From: Savitreella phatthalungensis
Lineage: Eukaryota
Reading direction: 5' to 3'
Assembly (NCBI GenBank): GCA_051599415.1
Contig: AP039693.1
Location: forward strand, 1-64,000
Length of the DNA stretch: 64,000 nt
Part shown: positions 1 to 64,000 of the stretch, piece by piece
Layout of the letters: each line of letters opens with the position of its first letter
How positions within the stretch are numbered: position 1 is the first letter of the stretch
Notes under the pieces: model-generated
Told to the model about the DNA's origin: nothing
The model's database searches: none
What the model saw: only the letters and a program-made list of their open reading frames with translations
Program-made: the position numbers and the translations under genes

Positions 1-60
1 CTGTACTTCGTTCAGTTACGTATTGCTAAGGTTAAGACTACTTTCTGCCTTTGCGAGCAC
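1..60 (+). other. Untrimmed Oxford Nanopore ligation adapter plus native barcode (technical artefact)
   Basis: 1-27 CTGTACTTCGTTCAGTTACGTATTGCT matches the ONT adapter top strand. 28-35 AAGGTTAA is the native-barcode flank. 36-57 GACTACTTTCTGCCTTTGCGAG matches barcode NB06 as I recall it, followed by a partial CAGCACCT flank. Confidence 0.93.
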
Positions 61-61
61 C

Positions 62-181
62 CCCTAACCCTAACCCTAACCCTAACCCTAACCCTAACCC
101 TAACCCTAACCCTAACCCTAACCCTAACCCTAACCCTAACCCTAACCCTAACCCTAACCCTAACCCTAACCCTAACCCTAA
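62..181 (+). repeat. Telomeric repeat (CCCTAA)20, i.e. TTAGGG on the minus strand
   Basis: 20 perfect CCCTAA units, with the C-rich strand at the 5' end of the contig as expected for a left chromosome end. Confidence 0.99.
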
Positions 182-223
182 CCCTGACCCTGATCCTGAC
201 CCTGACCCTGACCCTGACCCTGA
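182..223 (+). repeat. Telomere variant repeats (CCCTGA x6, TCCTGA x1)
   Basis: Seven in-register hexamers directly proximal to the canonical array. Confidence 0.95.
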
Positions 224-275
224 CCCACAAAAACTAACCGCCGTCAAACTAACCAATGCCCCAACCCTTGCTCCG

Positions 276-450
276 CTTTGCTTGCTTGCTCGCTTGCTTG
301 CTTGCTAACCTTGTTTCTTTGCTCACGCCTGCTGCCTTGCTACACTACACTTGTCCGCACGCATATGCCCCTGCTGGTCTTCAACATTATCATCATCTTG
401 CTGCTCCTCTCTGCTGCTCCTCTCTGCTGCTCCTCTCTGCTGCTCCTCTC
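276..450. repeat. Subtelomeric simple repeats: (TTGC)n at 276-306 and 13-bp TGCTGCTCCTCTC x4 at 399-450
   Basis: Tandem units directly visible in the sequence. Confidence 0.9.
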
Positions 451-560
451 TCCGCCGTACTCCTGCTCTCAAACCCTCATCTATCTGACACTCTTCCCCC
501 CGTTTACCTGACAAATCCCATGCCATTTGCTCCCCACATTCCTACTCTTAAAAACCCTGC

Positions 561-885
561 CATCTGTTTCATCTGCAACTGCACCGTCCCCTGCCAAATG
601 CTGTTACCCGCATGATACCTGCCTTACGCTGTTACCTGCATCCATCTGTTTCATCTTCAAATGCACCGTCTCCTGCCAAATGCCGTTACCTGCATGTTGC
701 CTGTCAAATGCTGTTACCTGCCCTGCCACCTGTCAAACATCTTTACCTGCAACACATCTGTCAAACGCTTTTACCTGCAACACATCTGTCAAATGCCAAT
801 ACCTGCACCATCATCTGTCAAACGCTGTTACTTGCACCGTCACCTGACCCACTGCCCTGCTTTGTGGCCTGGCATTTGTCAAACC
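561..885. repeat. Degenerate subtelomeric minisatellite with core CTGYCAAAYGCTGTTACCTGC
   Basis: At least seven degenerate core copies about 28-30 bp apart, plus a 54-bp duplication at 561-614 and 643-696. Confidence 0.8.
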
Positions 886-1811
886 CTTGATCTGCCAATC
901 GCTACTCACCTGTCATCTCCTGTTTTCTGTTTCTGTCACTCACTGCTGCCTGGACTGTACCCTGTTTCATCACTGCACTGCCACTTGTCAAATGCTGCCA
1001 TTTGTTCAAACTGCACTGTCACTTGATGTGTCATTGCTGCAATTATGCTTGTCACCGTCACTTGTCACCTGGCCCTGCCACTGACTCTGTCTTTGCTTGT
1101 CATGAACACCACCTGCTTGGCTCTGGCCCTACCCTGTTGCCTGCATTCCCTTCCCTCTGTCCATAATTGGCACTGGCGCCTGTTGTGCAACATCAATTAA
1201 CTGCAATTGACTGCAATGTCACATGGCATGCACTGTTTTCTCCACTGTTGCTTGTCCAATCCATTGCTGGCGCTGTGCTGTGTTGTGCCCTTTCCTCCAC
1301 AACTCACTCTAATTCACTCTCACTTGCTCTTATTGCCTGTCTTGTGCACTGTCACATGTGCTTCCCCCTGTCATGCATTGTACACTGTCCACTCTGCTGG
1401 GACTGCGCTTGTCTGTGCTTTCTGTCTACCTTGTCCTAACATCTAGTCTACTTCTGATTGACTATGATCACTGTCATCTATCTCCCATTTCCACACCCAT
1501 TCAACACCAGTTCGTTTGTTGTCAATGCATGCCAGTCTGTGTTGGGTGATGTGCACTGCTGAATTGATCCATCTGATTGCTATCTTATCTCCTATCTCAC
1601 TTAATCTATGCCTCTATGTATACACAACATGACATCTTTTTCTCATTTTGACCGCTTTGATAGCCTATGTCCTTTGATCCAGGTGTGGGATGATCATGAG
1701 ACTAGTCTCGTCATGACGCCATTGATCAACTCTATAAAAAGTATTTTGACATGTACAACGGTTTTTCATCTATACACTGAGCTTGCCACATGCTTACAAT
1801 GCAAGGCTCTT

Positions 1812-2066
1812 GGTCTTGTGGCACAGTGGTTTGGCCCCCACTGAGCTACTGAGTCATGAGCTTTGTGCATGGAGGGTAAATGAGGGTCTGGCAGAAGTTG
1901 AACTTTGAGTTTGAGGTCTTGAGTTCAAATCCTGCTTGGAGCAACAATTAACTGCCAATAAGCTCTAGGCAGTCAGGGAGCAAGAGCGCTCTCAGGGGCT
2001 TTCCCTCCATGCACGAGGTCAGAACATCACTGTGTGTTCTGATACGGGGGTTTTGCCAAATTTTTT
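1812..2066 (+). mobile_element. Decayed tRNA-derived (SINE-like / Pol III) element or tRNA pseudogene
   Basis: A-box-like GTGGCACAGTGGT near 1818 and T-arm/B-box-like GAGGTCTTGAGTTCAAATCCTG at 1913-1934. A hairpin TCAGAACA/TGTTCTGA lies at 2019-2042, and the first T4/T6 runs are at 2051 and 2061. No clean cloverleaf can be drawn. Confidence 0.4.
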
Positions 2067-2079
2067 CATGATTCAGGCA

Positions 2080-2373
2080 CAGAGAGATGCAGCGGAACAC
2101 AGAGAATGTAGAAAATGCAGCAGAATGCAGAGAATGCAGAAAATGCAGTTTGGTTTTTGCAGTTTGGTTTTTGCAGTTTGGTTTGCAGTTAGGTTCACGG
2201 CTGCAGTTTGGTTTTATAGTTTGGTTTTGTACAGTTTGGTTTTACAGTTTGGTTTTTACAGTTTGGTTTTACAGTTTGGTTCTACAGTTTGGTTTTACAG
2301 TTTGGTTTTACAGTTTGGTTTTACAGTTTGGTTTTACAGCTTGGTTTTACAGTTTGGTTTTGCAGTTTGGTTT
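2080..2373. repeat. Subtelomeric tandem repeats: GCAGAGAAT-like units, then about 16 copies of a 13-14 bp CAGTTTGGTTTTA unit
   Basis: Directly visible; the CAGTTTGGTTTT(T)A array spans 2146-2373. Confidence 0.92.
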
Positions 2374-2600
2374 ATCCCTAACTGTTTGTTGACAGTTAGG
2401 GATGCCATGCAGCGTTTCATCCCTAACTTCATGGCTATAAGCTGGCTCCATTGAAACAGTTTGGGACTTTTGAACGGAATATATATAGTTTGGGATGTAG
2501 TGAGATTTGTCCTCCATTGTCAAATTACAGTTAGGGATGCCATGCAGCGTTCAACCCTTACAACTTAGTGCAGGCTGAAAAGCAAAACGTTAGGGATTCA
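2374..2600. repeat. Cluster of isolated TTAGGG/CCCTAA motifs with an inverted and a direct repeat
   Basis: Perfect 12-bp inverted repeat ATCCCTAACTGT (2374-2385) / ACAGTTAGGGAT (2392-2403). ACAGTTAGGGATGCCATGCAGCGTT occurs at 2392 and 2527. Further motifs lie at 2421 and 2590. Confidence 0.8.
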
Positions 2601-2877
2601 AAATGCTTCCAGTAAACAACTCAGCCTCTCATCAAAAGATCAATGCATTGGAATAAGTATGATTCGTGCATTGCATGGTGCAACCGTGGGATGATCATAT
2701 GAATTGCTTCTGTTAAGCCGGGCACACGGAGGGGAGAGAAGATAAGATTCTGCTACGTGTGGGAAATCACCTTCCTATGTGACTTCTGGAATGATCAATC
2801 GATCGATGGTCGATAGTGGCTGGTAGAGACAGTGTGATTGTGCGGTCATAATGGCATATGTTGATAACAGCTTTGGA

Positions 2878-4038
2878 CTATTTCTGCGTCACAAGCGACA
2901 AGAATGTATCCAAATGTGTATCATCTGGACAAAGCGACTTCAACCGTCCCTGCATGATCTGAGCAAGATGGCAGAGTTCGCGCTTAGAGTAGTTCAGCTC
3001 CAGGTGAGGCCCAGTGCGTGCATCAGCCAGAATAGATGATAGAGTCTCTGCATCGAGACTTTGCACACCTGCGCCATCGACGGAGCCTCGGACGCCGCGA
3101 TCTCCAACAGCCCACGCGACGACCTCAGGTCGAGCATCCGGGAAAAAAAGCCCCCAATCATCCGGATAAAGTTTCGAGCCAATGCCCGATCTCAGTAAAA
3201 TGATCTGAAGTTGCATTGTCAGATCCGAGTCTTCGGGCCATGTGTCGAGATCGACATCGACTTGCCAAGCGGGTAGATGTACGCCGCCAATTTTGATTTC
3301 TGAGCTCCATGTTCGATTCCACCTTAGCCATGCTTGCTTGACGTAGCACGTTGTGCTTTCTGCCACGAGATCTGACGGTCGTAAGCCTTCTCGATATCGC
3401 TCGCCAGACAAGTCTTTCATCGAAAGCGGTCGAAGCGCTTTGACATTGAATATCGCCGCAGAGGGATCGTTGGCCACGGCAAGGCGCACAACAATGTCTT
3501 CCACCAGCAATGAGGATCTGTGGAAGCAGTTGTGGGCTCGCGCAGCAACAACGAAAGATAAGACGTTTCGATGATTTTTCTGACCGACGCGGACCTGCAT
3601 AAGGTCGACAGTGAGCGTCAACGCACGCAGACACGGGAAAAATTTCGCATCTGTTTCTCGGAAATCGAGCTGACCGAGAGCCGCGGCGGTTTCGAGAGCG
3701 GCCAAAAGCGTCGGGTCGGCCACAAAGCCGTCGGGCAGGATCCAGGGTTCCCCTGGTTTGTCAATAGGCAAGAGACGATTCGCAGTCATCATAGCATCAA
3801 TCACGTCTGTCGAAAGCCCGCTTAACTCGACTCGTTCTTGACCTTGTTGCTCGACGTGATATTGTTCGGCAACTTCGCTACTCGCGGTTTTCGAGCGCGG
3901 TGGTGACGAGACGGGCGGCGGCGTCGTTGCAGGCAATTGCCCGTGCGAGGTCGCGACGGAGACCGACGCTTTAGTGCTCGGCCTATTGTCTGAGCTGCTA
4001 CTGGTTGGAGGCGAAGTGTAAAGTGAACCGCGAGGCAT
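2878..4038 (-). CDS. Uncharacterised subtelomeric protein, family A copy 1 (386 aa)
   Basis: Long ATG-initiated ORF with a Ser/Pro/Thr-rich N-terminus and a TATAAA about 60 bp upstream on the minus strand. Coding status is supported by amino-acid-level conservation with the paralogous fragments at 6920-8030. Confidence 0.8.
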   Translation of the reverse strand: MPRGSLYTSPPTSSSSDNRPSTKASVSVATSHGQLPATTPPPVSSPPRSKTASSEVAEQYHVEQQGQERVELSGLSTDVIDAMMTANRLLPIDKPGEPWILPDGFVADPTLLAALETAAALGQLDFRETDAKFFPCLRALTLTVDLMQVRVGQKNHRNVLSFVVAARAHNCFHRSSLLVEDIVVRLAVANDPSAAIFNVKALRPLSMKDLSGERYREGLRPSDLVAESTTCYVKQAWLRWNRTWSSEIKIGGVHLPAWQVDVDLDTWPEDSDLTMQLQIILLRSGIGSKLYPDDWGLFFPDARPEVVAWAVGDRGVRGSVDGAGVQSLDAETLSSILADARTGPHLELNYSKRELCHLAQIMQGRLKSLCPDDTHLDTFLSLVTQK

Positions 4039-4243
4039 TTGATCACCGGTCTTGTGTTACAAAGGACCAGCTAGTGTGCAGAATATGCTTCCATTTATAG
4101 CCACAGTCGTGCATTTGCAATCGCTAAAGCCACCAACCAAGTTCCATCATGCACTACATACACGAGTTCCACCATGACGTGCAGCTTTCTGAATTCGCAC
4201 GATTTTCAAGGCTCATGAATGGTCCTGTGTACGATTCGCCTCG

Positions 4244-5167
4244 ATGGCATTGGATACAGCATATCAGACCTTGAGTTCGGAAAATACAGCCGGACTTTTA
4301 CTCATCAGACTGCAACACAGTGCTCGTCTGACCATGAGCGCCGCGGACAGAAGGATTCGAAAGGAGATCATATTTGACGATGTAATCTATCCGCTCGGAC
4401 ACCAAGCGAATCTGCCATTGCGCTCGATGCATCAAAACTCAAGAGCTGAAACGGTTTCATCGGGTGTGCAGGCGATACGTCGCCATACCGCGGCAATTAA
4501 TTTACAACATTTGACTCTCGGCATGTCCCAGCCAGAGGATGTCCACAGCGGCATGGAACTACTGCGCATGCAGGTGTTTGAGCTAGTGCAAGCTGACCAA
4601 TTGCAAGGCCTGCAATTCAAGTTGAAGCTTCTCACGGACAAGCAGCGAGCCTCCACAAACAAGGGCCTACATGTGCTCTTCCGGTCGGTCGACGGTCTGG
4701 TGACGTACAATTACACCTCCACGGTTCCTGATGCCTCAATCGTGGAGACAAGCCAAGTCAACTATCAGCCTGGCTTCGCCAAATACGTTGTGGAAAACCG
4801 CACTCAAATGGCTGGGCGCGCATACAGCATGCCGCTTACTCCAGCGAGAACGAAGCTCACGAGCGACGTGTGGCAGGCTGGTTTCGAAGTACCAGAACAA
4901 TCTTCGGTGCCGACCGTCGCATCGCTCAACTTTCGAAGTCGTTGGGACCAGCCAGACATCGAAAAGCAAGATCTTGTGCAGCGCTTTGCGCTGCTAGTCG
5001 TGCGGGAATGCGCGGATGACGACGATTTGGCCGTATGGGATATGGGCAGCGACTCTCCGGAAGTGCACAAGCGCTCGAGTCTCGACACATTTCAATCTCG
5101 TCGACTCCTAATTGTCCGCCGTGATGCGGAAACAAAGCATTGCGATGTTCGGCTGGAGGCCGCCTAG
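4244..5167 (+). CDS. Uncharacterised subtelomeric protein, family B copy 1 (307 aa)
   Basis: Open ORF divergent from family A, 205 bp apart. Shares the motifs FDDxIYPLG, LHxLFRS, LTxDVWxxGF, ALLVVRECAD, WD..S..PE...RSSL and HCDVR with 8904-9868. Confidence 0.85.
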   Translation: MALDTAYQTLSSENTAGLLLIRLQHSARLTMSAADRRIRKEIIFDDVIYPLGHQANLPLRSMHQNSRAETVSSGVQAIRRHTAAINLQHLTLGMSQPEDVHSGMELLRMQVFELVQADQLQGLQFKLKLLTDKQRASTNKGLHVLFRSVDGLVTYNYTSTVPDASIVETSQVNYQPGFAKYVVENRTQMAGRAYSMPLTPARTKLTSDVWQAGFEVPEQSSVPTVASLNFRSRWDQPDIEKQDLVQRFALLVVRECADDDDLAVWDMGSDSPEVHKRSSLDTFQSRRLLIVRRDAETKHCDVRLEAA

Positions 5168-5336
5168 TTTAGAGTCGTCTTACACCCGCTCGATTGATGA
5201 ACTAATGCATGAATTATGAACAAAGTAGATATCGAGCTAAGGTTCTACATGGTCGCGAATCTCACTGAGCGAGAAGCGCAGACCTGTAGCACACGCGCTG
5301 TATCAAGCTCTGTCATCACGACATCGAGGAAGATTT

Positions 5337-6122
5337 TCATGAAACTTTCGGTTCATTGGGCACGGTCCCGGGAAGGCTGTCGGGGAATCCTAAAGGGCAG
5401 TCGCCAATGACGCGGGAAGGAATGCTCGATATCACAGTCACCATCGATGGCGACTCTTGCACACAACGTCCTTTAGTGCATGTCTCGCTCATCGCGATCA
5501 CGGTATATGTCAGTGCAGAGATTCGGTTTGGAGTATTGTGCATACGTCCGCGTGATTGGCGACCAGCCACATCCAGATAATGATCCTCCACAGTCACCTG
5601 GGAACGTCTCGGACGATTGCATCAACACGAGCAGAGCGACGCATGACAGGACTATGGCCCGGGGCGTGTTCAAGGGTCACATACCACATGTAGGACGTTT
5701 TATGCCAGAGTTGCGATTTGTCGTCTGAGTCTGCTGCAGACCCCTGTAAAAATATCGCGCCAGCCGAGCGAGTCATCGACTGAAATGAGCAAATGTAGGT
5801 CCTTGTGGCGGTAGCTGGAGCATGAGATAACGGTTCCCTGTTGTCTGTCCTGGCTCTTCATGGTCAAGCCCGGCACAAGCGACAAGCAAATCAGTTCAAA
5901 AGCGCACTCGGTCCATTCGGTTCGGAAGATCCGTTGTCGAGGCAGGCCAGAAGACGCGCTTTGGAGGTCTTGCACATGGCGGCCCACCCGGGCCAGATCT
6001 GTGGAAGGTGTAATTCCAATAGCTTTCAACTTGGGCGCTTCATCATTGTCGTGCCCGATGCGAACATCAAGCAAAACGATATTCGGATAGAGGTCGCCGA
6101 GTTGGAGGTCATCCAGTATCAT
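5337..6122 (-). pseudogene. Degenerate ORF fragments, possibly a distant family B paralog
   Basis: HKDLHLLISVDDSLGW resembles NKGLHVLFRSVDGLVTY and QRNLHILFRSDDGSPVW. The region is broken into several frames and similarity is weak. Confidence 0.3.
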
Positions 6123-6539
6123 GCATGACTATGATAACCGGATGGTGGGATACCGTGTAGTCAATCAATCACGTCGTCAAGTTGTCTTCTGTTAAAGGCT
6201 AGGTCGAGTGCCTTTGCTGAGAAATCGAATGAATCTGAGCATTCTAAATGGGACGTGGTCGTGCGCACCCCTTTGGACGAGTCAAAGACACGCAAGCTCT
6301 TCACGGCTCGTCAGCTGTGCTTCAATCCCCTTAAACTGCTTTCATCTGCCTTGGGTTGACCATCATTTGCCGCGATGTGGTCTCCGTGGCGGGCTTCGAG
6401 GGTACAGGGGGACTGACGCAATTGGCAAATGACACCGCTTGAATGCTCGAATCACGCCGAACAATGATAAGCCTGCGGTGTCAACAGTTGAAGAGACTTG
6501 AGCGCCCCCTAATCTCAGACGCGCGGCTGTCCATGTCAT

Positions 6540-6715
6540 GTCTCGCATTTGTGCACGATCAGGACGGCAAGCATCGAGCGATCTGGGACACGGGCAGCTG
6601 CGCGCCTGGAATTAGAGAACGCTCAAGTCTCTTCAAATATTGACCTCGCCGATACATTGCTATTCGACATAATTTGAACACCGAGCATTGCAATGTTCGA
6701 CTGGAAGTCGCCTAG
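6540..6715 (+). pseudogene. Family B C-terminal pseudogene fragment
   Basis: Translates DGKHRAIWDTGSCAPGIRERSSLFKY*PRRYIAIRHNLNTEHCNVRLEVA*, matching the family B C-terminus. There is an in-frame TGA where copy 2 has Arg. Confidence 0.85.
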
Positions 6716-7289
6716 CTTGACACGCGATCTGTCCCATGATGGTCCACATCTACCATAGCGGCATCCTGGATCGAACGAGGATCTTTGACAGAGAAATGCT
6801 AATTCAAGCTTGTTTGACGATAAGACCTTTCGACTGGAGGACGCTCAGCTTGGCTCATGTTAAACTAAAGCTCATGCGTACTGGTGAATCAGCGTGTGAT
6901 TCACAGTTGTGAATCGTAATCACGTATGCAGCATAGCAACTGTTCTATCCCCAAATATCAATGCCATATTGGAATGGGTATGAAGATTTGTAAAGCGCAT
7001 GAATGCGACTGCAATGCCCACATAAATTGGGCAGGGCTCATCGCAAGTCACGAACGATACCAATGCGTCCAGATGAGGATGCTCCGGGCAGATCGAGAGC
7101 AACCGGCCTTCCATGAGTTCCACCAAGTGGCAGAGCTCATGCTTCGAGTATGAGGTTGTAAAGCGAGAACCAGCACGGATATTGCGCAGGATGCTCGACA
7201 GATCCTCCGCGTCACGACTTTCAGCGCCAGCCGCATGTTGACATCCGCGAATAGCACGGTCTCCCGACAGCCCATGCGACGATGTTCCT

Positions 7290-7836
7290 TTGAAAAGCTC
7301 GTATTCCGCAAGTGTGCGGCAACGTGTTGATATCGATCCTGACCTGCCAGGCAGGTAGCGACGGACCGTCGATGCTGTATTCTGCTTGCCAAATTAGCTT
7401 GCGTGCCATCCGATATTTCTTGACGAAGCATGCTGCTTTGGCTGTCACTAAGTCAGAAGTACGCAAGTCGTCTCGATGTTGTCTGCGAGACAGATTTTTT
7501 GCTGAAATCGGCGTGACAGCTCTGATCTCAACCGCCACTTTGGATGACGCATCGGACATGGCGAGGCGCATGATCATGTCTTCTACCAGCCTTGCGGAGA
7601 TGTGGGAGTATCCGTGTGACCTCGCAGCGACGACGAAAGACAAGATTCTCCGATCATCATCTTCCTCCTCTATCTTATTGCCAGCCAAGGCAGCGTGCTT
7701 CGTCAAGAAATATCGGATGGCACGCGATCTACTTTGGCAAGCAGAAGTCAGCATCGGCGGTCCGTCGCTGCCTGCCTGGCAGGTCAGGATCGATATCAAC
7801 ACGTTGCGGCACACTTGCGGAAGGCGAGCTTTACAA
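7290..7836. repeat. Long imperfect inverted repeat, arms about 7290-7457 and 7668-7836
   Basis: TTCCGCAAGTGTG..GATATCGATCCTGACCTGCCAGGCAGG..TTCTTGACGAAGCA reappears as its reverse complement. The ORF track shows mirror-image peptides on both strands. Confidence 0.93.
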
Positions 7837-8026
7837 TGCGTCCAAAGAAGCGATGGACGCTATGCTGACTGCGGCTCTTCACATGGCGAGGCGCAGGACA
7901 ATGTCTTCTAGCAGCGTTGCGGAGATGTGGGTGCATTCGTAAGACCTCGCAGCGACGACGAAAGACAAGATTCCCAATCATCACCTTCCTCCTCTGACCT
8001 ATTGACAGCAGAGGCAGCGTGCTTCG
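7556..8026. repeat. Imperfect direct repeat of about 145 bp (7556-7702 and 7881-8026)
   Basis: ACATGGCGAGGCGCA..TTGCGGAGATGTGGG..GACCTCGCAGCGACGACGAAAGACAAGATT..GGCAGCGTGCTTCG occurs twice. Confidence 0.9.
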
Positions 8027-8903
8027 GACATGGATCAGAACCACTGACTCGGACCGATTGTTCAAAATCCTTTCGTGTCTGTTCGTACTTGTCTGTTAGC
8101 GTTCATGTCTATTCATGTTATTCGGCGAGCTCTGTCTGAGTGGTTCTGTGTCGTCTGGTTCGTGTTCACGTCGCTTGTTTTGTCGCTCTCGGGTCCTGCG
8201 GCTCTCCTCTGCGACAGTTGAAGAACTTTGCCTAGCTGCTCTTGACAAGGCAGTAGCAGAGGTTGCACACAAAAAGATTGCCTTATTGAGCACCCTTACA
8301 CTGACGTAGAATGCTCCAAAGCAGAGTACACAGTACCAGACAGACTGTACAATTGCTCAGGCCCAAGGCTATGTGCACTTGCCTCTCCTTGCCTGTATAG
8401 ATGAGGTCTGCATGTATAGCCTGGCTGAAAGACTTCCTTGATAACACGTATGCGGTAACACTTTGGCAGTGGGTCCTACGGCAAGCCAAAGGGGTAAGAA
8501 TTGACCCTGTACCTTGCATAGAGACACGAGAACAGAATTTCCTGCCTAAAGCGCTTCAGAAGATCTTGCTGAGGAGTATTGAGCAGCCTGCTGAAGATAC
8601 CTCATGTAGGAGGCATCGTAGAATTTGTGTTTCAGATCGATCAATTGACTACTCAATCAATAATTGACTCCCTGACTTTCGAAATAGCTATCTTCCCATG
8701 TGTCTAAATCATCAGAGATCGACCAGGTGCTCATTTGAGCACTCAATGACTTCAGTGAAGTCCAGCAAAATCAGATCGACCGAATGATCAATCTTTGTTC
8801 TCCAGTCTGCGAACTTATCGTCGATCTGGTCTGAGTTTGTATCTAGCAAAGGCGAGATCACCCATGTCAAACAACGGGGGCTTTTAGACCGTCTTGCTAT
8901 AAA

Positions 8904-9868
8904 ATGACGGTCGCTATCTTCCTATGCGGTACTCAGACGACACTTGGCATCCTCTCGGTTTTTGCCTCAACAGCGTTGAATAAGCCATATCGGACATTGA
9001 GACCGGGTCTACAGCCGGTAGCCGGAATTCTCGCTCGTGTGGGCAAGACTAAAAGACACGTCGTCTTTGACGACATGATCTATCCGCTTGGACAACGAGC
9101 AGATCTGCCGGTGAGGGTCATTCCTTCCGTACGCTCGTTCACTGGCGCAGAGGCCACACTACGCGAAATGATTCTTAGCCTTTCGCAGCCCCCCACAGTG
9201 GACCTCGAAGGTCAGCAAGCCGCGAGCATTGCTCGCGGCATACGTATCGAGGATGGCCCGGAAAACCTTTACGTAAGGGTCTCGGAAACCATGAAACTAG
9301 ACGGGCATTCAGACCTGCTCTTCCGAGCAAAGCTATGCACGAGCGGCAGAGCTGTGACTCTGCAGAGAAATCTGCATATTCTTTTCGCTCTGATGACGGC
9401 TCACCGGTATGGACAGAGCCTTCTGCGGTGAGTGGTGCGAAGACAAGCCAGACCGCCGCGCAGGTCGGATTCTCGCACTGGGCAGGGGTAAACCTCGCGC
9501 GGACCGGCGCCAGTACATCAACAATGCCCATGATTCTGCCGAAGTCAGATTTGACCGATGATGTATGGGCAGGATTCCGAATTCCGGAGTCAAGTGAAGT
9601 CGCGACCCTGACGCGAGCGAAATTCCGGGCTCCGTCGCTCGACCTTTCGAGCGACCAACAAAGCGCTATGCGGCGCTACGCGCTGCTGGTCGTGCGCGAA
9701 TGCGCCGATGGCGAGAACCTAGCAATCTGGGACACAGCCAGCCGCGCGCCAGAGATCAGAGAACGGTCAAGTCTGGCAAGCTACCGTCCGCGACGTTACA
9801 TTGTTGTCCGGCGGGACTCAAGCGCCGAGCACTGCGATGTTCGGGTTGAAGACGCCGATACAACTTAG
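8904..9868 (+). CDS. Family B copy 2 (about 321 aa), split by one frameshift in a T-run at 9382-9385, probably an assembly error
   Basis: ORFs 8904-9431 and 9335-9868 together align end to end with 4244-5167. Adding one T restores LHILFRSDDG. Confidence 0.8.
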
Positions 9869-10004
9869 ACCCATGACCGTACCTGACTGATGAATGAACG
9901 TATAAATTATGAGAACTTGAAGAACAAAGCCTGGATCCTCCCGATGATTAGTTGCGATGTACTCAAACAGACGCGCAGACCTTGGGACGGCCTTTCTCTG
10001 TTTC

Positions 10005-10167
10005 TTGCTCTGGTCCGGCGAGCGAAGCATACCTGGGCTGTAGCTGCTGCCGAACTGGGCGAGAGCTAGTTCGAATCCCTTCGATTGCTCTTGTCCGGCG
10101 AGCGAAGCATACCAGGGCTGTAGCTGCTGCCGAACTGGTCGAGAGGTAGTTCGAATCCCTTTGATTG
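10005..10167. repeat. 80-bp tandem duplication containing a B-box-like GTTCGAATCC
   Basis: Units start at 10005 and 10085 and are near-identical. GTTCGAATCC lies at 10069 and 10149. Confidence 0.9.
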
Positions 10168-10269
10168 AGTCGGAATTTGAACTGTAATGCTGGCAGTTGC
10201 GCACGTCCGGAAGCGTACAGCGCAAGGCAATGACGTACCGCCGGGTCGGAACTAATCATAGCTACGTTC

Positions 10270-10365
10270 AATCTTTGGTCGGATTGAGGTTCATCATGTT
10301 CCGCGTGACACTGATTGGTGTCGGCATCGCGCCGCAGAACGGAGTATCGGCGAAATGGTGTCATG
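10270..10365 (-). pseudogene. Short family B C-terminal remnant
   Basis: RRYSVLRRDADTNQCH compared with RRLLIVRRDAETKHCD and RRYIVVRRDSSAEHCD in the two long copies. Confidence 0.45.
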
Positions 10366-10458
10366 GCGAAGCCGTGGACGCCCGGAATTGTCGCGTGAGG
10401 CTGGAGAGTCTATAGCTGGAGATCATCCCTGACTCAAACAAGTAGATGGCATTCGCTC

Positions 10459-11894
10459 CTACGCCCTAGCGCTGTCGTCCTCGATCTGATATCGCTCGGC
10501 AAGCCACTTGCTGAACGTGACAGAGGGCTCATCGACATAGCGCTGGAATACATCTGCTGCGTACAAACAGAGTGGCAACAGCACTGCCAGTGCGATGAAC
10601 GCGGCGACTTCCTTCAAGAAAGGATTTGCTTCTGCAAACGTGCCGTTGCCGTAGTAGTATTCCCACTTACCAACGCCGAAGAGCACCCACAGCCCAGGTA
10701 TGACGACGCCGCCAATGCAATAGAGAATAGGACCATGCACGAGATATAAGGAGAAGGAGATTTTGCCGAGATACTGGTTTATCTCGAGTTCGAAGAAGCG
10801 ACGGGCCCAGGCAAGACGGGATATGGCGTAAATCGTGATCATGGATCCAACGGTGAGGCAGACGCGGCGCCTGTCTCCGTCGCCTGTCAAATCGCCTGAA
10901 ACGTCGTCTTTCCCCCGTCCGGAATCCAGAGTTCCAGGAACTTCCATATATAGCCCCATCCGAGGGCATTTGCCTGGTGACCATCGACGGGACAGCTCAT
11001 CAGAAAGCCACCCAATACAAGCATGGGCGTGTCCCACAGAGATGTCTCCTCCTCACGACCGTATTGATGATCGGCCATCCAGACGCCGAAAGCGAACAGT
11101 GCTACCCAAGGCTTGAGCCGGTACACGCAGTAAGCGGTCCAGCCTAGCAGAAAGTAGTGCCGTGCGTCTTTCCGCAGCCGAGCAATGAAAATTAGCATCA
11201 TGTATACCCACAGCGAGCCATGCAGCTCTACGTTGAGCGTCCAGGTGTGCGGCTGATATTTTGTCCAGATTACGAAATCCCACGAGTACGGATCTGCCAG
11301 GTAGAGGACGTCATGCCACCAATCATATATCTGCTCGAGCAGCGTTGCTTTACGCTCAAAAGCCGGGAAATACATGAGCCGTTTGTCGTAGAATCCGAAG
11401 CGAATCAGCCAGAAGGTCACGACGCAAATGGCGAGTGCCGGCAGCATAAGACGTGGAAGCCGCCGCACGATTGAGGAAGAGATGTTCTTCAGAAGTGCAT
11501 CATACCTCCGAGTGTTGATGTAGTCGATCGGTCGATAGGCCAGGGCGAAGCCAGAAACGATGAAGAAGATGCAGACCATCGAATGGCCAGAGCTGAAGAG
11601 CAGTCTGACAAAGGGTAGCTTGACCCAATCGTAATCCTCGGGCGTCTGGCCGTAGCCATAATTACCCCTGTTGTGTACGTTGTCGCTCCAATGGTGAATG
11701 ACAACGAGAAACGCAGCAAGTCCGCGAATTCCATCCAAGTAAGCTGTCGGCCGGAGATCATCCCTTCTTTTCAGGAGTGAGTCCGACCTGAGCATGACTG
11801 TGAACTCGGGCCTCAGGTCAACAGGTAATCGTTTCTCGTAAGGTTCAAGCGATTGTAACCACGAGGACGTGCTTCGCCGCGACTTTGACTTCAT
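10459..11894 (-). CDS. Acyltransferase family 3 (OafA-like) membrane O-acyltransferase, with a frameshift at the C5 run 10912-10916
   Basis: Motifs TAYLDGIRGLAAFLVVIHH, FFIVSGF, RRLPRL and HTWTLNVE in one frame and YLGKISFSLYLVHGP in the next. Multiple hydrophobic helices. One extra G joins the two frames. Confidence 0.88.
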
Positions 11895-12220
11895 CGTAGA
11901 CTTATGTGCACGCGCACAGACCACTCCAAGCTTCTTTCCCCGAGATTTTAGGCCGATCTTTTTGAAAAGCGATTAGTATGGCGGTTCACCTAAACGGGAA
12001 TTCTAGCGAGCGTGATCGGCTCTTGGCCACTGACACATTCCCCTCACCTGGACCCTAGCTAGATCGCCTGAAGAAAAAACACAAACAAGGAGTACGCACA
12101 CTAACACCAGTACACATACACACCCACATCTACACACGACCCTCTTTTTCCCCGACACTCATCTCCTGAGTTATCTACGCAGGCAATATAAGGACTACTG
12201 CTCGCGCTTACTCGAAGAAG

Positions 12221-13543
12221 ATGGAGAAGGGAATGGACGCGATGAATCTATGGCGCGGCTTGCTGTCGACTGCACGCCGGCGCATTTCTTCTCTTGCCAT
12301 TATCGCCATCGTCTTTATTTGCATCACGCAACTGACGTCCGTTCATGTTCAGGCCTCTTTGAAGAGACCTGCTGTTCCCGGTTTCTTTGGTAAGACCTCT
12401 CAGCGCAACGTCGAACCTCACAAGACCCCGACGTTCCCGAAGAAGATATGGCAAACGTGGAAGGTAGATGCGCTAAACCTGGAAGAGCGTGAGTTCGAGC
12501 GTATCGGCTCCTGGTTGGCTAAGAACCCCACATACCAATACGAGCTTCTCACGGACACGAACGCTGAAGAGTATGTCAAGTTTCACTTCGGACCTGGAGG
12601 ACTTGACAAGCCATACATTCTCAATACCTTCCTCGACATGACGGACCACATCCTGAGAGCTGACCTCCTGCGATACATGGTGATGTACGTAGAAGGCGGC
12701 GTGTACACCGATATCGACACTGTCGCGTTGCGTCCCGTATCTCAGTGGATTCCGAGACACTACGATCAGCGCGATATTTCGATGGTTATCGGCGTAGAAG
12801 TGGACGAACCAGACTGGGCCGAGTATCACAAGGACTTCGCTCAGACCACTGGTTTCTGCCAATGGACCTTCATGTGTAAGCCGGGCCACCCTGTGATGCT
12901 GCGATTGCTTGAGCATGCCATCTCGCAGGTCCACCGCTTGTCGCAGCTTCAGAAGTGCCGAGTCTCCGAGATCAAGCCATCGTTTCGCGAGGTGCTGAAT
13001 ATCACCGGCCCTGCTGCTTTCACCAACGCCATATTGGGCTACATGAATCGTGACATTGGCGGCACCGACGAGCGCACTGGCAAGAAGAAGGGAAAGATCA
13101 CCTGGGACGAGTTTCACGCGATCACAGAGTCGGTCGTGGTAGAAGACATTCTGGTGCTCACTGTGGAGGCATTCGCTGCTAGCTCGCCCCACTCAGACTC
13201 TGGCAGTATCAACTCGAACCACGCCCTTGTCCAGCATCTTTACGGTGCCAGTAATTGGCCCGAAGGTCATCCGAGGGCAGACCGCGAGCTGGAGGACTGC
13301 AATTATGATGAGAAGTGTATCGCTGAGTACAAGGCCAAGCAGGTTGAGAAGGGTCTCACTGACTCATCGGTGGTCGGTGGTCCAATCGTGGAGCTTTGCA
13401 ATGGCGACCAGACCTGTATCGATAACTACATCAAATCACAGAACAACGATCGCGAGGAGAAGCCAGCTGTGGGCCCAGATTCCGATAGCGGCGTGTCCGA
13501 TTTTATGGCAGAAGCCATGAAGGATCAGTCCGAGCGACAATAA
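12221..13543 (+). CDS. GT32 (Och1/Hoc1-like) alpha-1,6-mannosyltransferase
   Basis: N-terminal type II anchor, FPKKIWQTWK, RADLLRYMVMYVEGGVYTDID (DxD), FCQWTF..PGHP and TGPAAFT. Confidence 0.92.
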   Translation: MEKGMDAMNLWRGLLSTARRRISSLAIIAIVFICITQLTSVHVQASLKRPAVPGFFGKTSQRNVEPHKTPTFPKKIWQTWKVDALNLEEREFERIGSWLAKNPTYQYELLTDTNAEEYVKFHFGPGGLDKPYILNTFLDMTDHILRADLLRYMVMYVEGGVYTDIDTVALRPVSQWIPRHYDQRDISMVIGVEVDEPDWAEYHKDFAQTTGFCQWTFMCKPGHPVMLRLLEHAISQVHRLSQLQKCRVSEIKPSFREVLNITGPAAFTNAILGYMNRDIGGTDERTGKKKGKITWDEFHAITESVVVEDILVLTVEAFAASSPHSDSGSINSNHALVQHLYGASNWPEGHPRADRELEDCNYDEKCIAEYKAKQVEKGLTDSSVVGGPIVELCNGDQTCIDNYIKSQNNDREEKPAVGPDSDSGVSDFMAEAMKDQSERQ

Positions 13544-13620
13544 ACTACATGACATACTTTAGTAATGGACAGCCAGAGATATTTATAGACCTTATCAGGC
13601 ACAACGTATTTTGTGAACTT

Positions 13621-15705
13621 ATGCCGTCTCAAAAGAAGCTTGAGTTTCTCGCGCGCAAGCGCAAGCTCAAGGGCGACGTCAAGGAGGAGGTGTCTGATGA
13701 GCCTGCAGCAAAAAAAGTGCGTGCGGCGCGGCCAACACAGAAAGAAATCGCAGCCGAGACGAACACGCTCTTCGTGCGCAATCTGGCGTTCGACACAGAT
13801 GATGCAGCCCTCGCATCCTTCTTCGGTCAACACGCGCCCGTCAAGCACACTGTCGTAGTGAAGGACAAGACGACGAAAGCCAGCCTTGGCTACGGCTTCG
13901 TATCATTTGCTAGCGCAGAAGATGCGGCTCTTGCCAAAGGTGCTATTGCACAAGAGAAGCTCGGTGATCGTATCATTAAGGTTGATTTTGCGCAACGAAG
14001 GCAGCGCGACATCGACTCCAGTGGAGTCGCTGATCAGCCGCAGTCGATGTCTCATCCGGGAACAACTACAGCAAGACATCCGACGACAGAGGTAATCGTT
14101 CGCAATCTCAGTTTCGGTATCAGAAAGCCGGATGACTTGATCAAGCATTTCGTAAAGTTCGGAGCCATCAAGGAATGCCGCATCCCGCGCGGTCAGGGAC
14201 AGAAGATGCTCGGCTTTGCATTCGTGAGATACAAGCGTCGTGCTTGCGCCGAAGCCGCGATCGTAGGGCTCAATGGGAAAGAGATTGAGGGTCGATTAGT
14301 CGCTGTTGACTGGTCCGAGCAGCGCAGTGAGGTCAAGACTGAAGAAGTTTCTGCAGAAGGAAAAGGCATCCCGTCAATCAAGCGAGAGGAAGGAGAAGAG
14401 GAAGCTAACGAAGAAGCAGAAGGAGAAGAAGAAGAGGAGGAAGAGGTGGACGACGACGACGACGATGATGAGAGAGCCTTTGGCTTGATTGCCGAAGCCG
14501 ACGACCTGAGCGACGCAGAACAAGAAGGCACCAGTGATGTTGAGGACAATCGTATGGATGGAGACGAGGACCCGGTCGAGGATGAAGATTCTGAAACAGG
14601 TGAGCAAGCCACCCGCGAGCAGCACAACGACTATACATCGACGCTTTTTGTCCGCAATCTGCTATTCGAAACGACAGAGGACTCTATAAAGGCTCACTTC
14701 CGCAGGTTTGGGCCGATCAGATATTGTAAGCTTGTGCGGGATTTGGCGACGGAGCGCTCGCGCGGAACTGCATTTGTACGCTTCGTACATGAGGCGGACG
14801 CTCAGGCCTGTCTGACGATGCACAAGAATGCTACACGGGCGAATAGCGCAAAGGTCAACAGCTTACTTCTTCAGGACAATGAGTTCACACTTGACGGTCG
14901 GATGCTGGATGTACAGCAGTCGCTACCGCGGGAAGACGCCGCAAAGGCGGTAGAACGTAACGAGGCAAACAAGCGAGCATCGGAGGGGAAGGGTATTGAT
15001 CGGCGCAGAATGTTCCTGCTCGAGGAAGGTCGCTTGGATGATAGCTCGCTTTCTGACGCTGACAAACTTCTCCGAACGCAATCGTATAACCAGCGCAAGA
15101 AGATGCTTGCCTCCAATCCGAGCCTGCACGTTTCATTGACGCGGCTCAGCGTCCGTAACCTGCCCCGCCACATCACAGGTCCTGAGCTAAAGTATCTGGC
15201 TCGGCAAGCCGTTGTTGGATTTGGCCAAGATGCTAAGGCTGGGAAGCGAGCGTCAATTTCGAAGGATGAGAGAGCACGCGATGGAGCCGCTGCACAACAG
15301 CGGACTGCTGCGATTACACAGGCCAAGATCGTGGTCGAGAAAGACGGCGGGCGATCTCGCGGCTATGGCTTCATCGAGTGCTCTTCGCACCGGTACGCTC
15401 TTATGTGTCTGCGCTGGCTCAACGGCAGAGTGCTTGGAGGCGACATCGATTTGGTCGAGTTGAAGAACGCGCACCCGCCGAAAAAGCAGGCCATCAAAGC
15501 TGACGAGAACGATCGCAAACGCAGGCTGATTGTTGAATTTGCAATTGAGAACATCGCAGTCGTCAAGCGTCGGCAGGAGCGCGAGCGTGTCTCTCGAGAG
15601 CCCAAGCTGGTCGAGGCCACAGAGAATGTACCCAAAGAGGTTGCTCACAATCCGCTCGGACGAATTTTGTCTCGTCGTCGCCAGCAAAAGCGAGCAAAAA
15701 GATAA
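13621..15705 (+). CDS. NOP4: Nucleolar four-RRM protein Nop4/RBM28
   Basis: Four RRMs (TLFVRNL, GYGFVSF, GFAFVRY, GTAFVRF, GYGFIE), an acidic linker, NPSLHVSLTRLSVRNLPR and RRLIVEFAIEN. ATG 13621 is preferred over 13549. Confidence 0.93.
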   Translation: MPSQKKLEFLARKRKLKGDVKEEVSDEPAAKKVRAARPTQKEIAAETNTLFVRNLAFDTDDAALASFFGQHAPVKHTVVVKDKTTKASLGYGFVSFASAEDAALAKGAIAQEKLGDRIIKVDFAQRRQRDIDSSGVADQPQSMSHPGTTTARHPTTEVIVRNLSFGIRKPDDLIKHFVKFGAIKECRIPRGQGQKMLGFAFVRYKRRACAEAAIVGLNGKEIEGRLVAVDWSEQRSEVKTEEVSAEGKGIPSIKREEGEEEANEEAEGEEEEEEEVDDDDDDDERAFGLIAEADDLSDAEQEGTSDVEDNRMDGDEDPVEDEDSETGEQATREQHNDYTSTLFVRNLLFETTEDSIKAHFRRFGPIRYCKLVRDLATERSRGTAFVRFVHEADAQACLTMHKNATRANSAKVNSLLLQDNEFTLDGRMLDVQQSLPREDAAKAVERNEANKRASEGKGIDRRRMFLLEEGRLDDSSLSDADKLLRTQSYNQRKKMLASNPSLHVSLTRLSVRNLPRHITGPELKYLARQAVVGFGQDAKAGKRASISKDERARDGAAAQQRTAAITQAKIVVEKDGGRSRGYGFIECSSHRYALMCLRWLNGRVLGGDIDLVELKNAHPPKKQAIKADENDRKRRLIVEFAIENIAVVKRRQERERVSREPKLVEATENVPKEVAHNPLGRILSRRRQQKRAKR

Positions 15706-15773
15706 ATTTAGTTAAAATATTCCCCGCTAAAAATGGTTGACCGGGCTCTCCACAAAGACACGCACGCGATCGC

Positions 15774-17210
15774 ATGTCATTGCCGGGTAGTGCGGCTTCG
15801 GCACCTAGCAGGTTCCATCGCCTCACGCGCTTCGCGTTGTCCAGCCTGAAACCTGGAACAGTATGGCGCGAAGTAGGCGATGATTGTCGTCTTGGCAAGC
15901 TCCGCGAAACTGCCTGGTTGGACGGTCTACGCGGTTATGCCTCATTTCTAGTCTACATCACCCATCATCTCCTATGGGCCCACCGTGGTGGCCTGGAGCT
16001 CGCATACGGCTATGACGGCAAATATCAGTTCATTACATTGCCCTTCGTGCGGACCTTCTTCACAGGCTCTCATGCAGCTGTCTCGGTCTTTTTCATCATC
16101 AGTGGCTATGTGCTGACTTACAAACCTACATTGCTTGCCAGGGAGGGGCGTCTGCTCGAAGCCAACGATGCGCTGGCGAGCTCGGTGTTTCGACGAGCTA
16201 TTCGACTCTACATTCCCGTGCTTGGCGTGAGCTGGACTTGCATCTGCTTGTATTACATGACTGGCGTCTTTCCACACTCGCCCGCCGACTTCTCCCGATC
16301 GATTTTCAGCGAGCTCTACCGTTCCTGGTATGAATTCTGGGTATGGTCCTATCCGATGCGCACTAAGTCAACGGGCTATTGGACAGATTACGGCTTTATA
16401 CTGCCCAACTACTACAGATATAATCTGCATACGTGGACCATTCCTGTCGAGGTACAGGGCTCGATGGTCGTTTTCCTGTTGGCTCTAGCAACGAGCAGGA
16501 TGATACCGAAATATAGGATTGGTCTTCTGGCGGTGCTTTCCTACTACTTTCTTGTCCGTGGCGGTTGGTTCTACAGCAGCTTTGTGGCCGGCATGGCGCT
16601 GGCCGAGGTCGACCAAATTGCAAAGAAGGAGCCTTTCTGGCCCAAGCATCGTCAAAGGCCACGTAATCTATTGACCTGGGCTTCGCTCGTCCTAGGTCTA
16701 TATCTTGCCGGCATGCCTGGACTAGGCTTCGATACGATGACCCCGGCGGAGCTTGCGGAACAGCCAGGCTGGTCACTAGTGGCTAAGATCGTTCCGGACA
16801 TTTACTCGGACATCTCTGTCTTTGTATTGAGCATCGCTGCCGTCTTCCTGGTCATCGGCATTTCTCACATCCCGAGAATGAAGGCCGTGTTCGAGATGCG
16901 CGTCATGCAATATCTGGGCCGCAATTCTTTCGCATTCTATCTGGTTCATGGCCCTGTCTTGAGCATCATCGGGGATCGCGTCTACCACATTGTCGGTCGT
17001 GAGCATGGCATGCCAGGAGACATGGAGGAGTGGACAAATTTATTGCCTCTCCCGGATTGGGGTCCGAGCGGCCTGGAGATTGACTTCATCTTGCCCCATA
17101 TCGTGCTTCTCCCTGTCACACTTTACCTATCTGACGTATGCACGAAACTTTGGGATGAGCCAAGTGTACGGATTGCGCAATGGAGCTACAACAAGGTTAG
17201 AGGTCGCTGA
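15774..17210 (+). CDS. Acyltransferase family 3 (OafA-like) membrane O-acyltransferase
   Basis: TAWLDGLRGYASFLVYITH, FFIISGYVL, FRRAIRLY, HTWTIPVE and YLGRNSFAFYLVHGP. Confidence 0.92.
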   Translation: MSLPGSAASAPSRFHRLTRFALSSLKPGTVWREVGDDCRLGKLRETAWLDGLRGYASFLVYITHHLLWAHRGGLELAYGYDGKYQFITLPFVRTFFTGSHAAVSVFFIISGYVLTYKPTLLAREGRLLEANDALASSVFRRAIRLYIPVLGVSWTCICLYYMTGVFPHSPADFSRSIFSELYRSWYEFWVWSYPMRTKSTGYWTDYGFILPNYYRYNLHTWTIPVEVQGSMVVFLLALATSRMIPKYRIGLLAVLSYYFLVRGGWFYSSFVAGMALAEVDQIAKKEPFWPKHRQRPRNLLTWASLVLGLYLAGMPGLGFDTMTPAELAEQPGWSLVAKIVPDIYSDISVFVLSIAAVFLVIGISHIPRMKAVFEMRVMQYLGRNSFAFYLVHGPVLSIIGDRVYHIVGREHGMPGDMEEWTNLLPLPDWGPSGLEIDFILPHIVLLPVTLYLSDVCTKLWDEPSVRIAQWSYNKVRGR

Positions 17211-17217
17211 ATGGATT

Positions 17218-18882
17218 CTACAGTTTGGCCGACATCTCTCTCTTGGCACGTTCGCGCAATTCGCGTCGCAGGAGTTTGCCCGAGGGCGATTTAGGAACGG
17301 TGTCCACAAAGACGACGCCTCCCTTGGGTACTTTGAACCGCGCAACCCGTTCTGACATCCACCCCAATAGCTCTTCAGCCGTGAGGGCGCTGCCAGTAGC
17401 GGACTTGACCACGTACGCTCGAGGCACTTCCCCGGCGTCCTTGTGTGGTACGCCGATGACACATGCATCTGCGATGCTATCATGACTGAGGAGAAGCGCT
17501 TCCAGCTCGGCTGGAGCGACCTGATTGCCTTTGACTTTGATAAGTTCCTTTCGACGATCAACGATCCAGAAGCGCTCGGCATTGCCTGTCTCCACCGAAC
17601 GAACGGCGATGTCGCCTGTGTGCAACCAGCCGTCGGAATCGATCGTCTCAGCGGTGGCCTTCGGATTGCGGAGGTACCCTTTCATGATTTGTGGGCCACG
17701 GAGGAGAAGCTCGCCACGATGTTCGGGTCCTCTGCCTGTAATTTCCTCTCCCGTGTCTGGATCAATGAGCTTGATCTCTGTCATCGGAACAGGACGCCCA
17801 ATGCTGCCGTCTCTGTCATCGTCGATGCCAGAGATTGTCGTGGCGGTCGTCGTGCATTCTGATAGGCCATAACCCTGTCCGATCTTCAGCTTTGGATGCA
17901 GGCGCTTACGGAGCGCAGCGATGACCTCGTCGCCCAGTGGCGCAGCGCCAGAGCCAATCATGCGCAAGGACGACAAATCGAATTTGTCGACAAGCGGGTG
18001 TTTCGCCAGAAGCGTCACGACCGGGGGAACAGTGCCAAGTGCCATGATTTTGTGCTTCTGTATGAGGCCGAGCATTTGCGGGAAGTCGAATTTTCGGGTC
18101 ACGATCCAAGTAGTTCCGTGTCGAAACGCTCCGTTACATGCCTGTGAGAGACCATACGCATGGTACATGGGCAAATGGCCTAGGAATGGACCTTCAATAG
18201 GATCTTCTCCATGTTTTTCCCGTAAAGCATCGCCTTGATCCTTGACCCATGTCGATTGTAGCGAATTCGCCACGACGTTCCGGTGAGTGAGCTCGACACC
18301 TTTAGGCAATCCAGTCGTGCCACTGGAGTACAGAATAATGGCCGTTTGTTCGCGCAATACAGTTGGGTCGGAGATCCTTTTCCATGGGTACTCTTCCTTG
18401 GTCAGTAGACCCGGAATCTGCTGGAAGGTCAGAACCTCAGCCGGTGCAGCGCCACCGACAATCTGAACAGCGTTCCTGGCGGTTTGCTCGAGCGCAGCGT
18501 CTGCGAGAATGATCTTGGCGCGCGAGTCCCTCACTTGGTGAGCCAATTCATTTGCAGTAAGCGTCGGGTTGGCTCCAGTGAAGACCGCGCCAGCACAGAT
18601 TGTGCCGTATATGACAACCGGAAAGAGGATTGAATTGGGCGAGAAACAGAGTACAACATCGCCGTCACGGACGCTGCGCCTTCGTAGCATAGCAGCGATC
18701 TTCCTGAGCAGAACCTGTGCCTCACCATATTTGATGGTTCGCGACTCATCGTCTGCATCCACATAGATCACAGTGTCCTCGGTCACAGTCGGACTGTCAA
18801 AGACGAAGCTGAGAATGTCCTTGTCAGGGATCTCGAGGGTGACCTGAGAAGGATCAGGAAAATCCTTTGCCAAGCCTGCCAT
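17218..18882 (-). CDS. 4-coumarate-CoA-ligase-like acyl-CoA synthetase, predicted peroxisomal
   Basis: YSSGTTGLPKG, QGYGLSE, GWLHTGD, DRRKELIKVKG and PKSPSGKLLRR. C-terminal AKL (PTS1). Confidence 0.95.
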   Translation of the reverse strand: MAGLAKDFPDPSQVTLEIPDKDILSFVFDSPTVTEDTVIYVDADDESRTIKYGEAQVLLRKIAAMLRRRSVRDGDVVLCFSPNSILFPVVIYGTICAGAVFTGANPTLTANELAHQVRDSRAKIILADAALEQTARNAVQIVGGAAPAEVLTFQQIPGLLTKEEYPWKRISDPTVLREQTAIILYSSGTTGLPKGVELTHRNVVANSLQSTWVKDQGDALREKHGEDPIEGPFLGHLPMYHAYGLSQACNGAFRHGTTWIVTRKFDFPQMLGLIQKHKIMALGTVPPVVTLLAKHPLVDKFDLSSLRMIGSGAAPLGDEVIAALRKRLHPKLKIGQGYGLSECTTTATTISGIDDDRDGSIGRPVPMTEIKLIDPDTGEEITGRGPEHRGELLLRGPQIMKGYLRNPKATAETIDSDGWLHTGDIAVRSVETGNAERFWIVDRRKELIKVKGNQVAPAELEALLLSHDSIADACVIGVPHKDAGEVPRAYVVKSATGSALTAEELLGWMSERVARFKVPKGGVVFVDTVPKSPSGKLLRRELRERAKREMSAKL

Positions 18883-19082
18883 ATCGATCGGTGTCGTGCT
18901 CCTATGTGTCGGTTGTGTTCAGCTGCGCTTAATACTGCGTGCCGCGGCGGCGAGTATATGGAGATATCGGCATGAGCCGTATACGTTCTGAGATCTCGAG
19001 AAATTGTGGAGAAAGCCAGAAATAGAATCATGTGTATGCGCCGAATAAACCAGCTACGTCTTCCGCCCTATTCTTATAATCG

Positions 19083-20249
19083 CTATCCATAAGTAGCTTC
19101 CCAAGCCAGCAGAGCCTTCGTAAGCTGCTCCATCATCTCGAGTGTTCCGCCCTCTCCTTCACCGTACTGCCAGACCTCCCAGTCCTTGTCATCTTGGCCG
19201 AGAGTCTCTGTGAACGTGGTCCATTCCTGCCGTTCTATCGCAATCTCCATCTGTGTCCGTCCAAGATATTCCAACAAGGCGCTGACACGCTTCTTCATAT
19301 CGGCGATCGATTTCACCTGTGTCAAAGGCAATGCTTGCAGAGTCGACGCTGCGCTGCCAACCTGCCGTGCTGCAGCCGTTGTATTTGTGCCGGCTTTCGT
19401 CGCTCGTGTGCGCTTGCGTGGTGTCAGATAAAGCTCGGTCGCGGACGGAGTACCTTCTCGCGAGTCTTTTCCCGAACCATTAGGATTGCCGCTGCTAGGC
19501 ACCATCGGAGCGTCAATGCCGCCAGCGATGGCACGATCCGCAGCGCTGATGCCTCGTCTTGACCTGTCACGACCGGTCGACCGTGGCCTACCTGGTACGT
19601 CTGACCCAATGGCATTTCCATCGTCTGTGGCGGGGAGCGTCTGCGTTGTGGCACTCCTCGATTTTGCTGCACCCGATGGCCGCTTCTTCTTATCAGAGGC
19701 TTCGCGCTTGACGCCGGGCAGCTTTCGCTTTTTTTCGCGGCCGTTGCCCAGTAATGCAGTCTCGGCGCCAGGCTCAGGGGATGGTGTCCTCGGCCGCTTG
19801 CTGCCATCCCGCGCCGCGGATGATTCGCGTGACGTGAGAGGTGCGCCCGACTGCTGGGCCGACAATAGCAACGCCTGCTCCAATTGCCGGTCATACGCTG
19901 TATCGCGAGAGTTCATCGTACTGCGTCGCTTGCGTGGGGGCTCAGGGACCTGATCGTCCGTATCTGGTCTTGGCGGGGACGATGCATCCGGAATGCCAAG
20001 GTACTTCGACCGACGCAGCTTGCGAGGACGTTGTATGATGCGATGAAGGTCGGGCCTGCAGAGTTCGCAAAAGTAGGTCTCCGGCACCTGACTCTCGAAT
20101 ATTAGCCCGACGCAGTAACCATGCTGCCAGACAAGACATTTGTCACATTGCACGAACAAGCCACCGTCCTCCACATCTACGTCAGAGGAATCAAGCACCA
20201 GATCCTGACTGCCACAGATGCAGCGCGTCACATCCTCCGAATCTGCCAT
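19083..20249 (-). CDS. CTI6: PHD-finger protein, Cti6-like (Rpd3L-associated)
   Basis: VTRCICG..FVQCDKCLVWQHGYCVG..YFCELCRPDLH, KRRSTMNSRD, and C-terminal MKKRVSALLEYLGRTQMEI..MMEQLTKALLAWEATYG. Confidence 0.8.
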   Translation of the reverse strand: MADSEDVTRCICGSQDLVLDSSDVDVEDGGLFVQCDKCLVWQHGYCVGLIFESQVPETYFCELCRPDLHRIIQRPRKLRRSKYLGIPDASSPPRPDTDDQVPEPPRKRRSTMNSRDTAYDRQLEQALLLSAQQSGAPLTSRESSAARDGSKRPRTPSPEPGAETALLGNGREKKRKLPGVKREASDKKKRPSGAAKSRSATTQTLPATDDGNAIGSDVPGRPRSTGRDRSRRGISAADRAIAGGIDAPMVPSSGNPNGSGKDSREGTPSATELYLTPRKRTRATKAGTNTTAAARQVGSAASTLQALPLTQVKSIADMKKRVSALLEYLGRTQMEIAIERQEWTTFTETLGQDDKDWEVWQYGEGEGGTLEMMEQLTKALLAWEATYG

Positions 20250-20487
20250 CCTCAACGTCGATGATAGCGGCCCAACGCGTGGTATAACTTGTCGTGGGAA
20301 GATGAATGGTGCTGCGATACCGATCACAAATGTCGAGCTATTGAATTCTTCCTCTGCCAGTAATTCTGCATTCGTCACGTTTGCGAGAGTTTTCCCCTTC
20401 CGTCGTCGTCGCTCATTGACCTCTTCACCGGCCCATCTGCAATCTAAGAGAAGATTCTAAGCTCTTTTGTGTTGTTGATTGGCGTGC

Positions 20488-21708
20488 ATGGCTGAACGGG
20501 TGATACTGCCGTTGCCTAGGCGGCGGGTTGCGCCTGGGCAGGATGCTACCAGTATTTCGCCATCGACGACCGCAGCCACGGCCTCCTTATCCGCAGTGTC
20601 TGCGTCGTTTCCCGGACTTTCCCTTTCACCTTCCCAGCAAGCTATTTACCAGGCGCAAGCACAGGCTGTTCGTGTGGCCTACGAATCATCGGCCATCTAT
20701 GATTCCGAGCCGGAGAGTGAGGAAGAAGAGGATGACGATTGTTCAAACTGCCGAGAATGGCTTGACAATGCCAAAAACAAGAAGAAACGCAAGATACCTA
20801 CCGGTGCTGCAATGGGTCATCAGCCCGTCACAGCAACAGCCGCTGCTGTCATCGCGTCTGGCAGCACGAATCAACACCACAATCATGCTACGCCAATCCG
20901 CAAGTCCTCTCTGCAGAGAACTCCCCTCTCTGGTGGCCCTTCCGGAAGCAATCCAAGCCGGAGACGAAAAACCTGGGACATTGGCACGACTACGGAGCAG
21001 TCTGCAGCCGCACCTGAAGGAGACTTTGATTTCGTCTGCGACTCCCCAGTTGCTCGCAATCTTCCAGCAATTCCTCCATCTCAAGTCACGTTGCCGGTCA
21101 ATGAGCCTGTAGACGTTGGCACACAAACAACGCCTACATTAGCCGAGATGGAACCGATACTGCCGATCCGTCACCGGCGCACAAAGGAGGAAAAGGAGTT
21201 TGACCGAAAGATGCTTGTAAGGCGACAAAGGAGAGAGGCTCGACGAAAGGCCAAACCCGGCGAGACGATCCCCATTTGGGTCTGTCAATTCTGTGAGTTC
21301 GAGGACGTTTTTGGCTACGCCCCTCTAGCACTCATCAGTGGCTACGACGAACGTATTCGCGCGGCTAGACGTGCCGCCCTCGAGAGGAAACGTCTACTCG
21401 AGAAGGCGCGAACTAGGGGAAAGAAGAAAAAGGCAGCTGCTGGAGGTAAGAAAGCTGGCACATTCGCCGGTGCATCCCCTGCATCCTCGCATCCTCCCGG
21501 AGCAAATGGCGGTGCGGTCCAGGCGAGCGCTCTTGATCGAGACATCTACGACGACTATGATGCGCATCTCGAACCGATACCAAGTATCGCGCAACCTTCG
21601 GTAATGCCACCACCTACTTCGAAATTGCCTGCGATTCCCGTGCACGCTCACGACAAGGGCATTGGACCAGGCGGCTGTACGTGCTGTAGCGACCCACACA
21701 TGCTATGA
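20488..21708 (+). CDS. Uncharacterised fungal protein with WVCQFCEFEDVFG motif and basic clusters
   Basis: A 406-aa ORF with KNKKKRKIP, a CxxC followed by a charged helix, and low-complexity linkers. It resembles conserved fungal hypothetical proteins as I recall them. Confidence 0.75.
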   Translation: MAERVILPLPRRRVAPGQDATSISPSTTAATASLSAVSASFPGLSLSPSQQAIYQAQAQAVRVAYESSAIYDSEPESEEEEDDDCSNCREWLDNAKNKKKRKIPTGAAMGHQPVTATAAAVIASGSTNQHHNHATPIRKSSLQRTPLSGGPSGSNPSRRRKTWDIGTTTEQSAAAPEGDFDFVCDSPVARNLPAIPPSQVTLPVNEPVDVGTQTTPTLAEMEPILPIRHRRTKEEKEFDRKMLVRRQRREARRKAKPGETIPIWVCQFCEFEDVFGYAPLALISGYDERIRAARRAALERKRLLEKARTRGKKKKAAAGGKKAGTFAGASPASSHPPGANGGAVQASALDRDIYDDYDAHLEPIPSIAQPSVMPPPTSKLPAIPVHAHDKGIGPGGCTCCSDPHML

Positions 21709-21895
21709 TATGCCGGCCATTGATAGGATCCGGAGCACAGAGGTTCTTGGAACAAGGAGAGTAAGGAGAGCAATTCATTCATTCTTTCATTTGCTCGATC
21801 GTCCAATCGTCCTGATTTGCACTTTCCCATTTAATTCGATCGAACACTTTATGTCCCAACATGCATCATCGGTGGATGCAACGTAGGAAAGGCAT

Positions 21896-23212
21896 ATGGA
21901 TGTGATAGTTGTCGGGTGTGGCCATCGCTTCAGTGCATACGAGTCGAGCTTTGTCTCCGCTGGCCTCAGAATCGCCGCTATCTGTGAGCCTGTAGCAAGT
22001 CGGCGTGTTGCTGTCGCCCGTCGCTATGGTCTGCCAGAGGATCGCGTCTTGGCAGATCATCATGCTTTAGCTTGTCTTGGAGAATGCGCTTTCGACAGTC
22101 GCGCCGTCCTCATCCTGACGCCCGACTCCTTGCACCTCTCTTGTCTCGAAAGTCTTGTCCCTCTGGGATATCATGTGCTTTGCGAGAAGCCACTCGTCAC
22201 GAGGCCGCAGGACATCGATACATTATCTGAATTGCTTCGGAAGAAGCGCGGTATCTTTGGCTGTTGCCACGTACTACGTTACAGTCCGCTGAACAAAGCA
22301 GTGCGAGAGGTTCTGCAGAGCGGTCGGCTCGGACAGTTGCTGGGCATCGATCACTGTGAGCCCGTCGGTCACGCCCACTTTGCTCACTCCTATGTCAGAG
22401 GCAACTGGGCCAGACAGGCAGATGCAGCATTTGTCTTGCTGACGAAAGCTTGTCACGATGTTGATCTTATTCATTGTTTCGTGGTCGATGCGGCGCGAGG
22501 GCGAGGAACAGCAAGGTTGACTGCCGGTGGTGATCAGCCAGATGTACACTGCACTCGAGTTGCTTCTTTCGGCAAGCTTTCACACTTCACTCGGCGCAAC
22601 AAACCTTTGGCAGCGGGAGATGCAAGTGCATGTCCTGACTGCCCTGTGCAGCAATCTTGTCCGTACAGCGCGCGACGGATCTACAACACGCGGGATGGAT
22701 TCCGTTCGGCTGCAGTCGACGCAGCAGGGGAGATCGAGTCATGCTATCAACGCTGTGTCTACGAGTGCGACAACGATGTATGCGACGACCAGGTTTGCCT
22801 CATGGACTACGATTCAGGCGTGCACGTCACGCTTTCGATGCGCTCGACGACTCTCGGGGAATGTGTCAGAAGAACCAGAATTTATGGCAGCGAAGGTGAA
22901 TTGAGCATAGAGGTTCCCATGCCTATCGACGTTACACAGTTGTCTCCAGAAGCGAAAAGCGTCGCTGTGCTTCACGACCACGTAACTGGCCATAGTGAGG
23001 TCTTGAGTGTTGCTGAAGTCGCTGGGAGTCATGGAGGCGGCGACCTCGGCTTACTTGCGTCCTTCAGAATGGCTTGCACCGCAGCAGCAGATCACGGCGT
23101 ACAAGAGGCTGAGACAATGTACATGGGACACCATGATGAAATCGTTGAGTCACATCGACTTGTGTTCGCTTTAGAGCAGGCAAGGGTTGCTCGTTGCATT
23201 ATCGAACTCTAG
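21896..23212 (+). CDS. Gfo/Idh/MocA family oxidoreductase
   Basis: VIVVGCGHR (Rossmann), HVLCEKP, CHVLRYSP, HFAHSYVRGNW, LLTKACHDVD, RCVYECDNDVCD and HGGGD. Confidence 0.92.
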   Translation: MDVIVVGCGHRFSAYESSFVSAGLRIAAICEPVASRRVAVARRYGLPEDRVLADHHALACLGECAFDSRAVLILTPDSLHLSCLESLVPLGYHVLCEKPLVTRPQDIDTLSELLRKKRGIFGCCHVLRYSPLNKAVREVLQSGRLGQLLGIDHCEPVGHAHFAHSYVRGNWARQADAAFVLLTKACHDVDLIHCFVVDAARGRGTARLTAGGDQPDVHCTRVASFGKLSHFTRRNKPLAAGDASACPDCPVQQSCPYSARRIYNTRDGFRSAAVDAAGEIESCYQRCVYECDNDVCDDQVCLMDYDSGVHVTLSMRSTTLGECVRRTRIYGSEGELSIEVPMPIDVTQLSPEAKSVAVLHDHVTGHSEVLSVAEVAGSHGGGDLGLLASFRMACTAAADHGVQEAETMYMGHHDEIVESHRLVFALEQARVARCIIEL

Positions 23213-23237
23213 AATCCATTGAGGTTGCTAACGCATT

Positions 23238-24200
23238 CTACGCAGCGACTTTCTTGCGGAGAATGTCCTTGAGTGTCTCTGCATCTTTTGCAAATGCGGC
23301 GATACCGCTTGAGAGCTTCTCGACGGCCATCGGATCATTGTTGAAGTCGAATCGGAACTTTGATTCGTCCGAGAGGTAGGATACCTTGTCCTGCTTCTCC
23401 GTAATGTTCTCGGCGCTGAGCTTCTGGTCGACCTTCTCCTGCGAGTTCGAGAGCTCCTCGAGCAGGGCAGGCGAGATCGTCAGGAAATCACATCCGGCTA
23501 GCTCCGTGATTTCTCCAACGTTACGGAAAGAAGCACCCATGACAATGGTCTTGTACCCGTGCTGCTTGTAGTAGTTGTAGATCTTTTGGACGGACTTGAC
23601 GCCAGGGTCTTCATGAGCGGCAAACGTCTTTCCCTCTTTGGCCTTGTAGTAGTCCATGATGCGGCCGACGAAAGGCGAAATGAGTGTTGTACCAGCCTCA
23701 GCGCAGGCGATGGCCTGGACGATGGAAAAGAGAAGTGTCAGATTGGTATGAATTCCCTCCTTTTCCAAAATCTTTGATGCCTGAATACCCTCCCATGTGG
23801 AGGCAATCTTAATCAAGATGCGCTCCTTGTCGATGCCGAGCTCCTTGTACAGCTCGATGATGTGGCGAGCCTTTTCCAAGGTCTTCTCGGTAGAGAAGGA
23901 GAATCGTGCATCAACCTCGGTTGACACGCGTCCGGGCACGATCTTCAGAATCTCCTTTCCGAACTCGACAAGCAATCGATCGAGAGCAGCATCGACTTGC
24001 TCGTCCTCTGTCTTTCCATGCTGCTTACCGTAGTCGACAGCCACGTCAATCAATTTTGCGTATGCCTCCTTCTTGGCTGCAGCAAGAATGAGAGATGGGT
24101 TTGTCGTGGCATCCTGGGGTTTGTACTTTGAGATTGTCTCGAAGTCACCAGAATCGGCGACACAAGTCGTGAACTTCTTGAGCTGGTCCAGGGCAGACAT
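23238..24200 (-). CDS. TAL1: Transaldolase
   Basis: [39 protein letters not shown] and MGASFR. Confidence 0.99.
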
Positions 24201-24885
24201 GTTTGGATATGACCTTCAAGTGTAGAGATGAGGAAAAGCTAATATACGTAAGAGGTTAGCCGGCGAATGATAGAAGTTCCGAGAAGGGCGAAAATGCGTT
24301 TCTGAGCCGATGACGATCAATCGCCGCAGTAGATCGCTCGATCACTCCCATCAATCGTATTGGTACCAGATATCCGAGAGCGAATTTGACTTCACCACGT
24401 GAATCAGCCTCTAAACTACACTGTTCACAATACATTGATGATAACGATAACGATCAATTGAGCAATCGAGTAATTCCTGCGGCCGAATACATGACGGCAA
24501 TTACTATTCTTCCACTCATAATCTGAATTGATTTACAAATTTCAGAATTTCATGCATGATCGATGCATGAAAGATGCTTGCTTGGCCAGGCTCAACTCTA
24601 GCAATGAATGATCGCAATCTCCCAAAATTTGCTTGCGGTGCCTGTGTGTCTGATACATGTACGTAATTGACCATGCACATGCAGCAAAGCAGTGATCATG
24701 CACTGCAGTATACTGTATATTGACCAGAAAGTTTTGGGAGGGCTTCAGCTTTGGTCATTGTAGCAATCAAGCTCAATCGAGTCACGATGCTTTGAGTCGA
24801 TAGACAGGTGCATGCGGTGCCACAACAACGAGGTGTAGCGCCGCCCATGACCTTCATTTTGTCTCGAGGCGCTTTGACAAAGCTT

Positions 24886-26352
24886 TCAAGCATTTCCGCG
24901 TGGCCTCCTGTCCTCTTTTATCATGTTCTTATGCAGCTCATGGACAATCTGCGACTTTCCGCGGAACGGTAGAAGGTCACCCCAGCTCGACTTTCGTGCA
25001 AATCTGTAGACATCTGAACCTTGTGATTTCGGGACCGTGGCTCGCTCGATCTCTCCCGATGGCGCGCAAACGTCCACGACAACGTGCTTGACGCGCTTCA
25101 ATGGCGGAAGCACGATCCGAGGCCAGCTATAGGCGTTCTCCACGATAGCCTTGTTTGATACTGCAGTAGTGACTGGCAATGTTTGTTGTGGGCGAGGCTG
25201 TCCATGACGGTACACGATGTATGAGTAAGGGCAGTCCTCTGTGTTCTCCTTCGCGTGCTTCGTCTTCTGGAGAAAGGGAGGTCTCTGGAGTCTCTGGGAG
25301 AAGTGGCACCATTGCCGCCTGTCTGGCTGATGGCCCTGGCGAAACATTGGACATTTGCCGTCGTGAGGGCACGGTGCGACAATATGACCTTTCTCGTCGT
25401 TGCCGCGAACCAGGAGATCTCGAGCACGGGCGATGCTCTCAAACCCCAAAGGAGTGCCACGCTCGATCAGCACGAGCACGCCGCCTGGCCGCAGACGGGC
25501 TCGAAGCTCGCGGACGAGGTCATCCCGCTTGATTGGGTGACCTTTGATGTCCGCGAATGCGTGTGACGCAATGATCAGATCATGTAACGTGCCGCGTTTT
25601 ATGTTGCCAAGCGATCGCGCGACCTTGACGTGCTCTTCGGCACGCCACAGCCTGCCGGCGCGCAATCGCAGAAAAGCGTTCGGCTCTAGAATGGTGCATC
25701 GAGGCATAGTGCTCGGAGGGTGTGGATTCCCCTGAATGAATACTTCTTGGAAGGCAGCGGCCCCGACTCCCGGACCGACGCTGACATCAAGGATGTCTTC
25801 TGGCAGCCATTCCTTACCCAAGCGCTTCCGCAGCTCCAGCATGACAATATGAGCGGCAGCATACTGTTGTGGCATCAACGCTGCCATATATGCGACTGTC
25901 TCCATGTCTGTGAAGTTGCTGCTCGCCGGCATGATTAGCTGAGTCGGTAGATCGTCGCGCTCTTCCGTACGTTTCTCGCTTTTCAACCTCAGGGCCTCGT
26001 AAAAGCGTAATGCGTGGGCTCGAATGCCAGGTCCATGCACTTCTGACACCATCTCCGCAGTATCACTCTGGATGCGCGCAGGCATCACTACCTGGCCCAG
26101 TCGATTGCTAGCGAAGCGCAAGGCATCGTCGCGTATGTTCAGCGCATCTGCATCCGTTGCGGCTTTCGACGCCGGCTCTTTCAAAGCCTCCAAAGCAGCG
26201 CGCCAGTCCTCCTCCGAGGCCTCCTCGGCATGCACGGTCACACCATCTCCGGCTGTTCCGCTGAAGATTTGGTCAATGTCAGGCTGCTTTACGGAGGCAC
26301 GAGCTCGAGTGGCCAGGCGACGGAGACCCGGCACTCCTACGCGAGTCAGCAT
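24886..26352 (-). CDS. RSM22: Mitochondrial small ribosomal subunit methyltransferase-like protein Rsm22
   Basis: Mitochondrial-type N-terminus, LIERGTPLGFESIARAR, HIVAPCPHDGKCP, CHFSQR, WPRIVLPPLKR and ARKSSWGDL. Confidence 0.93.
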   Translation of the reverse strand: MLTRVGVPGLRRLATRARASVKQPDIDQIFSGTAGDGVTVHAEEASEEDWRAALEALKEPASKAATDADALNIRDDALRFASNRLGQVVMPARIQSDTAEMVSEVHGPGIRAHALRFYEALRLKSEKRTEERDDLPTQLIMPASSNFTDMETVAYMAALMPQQYAAAHIVMLELRKRLGKEWLPEDILDVSVGPGVGAAAFQEVFIQGNPHPPSTMPRCTILEPNAFLRLRAGRLWRAEEHVKVARSLGNIKRGTLHDLIIASHAFADIKGHPIKRDDLVRELRARLRPGGVLVLIERGTPLGFESIARARDLLVRGNDEKGHIVAPCPHDGKCPMFRQGHQPDRRQWCHFSQRLQRPPFLQKTKHAKENTEDCPYSYIVYRHGQPRPQQTLPVTTAVSNKAIVENAYSWPRIVLPPLKRVKHVVVDVCAPSGEIERATVPKSQGSDVYRFARKSSWGDLLPFRGKSQIVHELHKNMIKEDRRPRGNA

Positions 26353-26431
26353 TAGACTTCAGGTACCAATGCGTGTGCAACTTAGTTTTAACAACTTCTA
26401 AATTTAGAAAGAGTGGTAGCACTTGGCTGTA

Positions 26432-26998
26432 CTAGGCTACGCGCTTCTGCGCTTTACCGATCTGGTAACCTCGTCGTTGAAGTGCCTTGACAATGGTGGG
26501 CGTGATGGCGATCGTTATGGGAACACGAATGAAGATGAACAGCGCCTTGTGAATGCCATATGCGATCGCAACCTGCGTCCAAAAGCCCGATCCGTTTTCT
26601 TGGACGGCATCCTCCTCCGGTTGATGCTTGGTCTCGGTCCCTTTTGTGGAATTCCATCCAGTATATCGGCGCACAACGTCCAGTAATGAGTGCTCGACTG
26701 CCTTGATGCGCGCTGCTCCAAACGAATGGACGAGGGCTAGGGCAAAGGCGAAGTCTACGAGCGATATGCCGAGATAGACCACAATCGCAGCACGACCGTA
26801 CTGGCTCGAGAGATGCTTCAATTTCCCACTCAGCGATGTATCTCGAATCGTTTGCCGCTGTCCCGGTCCTGATGCCTCTGTAGAATTTAGGCGTGCGCCA
26901 AAGGTGGATAGTCTGCGCCTTGCGAAGCCAGCACGCTCAGCAATCGTGCGAGCAACGGATAGTTGTTTTCCACGTGGCACCAGGAAGCATAGTAACAT
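26432..26998 (-). CDS. DUF1279 / FAM210 / Nat2-like mitochondrial membrane protein
   Basis: KLKHLSSQYGRAAIVVYLGISLVDF and WTQVAIAYGIHKALFIFIRVPITIAITPTIVKAL. The start codon is uncertain. Confidence 0.85.
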   Translation of the reverse strand: MLLCFLVPRGKQLSVARTIAERAGFARRRLSTFGARLNSTEASGPGQRQTIRDTSLSGKLKHLSSQYGRAAIVVYLGISLVDFAFALALVHSFGAARIKAVEHSLLDVVRRYTGWNSTKGTETKHQPEEDAVQENGSGFWTQVAIAYGIHKALFIFIRVPITIAITPTIVKALQRRGYQIGKAQKRVA

Positions 26999-27114
26999 AG
27001 CTGCTTGTCTGGTGCGGTCCAGCTCATGCAGACCGAAAGGCGCTCGAAAGAAGATCCTCAAGAGCAAGGACAATGACGTTTAATGACGCACGGGGGAATA
27101 GTTACAAATCAATT

Positions 27115-28530
27115 TTATCTCGCCCTACGACTTAAAAACTCTCGCACATATCTGCCGACGTCCTTACTCAGAAGGAAAGTGTCGTGTCCGAACCAGGACT
27201 GCTGCAGCGACAGCTCGGAGTATTGCACATCTTCATTCCCTGTACCCTTTATCGCATCTGCCACTTCGCGCTGGCAAGAGACGGGCATCAGGTTGTCAGA
27301 CTGGACGCCGATCACAAGGGTCGGGATCCGACGCATTGCAGCGACTCCGGCTATCAAGTCCTCCATTTCTCGACTGCCGTCCCCTCGGCCTTGCTTTTCA
27401 TCATAGGCCAGTGTTCGTGTCAGATCAGGCTGCTCTGAGAAACCGCCACGCGTTTGTAAATCCGCCAATCGATCCTGGTAGCTGCGGGAGAGATCGAACA
27501 TATCCATTGCCTTAGACACATACAGAAGGGAATTCGGATCGTAAGTGCCGATGAACTTCTCGCCGGCGTGGTCCAGGTAGGTCTCGATCAAGAAATCTGG
27601 ACAGAATGCGGGAGACCGAGCATCGTCAGCCCGCCTGTTACCAAACCTGACCTCCCACTCAGGTCCAGACCTGTATGAGATCGTTGCAATTTGACGAGCT
27701 AGCTTCATACCATGATGCGGCAAAATCTTGTCGTAGTAGAAGCCTCTTTGCCAATTCGGGTCTGCCATGATGATCTGACGTTGCGTATGCCGTAGCGCGA
27801 TCGAATATGGATGGGATTTGGCGCAGCCTGAGATGGAAACCACGTTTCGAACGCGATCTGGGTAGAGAACCGCTGTCGCAAGCGACTGCATGCCGCCCAT
27901 CGAGGATCCGACAGAAGCAAATATTTCCTGAATCCCTAGCGATTCGAGCATTCGGAATTGAGCACGTACCATGTCGAAGATAGTAACAATGGGGAATCGC
28001 GTCGCATATGGTTTCCCATCTGCGGGGTCTTTGCTGGACGGACCGGTCGAGCCGAAACAACCGCCGATCACGTTTGCGCATACGACAAAGAACTTGTCCG
28101 TATCTAGCGGTAGACCCGGACCGATATAATTTTCCCACCAACCGGGTGCAGGATTTTCTGCAGTACTGCGGGCATGGCTGCTGGCGCTGAGGCCAGTGCT
28201 TAGCAGAATGACATTATCCTTGCGCGGTGACAATGAGCCCCATGTCTCGAAAGCCACATCGAATTGGTCTAACTTGCCACCGTAGTCGCAGGCCAGAGGA
28301 TGCGCAGAGGTGTAGAGCCGTACGCCAGCGGGCGACGCTGTGTACTGCGGCTCAGGACCGCTGGTCAGCGAGTTTGCGTACTCCTGCGTACGCTCCTCCG
28401 AGGCGTCAACGCATGGAAATGCCAGTGCTGCATTCGTCCCTGTTGTGAGTCTCCGTCTATTTGCTGGCCGGATGGAATAAGCTCGTGCTATATTGCGACG
28501 AATCATGGCGGAAGCCGGCGTCATTGCCAT
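27115..28530 (-). CDS. CYS2: MetX-family serine O-acyl(succinyl/acetyl)transferase, Cys2-like, mitochondrial
   Basis: TGLSASSH (instead of the HAL motif typical of homoserine acetyltransferases), GSSMGG nucleophile elbow, TISYRSGPEW and FGHDTFL. Start is 28530 or 28506. Confidence 0.85.
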   Translation of the reverse strand: MAMTPASAMIRRNIARAYSIRPANRRRLTTGTNAALAFPCVDASEERTQEYANSLTSGPEPQYTASPAGVRLYTSAHPLACDYGGKLDQFDVAFETWGSLSPRKDNVILLSTGLSASSHARSTAENPAPGWWENYIGPGLPLDTDKFFVVCANVIGGCFGSTGPSSKDPADGKPYATRFPIVTIFDMVRAQFRMLESLGIQEIFASVGSSMGGMQSLATAVLYPDRVRNVVSISGCAKSHPYSIALRHTQRQIIMADPNWQRGFYYDKILPHHGMKLARQIATISYRSGPEWEVRFGNRRADDARSPAFCPDFLIETYLDHAGEKFIGTYDPNSLLYVSKAMDMFDLSRSYQDRLADLQTRGGFSEQPDLTRTLAYDEKQGRGDGSREMEDLIAGVAAMRRIPTLVIGVQSDNLMPVSCQREVADAIKGTGNEDVQYSELSLQQSWFGHDTFLLSKDVGRYVREFLSRRAR

Positions 28531-28728
28531 GGGCCTCCTGGTGCTTTTCCCCAACTCCGATAATTTTAGTCCGGAAGGTGGAGACTTTCCAAATGCGCCA
28601 TGTTCGTCATGACACGTGAAAATTTGATCTGAAAGAACCGACGCTGAAGAGCACCGTACAGGGGAGTTGCACAGGCATAACATTGCAGCCTGTAGAATTC
28701 GGGAACGACACTGTCTTCGTAAGCATTC

Positions 28729-29568
28729 ATGGGCAATTCGTGGAATTGGCTCTTGAGTTTCCCACCTCTGCAATGGGCGAAGACGCACATCGAAGGCCGA
28801 TTGATTGACGCACTGCGATGCGGACCGATACCCGCGCATGTCGCCTTGGTCATGGACGGCAACCGGCGCTACGCCCGCAAAATGCGTCTAGAGACCGTAG
28901 AAGGTCATGCACTTGGTTTTGAGAGTCTCAAAGGCATCTTGGAGGTCTGTTACAAAGCTGGTGTACGCTACGTAACGATCTATGCATTCTCCATCGAAAA
29001 CTTCAAACGCAGCAAGCATGAGGTCGAGGTGTTGATGGACATGGCCAAGAACAACCTTCTTGAGCTTTGTCAGCACGGCGATGTGGCTGAGCAATATGGG
29101 GTGAGGATCTCTGTGTTGGGGCGACGCGATCTACTGGGCGATGACGTTCGCAAAGTGGTCGAGCAGGCCGAGGATATCACGCGGGGGAACAAACGAGCAA
29201 TGCTCAATATCTGCTTTCCGTACACTTCTCGAGACGAAATAACAACGGCTGTTGCATCTCTCGTCGAGGACTCTGAGCGTGGACAGCTATCCACCGAGCA
29301 GATCGAAAGATTAGGCGTTCAGGACTTTGAGGCTAGACTGATGACCGCTGGCACTCCACCACCAGATATCTGGATTCGTACTTCCGGTGTCGAGCGTTTA
29401 TCTGATTTCCTGCTGTGGCAAAGCTGCAGTCCGACGACAACAATTAAATTCGTCGAGGCCTTTTGGCCCGACTTTGATCTTTGGACGCTGTTGCCAATCG
29501 TCGTCGAGTGGCAAATCGGTCAGTTGCATCGGCATCATTCAGGAATCTTCTCCTGGTATAAATCCTGA
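28729..29568 (+). CDS. RER2: cis-prenyltransferase (dehydrodolichyl diphosphate synthase)
   Basis: HVALVMDGNRRYA, YAFSIENFKR, PYTSRDEI and IRTSGVERLSDFLLWQ. Confidence 0.96.
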   Translation: MGNSWNWLLSFPPLQWAKTHIEGRLIDALRCGPIPAHVALVMDGNRRYARKMRLETVEGHALGFESLKGILEVCYKAGVRYVTIYAFSIENFKRSKHEVEVLMDMAKNNLLELCQHGDVAEQYGVRISVLGRRDLLGDDVRKVVEQAEDITRGNKRAMLNICFPYTSRDEITTAVASLVEDSERGQLSTEQIERLGVQDFEARLMTAGTPPPDIWIRTSGVERLSDFLLWQSCSPTTTIKFVEAFWPDFDLWTLLPIVVEWQIGQLHRHHSGIFSWYKS

Positions 29569-29580
29569 ATTTTTGTGTGG

Positions 29581-32052
29581 CTACAGGCCTAAGAATCTGC
29601 GGAATGCTTCCCGCTCGCGATCATCGATGGTCATTAAGGGTCGCTCGCGGCTCTGTCGTAATTGCTGAAGCTGGTAGTATACGTCGTCTGCCCACTTCTT
29701 AGCGGGCTCTTTGGACTCGAGCTCCGACTCTTCAGGCACGACGATGGACTGTTGCGGCAGCGCGTTCATTCTCGCTACCCCACTAAGTCGTTGAATTTGG
29801 CTCAAGATATTCTCTTGCATGTTCAGTAAGCTCTCAAATCGGTCGGATAGATCGGCCACGTTCAAATCCATGTCGTGGTAAACTGTGACAAGTGCCTCAT
29901 GACGACCGTACATCTGCGCGGCCTGCGCGACCAAGATGCAAAACAGGGCTAAAAGACCCAAGCTGTTAGCCCTGACCTGGCGGCTTGGCTTTGCTTCGTC
30001 GACGAAAAAGGATTCGTGGCTTTCATCGACGTTACACAGGTCCGATACTCCGGTCATGAAGGTGATGTCTCCGCCTTCGAGCACGTATTTTTCGACTCTT
30101 GCGTCTTTCACGATCGGCAGCGGCGCCATGATTGCACCGGTAGACGATGTGAGTAAACGAGCGTCATATACGATTGCCACGTCTTTCCCACTGAGTTGCA
30201 TCGCGTCGCACATCACGATGCATTCCCCATCGGCTCCAGCGTGGAGACGTTCGGTCCCATCATGTCCAATTTCAACGCTCCGCACCCTCGCATCGGCCGG
30301 GAGCTGAATCCTGATGAGAGACTCTTGCGGCTCTGCATGCTGATGCGCGACATGCTTGACGCCTTTGCTGGCATCGGTGTCAAAATGACAAACGGCAAGA
30401 CAGCTCGCTATTCCGTTGTGACGTTCGATGACGCGTACAGACATACAGGTCACAAGGTTTGTTAAGGACCGTATCGGTGACTCGGGCAGAGAAAGTTCCG
30501 AAAGATGCAGGATGAAGGCTTTGCAGCCCTCTTCATCAGTCGCGTCACGCTCGAATGTCCACCAGGAGTCTCCCTCTTCAGTTTCTTGGACTTGATGCCA
30601 GCCCAGGAGGGCGTCATCACTAAGTTTGACGTACACCGGATAGCGTATACGACAGATCCTAAGCTGTTCAACGATCGGGTTGACGCCAGGCAGACGCACC
30701 ATCGGGGCATGAACGGCTTCCGTCGTCCGCCCTTCGCAGGTCATCATCACCATCACGGCCTCGCCTGCATCCAGATCGTTGCAGGGTACGCGGACGAGAA
30801 AGCGCACGCTTACATCGTCGGCTTCATGTCCATCTAGCTCCTGGGCATGATGACACAGACAATCGTCGAGCTTAACGAACACAACCTCGCTGCTAGGGGG
30901 GCCGTACAACTCGATCGTTAAGATTCCTGTGCTCGTTGAGAAGGGTTGCGCGAAGGTAATGACGTGGTAGCACCCTAACGTATGACGGCCATCTCGCCCT
31001 GGCTCGAGATCGAGCTTTGTAAAGGTAGTGTATGATGGGCTCTGATTATCAGAAAGTGCAAGCGGTGTGACCTGATCGAGTACAACTGCAGGACCAGTGA
31101 TTGGAGTGGCGAGGCCGTACACGAGATCGTATTTGGCCTCTGGGTGATCGAAGACTGGTTGATTGACAGGTGAACAGTTGTTTTCCCGGTCGTTTGCTAC
31201 GAGTCTGTTCTCCTGTAATTCCCAGTGGCTTGAGTCGAAGGCGGTGTCCACGGACCCGCGTAATATTGGCAGATTGATAAATTTCCGCTCATTGTCTTTC
31301 GAGACTGGCGGAATGAAAAGCAACGAGACAGCTACCTGTGCGTCGCTGGAATATCTCGAGCTATGTAACACAACGACTTCGTCGGTGATACTTAGATCGT
31401 GGCGAGCTTCGCCGCTCAATTGCGTTTTCGCCCGGTCGAGGCTTTGGTCAAGCACGGTTGTCTCACTGACATTGGTCTTGTTTGACGGCAATGGAATCAT
31501 TGATGAATGGCGCCTGCCTTCAACCGGTGATGTACTATGCTCTAAGCGAACAATGTTCGGACCCGAGACACGACGGTTCGATGTGATCGGCTGGGATGAC
31601 GACGGCCGGAGACGCTTTTTCCCTGCCTGTGGCGATGGAAGCTTGCTGCTAGATCTGTAAATCCCCAGCAATCGAGCTGCATCGCATTCGTAAGGCGTTG
31701 TCCCGCTCACATCGAGAGGTAAAACGAAGCTCCGGTTTTGATCAAACGCCGCTGCGCTTGCGAGCTGCATCGATTCACTCTGGATTCGGATTTGTGCTGC
31801 ACAGAGCACTTGAATTACATCGTCCCGAGCAAAGACTTTTGTCCGCCATTGTAGATCGAGCAAGGGCTCAAGGGTGCTGGAAGGTTTGTGCTGATCTGAT
31901 GACGTTTGATGACTGTTGTCTATCGAGGTCGAATCAGATTCCACAACAGACGGCAACTTGTTGTCGGGATTCGATTGAGGATCGTGGGGTGGAAAATTCG
32001 CGGGCGTATGGATGCCGAAGAAAGACGGTGAAGGTGATGTCTGATCTTGCAT
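29581..32052 (-). CDS. Uncharacterised protein (about 823 aa) with a C-terminal transmembrane segment and coiled coil
   Basis: Uninterrupted ORF over 2.4 kb. SLGLLALFCILVAQAA is followed by a heptad-like tail. The start is uncertain; ATG 32052 was chosen. Confidence 0.75.
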   Translation of the reverse strand: MQDQTSPSPSFFGIHTPANFPPHDPQSNPDNKLPSVVESDSTSIDNSHQTSSDQHKPSSTLEPLLDLQWRTKVFARDDVIQVLCAAQIRIQSESMQLASAAAFDQNRSFVLPLDVSGTTPYECDAARLLGIYRSSSKLPSPQAGKKRLRPSSSQPITSNRRVSGPNIVRLEHSTSPVEGRRHSSMIPLPSNKTNVSETTVLDQSLDRAKTQLSGEARHDLSITDEVVVLHSSRYSSDAQVAVSLLFIPPVSKDNERKFINLPILRGSVDTAFDSSHWELQENRLVANDRENNCSPVNQPVFDHPEAKYDLVYGLATPITGPAVVLDQVTPLALSDNQSPSYTTFTKLDLEPGRDGRHTLGCYHVITFAQPFSTSTGILTIELYGPPSSEVVFVKLDDCLCHHAQELDGHEADDVSVRFLVRVPCNDLDAGEAVMVMMTCEGRTTEAVHAPMVRLPGVNPIVEQLRICRIRYPVYVKLSDDALLGWHQVQETEEGDSWWTFERDATDEEGCKAFILHLSELSLPESPIRSLTNLVTCMSVRVIERHNGIASCLAVCHFDTDASKGVKHVAHQHAEPQESLIRIQLPADARVRSVEIGHDGTERLHAGADGECIVMCDAMQLSGKDVAIVYDARLLTSSTGAIMAPLPIVKDARVEKYVLEGGDITFMTGVSDLCNVDESHESFFVDEAKPSRQVRANSLGLLALFCILVAQAAQMYGRHEALVTVYHDMDLNVADLSDRFESLLNMQENILSQIQRLSGVARMNALPQQSIVVPEESELESKEPAKKWADDVYYQLQQLRQSRERPLMTIDDREREAFRRFLGL

Positions 32053-33126
32053 ATTTGCTGCTGGCAAGATCCAAACAGCTATATGAGAGTCACTCTTGTC
32101 AATAGCGATGGTCTGACTGATGAGGTGTTGGACTGCGTGCAATCGTGTGCTGTGAGAGCATTCTGCACTTGACACATCAGAGCCTAATGTGAGCATTGGT
32201 CGGCGAAACAAGTTTGTTTCGAATTGAAAGGGTGGCCTTTACAGTCGAGCATCCACTTTACAACATGACCTATTTCTCTGTGTGGATGCACAACGTCGAA
32301 TTCAATCAATAATTTACTCAGATTCTGACACGTGTTTCAGATCGATACTGTATACACTATAGCTGCATGTACAGTATATATGTCCTCACTCAGGCGCACA
32401 TTCAGTAGAATTGGAAGACGGACAAGTCTAACATGGCAATATTCGGTCAAGATGTGTATACACTGGATATCTTAATTACGCTGCTCTTCACTCAATTTAT
32501 AATATTAATTAGTCGTGAAATGCCAATGGATTGATCAAAGTTCAAATGATCGATCTGTCTAGTCATCAGCCGCACCAGCCTCATTTTTATTCGTTTCACT
32601 ATCACTCCGCCTCTTCGGCTGTGAACCTTCTTCAGAACAGACACCAGTAGCCTAGCTCTCTAGCTTAGTCTCAACTTCATTTTTTTCTCCTCCCCTTTCA
32701 GATTCCCCATTACGGTTCCGTGGATCGTCCGACAAAACTAGCGCAAACAGATCGATGAAAATTAATATACAGCTAGACCTTCGAAGTGATCATCCGATTT
32801 AAAAGTACCACTTGTGTAAATAAATTTCCATTAGAAAGGAATCAAGTCGCTGAAATTCCATTCGAGATCGATACTTAACTGGCTGCACAAAGTTGATCGA
32901 TGCAACCAGTTTGAAAGCTGATTCACCATGCATCACTACAGTGCTGGGGGTAACAAGGAAAAACAAACACAACCGTTGATACGCACGTACACCCTAAGGA
33001 TGACCACGGCGATTTCTTGAAGCAAATGTCTACCTGAGTGAAAAAGGAGCCAGACGCCTTTTACTCTGTGAAACATCTGACAGACAGCTTCATCGGTCTG
33101 AAGCTCAACGGCGGTCACACCGTTCA

Positions 33127-35562
33127 ATGGCCGTCACTAGGCGTGGTCGAGGCAGCATCTCATGCGACGAAGCTACCACCACTAGCACGAGTCCCCGCAA
33201 GACCCGCTCTGTCTTGGCGAGACTTTCGTGTTCTGCAGTCGATGTGGAGAACAGTCTCGATGCTACAGGGATCGCCCTAGGACCCTCGGTGACCAAAAGC
33301 ATAAAGCAGCCTAACGCAAGTCCTGCTAGAATACCTCTGGCGACAAAGAGTAACCACCCAACCGCCCCTCCGAGCTGTACCAGCTTAATTCTTGACCCAT
33401 CCTCACTTGATCTCAAATCCCTCGATCAGTCGAGCGGGGCATCTCCAGCTGTAAAGACTGCGTCTGCAACAGCCCTGGCATTAGAATCTGCGATGCTCAG
33501 CAGTACTGCAATCGACATCATCAACAGCGTAATTTCCCCAGAGCGCTACCAGCACCGGAGGCGGGAATCACTTGGAGTCTTCGATCAAACACCTCAGCAA
33601 CGTGCAGAAGGAGACACTGCAGTGAATTACGCAACGCCGTGCCTCCTGCGAGCGACGAGCTGTCAGCTCAACATCAGCACACCACATACAGATGATACAA
33701 GCTGCGAGGACATCTCAGCAGCTGAGGATTGCACTGGACAGAAGAAACAAAAACGACGGCTCAGTAGACGGTTGAGCTACATGAGTGCCACGAGGACAGC
33801 GCTCGCGCAGCGCGAGACTGAGCTCATGCAATGCACAGATGAGATGCGGCTGAATGATCTTAAAGCTGAAATTTCCGAACCGCATACCGTGCAGCTTGAT
33901 TGTCCCGGTAGCGTCGAGCGGAAGCGTCGACCTCGCCGCAGCAACTCGGTTAGCCGACGCTCCAGCCCGATAACGAACGGTAGCACCCGTGAACTCCGAT
34001 CTCGCTCGTCCTTGACGAGCAATGCTGTTCCGGTGGCAGCCTCTAACGAGACAGCTCATACCCAAACTCAGGCACTCCCAGTCGAAACACCAGAAATCGC
34101 CCCGGACGTTTCTGCAGAGTCGAACCAATCACTCAATCCTCAAGACAATGTCACAGACATTGTCGCAGCTGTCCCCGAAATCCAGCAGGGACCACTCACA
34201 ACGACAACTAACTCCGGTGAGAAGAACGAGAAGCCGCCGAAGCCGAGTAGCTCATCCAGCATAAATGATGTTTTTTCAGACTTTCTGAACAACTGGAAGT
34301 CGAAGAAATCACAGCAGGCCGCAGCGGCAGCGAAGATCACACCATTGGCCGCTCCTTCGTCTCCTGAGAAGCAGGACTCTCCTGTCAAGGCCGTTAGCAC
34401 GCCAAAGCGCAATGCCGTGTCGATCGTGACGCCGTCGAAAGACCCTAGACGCATTGTCTCCTTCCTGAACAGCATTTCATCTTCAGCTCAGAGATGCCCG
34501 CCACAGAAAGGCGTCCGCCTCCTCGAGGGCAGATCATATTCGACAAGGATGTCGCAGCCCGGCTCTGGTAAAGAGGCTGAGCTCCTAGAGCGTGTGCCTC
34601 ACAAAGCAGCTGCAGCATCAAAACCGTTGACACTGAACTCGCCCATCCGTGTCCTGGCGCAAAAAACAACACGAATGAAGGAGTCGAGCGAGGGGGTATC
34701 GAAAAAGCGGAAGAGCTCGTTTGAAGCTGAGGATCTGGCACCGGCGAGCAAGACTGCAAAGATAGCCACACCTTCTGCCATACCACAACCATCATCATCT
34801 CGCGCATCCTCACTACCTCTCGGCTCCAGGCGGTCACTAGCGTCGCGGCCTCAGACCCCTGCACCAGCGGCTGCCCCACGGACGCGACAAAACCGGACAG
34901 CTTGTACAGCGAGCACCCGCAGGGCGTCCGTCCAAGCGAGCAAGCTTAATTCAATGACAGCTCAGGACATGACGAGGCTGGTGCACGAGTTCACGGCTGC
35001 GAATCGAGTCTATCGATGTGAATTCGATCGCCGTGTTGAAGAACGCGAAGGTGCACGGCCAACTTCTCCGACCGCTAAACGTCAGTCTCAACTCGCCGCC
35101 CAGGCCCGAGTTCGTCGCAGCAAGCTGGCAGCTCGTAAAGGCTGGGCTTTTGGGGCAGGCGACGACGAGGACTGGGATCCGAAAGCATCGCGTGCCAGCG
35201 CTACCGCCAGAGTTCATTGGGACGAGCATTTGGAAACAAATCTCACAGAACTTCAACGCACTTCGCCAACCGAGATCGCTCGCCAGTCACGTGCTCATCG
35301 GCGCGTCAGGAAGTCTCTGGCTATTCTGCTGCCCCCGAAGCTCGAGCTGCCGTCGTCCATAGACGCCGGTGAGCGCCAGGACAAATTGTCGCTGGCGAGT
35401 CATTCCCGCAAGACGACAAATCCAAGCGTCTTCGACCTCGACGACTGTGGCAATCTGGTCTTGACACGACGCAGTATTCCCTTGACGCCCGAAGTCGGCA
35501 AACCATGCACGATTGTGGTCACAAAAGTCCTGTACGCAGGCGAGGCCGACGAGCTCGCATGA
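33127..35562 (+). CDS. Uncharacterised Ser/Pro/Arg-rich protein (811 aa)
   Basis: Long ORF, mostly low complexity with many SP/TP sites. The C-terminus is more ordered (GARPTSP, GAGDDEDW, RVHWD). Confidence 0.8.
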   Translation: MAVTRRGRGSISCDEATTTSTSPRKTRSVLARLSCSAVDVENSLDATGIALGPSVTKSIKQPNASPARIPLATKSNHPTAPPSCTSLILDPSSLDLKSLDQSSGASPAVKTASATALALESAMLSSTAIDIINSVISPERYQHRRRESLGVFDQTPQQRAEGDTAVNYATPCLLRATSCQLNISTPHTDDTSCEDISAAEDCTGQKKQKRRLSRRLSYMSATRTALAQRETELMQCTDEMRLNDLKAEISEPHTVQLDCPGSVERKRRPRRSNSVSRRSSPITNGSTRELRSRSSLTSNAVPVAASNETAHTQTQALPVETPEIAPDVSAESNQSLNPQDNVTDIVAAVPEIQQGPLTTTTNSGEKNEKPPKPSSSSSINDVFSDFLNNWKSKKSQQAAAAAKITPLAAPSSPEKQDSPVKAVSTPKRNAVSIVTPSKDPRRIVSFLNSISSSAQRCPPQKGVRLLEGRSYSTRMSQPGSGKEAELLERVPHKAAAASKPLTLNSPIRVLAQKTTRMKESSEGVSKKRKSSFEAEDLAPASKTAKIATPSAIPQPSSSRASSLPLGSRRSLASRPQTPAPAAAPRTRQNRTACTASTRRASVQASKLNSMTAQDMTRLVHEFTAANRVYRCEFDRRVEEREGARPTSPTAKRQSQLAAQARVRRSKLAARKGWAFGAGDDEDWDPKASRASATARVHWDEHLETNLTELQRTSPTEIARQSRAHRRVRKSLAILLPPKLELPSSIDAGERQDKLSLASHSRKTTNPSVFDLDDCGNLVLTRRSIPLTPEVGKPCTIVVTKVLYAGEADELA

Positions 35563-35648
35563 GGAAATTCAAATGATATGAGAATTCGTAAAATATCCTT
35601 CTGAACTAAACGCCATGCGTCCGTGCGAAGGACTGCAAAGCCATCCTT

Positions 35649-37091
35649 TTAGACTTTGGCCGATCGCGTGCGCGAGGAGTTGCCACGGCGATAACCTGTG
35701 AACCATAGACCTAATGAAAGCGCAGCATAACCGCCGACCAAGATGACAAATGCGAGGACGTACCAGATGATGGTGCCGGTATTGTTGACGTCTACCATCG
35801 GCTGCTTGAAAGCGAGACCCACAGCGACTATAGCAAGGATGAGGATAATACGACCGAGCCATCGGTGCAGAGGTCCTGTGACGTTGGTGGTCGAGAGTCG
35901 CTTAGAGGCTGGATTGAGGACAACGCGACCCGACAGAGCCGAAACAGCCGACTTGACCTCATCAGAATTTGGGGACGAGGTGCGAGCGGATCCTGCGGCG
36001 GAATAAGCATTTGTAGCAGACTTGTAGATCATATGGTGTACGGCACCGCCCAGCGCTTGAAGAATGACGAGAATGAATACAATGACGCCGAGCGTTTGGT
36101 GCGAGTACAAGAAATGACCCTGACCTTCCTGCGACGATGCGACAAAGCCAAGAATCGCACCGACAAGGAAGATGAGCACTGCAGTCGACTGGATGAGGTA
36201 GTGGAGCCTGACGATAGGCATGCCACCAACGAATCCACGACGCGCGGCAAACAGCGGCAGGAATTTCATCGCACCCGCACCAACGCCAGCGACGAGTAGC
36301 AAGGCAACGGTGGTGATTATAGCGTGAGCGAGCCAAAGATTCTTGAATAATGACGAGCCGCTGTCGCTCTCAGCTGTCTCTCCGCTAGTGATGGCGTTAG
36401 CCTGGCTGGAGCCCGATGTGGTGCCGGACGCACTCGAAGTAGCAGCTGCAGTGCCAGAGGTGGTGGTCGATGCGCTGGCGCTCGTACCGGACGTCACATA
36501 CGACGTACCTGGAATACCCGCTGTGCCGCTGGCTGAAACGAGATTCCAGCTCGAACTCCCGTAGTTTCCGGAGCTGTGCTGCTGAATAGTGCCCGAACTG
36601 CTGGCACTTCCCCAAGCATAAGCAAACGATTGGGAAGACGACGTGACATCGATGGATTGCGTCGATCCGTCGGTGCCCTTCCATGAGCGGCAATTACTGC
36701 AGCGGAAGTTGAGGAGGAAATTCGTACTGTTTACGAAGGAGCCATCGAGTTGTTGAGTTGAGACGGAAGTGGCTGAGTAGGTTGATGGGCGGACCTCGCC
36801 TGCGGCAATTGATACAGAAAGAGAGATCGTGCCGTCGCTTTTCGGCTGAGCGATGAAGTACAGTGAGTTTGCCATTTGGCCGCGACCTAGCGCAACTGCT
36901 GTGTAACCATTTGTAGAGGAGCCTGCGATGGAAATGTAGAGATCCGTTGTCGAATTCGATGGGACGTTGACAGCGTAGCAACTCCGGACTGACGAAGAGC
37001 CGAAGCATTTCGAGCTGAAAGGCACCTGCTGTGTCGTCTGCGCGGCTGCAAGCGAAGCGGCCAATGCGGCATTCACAAGCCAGAAGAGCAT
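35649..37091 (-). CDS. CDH-cytochrome (DOMON-like) plus cytochrome b561 membrane protein
   Basis: Signal peptide, GQMANSLYF, FRCSNCRSW and IQQH, then a Ser/Thr linker. TM helices carry the His residues LAHA, LHY, SHQTLG, HH and LHRWLGR. Confidence 0.88.
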   Translation of the reverse strand: MLFWLVNAALAASLAAAQTTQQVPFSSKCFGSSSVRSCYAVNVPSNSTTDLYISIAGSSTNGYTAVALGRGQMANSLYFIAQPKSDGTISLSVSIAAGEVRPSTYSATSVSTQQLDGSFVNSTNFLLNFRCSNCRSWKGTDGSTQSIDVTSSSQSFAYAWGSASSSGTIQQHSSGNYGSSSWNLVSASGTAGIPGTSYVTSGTSASASTTTSGTAAATSSASGTTSGSSQANAITSGETAESDSGSSLFKNLWLAHAIITTVALLLVAGVGAGAMKFLPLFAARRGFVGGMPIVRLHYLIQSTAVLIFLVGAILGFVASSQEGQGHFLYSHQTLGVIVFILVILQALGGAVHHMIYKSATNAYSAAGSARTSSPNSDEVKSAVSALSGRVVLNPASKRLSTTNVTGPLHRWLGRIILILAIVAVGLAFKQPMVDVNNTGTIIWYVLAFVILVGGYAALSLGLWFTGYRRGNSSRTRSAKV

Positions 37092-39060
37092 GATGAACAA
37101 CGATTATTTCAGAAATACCAGGAAAATCGTCCTTATATAGGCCGGCGGAAGTTTTGAGACCACGGCGCACTGATCTATGGGCCTTGTTGCCGCGTGATGA
37201 GACGTGGTTTGTCACAGATGTGAAGTTGGGAGATGGGGGGCTATGAGCAGGAGCCGTATGTTATGCAGGTTTGAGCGCAGATGAGCAGGTCATCGTGTTC
37301 TTGTATGCTTGCATGGTTATGTCCGCATCCATCTTCGTGTCAAGTAAGCATGACTGTGAACCTGGTGTCCGCAGACACACAGCCCTGAACTTCCATCGTC
37401 AGGGGCCTGTTGGAAGGCGGCAATGCCACGTTATTTACCTAGACCGGGTGAAAGAGATCATTCATGGCTTGATCGTGGCTCACGCGAGCCGTGGAGAAAG
37501 TCTGGAATCTCAGGCACCTGAGAATTCCTTCGATCTACCTGGGACAGATATAATTTAAGCATTTTGAGTAAATGAACTGCACTGTTGAGTTTCTGCCTAG
37601 CTCACTTCAAGCAGACTTATCGGCAGCCATATAGCAGAGGCTTGGCGGGACCCGTTCATCGGTAATTGATTCTGAGCACGCTTGAGCGTTTCTCTCACCT
37701 TTATTTCGTATCATATTTTGGTATTTTAGATTTTGCGCATTTCAGATACACGATGTCTGACTCGCCAATCAAAGCGTCATGATTCTCAAAGATGACAATC
37801 ACGCATCTCCATTCAGATCAGATCCGAAAAGCATCTATCGTCTGATCTGCTTGGCTTGCCAATTGCATTGTCCTCGTTCTGCCTCCTGACGCGCGAAGGC
37901 TTGGCATTAGACCGCAGTCGACGACCCAAGAGGTCAGCGACAGGACCATACGTGCGCGATGTATGTCAAGAACACGTTCAGGCAATTCAAAGGCTGGTTC
38001 GACAAACGCCTGCCCACCAATACAATTTACCATGTCGCATCCTGTTCGTGGCATTTGACGAGTAGCCGAGATCTTCCACGTCACCTGTTCGAGTCTCATC
38101 CGGAAATGAAGTGACGTGACCGCGACGTGAATTACGCTGAAACACAGGCTGCCGCCCTGTTGCGAAGCGATGGCAATGACTGGACTTCTGGTAAGACGAC
38201 TTCCTGACCGCGCTCTGAATAGACTTAGACCGGTTCTATTTGCCATGCATTCTACTTGAGGGAGATGAAAAAAGTCGCCAATAGAGCCTGAATGCATCTC
38301 ATGCTCCGGGGACATCAGGGAACCCATTTTCAGCGCTGACCAGCTAAAGGATATAATGTCACGCAGCCTACATAGCCATATCGACACGCCGATCATTGAA
38401 TTTCTGACGAGCCGTAACCAATTAACACACTGCCTTTTCCCCCTGGTAGATCACGATGTTCTCACCAGTGAGCTCCATGGGGTCGATAAAAAAATAAGGC
38501 GGAGATCTCATCATCACGGCATGTCACTGTAAGCATGATCCTCTGGTAAAGATTGCCGTCAATAAGCGCAGACAAGCAGCTGCCACTGTCATGGCTCGGA
38601 ACGTCCAAGGCAGATTGTAGTGATCCGGCCTTTCTATATTTGATAATAAATCGTACCATTTGTGAAAGGTTCCATTGGTTGGGAAAGTGAATTCCCATCC
38701 TGGTGATGACGACAAGGATGCATTTAGCACAACTCTGCCGGGTGTTGCCCCGCTGAGATCCGAGATCTTTCAGACAGAGACAAGCAAGCTTAGCCGAGAT
38801 CTTGAGAGGGGCCGGCGAAGTCCCCAGACATGGCAAATGTGTGGCAGATCCAGCGTCTGGGGCGTGTTCGTAGCAAAGGATCAGGATACGACGATAACGA
38901 CGGGCAAGGAAATACACCTTTCGGGGAACGAGAAGTGGCGCTCCTCTTGGCAACGCTGATTGAATTGTATGCAGGTGAATCGTGAGAGGTGGTGGTGGCG
39001 GTAGTGATGCTATAGAATATTTACAGCCCGCTGCTGACTCGGGACGACGCCAAGAGCGTC

Positions 39061-40314
39061 TCAGATGATGTCGCGCGGAGGACCCTTGACAAAATCCATT
39101 ACACGCCAACCTCGAGTCACCGGCTCCGACAGCTGATCTTTTAGTCGGGTGAAGATGGCGATGTAGGTCACCGCTTGAACCTTGTCCTCACGACCAGCGA
39201 CGATTTCTCCGGCCATGTTGCGGAACAGGTGGATCTCTTGAGTGCGGAAGGAGACAATGAAGACAGGGATGTCATTCGGCGGGACAACGCGGTATTGCGC
39301 GATATCAACGTGCCGCAGGTCGACGATCCGGCCATCACTGACAAGCTTTGACTCCTTGACCTGTTTGGACGTAGCGTTGTGAACGGAGAGCGGCGCTTCC
39401 GATAGCCAAAGCGCCAATGTCTCTGTGTCATTCTTGATGTAAGCATCGCAAATTTCCGGCAGAATGTATTCGCGCAGAGAGTTCAGCCAAGGTTCAACCT
39501 GGAATGCAGGGTCGATCTCCTTCATCATTCGGATCACCTTGGCTGATTCCGATTCGGCTGTGAACTTCCCCCAGATCTCGGCAACACGGTCGGTGAACTC
39601 TCGTGTAGACGACACAATAGGGTTCTCCGATTCATTGTAGTTATGTTTGAAGCGGTTGAGACCTGCAAACATGGACGAATTATCCTTGAAGTTCTTCCAG
39701 GACTCTTTCCATGCGGCATCCTTATGCAGGACGACGCCGGTCTGGTCTTCGTTAGCCTCGACGGGCCGTTGTACCGGCCTCGCCTCATCCAATGCGTCCT
39801 GGCGCCTGCGAGCAGCAGCACGTGCTTCTGGACTTGAGAAGCCGCCATAACGAGCACTCTGGCCGTCATCGATGGTGTCACTCAAGCTTTTATAGGCAGA
39901 GCTCTCTCGAATCGGTTTTGTAGCCTTGTCGACAAACTGACCAGTCGCTGCTGCACCTTTTCGGGTCGCCTGACCCACTGGTGATTCCCATGCTTTGACA
40001 ACACCCTGCCCAAGCACTTCACCAGTTTTACGGATGGCTTTGCCGGTAATACCTGCTGCCGCTCCGCCTCGTTTCTGCGCAGCTTCAAATGCCTCCCGGG
40101 CCTTCTTATATGCTTCGCTTTCCCCAATCTTCTCTCCCTCGCCCTGTAAAGCCTTGACGGAGTCCTGCAACTCTTGCGACTTTTTCAGCTCCTTCTTGAA
40201 TGTGTCGACGAAGACGCGGAAGGGCGAATTCGGATTGGGCGGTGGGGCATCTCCGCGAGCACTCCGCAGCCGCCGAGCCGTCGAGAAAGCTCGCGCAACT
40301 ACTCTTCTCTGCAT
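39061..40314 (-). CDS. TIM44: Mitochondrial import inner membrane translocase subunit Tim44
   Basis: Presequence, SPFRVFVDTFKKELKKSQELQ, YGGF, ESENPIVS, LREYILPE, FRTQE and GWRVMDF. Confidence 0.95.
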   Translation of the reverse strand: MQRRVVARAFSTARRLRSARGDAPPPNPNSPFRVFVDTFKKELKKSQELQDSVKALQGEGEKIGESEAYKKAREAFEAAQKRGGAAAGITGKAIRKTGEVLGQGVVKAWESPVGQATRKGAAATGQFVDKATKPIRESSAYKSLSDTIDDGQSARYGGFSSPEARAAARRRQDALDEARPVQRPVEANEDQTGVVLHKDAAWKESWKNFKDNSSMFAGLNRFKHNYNESENPIVSSTREFTDRVAEIWGKFTAESESAKVIRMMKEIDPAFQVEPWLNSLREYILPEICDAYIKNDTETLALWLSEAPLSVHNATSKQVKESKLVSDGRIVDLRHVDIAQYRVVPPNDIPVFIVSFRTQEIHLFRNMAGEIVAGREDKVQAVTYIAIFTRLKDQLSEPVTRGWRVMDFVKGPPRDII

Positions 40315-40795
40315 GACAAATAGCCTTGCTGGCTGGTCTCTGCGTCTTTACAGATTACAGGGCAGCTTGACGCACAAGTCAGAATTTCTGCAGAAGTTTG
40401 TACAGATTTTCATAGTTCATCATATGCATAAGTACATGCATTTATGTGTGTATGTGCAACGGCAAATCGGAGTGGTGCATTCCGCTTGCTTCTGATTATG
40501 GTTGAAGCATCGGAACCACGGAAATGTATGGACAGCCTGGGCGATCATTGACAAGGCCTGACCTTCGACATCACGCGCAGGTGCGCTCAACATGATGAAA
40601 CATAGAGGGAGCACACAGAAGTAATATACGGCTCAATAGATAGGTAGAGCTTCCGACAGACAATGCCGAAAGCGTGCATCCCGACGTCCAATAGTGATTG
40701 TCAAGCAAGGGATGCCTCAAATCCCGCAACAACCACACGAGATATATGTATTACACCACGGCTCATAGCAGGTTGATTCACAGCAAGCCTCGAAA

Positions 40796-41728
40796 CTAAT
40801 TACCTACTTCAGTCTCGTAGGAATAGGTTGCAGCGAGGCGGTTGCGCAGGTGAGCACCCGCCGTAATCCTCGATACTGGTACGGTGCTGGCTGCGGGAAG
40901 TTCGTCGATAGCTTCGAGTATTGTATCGTCATCCGGGTGCGCGAAGTATGCGATGCTGTAGCGATCACCCGTATATGTAGCGGTGACGCGGTGCATTGTG
41001 CTGCGAAGCACGCCAGATGTCCACAGCTGCAGCTGATCGGCGATATTTACGAGGATTGGCAGTTCACCTCGCGAGTCTGCTGCTGGTGGAGGTACGGGAG
41101 ACCAGCTTTGAGCGCTTGTGGCGATCTCAAGGCCTGACTGTCCAGGTTTCTGAAACAGGAGCGTCATCGAGCCATAGTCTGTATGCGCTCCAGCTCGAGC
41201 CTCACCATCTCGAAGTTCATGCTTCAACTCAGGATAGTATAGAAGACGAAGGGTCGTGCCCGACAGCCGTTCAGCATTGTGGCGACGGGAGAAAAAGTCG
41301 ACGTCGTTGAGTTCGAGTCCAATTGCGAATAGTCGGCACAGGCGTTGCACAATATCTGCGCAGCCTTGTTTGAAGGCCGTTAGGTCACTGTCTTTTTCCC
41401 GAAGCAGTTGAGGTACGGGCCTTGCTGATTCCCGCTCAACATCAAGATTGAAGGCTTCCTTCTGATCAGCTCCGACCTGCTTCTCGGGATCGAGCGTCTC
41501 GCTTCCGATACAGGACCATCCTCGATTATCCGGACCGATGGCGTATTTGCGCTTCTCGTCCTCTGGTAAAGCAAAGAGATCACGCGAAATTATCCAAACA
41601 CGCTCGAGCAATTCTCGCGAAATTCCGTGACCTGTGATGTAGATGAAGCCTAATGATTTTGCAGCCTGTACGACCTGCGCTGCCGTATGTGCATCTGACT
41701 CAGAGATATCCACTGTTTTGAGATCCAT
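40796..41728 (-). CDS. 2-oxoglutarate/Fe(II)-dependent dioxygenase (IPNS/DIOX family)
   Basis: GFIYITGHG, NRGW, RAGAHTDYGSMTLLFQ (HxD), STMHRV and RYSIAYF (RxS). Confidence 0.93.
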   Translation of the reverse strand: MDLKTVDISESDAHTAAQVVQAAKSLGFIYITGHGISRELLERVWIISRDLFALPEDEKRKYAIGPDNRGWSCIGSETLDPEKQVGADQKEAFNLDVERESARPVPQLLREKDSDLTAFKQGCADIVQRLCRLFAIGLELNDVDFFSRRHNAERLSGTTLRLLYYPELKHELRDGEARAGAHTDYGSMTLLFQKPGQSGLEIATSAQSWSPVPPPAADSRGELPILVNIADQLQLWTSGVLRSTMHRVTATYTGDRYSIAYFAHPDDDTILEAIDELPAASTVPVSRITAGAHLRNRLAATYSYETEVGN

Positions 41729-42924
41729 GATTCTTCCCTCGCAAAGAAGCGAGACGATTGGAGTGACGAATGTATGCGGCGCCGGGATGAAGCTGAGTAG
41801 ACGCTCCCTAAGACATGTCGAGCTGGTACATATGTGTCTCTGTAGACATACCCTCGCTTGTGATCAGAGATAACAACTCGGCCTCTGCTATATCACATGT
41901 ATGCATGACAACCAAGCTATCGATCAGTATGCTTAAGCTAAAAAAGGAAATCTAAACGAGGTTTCCATCAGGATGTTCATTCCATGATAAATCGGAGTAG
42001 TGCGAGAGTGTCAGACGCCATACGATTAGTGCAGGCACTTAGACCTAACACCATGCGACGATTGTCGAAGCCACTACTTTCAAGGTTCTCCATCTGAGCT
42101 TCTATCGTCTCCGTCATTTTGTAGCAGGTGCCCAAGACGGCAGCTCGGACCAGGCCTGCGGACTCACACAGATGCGTTTCGTCAAGATATTGCCGAATAC
42201 TGCCCTCACTCAGAAGACGGATGACTATAGATGACGATGATCCACTGTATAGACACGCATTGAGTCAGCTCCGGCCTGGATGTCAAACGTATAGACCACA
42301 TCTGTAATTGCTGCACTAGCTTGAGTCAAATTGAGAAGCCTTAAGTTGTGCATCGACCGTTCGGCAAACTGATCGATATCTTCAAACTTCGCCGCTCCTC
42401 TCAATGATCGAGTAAGCTATGGGATGTGCCTTAGAATTCGGTATAGAATCTAAGCTTGATTAATTTCAATGCATTCGACCGTTGCTACCAATGCACGTGT
42501 GTGCAAGTGTCTGTCATGCAATGTATTGTTGACCCATACTGATACAGTACATCACAGAACAACATATATGCAGGCTTTTTATTGTGTGTGGATCGATCAC
42601 GAGCACGTACTGCCTCACAGTCGAAACATATTCATAGTAGACTCCGCCTGTTGTCACGCGCTTGTCGTTCAGAATCGCTGAAAAGACATCACTCACACCG
42701 GGTCACACCTCTGTCACTGCGTCACGGCTGTATGCTTATCGACTCCTCGTGTAACCACAGAGCTTTCTTCGAGAACGCATAGCACCACATTGTTCTTTCT
42801 CCAACAGGCTTGATAAAGTCCGCGCCGATTGCGCTTTCACCAGCACAGGAAACCTCCACCTAGCTTGAGTTAGGGCGAGCCGTCCGTCCGCGAAGCTAGT
42901 CATCAGACGGCCGAACACGCCGTG

Positions 42925-44628
42925 ATGCCCCACGGTCGAAACGCAAATCAATTTCTAAGGACTTCGGAGACGACACCGCTAGTGATGCCATCCGATGTGG
43001 AAGCAGAGGCAGGCCGGAAACACGTTGGCCATGCTTCATTCTCCTCCTCCTTTATCAATCTTACGAATACAATCATCGGGGCCGGCGTCCTTGCGATGCC
43101 TCACGCGATGGCCACCCTCGGACTATTTGCGGGAACTCTGGTACTCTTATTCGCAGGACTAACCTCAGGTTTTGGACTCTATCTGTTGACGCGATGCGCT
43201 CAGTATGTCGAACCAGGCCGCGCGTCGTTTTTTAACGTCGCCAAGAAGACATACCCAGCTGCAGCCGTTGTTTTCGACTTCGCGATTGCGCTCAAGACCT
43301 TCGGCGTTGCAGTCTCTTACCTGATCATCATTTCCAATTTGACACCTTTGATCGTCGCTGCTGTCTTGCCCTCCGCTGGGGACCGACTATATCTTATCGA
43401 TCGACGCTTCTGGCTGACGGTCTTTATGGTCATCATCGTGCCACTAAGTTTTTTACGAAAGCTCGACTCCCTAAGATACACCTCGGTCGTATCGCTGTTC
43501 GCCATCGGTTATCTTGTCATTCTCGTTGTTGGACACTTTTTCCTTGGCGATACATCCGCTCAACGAGGTTCAATTGAGATTTTCGAGTGGCTAGGCTGGG
43601 TAAAGTTCCTCTCAAGTCTCCCGGTCTTCGTCTTCGCGTTCACCTGTCACCAGAATATCTTTGCTATTGTCAACGAGATTCGCGACGCATCGCAACGCAA
43701 TGTTTCCGCAGTTGTTGCCACTTCGATCGGTGGCTCCACGATGGTGTACCTTCTGGTCGCAATCACAGGCTACCTGAGCTTCGGCGATAACGTCAACGGT
43801 AATATCGTTTCAATGTATCCTAATAGCCCGACCGCGAATATCGGTCGCTTTGCGATCGTCGTGCTCATTCTCTTCAGCTATCCTCTTCAGGCACATCCAT
43901 GCAGGGCTTCGATTGACAAGATCATCGTCTCTCTCGAGCAGGCCTTTGGTCGTTCCGAAGAGGAGCTATCAATGGAGCGCGACAGCAATGGCGCTTTGGT
44001 TCCGAAAGAGATGTCAGAAAAACGGTGGGTGGTCATCACGACGGTCATTCTTGTCGCCACATATCTGGTTGCTCTCACTGTTTCGTCACTTGAGCTCGTG
44101 CTTTCTTACGTTGGTGCTACAGGCTCCACTGCTATCTCATTCATCCTTCCAGGCGTCTTCTACTGGCGAATCGCAGTGGAGAACCACTGGGACGAAGCCG
44201 CTGCTGCTGACGCTAGTGATATGGACGATGACAGTAGTGATGACGAAGCACAGCTCGGTAGATCTGCAGTCCAGGGGAGGAAGCTCGGTTATGGAAGAGT
44301 CGCCAGTGCTGAGCCAGCTGCGCGTCAGGCGTCAAGCTCGCGCGTCGGCGGACCGCGACGTACCCCGCCTGCGTCCGGGGTGAGCAGCCTGCATCGTCGC
44401 GTCACTGCATCAGAGCGAATTGCCTCTATGTATATGACCTTGAGGCGAAAACGCGGACTGATCACTCGTTACGCTGCGGGCGCCCTGGCGCTGTATGGAT
44501 GTGCATTCATGGTCATCTGTTTGACACTCAACATTGTGAATTCTGTGCACCGCAGTAGACCGCCTTCTACAACAGCTTCTGCAGCAATGGCGTCCGCAGC
44601 TGCTTACGCGGCCGGCGCAATTCACTAG
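42925..44628 (+). CDS. AAAP/Aa_trans vacuolar amino acid transporter, Avt5/6-like
   Basis: NLTNTIIGAGVLAMP, FDFAIALKTFGVAVSYL, LDSLRYTS, VFAFTCHQN, SYPLQAHPCR and GSTAISFILPG. Confidence 0.93.
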   Translation: MPHGRNANQFLRTSETTPLVMPSDVEAEAGRKHVGHASFSSSFINLTNTIIGAGVLAMPHAMATLGLFAGTLVLLFAGLTSGFGLYLLTRCAQYVEPGRASFFNVAKKTYPAAAVVFDFAIALKTFGVAVSYLIIISNLTPLIVAAVLPSAGDRLYLIDRRFWLTVFMVIIVPLSFLRKLDSLRYTSVVSLFAIGYLVILVVGHFFLGDTSAQRGSIEIFEWLGWVKFLSSLPVFVFAFTCHQNIFAIVNEIRDASQRNVSAVVATSIGGSTMVYLLVAITGYLSFGDNVNGNIVSMYPNSPTANIGRFAIVVLILFSYPLQAHPCRASIDKIIVSLEQAFGRSEEELSMERDSNGALVPKEMSEKRWVVITTVILVATYLVALTVSSLELVLSYVGATGSTAISFILPGVFYWRIAVENHWDEAAAADASDMDDDSSDDEAQLGRSAVQGRKLGYGRVASAEPAARQASSSRVGGPRRTPPASGVSSLHRRVTASERIASMYMTLRRKRGLITRYAAGALALYGCAFMVICLTLNIVNSVHRSRPPSTTASAAMASAAAYAAGAIH

Positions 44629-44771
44629 GAATATCCGGGGAAAACACGACTCCTCTGACGACGTGAGATAAAATGTCAAAGCGTCTTCCCTATCGTAAAA
44701 TCGTTACGCATGGCTAGCTATGGATAGAAATTTATGGATGGACTCCTTGCGCTGCTGAGCTTTAAGCATCA

Positions 44772-46607
44772 TCAATTGTCAAGGTTCACCTGGAACCTCG
44801 TACGGAGACGTTCGCCGTACCGCATGATGATGAAGGGCATAGGCATGAGCAGAACGGCGGCGAATCCCAGAATCGAAGTGCCCCAGCCATAGCCAATGGC
44901 ATCATACATGTATGGTACCCAGAGGGGAAAGACGGCGCCCACGACAGCTCGGAAGATGGAGCCTGCAGCGATCGCAGAGGCAGCATATCTGGCAAATCCA
45001 TCGATGAAGTAATTCTGAATGGTTTGAAAGAGCAAGACGAGGCCGGCGCCGAAGAAGAAGGCACCAATCAACGGCACCAGCCAAAAGTTTTGCTTCTCGA
45101 CTGACCATCCATACCAAAAGAGGCCCATGGGCACAAACACTGCGCCGACGTAGCCAACGGGCATGCGAAACTCGGGCTTTCCTTGCTTATCTGGCTGTCG
45201 GTCTGCCAGGCGCTCGTAGTTCTTTTGAATCTGGGGGACGCCAAGGGTGACTGCTAGAAGGAAGCCAATTCCCGGCGCGAGGTAAACCAGACCTACGATG
45301 CCTTCATTGAAGCCGTACGTCTGCCTGAATACTGTTGGGAAAGTGGTGAACATGGCATACAGCGTGCCATAGATCAGAGCCATATATGAGGCCATGATGA
45401 AAACGATAGGCTGCAGGAAAAGAATCTTCATTGGTCTCTTCACTGCGAGCCAGAGGCGGAGCCGAAGAGAGCGCATATCGTGATCGGCGGCGATGCAAGG
45501 GTGATCAAGCTCTTTCTCCATCTGTTTAGCACGCTGGTCGAGCAGGATCGGTGCATAAGTCTCGCGCAGGAAGAGTATAGCGACCACAGAATTGACACTG
45601 GCCATGATCAGCATGATCCAGAACGTCCAACGCCAACCGGCACCCTGGACTGTGAAGCCGCCGATGAGAGGTGCTATAGCAGGTCCAAGCAGAATGCCGA
45701 GCACGTATTTGCCTACAACGGGCGCTCGCTCTCGCGGACCAAACATGTCGCCGATCGTCCCCGCGCCACAAGCGATGCCCGCCGAGCCAAAGATTCCCGA
45801 GAACAATCGAAAGACGATCAGCATCGAGACGTTGACCGCGAGCGCACAGGGAATTTGACAGAGGACAAAGATTGGAAAGCACACGCAGTAGATCGGTCGG
45901 CGTCCAAAGGTTTCCGAAAGCGGAGCCAAGATCATCGGTCCGACACCAAATCCAATCACGAAGATTGACACAGTCAATGCCGCGATGATGGTGGATGTGT
46001 CGAAGTCTCTTTCGATGTTGGGCAAGCCGGGAGACATGATGGAGGAAGACATCGGGCACAGCAGCGCCATGAGCGAGACTACAGTGACGTTGATCATCTT
46101 GCGTCGGCGAGGCCAGTTCTTCGGATTCTCAGGATCCTGGCCACCGGCCTCCCATCCAATGACGAATCTTCCTTGCTCGTCCTTAGCACGCACCGAGGTC
46201 GGAGTTCTCGTGAGCTGCCTCGTGAGGGGATCAAGCTCGAGTCGTTCATCATTGTCATGAGTGTGTTCATGATCGTGTTCATGGTCGTCATGCCTGGACA
46301 TGCTATGTGGATAATCATGCAGGAGACCTGATTGATAGCGGCGAGGCCGATTCTGGATCGGACCGCGCTCAAGATCTGGTTGCACCGTCTTCTCGAGGTC
46401 ATTTGCCCGCTCGTTGGAAGGTGTTGTTTGCGTCGATAATACCTGGCCTTCTATTGCAGTGGTTGCCCGCGAGTCCTGGCGGAAACGATTGGCCATATCA
46501 GGCTGAGCGCTATGTACGCTCTGAGTTTCTGTCCGTGGCGCGGAAAAGGCAAGAGCAGATGACGGATCTTCCGGCATGCTGCCATCCGGATTGCGTGGTT
46601 CAGACAT
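44772..46607 (-). CDS. MFS DHA1-family drug:H+ antiporter
   Basis: DPENPKNW, APLSETFGRRP, WRWTFW, ETYAPILL, PEFR and YAASAIA; 12-TM pattern. Confidence 0.95.
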   Translation of the reverse strand: MSEPRNPDGSMPEDPSSALAFSAPRTETQSVHSAQPDMANRFRQDSRATTAIEGQVLSTQTTPSNERANDLEKTVQPDLERGPIQNRPRRYQSGLLHDYPHSMSRHDDHEHDHEHTHDNDERLELDPLTRQLTRTPTSVRAKDEQGRFVIGWEAGGQDPENPKNWPRRRKMINVTVVSLMALLCPMSSSIMSPGLPNIERDFDTSTIIAALTVSIFVIGFGVGPMILAPLSETFGRRPIYCVCFPIFVLCQIPCALAVNVSMLIVFRLFSGIFGSAGIACGAGTIGDMFGPRERAPVVGKYVLGILLGPAIAPLIGGFTVQGAGWRWTFWIMLIMASVNSVVAILFLRETYAPILLDQRAKQMEKELDHPCIAADHDMRSLRLRLWLAVKRPMKILFLQPIVFIMASYMALIYGTLYAMFTTFPTVFRQTYGFNEGIVGLVYLAPGIGFLLAVTLGVPQIQKNYERLADRQPDKQGKPEFRMPVGYVGAVFVPMGLFWYGWSVEKQNFWLVPLIGAFFFGAGLVLLFQTIQNYFIDGFARYAASAIAAGSIFRAVVGAVFPLWVPYMYDAIGYGWGTSILGFAAVLLMPMPFIIMRYGERLRTRFQVNLDN

Positions 46608-47286
46608 GACCTCCCCACGCTCTCTAGACGACGTTTGCCGTTGAGCAAAAAAGCCTCAGACACTGTAGTCAGAGACGGGGAAGCGATAGATCATGCAATT
46701 TTGGTGGGCTCCGCAACCCGTTGAGCGATGACCGATATACCGCGCAGAGGAACGTTCAAAATTGTTCTCTTGGCGTGATGTATGAGTGGAGTCACCTGAA
46801 TAGCTGAGAGGGAGACGCGCTTGGGAACGATTACGAAGAACAGAGCGCGCCCTGCAGAGGTCTGGTCAACGTCGCACGATCCTGGCGCATCCCGGCGTTG
46901 CGCTACAGAAATTTTGATTGCTGGTCAGAGTAATAATTGCCGATGTTGAAGGGGCTAGCGAGCCAATAGCAGCTACTCTTTCTTTCGCCACTATTCACTC
47001 AGGCTACACCAGATACAGAACGCAGAATCGGTTGTCGCCGAAATAGGATCGTATTGTGCATCCGACATGACAGCTCAGCACGTGTTACTTGTCTATAAAG
47101 CACGCGGATCATGCTTCCTGCAATGTTCGCTTGAAACGAAATGACACGAGGCGCACATTATGAACACGCATTGAGGTTGGGCTATACATAAATTCGAGCT
47201 ACGGCGATGAAGACTGGTATGCCGGTCTTGCGAGGACGTGGTCCTTCACAAGGTCGAGCTCTTCAGTGTGATGCATGGTCGATGCA

Positions 47287-48342
<1,056 letters not shown>

Positions 48343-49602
48343 ACTGAAGTCTGTAAATGTGTTCTAAGTATGAAGGTTGATACAACCCTTGAATATGTAG
48401 ATTTGGAGCGCAGCGTCGTGGCGGTTGGGGACGCGCGGCAAGTGGACACAGTGTGTGGTCAGAGTGTGTGTGGTTGCGCAGAGTGCAGTCGGAGGTTGTT
48501 GGCGGTGTTAGTGGTGATGGTGACGGTGTCGCAGGTGTACGTACGCAGGTTTCCATCAGATTCACGGCGAATGGACTGCGACAGTTCGTGGCTGTAATAC
48601 TAATTTACTTACGATACGGTGTGGGATATGGTGGGTCAAATTCAGCTGGAAACCGAGCTTTAATGGTGATGAGACTCTTGGCTCTTTATTGTTCACTATA
48701 ATAGCACTAAAAGGACTTGATCGGATTCTGGCACGTATCAGATTACATTTCACTTTGATCGATCCCTGCGTCATTATAGATCATCGAATTCTGACCTATT
48801 CTATTTTTGCGGAGGATTGTTCTTCAAGAGAATGTAGCGGGACCTATTTATTCTAAGCCTGAGCAAGTCTAGCAATGCATGGCGCGATCCTACTGATCGC
48901 AGTATATGCGACATAGATATCTGGATTTATTTGTATTTCACCAAGCAGTATGTATGATCAAGCTACAGTCTTTCTACGCTTCCTGAAAAGTCGTATTGCG
49001 AATTGGAAAGTTCTAGCTTATCCATGATCACGGTGTAAAATGTCAGCTACACAAGCCGCCATCGATGAATCCAGATGTCGTATCTTTCAACTCAATTTTG
49101 GTGATCGTGCGCGGGATGTTTCATCTCGAGGCGCAGCTACAAGAACACGTGCAATATTCTTGGCACTTGGATGTGTTCTCGCTTGGATCGGACGCCAAGG
49201 TCTTCTTCCACGAGTGGAGAAAGGACACATCAGCCTAACGTGTATCAGAGAGTCCAGTATATCGAGCTGTGTGCTCGATCATGCGTCGCCGATGCCACAT
49301 AGCGAGGCTCGAATCACATGGCATTTGCTGCATCATGTTAAAGATCAACTGAGCGCTCTGACTGAGACGTCGGGCCATAATAGACATTTGAGCTCAACCA
49401 TGTCCAGTATACTGGCATTCGCGCAGACTTTGTATTGTAATCTATTCGATCGTTGTGCCGATCATCGTGTATCACGTGGAATGACCAGCTTCTATCTTCT
49501 CAGGTGGCGTTGTCATGAAGACTATCGTGCTTTCGCGAACGCAACCTCGCCGCCCGTTCAAGGCCTTTCATTGTCCACAAGTGAGCTTCTCCAGAGCGCC
49601 TG

Positions 49603-50355
49603 CTACGCGACGCAGGATTTCGAGCTGATTTTAGCTGCAGACGATGCTGTGATCTCTAGTCCAGCGGCCGCTAGAAGACTAGCTGCAAGCTGATCAGTCG
49701 AACCAGTTATTCGCTCAGAAACTGCAAGTATTTCACTCCACAACGAAGCCCCTCTCAATCGACTCAATTGTGACTTGAGGTCAACCATGTCCTTCTCAAA
49801 CCTCTCCAAGGCGCCGAGACTTTTTCCGCGTTTATCGGCCTTCGTCATTACGATCTGGAAAGGAGCGCCTGCGTTTGCAAGGTGGCGAATCAATGCTTCA
49901 TCCGAGCTCTTGATACCATGTGACGCCTCAATCAGAACGAAAGTCCGTCTGACACATGGACGTTCTCTGATGAAGTGCATGATGAGCTCACCCCATTCCT
50001 CTTGAGACTTGAATCCGTATCCAGGAGTGTCCACTAAAGTCAGCTTGCCTCCCATGACGCTGTAGCCTTGAAGGTAGCGCGTGTATCCCGGACGAGCGGA
50101 GGTCCTCACGAGTTTCATTTTCGAGGTTCCCATCAGTGCATTGAGCAACGAAGATTTGCCGACATTTGAGCGTCCAAGGAATGCCAGCTCTGGCGTATCA
50201 GTCGGAATTGCCTGAAGCTGCTGTATACTTGTAGCCGTCCAGCCGTGCTTACAATTACGTCGCAGCGCATTGGCAGCAGAGCGAGCAGCTGCGCCGGGCG
50301 GTACAGAGACGCCATTCCATCGCAATGCAGGCAATGTGAGCGCCAATTTGCTCAT
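49603..50355 (-). CDS. EngB/YihA-family GTPase (Mrx8/GTPBP8-like)
   Basis: PELAFLGRSNVGKSSLLNAL (G1), PGYT (G2), DTPGYG (G3) and TKAD (G4). Confidence 0.92.
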   Translation of the reverse strand: MSKLALTLPALRWNGVSVPPGAAARSAANALRRNCKHGWTATSIQQLQAIPTDTPELAFLGRSNVGKSSLLNALMGTSKMKLVRTSARPGYTRYLQGYSVMGGKLTLVDTPGYGFKSQEEWGELIMHFIRERPCVRRTFVLIEASHGIKSSDEALIRHLANAGAPFQIVMTKADKRGKSLGALERFEKDMVDLKSQLSRLRGASLWSEILAVSERITGSTDQLAASLLAAAGLEITASSAAKISSKSCVA

Positions 50356-50601
50356 AGGAACATTCTGCAATCTCTTGTGACGGGGTTGCTCAGCCCAATC
50401 AAGTGCGGGCCGCTTCTGAGCTGGAGTGGAGGGCTGTCAAGTATGTTAATAGGTCTTTAGTCCAAGACTCCCAGGAGTTTACTCCAATAGTGCCTACAGG
50501 TGTCCAGCTGGAGTCAATAATGCAGGACGCTGTGCCTACCGGCTCCACATTTGTGGCCGGCTTAAGACTACATGACATGACACCAGGAGCTTTCCTGCCG
50601 C

Positions 50602-52188
50602 ATGAGAGCCACTAGCGCGAGGCAACTAGCGAAGTATGCTACCTCTTCTCTCCATGCATCATCTTCGGACCGTGCTTGGTACATTACGGTCGGGCTCGAA
50701 ATACATGCGCAGCTCGACACGCCTGGGAAGCTTTTCTCCGATGCACCTAACCGCTTTGCCGGTCCACTGAACGAGGATTTGAAACCATTCGACCTCTCGC
50801 TTCCAGGCAGTCAGCCTGTGGTCAATAACGCCGCTGTCATTCTGGCTCTACGTGCCGCCCTCGCGCTGAACTGCACTATCAACCGCACATCTAGATTCGA
50901 TCGCAAGCACTATTTTTATCCAGATCAGCCAGCAGGATATCAGATCACCCAGCACTACTCAGCTCTCGCAGAGAACGGATGCCTGCCGCTGCGAACGCGA
51001 GAGGACACAGGTCTCGATCATGATCTCGAAGTCGGCATAGAGCAAGTACAGCTCGAACAGGACACAGGCAAGACGATGTACTTTGAAGGAGATGAAAGTC
51101 AGGCATCAGAGACCTTGATTGACCTCAACAGGACAGGTTCACCGCTGATAGAGATCGTCACCCGCCCATGTGTACCTTCAGGTCGTGCAGCGGGGGCATT
51201 GGTACGCAAGATGCAGCGACTACTGCGAAGTATTGGCGTTTCGGAGGCTCAGATGGAGGCTGGTGGGATGCGCTGTGACGTGAATGTGAGCGTCCATTTC
51301 GACGGTGAGGTCGCGAGGTTGGTAGGTCCGCAGAGGCGATGTGAGATCAAGAACCTTGCAAGTGCACGTCACGTCTCAGACGCGGTAGACGCCGAGGCTC
51401 TCCGGCAAGCTGAGGTTTTGGCGGCCGGCGGGACAATTCATCGAGAGACACGTGGCTACGACGTTGGCGCCAAACGCACTTTCCTGATCCGTTCAAAGGA
51501 AAGCGCGGTAGATTACAGGTATATGCCAGAGCCTGATTTACCTATCGTACGCATCTCCGACGCGACCTTGCAGCGCATCCAGAGAACTCTGCCAGAGCTG
51601 CCTGATGCACAGTATGAACGGCTCGTCTCGTCAGCTTACGGTCTGCAGGACAGAGATGCGCGAGTCCTTTGCGGTGATCGCCAGCTCTCCGCCTTATATG
51701 ATCGTGCGGTGGAACGCACTCTTGGGCTGGTCAAGGATGCAAAGGCTCCGCGCGTCGTGGCCAATTGGCTGCTTCATGAACTCAGCGGTCGTTCACGCAT
51801 TATTGAGGACAGCGGAGGCACGGTTCGACAGCTGAGTTCTTCCGAGCTCAGTGATCTCGTGGCTGCAGTGATGCTTAAGGATTTGACCGGAACGCAGGCT
51901 AAGCAGGTGTTGGCAGAAATGCTTGTGGCGAAAGAGTCTCAAGCGGTGACAGAAATTGCCGCGCGGTTGGGTTTCGTCACCAAGTCTACAGATACGGTGG
52001 ACGATATTATCTCGAGCCTCGTGGCGTGTCACTCAGAACAGGCAGATCGAATGACAAGAGGCGACGAGAAGCTTCAGAAGTGGTTTGTCGGTCAAGGGAT
52101 GAGATCGAGTAAGGGCCGTCATAAGATACACGATATTGATCGAGCGCTCCAGCGATGGTTACAACATGAGAGAGACGTAAAGCAATGA
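50602..52188 (+). CDS. PET112: Mitochondrial Glu-tRNA(Gln) amidotransferase subunit B
   Basis: GLEIHAQL, FDRKHYFYPDQPAGYQITQ, QLEQDTGK, RCDVNVS and DYRYMPEPDLP. Confidence 0.97.
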   Translation: MRATSARQLAKYATSSLHASSSDRAWYITVGLEIHAQLDTPGKLFSDAPNRFAGPLNEDLKPFDLSLPGSQPVVNNAAVILALRAALALNCTINRTSRFDRKHYFYPDQPAGYQITQHYSALAENGCLPLRTREDTGLDHDLEVGIEQVQLEQDTGKTMYFEGDESQASETLIDLNRTGSPLIEIVTRPCVPSGRAAGALVRKMQRLLRSIGVSEAQMEAGGMRCDVNVSVHFDGEVARLVGPQRRCEIKNLASARHVSDAVDAEALRQAEVLAAGGTIHRETRGYDVGAKRTFLIRSKESAVDYRYMPEPDLPIVRISDATLQRIQRTLPELPDAQYERLVSSAYGLQDRDARVLCGDRQLSALYDRAVERTLGLVKDAKAPRVVANWLLHELSGRSRIIEDSGGTVRQLSSSELSDLVAAVMLKDLTGTQAKQVLAEMLVAKESQAVTEIAARLGFVTKSTDTVDDIISSLVACHSEQADRMTRGDEKLQKWFVGQGMRSSKGRHKIHDIDRALQRWLQHERDVKQ

Positions 52189-52353
52189 CGATGAACCTGT
52201 ATTATGATCTATGGGTCTTTGTGACACGGATTCCGTTGTCTCTTGAGAAGTCTCTAATTTGTGCTTTCTGAGCGCGAAAACCGCATCCCGTCGGGGATGT
52301 CTGGGAGTTGTGTAATGGGTGATCGTACAGTCGATAGAATTCGAGGCACTCGT

Positions 52354-52857
52354 TTAGAGGGCGATGAACGCAACGAGACCAGCGACGGCGACACCGCCGG
52401 CGGAAGCCAGGTACTTGGTGGCGTCAGAGCGGGCAACCGAGGAGACAGCGGCACCGGCGGCGGAAGCCTGTGCTGCGAGGACCGAGGACTGCGAGGCTGC
52501 GGACGCAAGGACCGAGGCGAGGACAGCAGAGGCCTGCGAGCGGACCGAGTTGGCGCCAGCGGACTGGCCGGCGGCAAGAAGGCCGGAGGCGGAAGCGTCA
52601 GCGACAGACACGGCAGATGCAGCCGAGCGGGAAGCACGCGAGGCGACGCTGGCTGCCGAGGCACGAGCTGCCGAGATGGCAGCGGCGTTCAGTGATGCCG
52701 AGCGAGATGCTGACGAACGCGAGGAAGAAGCCGACACGGACGAGCGCGATGCGGAGGCCGACACCGAGGAGGCGGAGGCCGAGGAAGAAGCAGAGGACGA
52801 GTCCTGGGCCAGGGCAACGGCGGCGAAGGTTGCAAGGGTGAGAGTCTTGATCTGCAT
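52354..52857 (-). CDS. Small secreted Ser/Ala-rich protein, probably GPI-anchored
   Basis: Signal peptide MQIKTLTLATFAAVALA, Ser/Ala low complexity, SDA omega-like site and hydrophobic tail. Biased codon usage and a TATAA upstream. Confidence 0.85.
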   Translation of the reverse strand: MQIKTLTLATFAAVALAQDSSSASSSASASSVSASASRSSVSASSSRSSASRSASLNAAAISAARASAASVASRASRSAASAVSVADASASGLLAAGQSAGANSVRSQASAVLASVLASAASQSSVLAAQASAAGAAVSSVARSDATKYLASAGGVAVAGLVAFIAL

Positions 52858-54693
52858 CTTGAGAGAAGAAAGTAGAGTGGAAGCTCAAAGGGAGAAAGGT
52901 GGGCTGTGTGGATAAAAGATCGGGTCTGTGATGGGAGTGATGGACATCTTATACTCCGGCGGAGATTCTGTCTTGCGAAACTTTTTGTGTCAACGCGTCT
53001 CCTAGCACACCATCGTCGACAGCCAACGTTCGTTGGCAGTCAAGGACTTTGAACTTTCCTAGATTGTGACTAGGCTCTGAGAGCTGAACTAGGACGCCTT
53101 GAGGCCAGGTGGCCACCAGCCATAAGATATCCTCTGTCAGGTTCCATCTAAATAAATTTATGAATCCCCGTCAGACTGTACAATCCCGTTGTCAGATTCC
53201 GGATGAAATTTGACCAGTATCAAATATGCTCCCGCGCGTGCTAGTTCTTGCGGAATCGCCTCGTATCGTACTGTTAACGGTGACGATCTGGCCTGGTTCT
53301 GTTCGAGGCCTTGGTCTAGCCGATGCAGGTCTCGAAACCAAGTTGATTTGAGCGCAAAAGGGTATGTAGAGTTGAGAAGCGTGCAGGCTAAATGCTCTAC
53401 GGCCGAAGACAAATCATTCTCAACCGTGCAGGCTGTTAACAGTCATTGCGCCCAGTGTATCTACACAGGTTGAATGCTGAGAGGTAACGTTAAGCAAATG
53501 AATTTTTTGCCAGCCATTTTTTCCAACAGACGGCACTAAATGCAGTGAAAACATGATGATTTGTTCTTCACTGTCATCAGCCTCACCTTTTCTCTTAGCG
53601 ACGTCATTGTGTGAAGATCCGTGCTGGTGAGTGAACTGTTGAGTCTGCCACCAGATACCGATAAGCAGGCCTTGATGGAATTGCAAGATATCCACAAATA
53701 GCTCGGATGCTGAAACATACATCTCATTGGACAGCTCGGTTTATATATATCTTCAGGTGGAATGGCAAATTGGGCCAAGCAGAATAAAATTGTTGAACGG
53801 GATCTAAATGAAGCCCTGGTCATGACATCCTCCTCCGACATTTTCTTCCACGGTTCATTCATCTATCCCTTTCTCTTCCTTCTCCGAAATGCATCACGTT
53901 GCAAAAGCTGCCAGCAAGCGCGCTGCAGCCGCGTCAAGCCGGAATTAAAGAAAGGTCAAGAATATACAGACTACAGTAGATTGAAGACTCCTTGCTTCCA
54001 GCCGTGCCGCTGCATGTCAATTTGAACCGCATTTCCCCCAAAGAGCCTGCACAACCCATCCTATTCTGATCCTCAGCTTGCCTAACTGATTTCATATCCA
54101 CATAAGGCTCGAACACTTTGCTCGAACAAAGTGTGGGATCTAGCAACGTCGATGACTATATGCATACCTATAGCATGCGCTTCATGGTCTGGAGCGAGTC
54201 CGAAGATGTTTCAATGCAGTCTATAGCACAACAAATCTCCCAGCTGTCCGATTGATGGGTATGGCCGATCGTTCGCTAGCCTTGCGTTCCATCCGTCCTG
54301 GCGCTGCATTCGCAATCTCCGGCCGTAGGATAGAATCAGCCTCACCTTCGCCGGAGCCTAAGAGCCCTCAGCCGTCGGTCCTGTCTATCTCGACGCGTGC
54401 TGTAGTGTATTTTCAGATTGATCCCACAATTTACTGTCCATCTCCAGATTACTATATTTACCAGTGGCTAATTGACGTTGATTTCACCGAAAGTGGGACG
54501 CGTCTCACGGAGATCCCGCCTTGGTAGTTCCACATGTTTCACAGCGTCAAAAATCACGGTCACGTGTACACGGCGAAAAGATCTGTCTCTTGTTCCGTCA
54601 TCGATCACAATACCTGGGACGAGATGAAAGCGTGGTACTCAGGCACAACAGGTTAAGAGTCGTCGGCTTTGGACTCACGCCCCTTGTGAAGTC

Positions 54694-56418
54694 ATGCCGG
54701 CCATGGCTCGTAGGTCGTTTGCCAGTCTACGAAGCGTGGCGTCAAAGACGACGACCTTGTTCGGCGACGATGAGGCAGAGCCGAAATTTCCAACATGGGA
54801 CCTTCTGCTACTGGCGGCGATGCGCTTTGCAGAACCTATCAGCTTCACATCAATCAATCCCTATCTGTTCTTCATGATTCGACATCTCGGCATTGGTGAA
54901 AAGGATATTGGCTTCTATGCAGGTATCGTCCAGGCGTCTTTCCCGCTTGCAGAATTTGCCACGGCCTTGTTTTGGGGCCGATTATCGGATAAGCTGGGCC
55001 GTCGGCCTGTGATACTGATCTGTCTCGGCGGTTGCATTGTTCCAACTCTGCTTTTCGGGTTTTCGCACACAGTGTGGGAAGCCGTGTTGTGGCGAACAGT
55101 GACAGGTCTGATCAACGGCAACGCACCGGTCGTCGCTACCGCTTGCGCAGAAATCGTTACATACAAAGCTCACCAAGCTCTTGCGATGAGCGTTGTGCCA
55201 ATCAGCTGGAGTGTTGGTTCAATCCTAGGTCCGGTCATTGGCGGAGCTCTCGCGGATCCCGTCGGCCAACATCCAGAGCTCTTCCCCACGGGCAAGATTC
55301 GTGACTTCTTCCTCAACTTTCCATTTGCATTACCAAACATTGTGGCGAGCATTCTATTTGCTGTTGCGCTTGTCTTTGGCGTTCTTTTCCTGAAGGAGAC
55401 AAAGCCAGACATCGGATTTTCCGTGATGCCAAACGAAATCGACGACGAGACCACTTCGCTTCTCTCGCACACTTACAGCACGCGCCATGCCAATGCAACT
55501 CGTCGTGGCAGCGTTGTTTCAATATCCACCACGCAAGCGTATGAGCCCGCGATCCTCATCTTGCCGCCAACCGCCGAGGAAAATGGACACCTGCTACAAC
55601 CACCTTCCAGTGTTCGTCGCACGGATCGACCACGCTCGAGCAATGTACTGCCACCAGCTGAGCCCTATCAGGTGAAACAGACGACGTTCATGGAGGACGC
55701 TAGACAATTCACCTTCCAAATCTATCTGGCATTGTTCAATTTTGCGCTGCTTGCCTTCCACACGATGGCCGGCGACCAGGTATTTCCGCTCTATTGCTCT
55801 ACCTCACGTGCCGCTGGAGGACTTGCATTAGACGCAAAGAGTGTCGGACTCTTGTTCTCTCTTACCTCCTTTGGATCTCTCGCTATGCAGTTCATCTTTC
55901 CCTACGCCCATGCGGTCCTGGGATCGCGAGGGTGTCTTCAGTGGTCCTCGGTCTTTGGCATTGTTGCCTACATCATGCTGCCGTCACTCGTCTATCTGCC
56001 CGATGGTAGATGGTTGTTCGCAGGGTCGTTCATTGCGATCCTGTTTTTGCGCGCTTCCGCCATTTTGGGTTACCCGGCGATTACAATTTTACTTACCAAC
56101 GCTGTTCCGCCACCCACATTCCGAAATCCGAACTCCATCCTCGGCACGGTCAATGGGCTTTCCCAGAGCGTCGGCTCCTTTTCTCGTTCTCTCGGCGCGC
56201 TGATCATGGGTGCTATCTTCGCATGGTCCTTGAATGTAGGAGCTCCAATGGTGTCTTGGGCAATGTGCATCGTGCTGGCGCTGGTTGTACTTGTAGCGGC
56301 TCGATGGCAAGACGAAGAGGGCGAGGGGGAGTCGGCTGCTGCACGCGACGCTGCACTCGACACGGTCATCGAAGAGGATGATGATGAAGAAGGAGAAGAA
56401 GAAAGTCGGCAACGTTAA
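54694..56418 (+). CDS. MFS transporter (YCR023C/ZIFL-like)
   Basis: RFAEPISFTSINPY, WGRLSDKLGRRP (motif A), LGPVIGGALADP, PFALPN and LGTVNG. Confidence 0.92.
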   Translation: MPAMARRSFASLRSVASKTTTLFGDDEAEPKFPTWDLLLLAAMRFAEPISFTSINPYLFFMIRHLGIGEKDIGFYAGIVQASFPLAEFATALFWGRLSDKLGRRPVILICLGGCIVPTLLFGFSHTVWEAVLWRTVTGLINGNAPVVATACAEIVTYKAHQALAMSVVPISWSVGSILGPVIGGALADPVGQHPELFPTGKIRDFFLNFPFALPNIVASILFAVALVFGVLFLKETKPDIGFSVMPNEIDDETTSLLSHTYSTRHANATRRGSVVSISTTQAYEPAILILPPTAEENGHLLQPPSSVRRTDRPRSSNVLPPAEPYQVKQTTFMEDARQFTFQIYLALFNFALLAFHTMAGDQVFPLYCSTSRAAGGLALDAKSVGLLFSLTSFGSLAMQFIFPYAHAVLGSRGCLQWSSVFGIVAYIMLPSLVYLPDGRWLFAGSFIAILFLRASAILGYPAITILLTNAVPPPTFRNPNSILGTVNGLSQSVGSFSRSLGALIMGAIFAWSLNVGAPMVSWAMCIVLALVVLVAARWQDEEGEGESAAARDAALDTVIEEDDDEEGEEESRQR

Positions 56419-56663
56419 ATGAACCTGTTCCTATGATCACGATCGAGCTGGCTTCGCGCCAAACCTTATTCTCATGCATATTAGAATAGCCAGAATTGAT
56501 GGCAGAGATCTGGTTGACTGCATTTTCACTTTCGGCAGAGGCCGAGAGGATCTTCCTTTGTCACATGCATGCAGATGTCACTCGAATCCGGGGTATAAAT
56601 GAGACACGTCCTTAAATAGCCTGGACGTACTTGAACAAAGCCCGTTTTCTTCATACGTGTATC

Positions 56664-57860
56664 ATGTCTGGACCACTAGCTCATCTGCGAGTTATTGAGA
56701 TGGCTGGCCTTGCGCCTGCTCCATTTGCCGGCATGATTCTCGCGGATCTCGGCGCGGATGTTGTCCGTGTCGACCGCAAGACCGGCAGCGATTCTAAGAC
56801 GGTCGACAGCCTCACTCGCGGCAAACGTTCGATTGCCCTCGACTTGAAGAATCCTGCTGACAAGTCGACACTTCTGTCTCTGGCGGCAAAGGCTGATGTG
56901 CTGATCGAAGGTTACAGGCCTGGTGTAATGGAGTCTCTTGGTCTGGGGCCTCTGAACGTTCATGCCGTGAACCCAAGCCTGGTGTATGCACGGCTCACTG
57001 GATTCGAGCGTCACGATCCCGTTTGGGGTAAGGCGGCAGGTCATGACATCAATTACATCGCATTGTCGGGACTTCTCTCCCTCATCGGCTCCCGTGAGAT
57101 GCCCATACCCCCGGGCCCGATGTTGGGAGACATGGCTGGTGGAGGTATGGCGTGTGTGCTCGGCATCCTAGCCGCACTTGTCAGAAGATCTGTCGGTGGT
57201 CGAGAGATTGGCAGCGCTTCACGTCAATGTGGCGGGGTTGCGAATTCAGCAATCGCCCGACGACAGGCCGAAGCTTCAAACGGGATCGTTGTTGAGGCTG
57301 CGATGCAAGATGGAGCTGCTTATCTAGCAACCTTCTATAGACACGCTCGTGCTGGAGATCGCGGCGCCAGTATCGCGGGTAAACAACGTGGACATAATGT
57401 GCTCGACGGTGGAGCTCCATTTTACCGATGCTATGCATGTAAGGCGCCATCACATCCGGACAAATCGCCGCACGCACAGCAGAGGCAGTTCGTCGCTGTC
57501 GGATGCATTGAACCTCATTTCTACTCGAAGATGCTGGAGCTTCTGGGTATCAAGGAAGATGACGAGTCTTTGCCATCGCAATTCGACAGCGATCGATGGG
57601 ACGAACTAGCTGAGATCTTCGCACGAAAGTTTGCGGAGAAGACACGAGACGAGTGGGCGGAAATCTTCCTGGGATCGGACGCTTGTGTTACGCCCGTCAT
57701 TGAGGAGGTTCAGGATCGTCGTGTCCCGGTGGTAGTCGATGGCCACGGCAGGTACAACTGGAAAGAGCGATCTGCGGGTATGGCAGAGGACCCCGGCATG
57801 GTTCCTGGTCATGGCCAAGATGATGTCCTCCGGGAGTGGGTCAAGGGCTCAAAGCTATAG
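56664..57860 (+). CDS. CoA-transferase family III / alpha-methylacyl-CoA racemase-like, predicted peroxisomal
   Basis: GPLAHLRVIEMAGLAPAPF, RGKRSI, RPGVMESLGLGP, GHDINY, GDMAGG and DGGAPFY. C-terminal SKL. Confidence 0.94.
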   Translation: MSGPLAHLRVIEMAGLAPAPFAGMILADLGADVVRVDRKTGSDSKTVDSLTRGKRSIALDLKNPADKSTLLSLAAKADVLIEGYRPGVMESLGLGPLNVHAVNPSLVYARLTGFERHDPVWGKAAGHDINYIALSGLLSLIGSREMPIPPGPMLGDMAGGGMACVLGILAALVRRSVGGREIGSASRQCGGVANSAIARRQAEASNGIVVEAAMQDGAAYLATFYRHARAGDRGASIAGKQRGHNVLDGGAPFYRCYACKAPSHPDKSPHAQQRQFVAVGCIEPHFYSKMLELLGIKEDDESLPSQFDSDRWDELAEIFARKFAEKTRDEWAEIFLGSDACVTPVIEEVQDRRVPVVVDGHGRYNWKERSAGMAEDPGMVPGHGQDDVLREWVKGSKL

Positions 57861-57975
57861 TCATTATGCATGGATGTGGTTCGAATGTGATACAATTTCT
57901 GTTGCTCCTCTTCCTTTTGCCACGGCCTCCTCGATTCTTCTTCGGGTCATGTGATCAGATGAAACGTAGTGGGCT

Positions 57976-60900
57976 TTACTCGTCTTCATCAAGAGATGAT
58001 CGCTCAGCTGCAGGCGATGCTGTCTGGCGCGGTGGAGAGCGTACATTGTGTTTCGCGACGTCTTCGTCTTCCGAAGACTCACTGGAGTCCCCTAAACTGA
58101 GAATTGGCCGTGATCTCACAGCAGGCGATGCTGGTTTATTGTCTTCATCAGTCGATGCTTCTGCATGAGCGACGATCGGATCCGTGGATTCGACGCGTGA
58201 CTCATGGCCAATCTCGAACTCATTCGGCGCAGACGTGGTTGCAATCTGATGAAGTTCTGTCAAATTCTCCCGAACTGGCTCGCCGAACGTCTCCTCGTCT
58301 TCATCCAGCTCATCAGGATCGCCAATCGGCCCGCCAGGACGTCCGAAGTCTGCTCGCCGAGGCTGTGACATGGCCGACCAGTAATGTGCTCGACCAGCTG
58401 CATCTTCTTCATCAGATTCCTCGTCTTCATCGCTGGAACCGAATTTCCCCGTGACATCGCCAGCAATCTGCTGCGAGATGTAATTGGCAAATTGATCGCG
58501 CTCATCAGCCGCAGCCGAACCAGCCTGCTGAGCTCCGGCAGCACGTCTCTCGAAGTTGCGTTGCTGACGCAGCTGCTGGCGTCGGCGGCGGGTGCGTTCC
58601 AGGGCCTCCTCATCGTCGGGGTCCACGTCTTCCTCAAGTTCGTCATCGAGCAACTCGTCATCGTCATCATCGAGGTCATCCTCCCCATCGTCGTCTTCCC
58701 TGTCCATGGAAAATCGACCTAGACGGCGCGCAAGCTCTCGATCATCAGCATCAATGTCGTCTTCGTCTTCGTCATCGTCTCCGTGACCGCCGGATTGGAA
58801 GCTGTATTGGAAAGAACCAGTAGCATCGTAGGCCCCAGGGTCCGTATCCCATGCACCGCCATCCACAACTCCATCGACCGTGCTTTGTGCGGCAAGCCCC
58901 TGCTGTGCCTGCTGTGCCGGCCCCAATGGTCGTACGCCTCCGAGGATAGCAGAATCCCGAGCACGTGTTTCTGCCAAGGTCGTCTCGACATATGCTGTCC
59001 ACATCGCACTCTGAACTTTTTCCTCGACGAGTGGCGACACTTCTCTCGGCGGAAAGCGCTGGGCGAATTTGACGACCTCCTCTGCGATGAGTGTCAAATG
59101 GCCCATGTAGCCCAAGCGAACACCCTTTTCGGCGACGTGCTCATCTGACCGCGCCTGTCCTTCAACAATGCGCTCGCAGATCAGGCCCTGGGAGAAAACG
59201 TCAATTGCCAAGACACGATTGTAGCCGCGATCCATTGGGCCATTCAATACCTGTTGCACAACATCGTAGACAACATTGTGTAAGAAGTTGTTCCAGGGGA
59301 AGCAGAAGAAGAGCTCCAGGATCGTCGGCACCACTCTGTGCTCGATGAACTGGACCTTTAGATAGTCACCAACAACGGGCTCGTAGCTGATTGATGGCTG
59401 TCGTGAATCTGTCGAGATCGACAATGACACTGTGTCGATATCGGATGCGTGGCTGCGTCCTTCCAATTTCCTTTGTGTCTCCAGATCATCGTCTTCATTC
59501 TCATCAACTGACAGCTCTTTCGAGGTGACAATGACACTGTCTCCATCCACTCCATCTTCTGCCGCGCCGAGCTGCGTGGTTTCTGGGACAGTTTCCAGTT
59601 CGGGCTTTTCACTGAAGCTGCTCATCATCAATGTGTCCGTTGTATCACGAGTTGATGGCAGATCGTGCATCAAAGGCTGATCTTGCGGGCCTATATCTGC
59701 CAGCCGTTCAAGCTCATCTTCTTGTGTCGTTTTGGACGAATCAAGGACGTCGACAATACTATCGGAGCGTTCAACCGGAAGATACGGTGCCTCATCCGAG
59801 CTAGAACCGCGCCTCGAATGACGCCTGCTTACTTGCGGCGGACTGAGCGTGTCACCGACTCTGTCCGATATTGACGTTGTTTCGGATACTACACTTGAAT
59901 GCCGTCCTGCGTGCAGAGCGGGTGTATTCAGTTTCTCTTGTCTTTGCAATTCCCGTAATTTCTCGCGCTCCAGATCTCTCTGCTTGACGACGGCCTCTCC
60001 GTGGGGGTCATTCAGGAGCTGCATGTTGCTGCAATGAAGAAGCTCAGCGTAGAGCTCGCAGATGCGGAAGCGCTCGAAGCCGAGTGACTCGACTTCATCA
60101 TAGCCGGCCGTTTTGATCATCTTGATATTGTTTGAAGAAGCCAGAATACGCTGGAAGCTCACAATCTCCTCTGCAAAGATGCGCAGCATGGTGCCGAGGT
60201 ATATAGGGTCGCGTGAGCTCGGTGGAGCATTGTTGTAAGCGAGTGCCATGATTGGTGTCAGGTCGTAATCTGAGTTGTTCTTGCGAATCAACTCGATAAC
60301 AATACTGACGCCTGTAGTGAGAGAAGCGTTTGTGCCATTCGAAGTCTCCTGCACCATATTCGTCACCATCTGCCTGATTTTCGAGTCAGAGACGAGAGCT
60401 CGCGACAGCGAATTTGGACCTATGACGCCTTGGTCTTGCGAGTTGGCGGAGATTGCAATGATGGCCTTTACAACGTCTGCAATGGTCGTCTGCACGTCCG
60501 GGTCCACATCTGGCTTGAGCTGGGCGAGAAGACGATCAAGAAGTCCGTCGTCGTGTAACCAGTCGACGATGCCCGACCCGACGTCCGTCTTCTCCATAGA
60601 GATAATCTTTAGCAGAAGGTCCATGATCGCTGAGGTATCGCTGTGTTTCAACAGTTTGTCCAGCACTCCGGGAATACCCTGGATGAAGGCAATCATTTCC
60701 TCCGTCTTCTTTTCCAGGAATTTCTCATTGACTTTCGTGAAATATGATGCGCGCAAAGGGTTGAGAGGGGGAGGAGCCTCAATGAAGGACCAGAACTTAG
60801 GTAACAGTCCTGGGTGCTCAAACACGGTCTCGCATATTGACCAAACTTCGCACGAAAGTATCTCGCAAGCGACGAAAGCATACTTGAATGCCTTCTTCTC

Positions 60901-61197
60901 GTCCTCATGCTGATCTGCAAGAATGATGTAGTCAAGCAGAGTGGATAGGATGTGCTCTTGGCGGAGATAGTCGAGCAGTCGAGCATTGTGGACCTTGATC
61001 TCCTGCAAAAGATCTTCCTCATCTAGAACCTTATCGAGGGTGATCTCTCCGGGCGGCTTGTCTAGCAAGGTCTCAATGCCGCTGCCATTCTGGAAGGCAA
61101 ATGTGCCTAGTTTCCCTGGTCATCGATGTCAGTACATTGTGCTAGGATCCCGACTTCCAATTGAGAGGGGTGCATGGACATAGAACTTACAAAACAT
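57976..61197 (-). CDS. SIT4/PP6-associated protein (SAPS family, Ekc1/Sap190-like); exons 61197-61191 and 61115-57976
   Basis: A 75-nt intron (GTAAGT..TACTGAC..CAG, 61190-61116) gives the N-terminus MFWKLGTF. Motifs IELIRKNNSDYD, LGFERFRICELYAELLHCSNM, PWNNFLHNVVYD and RLGYMGHLTLIAEEV. Confidence 0.95.
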
Positions 61198-62683
61198 GAG
61201 TGGAGGGCTCTGCTGAATGCGTAAATCCCCTGAGCTTCAACCTATATGGACATGTCGTGCCTAGATGCAGAATTGACTGTAGTCAGAAGAAACGGCAGAG
61301 CTGCCAGGACCTGCGTGTGAGTTTGTGATGTTGCACACTTGTTACAGCTGAACACTGTACGGCCGCAATTATCCGCAGCAGCGGAGTCCAAGGATGATCT
61401 GATGCAGTCAAGCGGCAGACTAGGTCGCTTGCGCTCCTGTAAGAGCTGAAGTCTTTGATAGTCTCAGGCCGGGAGGATAATCGGTTCACGTGCCGGCACC
61501 CGGAAATTGTCTTTGGTCTTGGAGAGTAGAATACCGCTCTGGGCCAGACGATGTGCGGCTCAAGAGGTCGAGGACTTGTGCTGCGTGATGAAAGTGCTCA
61601 CTAAACTAAGGCTTGATGCTGCGCCCGACTCTAGTGAGCTTTTGTCACGTCGATGTCCTTGCGGAGCTTCGTCCCTGCCAAGTCCAATCCAGTCAATCAC
61701 CATGCATGCATAGATCCATCCGATTTTGATTTCTATGTCGTGCACGATATATTCGATAGATACACACATGGATGCATGACTGTGCTGAGTACATATATAC
61801 AGTAGACGTGCAGTTAATGCTGTATTTAGCTCTTATCTCTCATGATAATATTAATAGATATCCCGATCCTCGAGCAGTTAAGCGCTGCGCATCTGAAGTG
61901 TACACATCCAAGTTACGACCGTAAACTTTTGATTTCTAGGCCGAAATTGTGCATGCTTGAATAATTTGTATCACTCAACTAGCTCAGCTCTGATTCACAA
62001 GTACAATCTAAATCGATCTGTGCATTTCTGCAGTACTGTCAATGAAATTGTGTTTCAATCGTTAATCAAATTGGAACGCATGTAAGATGCACGCGCCAGA
62101 TCCCGGTACGCGTCCTCACGCAGTGTCTCCGCATGCATATATGAATATGACTCGAGTGATACTTCCAGCTTAAGACAGAGCTCGAGCACGTGAATGATTT
62201 GCCACAGCGGAACGCATTGACCCTCTTGACTGATGTTGTACCAGTATATATCTCCAGATTTGCTCAATGGCCCGCTCAAATACATGGTCAATTGATCATG
62301 AGATTGCCGGCCTGACCCGATAAAAGTATACTCCCATAATAGATAGGTAGAACTTCACTCATTCCGCCCGCCGTGTTTTCAAAACGGTCATGGGGCGTAT
62401 GGACCGGCCTTCATTATCACATGCTGCTGATTCGGCATTGATTCCTTATTTCACTCTCCATAACTAATCGAGCCTCCCTGGTGACCTCGTTCTCACATGC
62501 TGTTCTGCGAATGGACGCTGAGACAGTGACACAGTCGCACCAAATGAAAGCAGACTCATGCGGTGGTAGGTTTGTCAAACAATCCACTTACGAGCAGCAT
62601 CCAGCTGTTTTCGATATAGCTGGCTTACTGTGACTCAAAAATCTCAGCTGCGCAGGTGAGTCGCCCGAAGGTCTGCCGTGCAA

Positions 62684-64000
62684 CTACCATGTCAGATCCA
62701 CCTGCTCTGCTTTGACAAAGCTAACCAGGTCTTCTTCATTTGCCACTAATTCGTCCTGCGCCTGCTTCCGCTTAAAGAAGACATCGCAATCCATATTTGT
62801 GCACAGTATCTCTCGCTTCGACCGCATGCAGTCGTGGCATGTCTCCTCGAGTACCCGCTTTCGTGCTCTGCAAGCCGTGAATCTCTCAAGCTTTTCGTTG
62901 GCCCGGGAATGAGCCTGCGAAGAGTGCTTAGCGCAAAGCTTTCGCCCCGTCTCGCATGTGTCTCCACACATGTCACAACGCGCTAGAGACTTCTTGCCTG
63001 CACTCAGAAAGGCGCCCATTACACCAGCAGACTTGACTGCGACCTTTGTCTTGACAGTGCTTTTGAATAAGGCTTCTATTTCCTTTGCCGGCAGGAACAG
63101 CTCCAGGATGCGTTGTAATGGATTATGCACTGTGTGGTCAACGTAGTATTGGTAGTCCAGCAGCAGACCCTTCTCGATAGCGTACACAGGATCCTCTGCC
63201 TTCTCAAAGCCCTTTGAGTTTGGAGCAGCTTGAATGAAAACGTAGCTGATTCGCTCTCCATCCTTGAAGACGAGGCCGGAATCACGACCGCGCATCTTGT
63301 CAATCACAGAAATGTGTGGCTGCTTGCCGCTGTAGTCCGCCGCCTCGCTACCCAGCCACAGACCCTTAGTCATGATGAAATTGCCGACGTCGAGCTCGCC
63401 ATTCAATATCTGGCCGACTGAGCCCTTGACGCTTTGCTTGACCCTCTCGATGATGACCGCCCGGTCCTCCTGACTGATCTTCTGATCTGGTCCGTTGTTA
63501 CGATCCTGTGGGAAGAGGATCTGCAGAACATCGCCAATGACCTTGCCGACAACGGGAACAGCATCTCGACGGTTGGCTTCAATGCCTTTGATATCAATCT
63601 CGCGTGGCGAATCTGCCGTCGTCCAGAGGAGGCCAGCGTAGCGCTTTCGATTCTGCAATAGAGATGGGAATAGGACCTTTTCAAACTCCAACTGAATGGG
63701 ATCGGGCCAAACCTCACTAACCTCTCGGCTGATTCGCTCCCCCATTTCGATAGCCTCCTTCACAGACTTGCCGAAAAGCTTCACGAAAACAGAGTCTGTG
63801 TCGCCGTACACAACTTCACAAACATCGCGAAGGCCTTCCGAATTGTAACGCCGTTCAATTTCCTGCTTGACGAGCTCGAGCATAGCAGCGCCTTCAGAGA
63901 TTGTCCCGTCCGCAATGGCGAGGTTCTGTAATCTTGATTCTCGTGCGCCCATAAATCCATAGACTGCATTCGCCACAACTTTCAGAGCGCGTTGACGCCC
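62684..64000 (-). CDS. Family B DNA polymerase, divergent Pol delta-like, 3' part only (gene starts beyond the window)
   Basis: RQRALKVVANAVYGF (motif B), YGDTDS (motif C), LEFEKV, RKRYAG and KGIE..RRD. C-terminal CysA (CDMC..CAKH) and CysB (CHDC..CTNMDC). Confidence 0.92.
   Translation of the reverse strand, partial: GRQRALKVVANAVYGFMGARESRLQNLAIADGTISEGAAMLELVKQEIERRYNSEGLRDVCEVVYGDTDSVFVKLFGKSVKEAIEMGERISREVSEVWPDPIQLEFEKVLFPSLLQNRKRYAGLLWTTADSPREIDIKGIEANRRDAVPVVGKVIGDVLQILFPQDRNNGPDQKISQEDRAVIIERVKQSVKGSVGQILNGELDVGNFIMTKGLWLGSEAADYSGKQPHISVIDKMRGRDSGLVFKDGERISYVFIQAAPNSKGFEKAEDPVYAIEKGLLLDYQYYVDHTVHNPLQRILELFLPAKEIEALFKSTVKTKVAVKSAGVMGAFLSAGKKSLARCDMCGDTCETGRKLCAKHSSQAHSRANEKLERFTACRARKRVLEETCHDCMRSKREILCTNMDCDVFFKRKQAQDELVANEEDLVSFVKAEQVDLTW

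Follow-up and report, generated by a model that had tools for sequence, protein, structure and literature searches.

The two-gene pairs rfk-1/rsk of Neurospora and peel-1/zeel-1 of C. elegans have a restricted distribution, are in some cases adjacent, and were established by genetics, through killing and rescue. The two gene families considered here, A and B, show no sequence or domain similarity to these pairs and are known from sequence alone. In the wtf family, the products are multi-pass membrane proteins and the genes are dispersed over the genome. The multi-pass feature is unmatched in A1 and B1, the intact A and B genes, whose maximum 19-residue Kyte-Doolittle means are 1.17 and 0.75, respectively. 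As set out in the available part of one account (PMC5478261), the wtf drivers of Schizosaccharomyces pombe resemble A and B in being lineage-restricted, with fast turnover and many pseudogenes, and they belong to the same subphylum as our host; they differ in that one wtf gene makes both poison and antidote, whereas A and B encode two predicted soluble proteins at one locus. Yeast pseudogenes cluster in subtelomeres and derive mostly from species-specific duplications, according to the portion of a survey of such clusters at hand (PMC2876123). The A/B locus is similar: it lies less than 10 kb from the telomere and shows local duplication of a small block, more dead than live copies, duplicated pieces of pseudogenes and species-restricted families. 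It differs in that A and B have no known function or domain and were examined at one chromosome end, and in that the surveyed species are budding yeasts whereas the A/B host belongs to the Taphrinomycotina.

We analysed a window, the whole stretch of 64,000 nucleotides from Savitreella phatthalungensis, that starts at a chromosome end. An unstranded telomere repeat array at 61..230 (period 6, 27.5 copies, 98% matches) consists of (CCCTAA)n at 61-185 followed by variant CCCTGA-type units, and it anchors the A/B block at 2.6-10 kb from the chromosome end. Every A and B copy of the window is confined to 2878-10358; tblastn with A1 and B1 gave no significant match in the remaining ~53 kb. The outermost unit has the subtelomeric, divergent layout given in a preliminary description of this DNA. 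A1 (2878..4038, minus strand) is an intact ORF of 386 amino acids and B1 (4244..5167, plus strand) an intact ORF of 307 amino acids, and the two lie head to head, separated from ATG to ATG by an unstranded spacer of 205 bp (4039..4243) that presumably acts as a common divergent promoter. A1 is the sole full-length member of orphan family A and carries an S/T/P-rich stretch of ~70 aa at its N-terminus; the identical 386-aa sequence is present as a protein in the database. The database gene call for B1, of orphan family B, is shorter (214 aa, starting at Met94), and homology between B1 and its paralogue B2 begins at B1 residue 2, upstream of that start. By BLASTP, A and B are unrelated to one another (best E 9).

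A second A-B unit is found ~4.7 kb inward of A1-B1, and both of its genes are damaged. The broken A copy that had been proposed on the minus strand, here psiA, was recovered by tblastn as pieces within 7046-7974. Its C-terminal piece (7046..7267, minus strand) corresponds to A1 residues ~311-384 (tblastn 7264-7046, 53% over 73 aa, E 2e-20), and its middle piece (7278..7664, minus strand) to residues ~153-280 at 40% identity, with a tblastn core at 7664-7314 (42% over 117 aa, E 5e-26). The two pieces are in different frames, with ~30 residues missing between them. Residues ~158-188 are present in a second direct copy (7882..7974, minus strand; tblastn 7971-7882; direct repeat D2, 89%), and the middle piece also has an inverted, fold-back duplicate on the plus strand (7645..7824), an ORF across which has been called as a 117-aa protein (P0005). 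The corresponding inverted repeat, I1, pairs 7290-7457 with 7669-7836 at 90% complementarity. Stops occur in all three minus frames across 7975-8600, and therefore the start codon and N-terminal ~150 codons of psiA are gone. These internal inverted and direct duplications, with repeats of 90% and 87-89%, together with the inverted B remnant at 6433-6537 on the minus strand, add to what the preliminary description had reported.

The partner gene, B2, had been taken to be apparently intact, but its reading frame changes at 9386. The N-terminal part (8970..9386, plus strand) is homologous to B1 residues 1-150 and has an in-frame ATG upstream at 8904; the C-terminal part (9386..9868, plus strand) is in the -1 frame relative to it. 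B2 is therefore split between an ORF at 8904-9431 and another, in a different frame, at 9335-9868; it matches B1 in tblastn at 8973-9386 and 9329-9856 (39% over 180 aa, E 4e-36), and in the B1/B2 alignment the frames meet at base 9386, within the T run CTTTTC. The offset from B1 to B2 is 4693 nt at an N-terminal anchor and 4692 nt at a C-terminal anchor, so the two copies have a net length difference of 1 nt. Contigs from two sequencing runs, covering 7944-14403 (run X1) and 7943-11955 (run X2), span the frameshift site and do not differ from the window there. A single indel distinguishes these contigs from the window, at 10911 and not in B2; it is a homopolymer error of the window, and the X1/X2 correction restores a 478-aa acyltransferase ORF, so the contigs are a genuine check on base-level errors. 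The window assembly has at least one such error. The runs possibly derive from the window's own sample, so that confirmation of the B2 frameshift extends to this strain alone. Read depth in run X1, with reads of 80% likeness or more counted, was flat across 3181-7247 and 8410-14219, which argues against extra close copies. In the public annotation, the break is bridged by removal of 9407-9432 (26 nt) as an intron, yielding a 312-aa product (P0004). In the accessible part of PMC3648899, the mean intron lengths of relatives are 78, 61 and 81 nt, and the annotated intron is about one third of this length. As we read the alignment, the public B2 gene model hides a frameshift behind an implausibly short intron.

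Between and beyond the units lie four B-derived fragments, one of them marginal, that have no A-derived partners; three to four of them contain stops. A diverged C-terminal remnant at 5955..6098 (plus strand) matches profile positions 24-69 with an E of 4.8e-5, using an HMM trained on B1, B2 and two of the other remnants, the candidate itself being excluded. A possible remnant had been suggested at 5337-6122; this plus-strand piece is the only B-like sequence in that interval, which holds no minus-strand copy of B. The remnant placed near 6540-6715 was found at 6554..6712 (plus strand) as a C-terminal piece with an internal stop at 6641-6643 (tblastn from 6563, E 1.8e-9). It is nearer to B2 than to B1 and shares 70.7% nucleotide identity with 9707-9856. 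Next to it, an inverted C-terminal remnant at 6433..6537 (minus strand; tblastn E 0.004), also with an internal stop, forms the left arm of a palindrome, inverted repeat I2 (6444-6537 and 6587-6680, 71% complementary, with 49 nt between the arms). Lastly, the remnant proposed at ~10270-10365 corresponds to a candidate piece of the extreme B C-terminus at 10290..10358 (minus strand), a marginal match at E 0.013 (score 12.6) against a best noise value of 0.15.

Comparisons between paralogues, each over 74-157 codons, gave pN of 0.29-0.43 and pS of 0.57-0.81, figures that are rough as they come from protein-guided alignments of saturated sequences. With pN well below pS and dN/dS below 1, the paralogues appear conserved at the protein level, in agreement with the earlier suggestion that the copies evolved as proteins. 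The length-weighted values are similar for the two families (pN ~0.34 for A1/psiA and ~0.39 for B1/B2; pS ~0.66 and ~0.69), and both pairs of copies are collinear, offset by ~4.1-4.7 kb. The similar divergence and the fixed-offset collinearity together indicate that one duplication copied both genes. The orientation of the inner unit thus matches that of the outer one because of a single co-duplication rather than repeated selection, and the recurring orientation does not serve, as had been argued, as independent evidence for a pair. Nor does the argument for an obligate pair from B having been kept intact twice survive, since B2 is frameshifted. Paired occurrence of A and B amounts to one locus with two units from one duplication, and no relatives were detected elsewhere.

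We consider it probable that the genes are restricted to this lineage and that the duplication and decay they undergo are those normal for subtelomeres, two unrelated orphans sharing a divergent spacer by chance. The locus combines telomere proximity, local paralogues and dead copies beside intact ones, as in subtelomeric birth and death, and coding signals with no relatives detected outside the lineage, as in orphan coding genes. The duplication and destruction of copies described previously can be seen in the truncated psiA, the frameshifted B2 and the B fragments with stops. In the sequence of events that we propose, an ancestral A-B unit would have been copied whole, once, ~4.7 kb inward, and both units would have stayed working while synonymous sites saturated and the proteins remained recognisable. 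The inner unit would then have died, psiA losing its 5' half and being scrambled by fold-back inverted and direct duplication, and B2 undergoing a net 1-nt deletion. Further breakage and fold-back repair may have produced the partial B 3'-end copies, which occur in either orientation and include one palindromic pair. A1 and B1, which alone are intact, may continue to function; their products are predicted to be soluble and intracellular, and their transcription probably starts from the common 205-bp spacer. The locus would provide a small, clean example of chromosome ends making and destroying genes, with an intact pair adjoining a copy in mid-decay whose fold-back scars are still readable. 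Most likely, the pairing of A with B does not reflect functional coupling but follows from how compact the genome is and how large a segment was duplicated.

A functionally coupled pair would also leave two complete units under long selection. A and B could be co-regulated without being selfish, an ordinary pair with products that cooperate, for instance as two subunits or in two steps of a single lineage-specific process, so that the pairing itself was selected. The common spacer, the long purifying selection on both genes in both units after the duplication, and the lack in the window of any full-length copy of either gene without its partner are consistent with such a pair. However, co-retention was observed once, as both units stem from the single duplication, and the four B fragments (one marginal) have no A partners. 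Short divergent spacers are also common in the window, where four of the six divergent pairs tallied have spacers of 205-326 bp; the three besides A1-B1 (238, 246 and 326 bp) resemble it in spacer length but join unrelated housekeeping or metabolic genes and have not been duplicated as units. On balance we regard a selected, co-regulated pair as unlikely. If the products of A1 and B1 proved mutually dependent, a relation to which none of the present evidence points, the locus would be a two-gene system open to study in a yeast with a small genome.

Since every other copy of the block is broken, one could ask whether A1 and B1 are themselves recently dead, or fortuitous long ORFs that have not yet acquired stops. 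AlphaFold2 modelled them poorly (mean pLDDT 42.1 and 35.9), with no usable fold, and their Atlas recognition scores, at 1329 and 1687, fall short of the 2300 that 91 of 100 proteins from known families attain. Poor models are, however, expected because the alignments had just 3-5 rows. Against non-functional copies, the two ORFs, at 386 and 307 aa, are longer than the 252-aa maximum from 300 shuffles of 2600-10600, and chance is therefore excluded. The codon signal is frame-specific: A1 scores +0.117 bits per codon in frame with the other five frames negative, and B1 +0.149 bits per codon, positive in the proposed frame only, compared with 0.084-0.126 for other window ORFs outside the training set. 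The same holds for the two parts of B2 and the two psiA pieces, whose codon log-odds are positive only in the proposed frame. Taken with the low pN relative to pS, these results make it improbable that all copies are non-functional.

Relatives of both families were sought broadly. A family A profile was run with HMMER through all 1,835,955,588 representatives and matched four sequences at E<=0.001, namely A1, an ORF of the window lying within psiA, and two proteins with tandem repeats. The latter were rejected as relatives, as the match covers only 34-56 residues per unit, leaving no credible relative of family A outside the window among the 1.84 billion representatives. A word-index search with the family B profile gave two matches among 8000 scored candidates, both from the A/B locus. 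Other chromosome ends could still carry copies that have diverged or lack annotation. Metagenome scans returned no relatives among 64 and 105 pattern matches, and the viral contigs searched contained no relatives of A or B. Pfam at its thresholds assigned no domain to A1 or B1, and searches of NCBIfam and the PDB gave no match for A or B. Nor did the A-profile or B searches return a wtf-like match, in collections assumed to include wtf. Judged by these comparisons, A and B are protein families without any recorded like. A hydropathy scan of A1 and B1 found no transmembrane segment, hydrophobic N-terminus or A1 signal peptide; with the empty Pfam result, this agrees with the preliminary description, which had recognised no domain or clear transmembrane segment. 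Orphan genes are expected in this species because its genus is monotypic, without sequenced close relatives.

The same properties bear on whether the locus is a selfish cassette of two genes (toxin/antidote, spore-killer or allorecognition), with duplication and decay as the trace of an arms race. If so, one soluble orphan would be harmful unless its divergently co-transcribed partner were present, and previous rounds of duplication and escape would have left behind the broken inner unit and the B fragments. The evidence in favour is circumstantial: both genes are orphans, adjacent and divergent, in a multi-copy locus with pseudogenes at a fast-changing chromosome end, and known drivers such as wtf are also lineage-restricted and pseudogene-rich (PMC5478261, in the part available). 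Yet no transmembrane segment, nuclease, kinase or other domain was found; dN/dS is below rather than above 1; the run contigs and the family searches show a single locus rather than a dispersed family; and orphan status is expected in a monotypic lineage. The species is moreover described as anamorphic in the accessible part of PMC8877625, which lowers the prior for meiotic drive. We judge a selfish origin for the locus very improbable, and it is highly improbable that A1/B1 constitute a new two-protein selfish or self/non-self cassette at one chromosome end of this early-diverging ascomycete yeast.

Another reading makes A and B part of a degenerate mobile element, as its genes or its cargo, with a transposon, an integrated plasmid or a virus inserting repeatedly near the telomere. 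It would fit the partial copies, several of which lie within 8 kb in either orientation, and the lack of cellular relatives among those searched, but it is extremely improbable. Repeat analysis found no terminal inverted or long terminal repeats bracketing the units, and domain searches of A and B found no capsid domain and no domain of a transposase, reverse transcriptase or integrase. The block is host-like in GC content and in codon usage, the run contigs of the genome hold no extra copies of it at 80% likeness or above, no annotated paralogues were found elsewhere, and the viral contigs searched lack relatives. Elsewhere in the genome, a 10-kb contig terminates in a ~91%-alike copy of the segment 2710-2869, which lies immediately 3' of A1.

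A1 (2878-4038, minus strand, 386 aa) and B1 (4244-5167, plus strand, 307 aa), the intact orphan ORFs near the telomere after which families A and B are named, lie head to head across a 205-bp spacer, and the strands, lengths and spacing given in the preliminary description were borne out. The two proteins show no relationship to each other. Short divergent spacers are normal in the window, where four of the six divergent pairs tallied are separated by 205-326 bp. Shuffling 2600-10600 (n=300) yielded a longest ORF of 252 aa (median 126), compared with 386 aa for A1 and 307 aa for B1. Using a codon table built from 13 well-supported window genes, the coding scores in frame were +0.117 (A1) and +0.149 (B1) bits per codon with the other five frames negative, matching window ORFs that had not been used for training (0.084-0.126 bits per codon); both halves of B2, a frameshifted B copy, and both pieces of psiA, a broken A copy, behaved in the same way. 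The database product of B1 (P0003, 214 aa) starts at Met94. However, the 307-aa model is better supported because residues 2-93 (window 4244-4523), including the strongly conserved FDDxIYPLG motif, align with B2. A hydropathy scan of A1 and B1 found neither a segment of transmembrane strength nor a hydrophobic N-terminus, in keeping with the earlier remark that clear transmembrane segments are lacking.

Relatives of both families were sought in sequence collections, and structures were predicted. Pfam and NCBIfam gave no match at threshold for A or B, in line with the claim that neither contains a recognisable domain; the DUF7668 hit to A1 in Pfam (E 0.12; 13.3 bits, cutoff 27) is noise. Profile searches of the PDB with A and B also gave no match. 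Word-index searches covering 5.8 billion proteins returned the window's own products only: one match among 8000 scored candidates for A1, one among 1413 for B1 and two among 8000 for the B profile, for which a match on the same 685,724-bp contig is annotated 'hypothetical protein PYCC9005_001763 [Savitreella phatthalungensis]'. While family B was searched by word index, family A was subjected to an exhaustive profile search of 1,835,955,588 representatives, which produced four matches at E<=0.001, namely A1, an ORF that lies within psiA, and two proteins with tandem repeats (P0006 and P0007). The latter were rejected as A relatives because repeats inflate the summed score: every unit aligns with a single stretch of A1, 34-56 residues long, and the pairwise E-values were 0.014 and 8e-5. 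Metagenome and viral scans with single-protein queries detected no A or B relatives, and contigs from DNA sequencing runs compared with the window (run contigs) lacked any further copy of A1, B1 or B2 at a likeness of at least 80%. In the ESM Atlas the best matches to A1 were unnamed bacterial clusters at 0.90-0.91, where recognition falls below the useful range, and B1 had no usable match. AlphaFold2 predictions from the paralogue alignments reached a pLDDT of 42.1 and pTM of 0.32 for A and a pLDDT of 35.9 and pTM of 0.24 for B; these predicted models are unusable, and fold matches to them would be meaningless.

Additional copies were located by tblastn of A1 and B1 against the window and by an iterated search of six-frame pieces, and every significant match to either family falls between 2.9 and 9.9 kb. 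PsiA is represented by three pieces on the minus strand (7046-7267, 7278-7664 and 7882-7974) and an inverted piece on the plus strand (7645-7824), B2 occupies 8970-9865 on the plus strand, and remnants of the B 3' end lie at 6554-6712 (plus) and 6433-6537 (minus). An HMM of the B C-terminus, built only from B1, B2 and these two remnants, was used to score 2310 six-frame pieces, with the best noise at 0.15. This placed a remnant at 5955-6098 on the plus strand (E 4.8e-5), within the interval 5337-6122 that had been put forward as a possible B fragment, although strand and extent required correction. A second, suspected at about 10270-10365, was recovered as a piece at 10290-10358 on the minus strand, which is only probable because its E-value of 0.013 is marginal against the best noise. 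A candidate seventh remnant at about 8479-8601 (minus), taken from a 23-nt inverted match, was noise (E 13 by HMM).

PsiA is thoroughly dead. Its counterparts cover only A1 residues of about 153-280 and 311-384, these two parts do not share a frame, about 30 residues that should link them are missing, and stops occur in all three frames where the first 150 codons would be expected. The middle piece has one inverted duplicate (168 nt, 90%, with 211 nt between the arms) and one partial direct duplicate (87-89%). Similarly, the two B remnants at 6433-6537 and 6554-6712 are the arms of a palindrome whose centre spans 49 nt, and we infer that this palindrome and the psiA inverted duplication are scars of fold-back repair. 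The spacer of the inner A-B unit, between the dead A copy and B2, seems to contain a short segment that is multi-copy or of low complexity: at 8146-8216 several run contigs belonging to other places join or leave the window sequence, and the 7829-8409 bin has elevated depth.

B2 had been described as apparently intact, but it consists of two ORFs in different frames. Set out as two rows it is collinear with B1 from end to end, with the frame change falling at base 9386 inside CTTTTC. The spacing from B1 to B2 is 4693 nt at an N-terminal anchor motif and 4692 nt at a C-terminal one, confirming a net difference of 1 nt. The public B2 model (P0004, 312 aa) reads seven wrong-frame codons and then treats 9407-9432 as a 26-nt GT..AG intron, thereby losing sequence that matches B1 when read in the other frame. 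Mean introns of 78, 61 and 81 nt are reported for three Taphrinomycotina (PMC3648899), about three times this length, and the intron bridging the frameshift is likely an annotation artefact. The frameshift was spanned, without difference from the window, by contigs of two DNA runs of one sample, which were the only sequencing runs listed for the locus, with none from RNA. As far as can be told it is no assembly slip, a check that holds for one strain only because the runs may share the window's sample. A third run under the same organism label contributed 19-nt pieces in two of 30 bins and was unfit as a comparison strain. At 10911, contigs of both runs carry one extra C in a C-run relative to the window, which fuses the overlapping Acyl_transf_3 ORFs 10459-10959 and 10887-11894 (minus) into 478 aa, comparable with the paralogue at 15741-17207, whose stop-to-stop frame is 489 aa; the window probably carries a homopolymer error here.

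Among the paralogues DNA likeness is nearly gone while protein identity is 38-53%, and pN (0.29-0.43) is lower than pS (0.57-0.81, near saturation) with 74-157 codons compared each time. Protein-guided alignment makes these figures rough, yet they agree with the view that the copies evolved as proteins. The length-weighted pN was about 0.34 for A1/psiA and about 0.39 for B1/B2 (pS about 0.66 and 0.69), so that the two pairs have about equal divergence, and they share order and orientation, suggesting that the whole A-B unit was duplicated once, which would account for psiA and B2 alike. The recurring head-to-head layout is thus real, but it would reflect a single event rather than repeated selection. 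Because long open stretches and protein likeness outlast saturated silent sites, both units probably remained genes during most of the period after duplication, and the inner unit would have been lost comparatively recently.

Taken together, the feature is real and had been largely correctly described. The best explanation is that lineage-restricted genes are being duplicated and are decaying, as is typical of yeast chromosome ends, where pseudogenes are reported to cluster, mostly from species-specific duplications (PMC2876123). The preliminary description went further, proposing an obligate pair such as a toxin/antidote or drive cassette. That the genes are adjacent and co-duplicated is the starting point of this proposal, and from there the step is hypothetical, neither supported nor refuted here. 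One of its premises, that B is intact twice, is wrong, and a complex prediction of A1(70-386) with B1 (score 0.00, 'no answer') weighs neither way. Savitreella is monotypic in the taxonomy database; S. phatthalungensis, a yeast of the phylloplane that belongs to Taphrinales, has been described as anamorphic (PMC8877625), and the nearest described genus is reported as a separate, weakly similar branch (PMC13531029). In their main text, the papers found on Savitreella and PYCC 9005 covered taxonomy only; none described a genome or mentioned the A or B genes.

Perfect CCCTAA repeats at 61-185, followed by variant units up to about 230, indicate that the window begins at a chromosome end. The non-telomeric bases ahead of them (1-60) resemble what we take to be an untrimmed nanopore adapter and barcode. 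Telomere-associated minisatellites follow at 560-846 (units of 82, 57 and 28 nt) and 2204-2373 (region 2146-2373; 13-nt unit, about 12.8 copies). The 160 nt directly 3' of A1 (2710-2869) have a copy, about 91% alike, that ends a 10-kb contig elsewhere in the genome, and are likewise present in a 132-nt run contig. In the interval that separates B2 from the marginal B remnant, an 80-nt unit occurs in two tandem copies (10005-10164, 94% alike); it is tRNA-like by eye and had no match with ARAGORN or Rfam. Inward of about 10.5 kb the genes are ordinary, with Pfam families on 21 of the 24 long ORFs scanned, including acyltransferases, a glycosyltransferase, transaldolase, Rsm22, Tim44, polyubiquitin, GatB and DNA polymerase B. 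Directly inward of the orphan block, at 10459-17207, lie two Acyl_transf_3 genes, a pair that may be another local duplication, with a DXD glycosyltransferase and an RRM protein between them.
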